Below, in pieces: positions 1 to 16,656 of a DNA stretch of 16,656 bases (its first letter is position 1; every line of letters begins with the position of its first letter). The translations under genes were made by a program, and so were the position numbers. Origin of the DNA: an uncultured Candidatus Bathyarchaeia archaeon (lineage in GTDB: Archaea; Thermoproteota; Bathyarchaeia; Bathyarchaeales; Bathycorpusculaceae). Location: positions 1 through 16,656 of the forward strand of contig CAYVGZ010000029.1 of NCBI GenBank assembly GCA_964450845.1, given 5' to 3'. The notes below the pieces were generated by a model that did not search any database, was not told the origin of the DNA, and saw only the letters and a list, made by a program, of their open reading frames with translations.

Positions 1-1649
1 CCAGCACCTGGATACCCAGCGCCTGGCGGCATGCCTCCAGGCGGTGTTGGAGGAGTCCTCATCTTTCCAGCAGCGATCACGTCGTCGATTTTCAGTATCA
101 TTGAAGCAGCTTCTGTTGCTGACTTTATTATTTGTTTCTTGACGGCTAGGGGTTCGAAAACTCCTGCTTCTGCCATTTCTTGAACTTTTCCAGAGAGAAC
201 TTCAATTCCAGCCCACTTTTCACCTTTTTCGTGGCGAACCCTCAGTTCGGATAATATGTCAATTGGGTCTAAACCTGCATTTTCAGTCAGCGTTGTTGGA
301 ACAGCTTCGAGGGCTTCTGCAAAACTTTTAACTGCAAGTTGTTCTCTTCCCGGAAGGGTTTCAGAATATTTCCTAAGCATTCGTGAAACCTCAAGCTCAG
401 GTGCTCCGCCCCCAGCTAGGATTCTCGGTTCTTCAACTATGTCTCGGACAACACATAAAGCATCGTGCACTGACCTTTCCGCTTCGTCTACTATACGCTC
501 TGTCCCACCCCTTATCAAAATTGTAACAGCCCGTGGATGTTTACAGCCTTCTACAAAAGTCATTTTATCATCGCCTATTTTGCGTTCCTCAACAAGACTC
601 GCGTAACCCAAGTCCTCTGGACCCATGTCATCCATGTTCGTTATTATTTTTCCACCAGTCGCCTTCGCAAGCTTCTCCATATCTGACTTTTTGATTCGCC
701 GAACTACAAGTATTCCTTTTCTAGCTAGAAAGTGTTGAGCCATGTCATCGATGCCTTTCTCGCATAAGATAACATTGGCGCCAACTGTAGCTATCTTTTC
801 AACCATTTCCTTTAGCATTTCTTCCTCTTGTTTCAGGAAAGCTTCCATTTGCTCTGGACTCTCGATGTTGATTTTTGCGTCGAACTCTGTTTTTTCAATC
901 TCTAGTGCTGTGTCGAGTAACGCTATTTTGGCTTTTTCCATACGCTTAGGCATCCCAGAATGCGTAACTTCCTTGTCTAAAACTATGCCTTGAATAAGTC
1001 TGGTTTCTGTTAACGATTCGCCGGGTTTCTTCTCAACTTTAACATCGTCCACGTCTGCCTTGTATTTACCGTCTTCCTTTTCAGCGACTTCAAGGATTGC
1101 TTTAACCGCTAAATCTGCCAAGTGTTGTCTGTACTCAGCCACTAGCTTGCTGGCCATGGATGTCATTGCAGCCTTTTTCAAGTATTCTTCAGTGTTTGAT
1201 TCTGTTGATATTGCTATTTTTTCCAAAACGTCCAGTGCTTTTTCTGAGGCTTTTTTGTATCCATCTATTATTATTGTTGGGTGAACGTTTTTCTCGATTA
1301 GCTCTTCAGCCTTGCTTAGTAGTTCTCCCGCTAGAATCACAGCGGTTGTTGTTCCGTCGCCAGCCTCGTTGTCCTGCGTTTTTGAAACTTCAACCATCAT
1401 TTTAGCTGCGGGATGCTGAATGTCCATTTCATCCAGAATCGTGCGCCCATCACTTGTTATTGTCGTATCGCCCATGCTGTCCACGAGCATTTTGTCCATG
1501 CCTTTCGGGCCTAATGCACTTTTCACGGTTTCAGCCACTATTTTTGCAGCCATAATGTTAGTATGCTGCGCTTCTCTCCCTCTACTTCTGCTTGAACCTT
1601 CCTTTAGCACCAAAACTGGAACACCGCCAGCTTGTGCAGATGATGACAA
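1..1649 (-). CDS. ths: Thermosome subunit (group II chaperonin), 3' end truncated by the window edge
   Basis: Manual translation from TTG at 1649 gives [18 protein letters not shown]...[12 protein letters not shown]...TSDGRTIL...GDGTTT (chaperonin ATP-binding motif)...GGGAPE...ILKIDDVI, then a Pro/Gly tail [29 protein letters not shown] lies 8 nt upstream. There is no stop inside the window, so the ORF track omits it. Confidence 0.97.
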
Positions 1650-1657
1650 ATCCAATA

Positions 1658-1665
1658 ACCTCCTT
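1658..1665 (-). promoter_or_regulatory. Shine-Dalgarno site of the thermosome gene
   Basis: Minus strand AAGGAGGT, 8 nt before the TTG start at 1649. Confidence 0.8.
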
Positions 1666-1692
1666 AATGCGTCTCAAAAAGAAACAGCATTA

Positions 1693-1709
1693 CAATATAA
1701 ATTTTTCTG
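1693..1709 (-). promoter_or_regulatory. BRE + TATA promoter of the thermosome gene
   Basis: Minus strand CAGAAAAA-TTTATATTG. The spacing predicts a start near 1670, giving a short leader that contains the SD. Confidence 0.7.
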
Positions 1710-1761
1710 AGAGGATAGTCGTAAAGATAGGTTTTCACATGTAAATCTTGAGGGAACACTG

Positions 1762-2871
1762 TTAACTTGGTTTAAGCATACTTTTTAGTCCTATTCCTGT
1801 CAGGATTATCAAAGCATTGTCATCTTTGGATACGTCTTTATTGTTGAGTTGTTTTTTGTAAGCTGCATAAGCAACGGCTGAGCTTGGTTCGACGAAGAAG
1901 CCTTTTCTAGTAAGCGTTATGAAGGCATTGAATATTTCATCTTCTTCAACCATAACTGCATCGCCATATACTTCTCTCAGATTTTTGACCATAAGGTCTA
2001 GTAGTGGCGGATTTACGCTCACTAAGGCATCGGCAATTGATGTTATCTTTGAAGGTGTGGTGTAATGCAGGTTTTTAAAGCGGTGGTAAAAGGGTGAAAC
2101 TTGCCGTGTTTGACAAGCCACTATTTTTGGCATGGCTTCTATCATGTTGGACTTGGCTAAATGCTTAAACCCGTTTATCACGCCTAAAAGCAGAGTCCCA
2201 GCGGAAACTGGCAAGTAAATGCGTTCTGGAACTTGCCAGTCAAGTTGCTCACCTATTTCATAGGCAAGGCTTCTTATTCCATCCCTAAAAAGAGGATGAA
2301 GAATATGCCCAACGTAGAATTTTCCTTTTTCAATTTTTTGGGCTTCCTGTGCAACTTTGCTTCGGCTTCCTGATACTTTGACAACTTCTGCGCCGTAAAA
2401 TTGGATTTGATTAATTTTGGGGCTGGAAACATTTTTGGGGACATAGATTTTTGCTCTTAAGCTTGCGCGGGTGGCATAGGCGGCTATTGAAGCACCTGCA
2501 TTGCCTGAGGAATCTTCGGAAAGATAACCGCGAGCTTTTTTCACTGGTTTATGTAAAGTGGAGATTAGTGTTGTTGAGCCTCTGTCTTTGAAGGATCCTG
2601 TTGGATTTGAACTTTCAAGTTTAAGGTAGGTGTTGCCTGAAAACTTGATTAGGGGTGTCCAGCCTTCGCCTAAAGTTATGATTTCGGTTTCGTTTACGTA
2701 TGGAAAAAATTTTGTGTAACGCCAAACAGTATAATTTTTCTTCTTGATTTTTCCAGTTTCAAAATTGTAGTCGAGTTGGATGTCTAGTGGTTGACCACAG
2801 GATGCACACTTGTAATTAAGTATGTTTGGAGAGGATTTGCCGCATGCGGAGCATTTGATTTCAAACTCCAT
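1762..2871 (-). CDS. thrC: Threonine synthase-like PLP-dependent enzyme (fold type II) with N-terminal zinc ribbon
   Basis: N-terminal CSAC...CASC, LGEGWTPL, PLP lysine in LKLESSNPTGSFKDRG, SSGNAG, PVSAGTLLLG, EPSSA, LTGIGLK. The exact substrate is uncertain because archaea carry several ThrC paralogs. Confidence 0.85.
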   Translation of the reverse strand: MEFEIKCSACGKSSPNILNYKCASCGQPLDIQLDYNFETGKIKKKNYTVWRYTKFFPYVNETEIITLGEGWTPLIKFSGNTYLKLESSNPTGSFKDRGSTTLISTLHKPVKKARGYLSEDSSGNAGASIAAYATRASLRAKIYVPKNVSSPKINQIQFYGAEVVKVSGSRSKVAQEAQKIEKGKFYVGHILHPLFRDGIRSLAYEIGEQLDWQVPERIYLPVSAGTLLLGVINGFKHLAKSNMIEAMPKIVACQTRQVSPFYHRFKNLHYTTPSKITSIADALVSVNPPLLDLMVKNLREVYGDAVMVEEDEIFNAFITLTRKGFFVEPSSAVAYAAYKKQLNNKDVSKDDNALIILTGIGLKSMLKPS

Positions 2872-2936
2872 GTGGTAGCGCCTGTTTACGTTTTTAGAAA
2901 ACTGCGTATTTAACTTTAGACGTTGCAGTGTATGAG

Positions 2937-2950
2937 CGAAACTTTTATTA
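2937..2950 (+). promoter_or_regulatory. Candidate BRE/TATA promoter for etfBA in the divergent thrC/etfB spacer
   Basis: CGAAAC-TTTTATTA about 60 nt upstream of the etfB TTG. Confidence 0.35.
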
Positions 2951-3009
2951 TCATAGTTTTTTAACGGTGTATTTCCTTACTCGGGAATGGGTGTTGGAAG
3001 TAGAAGGGT

Positions 3010-3798
3010 TTGAAGAGGATAATTGTTTGCCTTAAACAGGCTGTTGATGTGTCACAGCTAAGGGTGGATTCTGCGACAAGGCAGCTTTTGGTAGCCAGTG
3101 CACCTAGAAAGATGAGTGATTTTGACAAGAATGCTTTGGAAGAAGCTATAAGGGTTAAGGAGAAGCTGGGCGATGTTGAAATATTCACATTAACAGTAAC
3201 GTCAGAAGATGCCAAGGCTGTTGTGCGAGAAGCACTTGCGATGGGCGCTGACAAAGCGTATGTTGTCTATGATTCAAGCCTTAAGGATATTGACACTTTG
3301 AGCACAGCTCACATTCTAGCGGAAGCAATTAAAAAAATTGGCGGGTTTGATTTGGTTCTTTGCGGTGAAACGTCTTTAGATAGTTTTTCGGGGCTTGTTG
3401 GTTCAAGATTGGCTGAGTTGCTTAATTTGCCGCAGATAAGTTCTGTGAGGAAGCTTTCTGTTGAAGGCGATGCTGTCGTTGCGGAGCGTGCGCTTGAGGA
3501 GGCTGTTGAAACTGTAAAGGCGAAAATGCCAGTTTTGATGATGGTTACTCGTGAGATTAATCAGCCGAGGATTCCTTCGCTTATGATGATTATGAAGGCT
3601 TCTAAAAAGGAGATAGTCACGTGGACGGTTGCTGATTTGGGCGTTCAGAAGGATAAGCTTGGTTCAAAGATTGAGGTGATTGAGGTTTTGGCGCCTAAAA
3701 CGGAGCGTAAGAAAATAAGGATTACTGGTGAGAGTGTGCAGGAGATTGCGGATAAGTTGGCTAGGGCGTTGATTGAGGAAGGTGTTGTGGGAAGGTGA
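3010..3798 (+). CDS. etfB: Electron transfer flavoprotein beta subunit (EtfB/FixA family)
   Basis: IIVCLKQ, DKNALEEA, REALAMGADKA, DLVLCGE, G.VGSRLAELLNLP, INQPRIPS. TTG start. Directly followed by etfA. Confidence 0.95.
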   Translation: MKRIIVCLKQAVDVSQLRVDSATRQLLVASAPRKMSDFDKNALEEAIRVKEKLGDVEIFTLTVTSEDAKAVVREALAMGADKAYVVYDSSLKDIDTLSTAHILAEAIKKIGGFDLVLCGETSLDSFSGLVGSRLAELLNLPQISSVRKLSVEGDAVVAERALEEAVETVKAKMPVLMMVTREINQPRIPSLMMIMKASKKEIVTWTVADLGVQKDKLGSKIEVIEVLAPKTERKKIRITGESVQEIADKLARALIEEGVVGR

Positions 3799-3805
3799 AG
3801 GTGGC

Positions 3806-4771
3806 ATGAGTGAACATGAGGGAGTTATGGTTTTTTCAGAGAAGTATGATTTGATGTTGGAGATGCTTGGGAAGGGACGGGAAATTGCGGATGAACTGCA
3901 CACGAGTTTGGCGGCTGTTTTGGTTGGGTTTAATGTGCAGGGAAAGGCGGATGAACTGATAAAGTGTGGGGCGGATAAGGTTTATCTTGTTGATGATCAG
4001 GCTTTGGAGCATTTTCAGATAGAGGCTTACCTAAGCGTTTTGCATAATTTAGCAGTGAGTTACAAGCCAGAAATCATTTTGATTGGTTCGACGAGGAATG
4101 GGAAGCCGCTTGCTGCGAGGCTTGCAACTCGGCTTGAAGCTGGATGCGTTCCAGACTGCAACAGATTGAGCGTTGACGAAAAGAGAAGGCTGGTTGGCGA
4201 GAGAATAACTTATGGTGGAAATGCTACGGCAAAAATAGCTTTCACAGCTAAACCGCAAATAGCAACGGTTCCACAGAGAGCATTTGAAAAACCAGAGCGG
4301 AAAGATCGAAGTGGACAGGTGATAAAGTTGGATGTTAAGATTGAAGAGCCGAAAACTGAGATTGTTGAAACTAAACCGCTTAAAGTTTCAAGCGTTAGGA
4401 TTGAAGATGCTGAAGTAATAATTAGTTGTGGAAGAGGCTTGGGAAAGAAGGAAGACAAAGTTTTGTTGGACGAGTTGGCGACGGTTTTGTGTGGACAGGT
4501 TGGATGTTCGAGACCTTTGGCTGAGGATAGGAAGTGGTTTACGGAGTGGGTCGGGTTGTCTGGGCATAAGGTGAAGCCAAAATTGTATATTGCTTGTGGG
4601 ATTTCGGGTGTGATTCAGCATGTGGCTGGGATTCGTGATGCGAAAGTGATTGTGGCGATTAACAAAGATGAGAATGCACCGATTTTTGAGGTTGCAGATT
4701 ATGGGGTTGTTGGCAACTTGTATGAGATATTGCCAGCGTTGAAAGAAGCGTTAAAGAATCAACTTGAATAG
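3806..4771 (+). CDS. etfA: Electron transfer flavoprotein alpha subunit (EtfA/FixB family), 321 aa
   Basis: GADKVY, RLATRLEAGCVPDC, IEDAEVIISCGRG, GCSRP, VGLSG..VKPKLYIACGISGVIQH..GI, IVAINKDENAPIF..ADYGVVG. Start placed at ATG 3806, after AGGTGG and just past the etfB stop, rather than at the track's 3773. Confidence 0.95.
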   Translation: MSEHEGVMVFSEKYDLMLEMLGKGREIADELHTSLAAVLVGFNVQGKADELIKCGADKVYLVDDQALEHFQIEAYLSVLHNLAVSYKPEIILIGSTRNGKPLAARLATRLEAGCVPDCNRLSVDEKRRLVGERITYGGNATAKIAFTAKPQIATVPQRAFEKPERKDRSGQVIKLDVKIEEPKTEIVETKPLKVSSVRIEDAEVIISCGRGLGKKEDKVLLDELATVLCGQVGCSRPLAEDRKWFTEWVGLSGHKVKPKLYIACGISGVIQHVAGIRDAKVIVAINKDENAPIFEVADYGVVGNLYEILPALKEALKNQLE

Positions 4772-4817
4772 GCTCGCAAAAAAGTATAGCCCCTCTATAA
4801 ATACGTTGAACTTTAGG

Positions 4818-4851
4818 TTGGTAGTTTGAGCATTATTAATCGGGCTACCAA
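4818..4851 (+). other. RNA hairpin with G-U pairs downstream of etfA
   Basis: UUGGUAGUUUGA (4818-4829) pairs with UCGGGCUACCAA (4840-4851): 12 bp with three G-U wobbles and a 10-nt loop. The wobbles pair only on the + strand. Confidence 0.5.
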
Positions 4852-5076
4852 TAACCCCTAGTCAGGACGGCGTTCAAACTCTTGGGTTCAGTGATGGGGT
4901 GGTGGGATGATTTACTTTTTCCAGTTGAAATTCCCCACGTTTGGAAGCCGAAAACTGAACCTGTCTCATTTTGGAAAGTAGCATGCAAGTTTCCTTAAAT
5001 CTGTCTGTCAAAGCGTGAAAGGAAACTGTTAAACTTGTGAGAAAGACATTTACAGGGCTAAAGAAGCAGTGGAGCT

Positions 5077-5880
5077 ATGAAAGATATGAACTTAGGTATG
5101 GCTGATTATCCAAGCTTAGAAGGACCACTCGAGAATTTTTTAAACTTCGCTTCTAAGCTGAAGATCCGTGTTCTTGAACTTAAATTGGATAGACTCGAAT
5201 TGCTCGTTGCCCTTTCTAAAACCGATAAAGTGTTCGAAATCAAAAATTTACTAAACTCTTACGATTTCAAATATTTTGTTCACGCTCCTAATATTGACAT
5301 TAATTTGGCAAGCGTAAACTCACTCCTTAAAGGGGCCTCTAAGAAAACTGTTTTGAAAGCGTTAAGTTTTGCCGTTGCGCTGGATGCTGAACTGCTTGTT
5401 TCTCATGTCGGCCGTTTATCGAGAGACCATCCACAGAGACTTGTTAGAAAGGCCATGAAAAATGCCATAGATTCTTTAAGAAGAATTAACCAAGTTTCTA
5501 ATGATTTGGGCATGGTTTTCACGATAGAAAATGACCACAAATCCAGTGATTATGTTCTTGCTGGATACCCAGAGCAAATAAACTTTCTTATTGAGAATGT
5601 TGGATGTAAATTGACTTTTGATATAGGTCACGCTAACACCATCGGGAAAATTGAGGGTTTCACAAAATTGTTACACAAATTTATCGTCAATGTGCACCTC
5701 CATGACAACAATGGCAGGGAAGACGAACATCTACCTATTGGAAAAGGAAGCATAGACTTTATAGGAGTGTTTAGAAGAATGAAAGACTGGTGGAGCGAGA
5801 AACCGTTGATCATCGAGTGCCACAGTTTTGAAGGAATAAAGGAGAGCATAGATTTTATGAGACAAGAGTTATTTTTTTAA
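5077..5880 (+). CDS. Sugar phosphate isomerase/epimerase (xylose-isomerase-like / AP endonuclease family 2 TIM barrel)
   Basis: Metal-site motifs HAP, H.G, IEN, FDIGHA, HLHDNNG..DEHLPIGKGSIDF, IIE. Confidence 0.88.
   Translation: MKDMNLGMADYPSLEGPLENFLNFASKLKIRVLELKLDRLELLVALSKTDKVFEIKNLLNSYDFKYFVHAPNIDINLASVNSLLKGASKKTVLKALSFAVALDAELLVSHVGRLSRDHPQRLVRKAMKNAIDSLRRINQVSNDLGMVFTIENDHKSSDYVLAGYPEQINFLIENVGCKLTFDIGHANTIGKIEGFTKLLHKFIVNVHLHDNNGREDEHLPIGKGSIDFIGVFRRMKDWWSEKPLIIECHSFEGIKESIDFMRQELFF
5872..5878 (+). terminator. Possible archaeal oligo-T terminator overlapping the stop of the TIM-barrel gene
   Basis: T7 run, followed by a TATA-like element for the next gene. Confidence 0.3.
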
Positions 5881-5896
5881 TCCATTACGTTATTAG

Positions 5897-5910
5897 CCAA
5901 ACATTATAAT
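5897..5910 (+). promoter_or_regulatory. Candidate BRE/TATA promoter for the IPCT/DIPPS fusion
   Basis: GCCAAACA-TTATAA upstream of the SD-like GGGGTGA (5928-5934) and ATG 5942. Confidence 0.4.
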
Positions 5911-5941
5911 TTGCGCGTTGATGAAATGGGGTGAATTGCCG

Positions 5942-7825
5942 ATGCTTCCTGTCGTCATCATTGCTGGAGGAGTAGCTTCTAGACTAGAGCCTTACTCTGA
6001 AGAGACGCATAAATGCCTCATGGAGTTGGAGCCTAACGTAACAATATTGGACTTTATCCTGCAAAGGATCGAGAAGACCAATTCACCTCGCATACTTATC
6101 GTGGTAAGACCCCAATTCAAAAACACATTCGAAGAAAAGCTGAAAGAGAAGGCGGAACTAATAGAAACAGACGTTCAAGAATTTGGCAGTTTGTATAGCG
6201 TTAGCTTAGCAATGAAACGCTTAGACGCAAGCCCCTTTCTCCTCTTAATGTCTGATCATATATTTGAACAATCAATACTCGACAGAGTACTATCACTCAA
6301 AAGTCAAGCAGCCTTCACTGTTTGCCTCGACAAGCAGCCTTCGCGAGCCGAGGCAGGAGAAGGGCTTAAGCTTGCATTAGGAGGTGGAGCAGTAGTGTAC
6401 GCTGATAAGACCATCTCTCCTCGGTATGGGATAGACACAGGTATAATATTATGTCGTGAAAATTCAAAGGAGTACGTAGAAAGGGCGATAGAAAACTTGG
6501 GCTTTAAAGCAACCATAGCTGATGCACTTAACCTTGCTGCGGTCGATGGCAAAGTAGATTATGTGGATGTTACGGGGAAACTGTGGAAAGATGTGGATAC
6601 ACCTGAAGACTTGGTTAAAGCAAGGAAGGTTTATTGGCAAATATTAAGAAAGGAGCTTACTAAACCTGAAGATGGATTGGTCTCCAAATACCTTAACAGG
6701 CCAATATCCACACGCATTTCTATCACCGCTTATCGAAGAGGCTTCAGGATAGAACCGCTTACAGTAACATTGGTATCGTTCATTCTTGGCTTATCGGCGA
6801 GTGTTCTGCTAGCGATGAGAGCATTCATTCTGGGAGGCTTACTTGTGCAACTAGCATCTATAATAGATGGAGTAGATGGTGAACTTGCAAGACTTTATCG
6901 TAAAGCCAAACCATGGGGTGGCTACTTGGACTCAGTACTAGATCGCATTTCAGACATCGCCATAGTAGCAGGGTTAACCTTATCTTTGCCGATTATAGAT
7001 GGCTTCACTCTTTTGTTTGCCATACTTGCGGCTGCCAATGTGATATTCGTAAGTTACGTGACTCACAATTTGAGTAGCCTAGGCGTAAGCACCGAGAAGC
7101 TGAGAAAGATACCTGCAACGAGAGATGTAAGGTTATTCATAGTTTTCATAACATCGCTTCTTTCATTGCCCATCCTCGGCCTATACTATCTAGCCGTGGT
7201 CCCTGTGTTCTACCTATGTTACTCGTTAACGCTTGCTTACGAGATGAGGAGAGAAGAAAGTAAACTGGAAAGGGTTAGCAGAGAGCCCAAACCAGAAGTT
7301 CTTGTCGAAAGAAAAGAAATAAGCAGTAAAATCGAAAGCCTAATCTCTAATTCCATCAAATTAGGTTTAGCACTCCTCGTTGTTTATATGATTACTCCAG
7401 TAGTTTCAGGAATTACACTGATGAGCCTTAATGGTTTGACACTAAACTCAGACAATCTCTTAACGGCTCTAAACTTGACTTTCGTTATATATTTCGGATA
7501 TCGAATAATGATGGCCTTGAAAGTCTTAATTGACTTCATAGCCAAAAGGTTAGTGAGTGCGGTTGCAGTTACAGAAACCACACTTAGACATATACTAGTT
7601 GACTGCCTCTACATTGTTTTGGCCGCGCTACTTTGGATATACTTGCCCTCTCAGCTCAATAGCTACGTGGGCGAGTGGGCTTCCAGGTCGGCTTCATTAA
7701 TAATTTTCGCCTTCTTCCTATTGATTCTCTATGACTTGGCCAAGCTTCTTTACAGGACTTTTGGAGATTTCTATAAAGAAATGGTAGAGAAAATAGCTAA
7801 AAAACTTCATGAAAGCTCTCAATAA
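5942..7825 (+). CDS. Fusion of NTP-transferase (IPCT-like cytidylyltransferase), CDP-alcohol phosphotransferase (DIPPS-like) and an extra C-terminal membrane domain, ~627 aa
   Basis: N-terminal IIAGGVASRL...HKCL, MSDH, W.DVDTPEDL. Linker KPEDGLVSKYLNRPIS resembles IPCT/DIPPS. Full CDP-AP signature DGVDGELAR...GGYLDSVLDRISD. About 190 extra residues contain roughly four hydrophobic segments. Start chosen from SD GGGGTGA 7 nt upstream of 5942; ATG 5921 is the alternative. Confidence 0.85.
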   Translation: MLPVVIIAGGVASRLEPYSEETHKCLMELEPNVTILDFILQRIEKTNSPRILIVVRPQFKNTFEEKLKEKAELIETDVQEFGSLYSVSLAMKRLDASPFLLLMSDHIFEQSILDRVLSLKSQAAFTVCLDKQPSRAEAGEGLKLALGGGAVVYADKTISPRYGIDTGIILCRENSKEYVERAIENLGFKATIADALNLAAVDGKVDYVDVTGKLWKDVDTPEDLVKARKVYWQILRKELTKPEDGLVSKYLNRPISTRISITAYRRGFRIEPLTVTLVSFILGLSASVLLAMRAFILGGLLVQLASIIDGVDGELARLYRKAKPWGGYLDSVLDRISDIAIVAGLTLSLPIIDGFTLLFAILAAANVIFVSYVTHNLSSLGVSTEKLRKIPATRDVRLFIVFITSLLSLPILGLYYLAVVPVFYLCYSLTLAYEMRREESKLERVSREPKPEVLVERKEISSKIESLISNSIKLGLALLVVYMITPVVSGITLMSLNGLTLNSDNLLTALNLTFVIYFGYRIMMALKVLIDFIAKRLVSAVAVTETTLRHILVDCLYIVLAALLWIYLPSQLNSYVGEWASRSASLIIFAFFLLILYDLAKLLYRTFGDFYKEMVEKIAKKLHESSQ

Positions 7826-7997
7826 CGGTTGTTGTTAATTCGAAGTGAGAAATTTAAAGAGATAAGTCACGTATCCCGGGCTACCAAATGCTTTGTGTTT
7901 GGGCGCGCGTGGAACAACACCAGACCCATCTATTTGAAGCTGGATATGTTTAACCGTGACATGTTTCTGGCTCGCGATATACAGTATGGACGAGTGT

Positions 7998-9215
7998 TCA
8001 TTTGTATGGTATAAAGTCCTTTCCTAGCAGTTCTCTTGCTATGACTATTCTCTGAATGTTTGTTGCTCCTTCCGCTCCAACACAATAGCTCATTATGCCC
8101 CTCAATCCCATTTCTAATGGACACTCTTTCGTGTAACCATACGCACCCAACCAAATCATTGCATGTTTATACACGTCAAACGCAAAGTGCGGTGCAATAA
8201 GCTTGCAAGTGGCAATCATGCGGCTAACTTCTAATGGCGTAAACTTGTTTTCTTTGTAACGTTTGTCTTGCATCCACGCCGTGCGATAGACAAGCGAACG
8301 CAAAGCCTGCAAATGCGCCCAATCATCAGCCAATTCAAACTGTATGCCCTCAAACTTGCCAATTGGTCTGCCAAACGCTTTCCGCTCCTTAATGTAATCC
8401 ATACCGATTTCAAGCGCACGCTGAGCCGCTCCCACGCAAACAGCAGCAATCAAAATCCGCGCATTATCAAACCCTTCCATAGTCAAATAAAAGCCCTTAT
8501 CAACCTCGCCAATACGATAGGAATCTGGCACTTGCACGTCTTTCATCATGAAACCGCCAGTAGAAATCGCCATCCTACCCATATCCTCAAACCGCTTGCT
8601 AATCTCAACGCCCGGAGCATCCATGGGCAAATAGAAACCAGTCATTCCTCGATACATAGCTTCTGGCGGCGCAGGCGAAGTACGGGCTACAACGAAGTAG
8701 CCTCCGCCAAGTTTTTTCGCTTCTTCAGTTCCACTAATGTACATTTTCTCGCCATCAAGAACCCAGCCGTTTCCGTCTCTCCGCGCCGTAGACTTAAAAG
8801 CGGCAACATCCGAGCCACCGCCACTTTCTGTGGAAGCAATACCTATGAACGAGTCGCCCTTGATAGCCTTTCGAATAACAGCCTCACGCACTTGTTCACT
8901 ACAATAGCGGTCAACAACAAAACCCCAAGATGATTCAACAAGCCAAAACACAGGTACGGCAATACTTACATCAGCATAGCCAAGTTCTTCAGCGGCAATA
9001 CATGCCGTAACCCAATCAGCACCAGTTCCACCATGCTCTTGAGGAGCCGTCATAATAAGCAGTCCCATGCCAGCCATGCTCTTCAAAATCTCATTAGGAA
9101 TCTCACCTTTACTGTCCATCTCCCTAATCTTCTCCAAAGGCAAATTCTTCTGGCACCATTCCCGCAGTGCATTGCGGAAAAGCTCTTGCTCTTCAGTGAA
9201 AGAGAAATCAACCAT
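7998..9215 (-). CDS. acd: Acyl-CoA dehydrogenase
   Basis: FSFTEEQELFR, IASTESGGGSDV, LDGEKMYISG, GFDNARILIAA..VG.AQ.AL, Y..ER.AFGRPI..FEG, GAYGY..E, C-terminal GAEGATNIQRIVIAR. SD AAGGTGA 6 nt upstream. Confidence 0.96.
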   Translation of the reverse strand: MVDFSFTEEQELFRNALREWCQKNLPLEKIREMDSKGEIPNEILKSMAGMGLLIMTAPQEHGGTGADWVTACIAAEELGYADVSIAVPVFWLVESSWGFVVDRYCSEQVREAVIRKAIKGDSFIGIASTESGGGSDVAAFKSTARRDGNGWVLDGEKMYISGTEEAKKLGGGYFVVARTSPAPPEAMYRGMTGFYLPMDAPGVEISKRFEDMGRMAISTGGFMMKDVQVPDSYRIGEVDKGFYLTMEGFDNARILIAAVCVGAAQRALEIGMDYIKERKAFGRPIGKFEGIQFELADDWAHLQALRSLVYRTAWMQDKRYKENKFTPLEVSRMIATCKLIAPHFAFDVYKHAMIWLGAYGYTKECPLEMGLRGIMSYCVGAEGATNIQRIVIARELLGKDFIPYK

Positions 9216-9221
9216 AACATT

Positions 9222-9266
9222 TCACCTTGAAGTCTTAACTTTTGAAGTCTCTAAATATAAAAGTTA
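9222..9266 (-). promoter_or_regulatory. acd promoter: TATA, SD and repeats
   Basis: Minus-strand TTTATATT at 9254-9261 and SD at 9222-9228. Direct repeat TTGAAGTCT at 9227-9235 and 9242-9250. Inverted repeat TAACTTTT (9236-9243) / AAAAGTTA (9259-9266). Confidence 0.6.
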
Positions 9267-9340
9267 TTCAACCTCCAAGGAAAAACTTCCGACAAAAACC
9301 GTTAAAAATCTTGAATATGCTGCAATTCAGGTTTTCTTGC

Positions 9341-9571
9341 TCAATGTGTAGTAATGAACCATGTGCAACGTTTTTTCCTTTCCATGCATCCAAGCTTTAA
9401 TTTGCTCTCGCCATGTTTGGCCTCACTGTACCAGCCGAAGAGAGGACACATGACCCAAGTAGATTCATCATCGTACTTGATGACTTTGACATTGTGGACA
9501 ACATGGTTGGTGCATGTAAACTTTCTTACTCCAACAATTTTCGGTTTCTGTATAGTTTCTAGTTGGGTCAT
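9341..9571 (-). CDS. Small hypothetical Cys/His-containing protein, 76 aa
   Basis: MTQLETIQKPKIVGVRKFTCTNHVVHNVKVIKYDDESTWVMCPLFGWYSEAKHGESKLKLGCMERKKRCTWFITTH. Co-oriented with hdr and acd and preceded by TATA elements. The track's longer 9727 start reads through the AT-rich promoter and looks spurious. Confidence 0.6.
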   Translation of the reverse strand: MTQLETIQKPKIVGVRKFTCTNHVVHNVKVIKYDDESTWVMCPLFGWYSEAKHGESKLKLGCMERKKRCTWFITTH

Positions 9572-9605
9572 TTTGTTCACAATTGATATATAGCTTTGGC
9601 AGTGA

Positions 9606-9626
9606 TATATGCAAATTGCATATAAA
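9606..9626. promoter_or_regulatory. Perfect 9-1-9 palindrome overlapping a TATA box (candidate operator)
   Basis: TATATGCAA-A-TTGCATATA at 9606-9624 overlaps minus-strand TTTATATG (9619-9626). Confidence 0.6.
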
Positions 9627-9757
9627 GTAAATACTAGTACATACTCTGTAGCCACAAAAAATGTCCATCCTTCATATGCGTAAGTTGCGTTACAAACGCT
9701 GCTAAAGTGGAAGGACGGATCCAGCACTAATTTTGCATGTTCCGAAGCCGAAGTTCA

Positions 9758-10633
9758 CTAAGTCGGAATTCGCGCCAGAAATTGATCGACTGGACTTTGA
9801 TTAAGATGAAGACCAAGTCTTTTTTGTTCAATGCTCAGAGACAAACCAAGCAGTTGCGTGTAGTATAGAACTGGAAGATTGAGCTTCACTCCAACAGTTG
9901 CTTCCGCATCCTTCTGTTTGAAGTCAAACATTAAACCACAATCTGGACAAGAAACAACTAAACCGCCCACCATCAGATTCTGCAAGGCATTTATCTTGGT
10001 GCCGACCAACGAAAGCGCAGAGTCAGGGTGACTATACATCAAGTTTGCCCCGCAACAGTCCAGCTTTTCAGCGTAATCCACAGTTTCTGCTCCAAGAGCA
10101 CGTACTAATTCATCGAGTTTTTTTGGATTTTCGGCATCATCAACTCTTCCAAGGTCGCTGTAACGAATAATCTGGCAACCGACATGAGTTGCTAACTTCA
10201 AATCCCAAAGAGGTTTCCGGACCGCCTTTTTAATCCTGTCCAAGCCAACAAAGTCGTGCAGAAAATCGATTGTGTGCCAAACTTTGACGCCTGAGTTATA
10301 TTCTAATCCTTCCTCCTTCAACAAGCATGTGATTTTTTGGTTGATTTTTCCATTCTTCTCCATAAGATATTTTAACTCAGAAATCACGAAATGGCAACGA
10401 TTACAAGGAACAAGAAGATTATCTAAACCAGTTGTGTTTGCTATGGCTAGAACCCTTGCAGCCAGATAGTTTGCCGCCAAATCGTTCATGCTTTTGGCTG
10501 GGTCTCCGCAACAATTGACTTCAGGCAGGTCTACAAGCTCCACATCCAATTTTGGAAAAGCTTCGCGAACTGACATTTCATAAGCGTATTGACTTGTTAA
10601 TATTCGGCAACCCCAAAAAACAGCAATCTTCAT
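9758..10633 (-). CDS. hdrB: Heterodisulfide reductase subunit B
   Basis: Two complete CCG domains: C9, C41C42, C77xxC80 and C153, C193C194, C229xxC232. Its ATG abuts the hdrC TAA. Confidence 0.96.
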   Translation of the reverse strand: MKIAVFWGCRILTSQYAYEMSVREAFPKLDVELVDLPEVNCCGDPAKSMNDLAANYLAARVLAIANTTGLDNLLVPCNRCHFVISELKYLMEKNGKINQKITCLLKEEGLEYNSGVKVWHTIDFLHDFVGLDRIKKAVRKPLWDLKLATHVGCQIIRYSDLGRVDDAENPKKLDELVRALGAETVDYAEKLDCCGANLMYSHPDSALSLVGTKINALQNLMVGGLVVSCPDCGLMFDFKQKDAEATVGVKLNLPVLYYTQLLGLSLSIEQKRLGLHLNQSPVDQFLARIPT

Positions 10634-11143
10634 TTACCGTTCCTCCATAGCCTTCATAAACGTGGCTTGAAAACTTTCTTTTGGACGAATGATTCTCGGC
10701 AGTTTCAAGCTTTCACGATCAAGCGTTTCCATTTTTTTAGTGACAACTTTCTGAACGGATTCCGCTAATCCAGTTTCGATAATCTGTGAAACAGCTTTCA
10801 AGTAGCCCTCAGGAACCCTCGCTTCCCTTTCAACAGCAAGATTCCTCAGAGCCATTATAACATGATAGGGTGAAGCCTTCTGCGGACACCTCTGCAAACA
10901 TTTCAAACATGTTGCACAAGTCCAAATGATGTCAGACGATGCCAACTCATCAACAAAACCCAAGTTAACAAGTTTCACTATTTCATGAGGCTTCAACTCT
11001 AGAAGCTTCAGAGCTGTGCATCCGCTTGTGCATTTTACACATTGAAAACAGTTGACAAGTTCCTTTTCGACCAGCTTTGCCAAAATCTTTTCTCTCGATT
11101 CTAGGTTAGGCTTAGCCATTGACATCAGGTCTGTTAGACTCAT
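10634..11143 (-). CDS. hdrC: Heterodisulfide reductase subunit C
   Basis: Two 4Fe-4S motifs, CFQCVKCTSGC and IWTCATCLKCLQRCP, then ALRN.A. SD GGAGG lies in the last codons of hdrA. Confidence 0.95.
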   Translation of the reverse strand: MSLTDLMSMAKPNLESREKILAKLVEKELVNCFQCVKCTSGCTALKLLELKPHEIVKLVNLGFVDELASSDIIWTCATCLKCLQRCPQKASPYHVIMALRNLAVEREARVPEGYLKAVSQIIETGLAESVQKVVTKKMETLDRESLKLPRIIRPKESFQATFMKAMEER

Positions 11144-11145
11144 GT

Positions 11146-14100
11146 TCAGCTGCCTCCTTTTGCACTTGGTTCAATGCATGCTGCTTGAATTTGAGCCAAA
11201 ACTTGCTCATCACTGTAATGTTTCATTTTGATGGCTTTAGTCGGACAAACTGAAACGCACATGCCGCAGCCTTGACACATGGCTTCTACAACTTCGGCTT
11301 TATACTTTTCAATTCCTTTTTCGCTTTGCGTTTTTATTTCTATGGCAAGGAATGGACAGAGGGATTCACAAACTCGGCAGCCGCTACACAAATCTTCGTC
11401 AACAATGGCTTTCAGAGGCTCAAGCTCAATTTCTCCGCTTGCCAACAAATCTATGGCTTTTGCTGCTGCTCCGCTCGCCTGAGCGACGGTGTCAGGAATA
11501 TCTTTCGGTCCTTGACATGTACCCGCAAGAAAGATGCCACCTATCGCACTCTCAAGTGGTCGCAACTTCGGGTGCGCTTCCAATAAGAAACCGTCGGCAC
11601 TTCTCGAAACATGAAACAGCGTGCTGGTTTCGCCGAGGTCACTGTTTGGAACAAGCCCATTAGCCAGAACAACTAGATCGGATCGCAGTTCAAGAAGCTT
11701 ATTCGTGCCTTTATCGTAAACATCGAAACGAAGTGAACGATTAGCATCTAAGCGAATATCGGAAGGCAACCCCACAATGAAGTTTATATCCATATCTTTT
11801 GCCCGTCGGTAGAATTCTTCATAGCCTTTACCGAAAGCTCGCATATCATTAAAGCATACATAAATCTCCACATCTTTTCCAAGTTTCTCTCGTGCCAGAA
11901 TCGCCTGTTTCAGCGTTGCCATGCATCCTATTCGGCAACAATATTCATGAAACCTTTTGTCTCGTGATCCTACACATTGGATGAAAACTGCACTTTTTGG
12001 TGATTTTCCATCTTCTGGACAAAGAATTTTTCCGCCAGTTGCGCCAGACGCACTGCACAGTCTTTCAAATTGAAGATTCGTAATTATGTTCTTCGATTTG
12101 CCGAAACCAAATTCAGGGATATTCGTAGCGTCAAACAATTCACTACCAGTTGCTATTATTACTCCTCCAACTTTAACTGTCATCCTTTGAAAACCCTGCT
12201 CGTGATTGATTGCCTTTGCTTCGCATATTTTTTCGCATTCCAAGCATTCGCAACAGCCACCGCAGGCAAGGCAACGTTTCGCTTCTGCGATAGCCATTTC
12301 CTCAGTAAAGCCAAGCTCAACTTCCTCAAAACTTCGAATCCTACTTTCAACTGGCAACGTTGGCATTACTTGTCTATTCTTCTTTTTAATGTCTTCCCTT
12401 GGCTTTGTCTGAACTGGAGTAAGTTCTTCCCTGCCCAAAGTTTTCAATTTTATTCCCTGTAGATATTGGTGAATAGAAAAGGCTGCTCTTTTTCCGTCAG
12501 CAATAGCTTCGACGACCGTTGCTGGACCTAATACTGCATCTCCGCCCGCAAATACTTGTGGTATACTTGTTTGAAGCGTGACTGGGTCGACGCCTACAGT
12601 AGCGTGGCTCACATTTATTCCCTCAGGCAGAAAGGCAGTGTCAACGACCTGACCGATTGCAGGAACCACAGTATCTGCTTCAATAATGTGTTCTGACCCT
12701 TCGATTGGCACAGGTTTTCTTCTTCCTGTTTCGTCGGGTTCTGTGAGGCTCATCTGAAGGCATTCAATTGCAGTAACTTTCTCATTTTCGCCAATAATTC
12801 TCCTCGGAGCTTTGAGAAACAAAAATTCGATGCCCTCCTTTTCAGCTTGCTCGACTTCAGGTTGAAAAGCGGGCATTTCCTCCTTTGATCTTCTATATAT
12901 GACGCATACTTTCTTGGCGCCAAGTCGAAGCGCAGTTCTTGAAACATCTATCGCAACATTTCCGCCTCCGATGACAGCAACTCGGTTGCCAATTGCAACC
13001 TTTTTTCCCGAGTTCACGTCTCTTAAGAAATCAATAGCCTGAACGACTCCTTGTAGTTGCTCTCCCTCAATTCCCATCTTTAGGCTCTTCCAAGCACCAA
13101 TCGCAAGAAATATCGCCTTATACCCAGTCTTCTTCAAGCTTTCCATTGTCACAGTGTCGCCAAAAGTAACATTTGTGCGAATTTCAACACCTAAATCCTT
13201 CAAATACTGAATTTCTCTCGCCAAGATTTCTTTAGAAAGTCTATAAGTAGGTATACCAAACCTAAGCATTCCACCTGGTTCTGGGAGTGCCTCAAAAACC
13301 GTTACAGGGTAGCCCAATTTCACCAGCTCGTACGCTGCAGCAAGCCCGGCTGGACCAGAACCTATTATTGCGATTTTTTTTCTATATTTCTGAGGACACT
13401 TTGCGGGTTTTTCTTTTGATTGTTTCATCTGATTATCGGCTATAAAACGTTTAAGGGCGCATATGGCTATCGGTTCTTCAACTTCGCCCCTTTCGCACTC
13501 ATTTTCGCACGGATGGAAACAAACTCTCCCTAACACAGCAGGGAGGGGAACAGATTTCTGGATTAGTTCATAGGCTTCCTTGAACTTTCCTTCCGCTATT
13601 AGAGCTAGATATCCTTGCACATTCACGCCAGCAGGGCAAGTGGCAGTACATCTGGGAACACCCTTCTTGTCGATGGTGTAAACATTTGGACACGCTTGCG
13701 GAAATGGTCTATAAATCGCATTTCTTGTCCCAAGTCCCAACTCAAACTCGTTGACAAGAATAATTGGACATACTTTTGCGCATTCACCACATCCAGTGCA
13801 TTTTGTCTCGTCAACATACCGGGGGTTCTTTAGTATCGTGACCTCGTAGTTGCCAACGTAGCCTGTAACGTTTTCCACTTCTGCGTAAGTTACCAATTTT
13901 ATGCTCGGGTGCCTTGCTACTTCAGTCATTTTTGGCGTTAGTATGCAAGCGCTGCAGTCAAGAGTTGGAAAGGTCTTGTCTAATAGTGCCATTTTTCCAC
14001 CTATGCTCGGTGATTTTTCAACTAGAATAACATTCAAACCCGCATTGGCCAAATCAAGTGAAGCTTGTATACCAGCAATTCCGCCGCCAACTACCAAAAC

Positions 14101-14529
14101 GCTTCTCTCGGCTGGCACCTTGATTCTTTCTAAAGGCTCCAGAAGTTTGGCTCGAGCTACACCCATTCTCACGAGGTCTTTAGCTTTTTCCGTGGCTTTT
14201 TCAGGTTCCTCACTGTGAACCCATGAAACATGTTCTCTCAAATTGACAATCTCAAGCAAGTAAGGATTTAAACCAGCGTCAGCAACTGTTCTCCGAAAAG
14301 TTTCTTCATGCATCCTAGGCGAACATGTTGCAATAACTACTCTGTCAAGGTTATGAGACTTAATGTCATCTTGAATCATGCGTTGCCCAGGCTCAGAGCA
14401 CATGTAAGTATAGTTTCTGGCTATCGCAACATCCGGCAAGTGCTTAGCATACTCTGTGACCTTCTCTACATCAACGACGCCGCCGATGTTTAAGCCACAA
14501 TGACAAACGTAAACACCCACTTTAGGCAT
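11146..14529 (-). CDS. hdrA: Heterodisulfide reductase subunit A with an inserted GltD/NfnB-like NAD(P)H-flavin module (HdrL-like), 1127 aa
   Basis: HdrA core: VYVCHCG, MCS, ATCSP, VVGGGIAG, FPTLDCSACIL, FIQCVGSRD, YCCRIGCM..LK, QGPKDI and two C-terminal ferredoxin motifs. Residues ~290-757 form a GltD-like block: CPA.V.V.GY, LGRVCFHPCENEC, IIGSGPAG, LRFGIP.YRL, VIGGGNVAID, YRRS, FAGGD, EA.RC. Confidence 0.95.
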   Translation of the reverse strand: MPKVGVYVCHCGLNIGGVVDVEKVTEYAKHLPDVAIARNYTYMCSEPGQRMIQDDIKSHNLDRVVIATCSPRMHEETFRRTVADAGLNPYLLEIVNLREHVSWVHSEEPEKATEKAKDLVRMGVARAKLLEPLERIKVPAERSVLVVGGGIAGIQASLDLANAGLNVILVEKSPSIGGKMALLDKTFPTLDCSACILTPKMTEVARHPSIKLVTYAEVENVTGYVGNYEVTILKNPRYVDETKCTGCGECAKVCPIILVNEFELGLGTRNAIYRPFPQACPNVYTIDKKGVPRCTATCPAGVNVQGYLALIAEGKFKEAYELIQKSVPLPAVLGRVCFHPCENECERGEVEEPIAICALKRFIADNQMKQSKEKPAKCPQKYRKKIAIIGSGPAGLAAAYELVKLGYPVTVFEALPEPGGMLRFGIPTYRLSKEILAREIQYLKDLGVEIRTNVTFGDTVTMESLKKTGYKAIFLAIGAWKSLKMGIEGEQLQGVVQAIDFLRDVNSGKKVAIGNRVAVIGGGNVAIDVSRTALRLGAKKVCVIYRRSKEEMPAFQPEVEQAEKEGIEFLFLKAPRRIIGENEKVTAIECLQMSLTEPDETGRRKPVPIEGSEHIIEADTVVPAIGQVVDTAFLPEGINVSHATVGVDPVTLQTSIPQVFAGGDAVLGPATVVEAIADGKRAAFSIHQYLQGIKLKTLGREELTPVQTKPREDIKKKNRQVMPTLPVESRIRSFEEVELGFTEEMAIAEAKRCLACGGCCECLECEKICEAKAINHEQGFQRMTVKVGGVIIATGSELFDATNIPEFGFGKSKNIITNLQFERLCSASGATGGKILCPEDGKSPKSAVFIQCVGSRDKRFHEYCCRIGCMATLKQAILAREKLGKDVEIYVCFNDMRAFGKGYEEFYRRAKDMDINFIVGLPSDIRLDANRSLRFDVYDKGTNKLLELRSDLVVLANGLVPNSDLGETSTLFHVSRSADGFLLEAHPKLRPLESAIGGIFLAGTCQGPKDIPDTVAQASGAAAKAIDLLASGEIELEPLKAIVDEDLCSGCRVCESLCPFLAIEIKTQSEKGIEKYKAEVVEAMCQGCGMCVSVCPTKAIKMKHYSDEQVLAQIQAACIEPSAKGGS

Positions 14530-14575
14530 CTACAAGCCCCATCTGGAAAAATTTATCAAATGCCGCTCTTTATTA

Positions 14576-14593
14576 TTCCTAACGGTTTAGGAA
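14576..14593. promoter_or_regulatory. 7-4-7 inverted repeat upstream of hdrA
   Basis: TTCCTAA-CGGT-TTAGGAA, 47-64 nt upstream of the hdrA ATG, next to a TATA-like TAATAAAG on the minus strand. Confidence 0.45.
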
Positions 14594-14661
14594 ACCAAAA
14601 TTACAATATCAATTACAACGATTTTCTGCCAGATCCTCACCTTACATCTTCAATTGTTACT

Positions 14662-14850
14662 TTAATAGACTGAAACTTTAGCCACTCCATTTATCTTCAG
14701 AAACTCTGGAATTAATTCTCCAGGAATCTTTTTCTCAGCAATCAACGTGAGCTTCGGCTCTGGCGATAATTCGGAATCATCGACAATCGCTTGCTTTATA
14801 CTCAAGCCGTTTTTGGTAGTGATCATAAAGGAGTGCCAAATTATCCACTA
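14662..14850 (-). pseudogene. C-terminal fragment of an archaeal ACT-domain amino-acid-metabolism regulator (COG2150-like)
   Basis: Minus frame 14826->14662 reads MITTKNGLSIKQAIVDDSELSPEPKLTLIAEKKIPGELIPEFLKINGVAKVSVY*. From memory this matches the C-terminus of that family. An in-frame TAG lies 8 codons upstream of the ATG, there is no SD, and no N-terminal part is in frame. Confidence 0.7.
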
Positions 14851-15061
14851 AAGAGTGGCTAGAGGAAATATCAAAAGTTTCTGACAAAAAGAGATGAACG
14901 AGTCTCTAAACAGAATTAAGAACTTAGAAAATGACTTTTCGACATTTTAGAGTTTGTTAACACCAAATAATCAGATATGTAAAGAAACCACAAAAAAGAA
15001 GTTATTACCAAACCTTGCAAGAACTTCTGTGCCATGAAACCACTTGTTTTTCAGCTTAAGG

Positions 15062-15069
15062 TTTATATT
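15062..15069 (+). promoter_or_regulatory. TATA box of the COG2403 gene
   Basis: TTTATATT about 60 nt before ATG 15129, with a GGTGGGG SD-like element in between. Confidence 0.5.
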
Positions 15070-15128
15070 GAATGAATTAAGTAGTATTGAAGCTCGCTCA
15101 ATTGAGGTTTTGGTGGGGAATCGACATA

Positions 15129-16457
15129 ATGCAGAAAATTAGAGTTGTTATAATGGGCGCAGCTGGCAGGGACTTCCACAACTTTAATGTCTATTTTAGA
15201 AATAACAGTGTCTATGAAGTTGTGGCTTTTACAGCCACACAGATTCCTGGCATAGAAGGCAGAATATATCCGCCTGAGCTTGCAGGTCCAAATTACCCGA
15301 ATGGTATACCAATTTATCCAGAAGAAGAGCTACCCAAACTGATAAAAGAACATGATATTGATCAAGTTATTTTTGCCTACAGCGACGTTTCACACGAGTA
15401 TGTAATGCATAAGGCTTCAATAGCATTGGCTAGTGGCGCAGACTTCCGTTTAATGGGACCAAAAACCACAATGCTAAAAGCAAAAGTTCCAGTTGTATCA
15501 GTAGGCGCTGTCAGAACAGGTTCAGGCAAAAGTCAAACCTCACGGCAAGTCGCGAGAATTTTGAAAAACAAAGGTTTGAGGGTTGTGGTTATTAGGCATC
15601 CCATGCCCTATGGAGACTTAAGAAAGCAAATTTGGGAACGTTTTGCTTCATACGAAGATTTGGACACGTATAAATGCACGATTGAAGAAAGAGAAGAATA
15701 TGAGCCTCACATCGACAACGGCATTATCGTCTACGCTGGGGTTGACTACGGAAAAATTTTGGAAGAAGCTGAAAAAGAGGTAGATGTCATAGTTTGGGAC
15801 GGGGGCAACAACGATTTATCTTTTTATAAACCAGACTTGCACATTGTTGTAGCTGATCCACACAGAGCTGGGCATGAAGTGGCTTATCACCCTGGTGAGA
15901 CTAATTTGCGAATGGCAAACGTTGTAATAATAAACAAGGTTGACACTGCAGATCCGCAAAACGTAAAACAAGTTAAAGAAAATATAAAGATGCTTAATCC
16001 AAAAGCCATAATCTTAGATGCGGCTTCGCCCATAACAGCTGATAAACCAGAGTTAATTAAAGGAAAACGCGTTTTAGTGATCGAGGATGGACCAACACTT
16101 ACACATGGTAATATGCCCTATGGGGCTGGAATAATAATGGCGCAAAAATTAGGGGCAAAGGAAATTGTTGACCCGAAACCGTATGCTGTTGGTTCAATAA
16201 AGGAAACATATAAGAAATACACGCATTTAGGAACCATTCTTCCAGCGATTGGCTACGGTGAAAAACAAATAGACGAGCTTAAGGAAACCATTGACCGCAC
16301 GCCTTGCGATGTTGTAGTGATTGGGACACCCATCGACTTGAGAAGAGTCATGACCATTAACAAGCCGACGGTGAGAGTTAAATATGAACTTCAAGTTTTA
16401 GGTCCAGTCTCGCTTGAGCAGGTTTTGGAAGAGTTTCTCCAAAGAGGTAAAAAGTAA
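15129..16457 (+). CDS. COG2403 P-loop enzyme (cyclic 2,3-diphosphoglycerate synthetase superfamily), most like the arginine synthetase ArcE clade, 442 aa
   Basis: N-terminal IMGAAGRDFHNFN, FTATQIP, P-loop VRTGSGKSQT, RHPMPYGDL, TIEEREEYEPH, WDGGNND, YHPGE.N, EDGPTLTHG.M..GAG, PAIGY. Start moved from the track's TTG at 15087 to ATG 15129. Confidence 0.8.
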   Translation: MQKIRVVIMGAAGRDFHNFNVYFRNNSVYEVVAFTATQIPGIEGRIYPPELAGPNYPNGIPIYPEEELPKLIKEHDIDQVIFAYSDVSHEYVMHKASIALASGADFRLMGPKTTMLKAKVPVVSVGAVRTGSGKSQTSRQVARILKNKGLRVVVIRHPMPYGDLRKQIWERFASYEDLDTYKCTIEEREEYEPHIDNGIIVYAGVDYGKILEEAEKEVDVIVWDGGNNDLSFYKPDLHIVVADPHRAGHEVAYHPGETNLRMANVVIINKVDTADPQNVKQVKENIKMLNPKAIILDAASPITADKPELIKGKRVLVIEDGPTLTHGNMPYGAGIIMAQKLGAKEIVDPKPYAVGSIKETYKKYTHLGTILPAIGYGEKQIDELKETIDRTPCDVVVIGTPIDLRRVMTINKPTVRVKYELQVLGPVSLEQVLEEFLQRGKK

Positions 16458-16656
16458 TGAGCGGTGAAGAAGCGGAGATTTCGCGTATAAAAATAAAATT
16501 TATAATCGAAGGGTTAGGCGAAGCTGAAGGAGAGTTTGTACGTTTTTTGGCGCCGAGAACCATAGATACTTTAGTTAGGAAGCTTCCGATTGAGGGCAGA
16601 GCAGCTTTATGGAAGGAAGAAGTGTATTTTGAAACTCCGATTAAGATGGGAGAAGA
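16457..16656 (+). CDS. Cyclophilin-like fold protein (DUF369/TM1367/AF2241-like), truncated by the window edge
   Basis: ATG overlaps the previous TAA (TAATG), with SD GAGGT upstream. Reads MSGEEAEISRIKIKFIIEGLGEAEGEFVRFLAPRTIDTLVRKLPIEGRAALWKEEVYFETPIKMGE. The APRT...LP..G.A..W.EEVYF pattern is typical of the family. Not in the ORF track. Confidence 0.75.
   Translation, partial: MSGEEAEISRIKIKFIIEGLGEAEGEFVRFLAPRTIDTLVRKLPIEGRAALWKEEVYFETPIKMGE

Follow-up and report, generated by a model that had tools for sequence, protein, structure and literature searches.

The inserted-cassette architecture of HdrA is real, conserved and already published (PMC2702500, PMC9012536, PMC12054007). HdrA/glutamate-synthase-type fusions include Desulfobacterium autotrophicum HdrL (PMC2702500) and, in the Moorella MetFV-HdrABC-MvhD complex, an HdrA of 1487 aa (PMC9430772); these run to ~1500 aa, have a second HdrA-like flavin domain and co-located mvhD, and some contain selenocysteine. 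Type III HdrA, which covers Bathyarchaeota, includes classes A9 and A10 (PMC12054007), which correspond to HdrA9-11 of ANME-1, where the insertion is NfnB-like (Chadwick et al. 2022, PMC9012536). Class A10 is HdrA1-derived and comes from Bathyarchaeota, and NAD(P)H has been proposed as its electron donor or acceptor (PMC12054007).

Here we describe a compact protein of this kind, encoded in a 16,656-nt stretch of DNA (the window) from an uncultured sediment archaeon of Candidatus Bathyarchaeia. The sequence-only reading of this DNA had recognized that the architecture class is known, from HdrL. Like type III HdrA, the protein has an HdrA1-like core whose inserted ferredoxin domain is split by a GltD/NfnB-like domain of ~470-500 aa, and it retains, as type III HdrA requires, the flavin-site Glu and Lys of 5ODC (E356/K409, here E822/K874). 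It has a single HdrA core and no MvhD, which sets it apart from HdrL and the Moorella HdrA as those are described.

Architecture of the HdrA chain

The hdrA open reading frame translates without a stop into 1127 aa (Table 1). A methanogen-type HdrA collinear with 5ODC makes up residues 1-289 and 759-1127: the N-terminal part aligns with 5odc_A at 449.7 bits (2-295 against 4-297), and the C-terminal part with 8rvu_a at 362 bits (13-379 against 300-659). The E-values, 1e-100 to 1e-220, are far beyond chance. Collinearity with 5ODC HdrA runs through 'YTIDK' (aa 284-288) and picks up again with C759, the Cys that opens the second ferredoxin motif, so the insert spans aa ~290-758 and falls precisely in the gap from C254 to C759 that separates the two Cys motifs of the HdrA inserted ferredoxin. 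In the Pfam and NCBIfam matches HdrA covers aa 3-300 and 751-1116, Fer4_20 covers 292-370 and Pyr_redox_2 covers 385-679, and the GltD-type family PRK12771 matches aa 288-785 with 568.7 bits (cut-off 516).

Table 1. Features of the hdrACB operon (positions in the window).
Feature	Position	Strand	Basis
hdrA, type III, inserted GltD-like cassette	11146..14529	(-)	ORF, Pfam/NCBIfam, homologues
HdrA N part (aa 1-289): N-terminal domain, start of thioredoxin-reductase (FAD) domain, ferredoxin motif 1	13663..14529	(-)	
Ferredoxin motif 1, CTGCGECAKVC (aa 244-254)	13768..13800		
GltD/StnC-type cassette (aa 290-758, 469 aa)	12256..13662	(-)	PDB alignments, Foldseek
HdrA C part (aa 759-1127)	11149..12255	(-)	alignment to 8rvu_a
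Ferredoxin motif 2, CCECLECEKIC (aa 759-769)	12223..12255		
hdrC-like, 169 aa, two CxxCxxCxxxC (C32-42, C76-86)	10634..11143	(-)	TIGR03290 75 bits (cut-off 160)
hdrB-like, 291 aa, two complete CCG domains	9758..10633	(-)	PF02754 two stretches; TIGR03288 196 bits (cut-off 345)

HdrA keeps every cofactor site of its own. The N part carries GGGIAG (148-153), C192/C195 and C244/247/250/254, with C195 corresponding to the trans-ligand Cys197 of 5ODC. The C part carries the second ferredoxin motif (C759/762/765/769), the remainder of the FAD domain, including E822 and K874, a cluster site at C852/C864/C865/C869 and a C-terminal 2x[4Fe-4S] ferredoxin domain (C1048-C1058, C1085-C1095). Thus the N-terminal cluster with its trans Cys, the FAD site, the thioredoxin-reductase-domain cluster and both pairs of ferredoxin clusters, inserted and C-terminal, are all represented.

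The cassette opens with PRC294-x3-C298P and closes with a helix and C753-x2-C756. Between these lie C337/C341/C345, K360 (a Lys cluster ligand), the FAD motif GSGPAG (390-395), R430, and the NAD(P)H-site motifs GGGNVA (521-526) and YRRS (545-548). The chain enters and exits the cassette at one and the same cassette cluster (C294/C298 in, C753/C756 out), and the exit directly precedes the second ferredoxin motif. The HdrA chain is predicted to hold two FAD, eight [4Fe-4S] and one NAD(P)H site, of which one FAD, two [4Fe-4S] and the NAD(P)H site belong to the cassette.

What the sequence-only reading had observed, an HdrA ferredoxin split by a GltD/NfnB-like segment, is borne out in all particulars. 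Every motif lies at the position it gave; the insert it put at ~12259-13662 was found at 12256-13662; the HdrA, Fer4_20 and Pyr_redox_2 domains that it expected are all in place; and the predicted sites accord with its two FADs and several 4Fe-4S clusters on one chain. Its candidate flavin-site residues are true equivalents of known ones, K874 of Lys409 and E822 of Glu356 (5ODC), and R430 of Arg187 in Thermotoga maritima NfnB and Arg201 in Pyrococcus furiosus NfnL. A structure model overlaid with Foldseek matches both expected folds, with TM 0.78 to HdrA and TM 0.77-0.79 (rmsd 2.4-2.6 Å) to NfnL/NfnB; the model serves as fold confirmation only, and its inter-domain geometry is uncertain given a pTM of 0.51.

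Cassette type and nucleotide

The cassette aligns best with 9bov_A (461 bits), 9n5u_A (455) and 8oh5_C (405), ahead of 4ylf_B (347) and 5jca_L (338). Identity fails to separate the two types, at 41-47% to StnC/NfnA (over ~480-520 columns) and 43-44% to NfnL/NfnB; the assignment to the StnC/NfnA type follows instead from chain order and the Lys ligand. Against StnC/NfnA there is one collinear alignment (53-528 against 102-576), whereas against NfnB/NfnL the cassette aligns in two circularly permuted pieces, NfnB 6-42 falling on aa 720-756 and NfnB 46-461 on aa 293-692. K360 corresponds to K170 of StnC, a position occupied by Glu in NfnB/NfnL.

With StnC (8OH5, Sporomusa ovata StnABC) and NfnA (9N5U, 9BOV) the cassette further shares the PC-x3-CP start, the helix and RCLxCG end, a Lys ligand on the FAD-proximal [4Fe-4S] cluster, the flavin Arg, GGMLR and GGGN.A with YRR(S/T), and in each case the module is inserted into a larger Fe-S protein. 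The differences are that the host here is HdrA and not a NuoG/HydA-like subunit, that the partners are HdrBC and not the bifurcating BfuBC/StnAB core, and that Cys114 of StnC is Val or Ala in HdrA cassettes. NfnB/NfnL (4YLF, 5JCA) likewise have FAD and NADPH domains, two [4Fe-4S] clusters and an Arg at the flavin, but the permuted order, the Lys in place of Glu as cluster ligand and the lack of an NfnA/NfnS partner in the operon put the insert outside the bifurcating Nfn large-subunit family.

The nucleotide used by the cassette would most likely be NADPH. The mark looked for was a GxGxxA fold followed by an Arg-Arg pair that closes the second strand, and GGGNVA with YRRS repeats the GGGNxA/YRR(S/T) pattern of four solved NADPH enzymes, although sequence cannot prove specificity. 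The pattern is general across the inserted-cassette HdrA family. This differs from the published assignment, in which NADH was inferred from a GXGXXG motif (PMC12054007), and the much larger Moorella HdrA, the only assayed GltD-bearing HdrA that we found, oxidises NADH (PMC9430772).

Distribution and gene context

The family is much larger than the nine sequences counted previously (PMC12054007). Collinear homologues number more than 100, from independent assemblies; those of 1106-1139 aa share 53-94% identity with the protein, the nearest listed (94%) also being 1127 aa long, with dozens more at 53-81% in NCBI, JGI, ENA and Logan assemblies. The composite junction motifs are present in every match, short (70) and long (47). 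Across homologues at 53-81% identity, all Cys ligands are invariant (40/40), as are K360, R430, GGG521-523, Y545-R546-R547, E822 and K874. The long relatives (~1460-1660 aa) form a separate group with the same succession of ferredoxin motif 1, cassette and ferredoxin motif 2, and their named MAGs are Deltaproteobacteria, Desulfobacteraceae, Thermoplasmatota and Methanomassiliicoccales; the Moorella HdrA, sought among them by cluster name, was not located.

In the window, hdrC starts 2 nt past the hdrA stop and hdrB abuts hdrC, giving the operon order hdrA-hdrC-hdrB. As in methanogen HdrBC, HdrB has two CCG motifs (C9/41/42/77/80 and C153/193/194/229/232) and HdrC two clusters. The operon contains no hydrogenase, MvhD or Fdh gene, and a gene and Pfam survey of the window found neither mvh genes nor an FlpD/MvhD domain. 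Whereas the published A10 cluster includes mvhADG, the window and the examined Bathyarchaeia relatives (L009, L010 and L013) have hdrA-hdrC-hdrB only; this trio also stands without mvh, fdh or mvhD at two bacterial loci (L011 and L014). A fourth relative, L012, has hdrA-hdrC with no hdrB adjoining, and no mvh genes lie within 7-8 kb at L009, L010, L012 or L013. The MvhD domains of the host genome belong with HdrAs other than the cassette-bearing one, either fused or adjacent. PF10418 (NfnA/NfnS-like) has a single match in that genome, on contig 45, where it adjoins an NfnB-like gene of its own.

Acyl-CoA dehydrogenase and EtfBA genes occur near hdrACB at three of the five Bathyarchaeia loci (the window, L009 and L013). 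They are absent at L010, L012 and the bacterial loci, and we do not count a functional link with them as part of the system. We likewise set aside, as a possible substrate or adaptor, a small Cys-containing ORF after hdrB, which is conserved in the closest relative only and has no Pfam match.

Discussion

The HdrA core described here is collinear with that of methanogen MvhAGD-HdrABC (5ODC, 8RVU) and has all of its cluster ligands, the E356/K409 pair and the equivalent of the dimer-forming Cys197. It departs from the methanogen complex in having no hydrogenase or MvhD and in bearing a putative NADPH cassette within the ferredoxin-exit domain. All three subunits score below the NCBIfam equivalog cut-offs (HdrA2 868 against 1100, HdrB 196 against 345, HdrC 75 against 160) and the host genome, 93% complete, gave no match to McrA; we therefore do not class the enzyme as a CoB-CoM heterodisulfide reductase.

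With moderate confidence, we read the locus as encoding a hydrogenase-independent, NAD(P)H-linked HdrABC in which the cassette would be an NADPH entry wire into HdrA's own bifurcating FAD. An NAD(P)H site in an operon with no hydrogenase fits the earlier suggestion that electrons come from NAD(P)H. By analogy with StnC/NfnA, GltD and DPD, NADPH would pass hydride to the cassette FAD, acting as a plain converter of two-electron to one-electron transfer, and electrons would then reach the HdrA FAD by way of the proximal (Lys-ligated) cluster, the cassette's second cluster, both clusters of the inserted ferredoxin and the N-terminal cluster. At the HdrA FAD, where E822 and K874 are invariant, the flow would bifurcate, one branch passing through HdrC and the two non-cubane clusters of HdrB to reduce a disulfide and the other leaving by the C-terminal ferredoxin domain of HdrA. 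The overall reaction would be 2 NADPH + RSSR + Fd(ox) = 2 NADP+ + 2 RSH + Fd(red); it would lie near equilibrium, so that it could also run in reverse. Canonical Mvh-Hdr uses the inserted ferredoxin as its ferredoxin exit, so that here the two ferredoxin domains would have exchanged roles. As the genome gave no McrA, CoM-S-S-CoB is probably not the disulfide; DsrC was discarded as the disulfide substrate because the genome has no match to it. Flow direction, nucleotide and disulfide are all inferred. An independent proposal has the GltD domain block the ferredoxin site and feed NAD(P)H electrons to FAD (PMC12054007). Points that count against an NADPH wire are the NADH of that study and of the Moorella HdrA, the pTM of the model and the hdrA-hdrC relative with no adjoining hdrB.

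An operon of hdrA, hdrC and hdrB alone could also encode a linear, non-bifurcating NAD(P)H:disulfide oxidoreductase, a reaction strongly exergonic on its own, and non-bifurcating HdrA complexes do exist (PMC9430772). We consider this rather unlikely. The flavin Glu and Lys separate bifurcating from non-bifurcating HdrA flavins (PMC9430772), and both are invariant here, as are C195 and each of the eight Cys in the C-terminal ferredoxin domain (40/40 sequences each), so that a third branch is under selection. Chimeric joining of an hdrA to a gltD-like gene during assembly or annotation, for which the unusual length might speak, has a negligible probability: the frame is uninterrupted, the junctions fall inside conserved Cys motifs, and the same collinear architecture recurs in independent NCBI, JGI, ENA and Logan assemblies. 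We thus rule out the misassembly that the sequence-only reading had allowed for.

That reading had also raised two distinct bifurcating flavins on one chain, the HdrA FAD and a cassette FAD resembling the L-FAD of NfnL, as Chadwick et al. did for ANME-1 HdrA9-11 (PMC9012536). R430 does align with the N5-contacting Arg of NfnB/NfnL, and the flavin domains are 43-44% identical and superpose at 2.4-2.6 Å. The Arg is equally kept, however, in StnC (R239) and Tsi NfnA, whose cassette FAD is experimentally non-bifurcating (PMC10482914, PMC12018979), and so it is not diagnostic. The permuted StnC/NfnA order, an invariant Lys where NfnB has Glu, an operon with no NfnS/NfnA-type [2Fe-2S]/FAD partner and a single cluster chain predicted out of the cassette FAD all make a second bifurcating flavin improbable. 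Bifurcation there would need another acceptor close to the cassette FAD, a role that a cluster from the other protomer of the HdrA dimer might fill. That a double-bifurcating polypeptide steps NADPH electrons to very low potential in an archaeon in which McrA was not found seems to us highly improbable.

That the insert is of the permuted, Lys-ligated StnC/NfnA type speaks against the second bifurcation site suggested in the literature, and shows that Bfu and Hdr, bifurcating machines unrelated to each other, recruited the same insertable NADPH cassette. The minimal hdrACB operon offers a simpler type III HdrA target for biochemistry and cryo-EM than the ANME-1 or HdrL versions. If the NADPH wiring is right, Bathyarchaeia in which McrA was not found, and some bacteria, would own a self-contained three-subunit enzyme with which NADPH and a thiol/disulfide couple could produce low-potential ferredoxin or use it up, with no need for hydrogen, formate or F420. 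Such a capacity would bear on acetogenic and fermentative modes of energy conservation in sediments.

Architecture of the fused HdrA

The hdrA product divides in Pfam and NCBIfam searches into HdrA, a GltD-type block and HdrA again, and a script located every motif of the sequence-only reading exactly where that reading had placed it (Table). The N-terminal part is collinear with the methanogen structures 5ODC and 8RVU from residue 2 to 'YTIDK' (aa 284-288), and collinearity resumes at C759, the Cys that opens motif 2 of the inserted ferredoxin domain. The insert therefore spans aa ~290-758 and lies inside a single 2x[4Fe-4S] ferredoxin, between its two Cys motifs. An AlphaFold2 model (mean pLDDT 77, pTM 0.51) matches HdrA at TM 0.78 and the bifurcating Nfn large subunits NfnL/NfnB at TM 0.77-0.79 (rmsd 2.4-2.6 A); by this model the insert has the FAD/NAD(P)H geometry expected of the proposed NAD(P)H-flavin module. 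In all, HdrA has predicted sites for two FAD, one NAD(P)H and eight [4Fe-4S] clusters, one of them Lys-ligated, with two further clusters predicted in HdrC and two of CCG type in HdrB.

Coordinates of features in the window and in related loci
Feature	Position	Strand	Remark
hdrA	11146-14529	-	single unbroken ORF, 1127 aa
HdrA, first part	aa 3-300		Pfam/NCBIfam
Ferredoxin motif 1, CTGCGECAKVC	aa 244-254		located by script
Insert	aa ~290-758 (12256-13662)		
PRK12771 (GltD-type block)	aa 288-785		568.7 bits, cut-off 516 exceeded
Fer4_20 (GltD-type block)	aa 292-370		Pfam/NCBIfam
Pyr_redox_2 (GltD-type block)	aa 385-679		Pfam/NCBIfam
GSGPAG	aa 390-395		located by script
GGGNVA	aa 521-526		located by script
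YRRS	aa 545-548		located by script
HdrA, second part	aa 751-1116		Pfam/NCBIfam
Ferredoxin motif 2, CCECLECEKIC	aa 759-769		located by script
Shifting Cys site	aa 864-869 (11923-11940)		alignment A1
hdrC	10634-11143	-	two 4-Cys motifs; start 2 nt past hdrA stop
hdrB	9758-10633	-	abuts hdrC; two complete CCG motifs
76-aa ORF	9341-9571	-	directly downstream of hdrB
Acyl-CoA dehydrogenase	7998-9215	-	downstream of hdrACB
EtfB; EtfA	3010-3798; 3773-4771	+	
Non-coding gap	14530-15086		557 bp
P0126	L002 (contig 12) 1273-3030	-	585 aa
P0127/P0128	L003 (contig 6) 1183-2619; 2624-4108	+	
Three putative regulatory genes	L011 11361-15811; L014 10324-14720		downstream of hdrC-hdrB-hdrA

Across 40 full-length homologues (53-81% identity; the minority of rows with named sources are from Bathyarchaeia and Dehalococcoidia), every predicted cluster ligand is invariant, as are K360, R430, G521-G523, Y545-R546-R547, E822, K874 and C195. 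Counted along printed alignments, E822 and K874 equal Glu356 and Lys409 of 5ODC, as the earlier reading had correctly guessed, and C195 equals Cys197. Equivalents of the first two are literature markers of a bifurcating HdrA flavin (PMC6405883, PMC9430772), and Cys197 is the ligand given to the N-terminal cluster of the partner protomer (PMC9012536). Separately, the fourth Cys of the thioredoxin-reductase-domain [4Fe-4S] shifts place with perfect covariation: 27 sequences of alignment A1 have C865 with G868 (CCxxGC, the window's pattern) and 13 have S865 with C868 (CSxxCC, that of methanogen 8RVU).

Type of the inserted cassette

Among solved structures, the insert scores highest against NfnA of Caldicellulosiruptor NfnABC (9BOV, 461 bits), NfnA of Thermococcus sibiricus NfnABC (9N5U, 455 bits) and StnC of Sporomusa ovata (8OH5, 405 bits), above NfnB of T. 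maritima (347 bits) and NfnL of P. furiosus (338 bits). Because identities are near-equal (41-47% to the StnC/NfnA type versus 43-44% to NfnB/NfnL), the score by itself is a weak guide, and we typed the cassette from two qualitative features, chain order and K360. In HMMER alignments NfnB/NfnL match in two pieces, with residues ~6-45 (a helix and the first CxxC) falling on aa 720-756 and ~46-470 on aa 293-692, and the insert is therefore circularly permuted relative to NfnB; the alignments to StnC and NfnA, by contrast, are collinear and unbroken. From homology with NfnB and DPD, the Cys pairs at the cassette's start (PRC294-x3-C298P) and end (RC753-x2-C756) are two halves of one motif, so that the chain enters and exits at one cluster, adjoining ferredoxin motif 2. 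A word search of one Bfu-type paper (PMC10482914) returned no statement of the difference in chain order. The FAD-proximal cluster has one ligand position without Cys, taken by K360; this Lys aligns with StnC K170, a strictly conserved residue required for activity (PMC10482914), where NfnB/NfnL have Glu instead. Together these features are evidence that the cassette is of the permuted, Lys-ligated StnC/NfnA type and not of the NfnB type.

Proposed electron flow

NADPH would reduce the cassette FAD, from which electrons would pass through two cassette clusters, the inserted-ferredoxin clusters and the N-terminal cluster to HdrA's FAD. This second flavin would bifurcate, one branch leading through HdrCB to a disulfide and the other via the ferredoxin domain at the C terminus to ferredoxin or a partner protein, with the usual roles of both ferredoxin domains reversed. 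Given standard potentials of about -320 mV for NADPH, -140 mV for the heterodisulfide and -500 mV for ferredoxin, the coupled reaction would lie near equilibrium and could run in either direction. Essentially the same scheme, with the ferredoxin roles swapped, has been put forward from structure prediction (PMC12054007). We favour NADPH as the nucleotide because the second dinucleotide fold carries GxGxxA and then YRR(S/T), the exact pattern of the four solved NADPH enzymes, although NADH has been argued for type III HdrA (PMC12054007) and Moorella HdrA oxidises NADH (PMC9430772).

Linear, non-bifurcating flow through HdrACB is possible, but would leave unexplained why E822, K874, C195 and the ligands of the C-terminal ferredoxin are invariant. 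The sequence-only reading had allowed for bifurcation at both flavins, an idea also raised for ANME-1 HdrA9-11 (PMC9012536). This is unlikely: in StnC and Tsi NfnA, whose type the cassette shares, structures and mutants show that the cassette FAD takes in NADPH electrons without bifurcating them and terminates a single chain of clusters (PMC10482914, PMC12018979). R430, the earlier reading's candidate bifurcation-site Arg, does equal the flavin-N5 Arg of NfnB/NfnL, but does not discriminate because StnC has the same residue (R239).

Operon and genome context

Relatives at 78%, 63% and 62% identity keep hdrA-hdrC-hdrB together, with no mvh, fdh or mvhD; one relative has hdrA-hdrC only. Two ~54%-identical loci, L011 (Dehalococcoidia) and L014 (a metagenome contig that shares the sigma-54 neighbourhood of L011), have the order hdrC-hdrB-hdrA, likewise without mvh, fdh or mvhD. 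Downstream in both lie genes for a sigma-54-type DNA-binding protein, an [FeFe]-hydrogenase-like sensor histidine kinase and a sigma-54 activator, which suggests redox- or H2-sensing control of their Hdr.

The non-coding gap between hdrA and a divergent gene for a 456-aa P-loop (CobW/LpxK-like) protein is long relative to the compactness of the genome. The 76-aa ORF matches no Pfam family and contains four conserved Cys; the ORF at the same position in L009 (the 78%-identical relative) shares 66% identity with it, and L013 has no conserved counterpart. Its product may be a small redox or zinc-ribbon protein particular to this lineage. Acyl-CoA dehydrogenase and EtfB/EtfA genes also lie near hdrACB in L009 and L013 and are absent from L010, L012 and the bacterial loci; the window's EtfB has no obvious DGDTAQVG motif of the bifurcating type.

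The names of its closest homologues place the genome (1.64 Mb, 93% complete) in Bathyarchaeia, and searches of the whole of it returned no match to McrA or DsrC. They found several further HdrA paralogues, MvhD-fused or MvhD-adjacent, beside NiFe hydrogenases; five CCG (HdrB/HdrD-like) proteins; and, on contig 45, one NfnA-like gene adjoining an NfnB-like gene. P0126 is a free-standing version of the permuted cassette that starts PPC-x3-CP, ends RCLGC and has, at its C terminus, an HdrA-like 2x[4Fe-4S] tail. Downstream are mvhD and a gene for a 1005-aa tandem HdrA, and the locus resembles the same wiring in split form, feeding HdrA through MvhD. In a third combination, P0127/P0128, GltD flavin domains carry an HdrC-like di-cluster region at their N-terminus (478 aa in all), and this gene lies immediately upstream of one for a normal HdrA whose inserted ferredoxin is undivided.

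Distribution and precedents

A protein search found a 94%-identical protein of 1127 aa and dozens of full-coverage homologues of 1106-1139 aa in NCBI, JGI, ENA and Logan assemblies; their collinearity rules out an assembly chimera. Long forms of ~1280-1660 aa occur in Thermoplasmatota, Methanomassiliicoccales, Aerophobetes and Deltaproteobacteria. Every one of the 70 short and 47 long matches carries the same composite series of ferredoxin motif 1, C-x3-CP, a further stretch (about 450 aa in short forms, up to ~630 in long ones) and CxxC-x(1-3)-CxxCxxCxxxC. Among 201 species genomes of the class Bathyarchaeia, only the window's own genome, G124, G110, G105 and G064 have a full-length collinear match, and G035 a partial one; the fused gene is absent from the remaining 26 sampled genomes of the window's family, and public MAGs hold 78-94% identical copies. 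Such a pattern points to lateral transfer or patchy inheritance. The stand-alone ~585-aa cassette with a C-terminal ferredoxin is commoner than the fused gene in this sample.

An HdrA with an inserted GltD/NfnB-like module is already known as an architecture. HdrA/glutamate-synthase fusions were named HdrL in 2009 (PMC2702500), in 2022 ANME-1 HdrA9-11 were reported to carry an NfnB-like insertion of ~500 aa in their inserted ferredoxin (PMC9012536), and 'Type III HdrA', with a Bathyarchaeota class A10 that derives from HdrA1, followed in 2025 in a paper that counted nine sequences (PMC12054007). The distribution found here is far wider, yet patchy. What this locus adds is a minimal hdrACB context in a genome without an McrA match, a case for a StnC/NfnA-type cassette and, from motifs, one for NADPH. 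It is chiefly valuable as a tractable system on which biochemical study of the type III HdrA class could begin.
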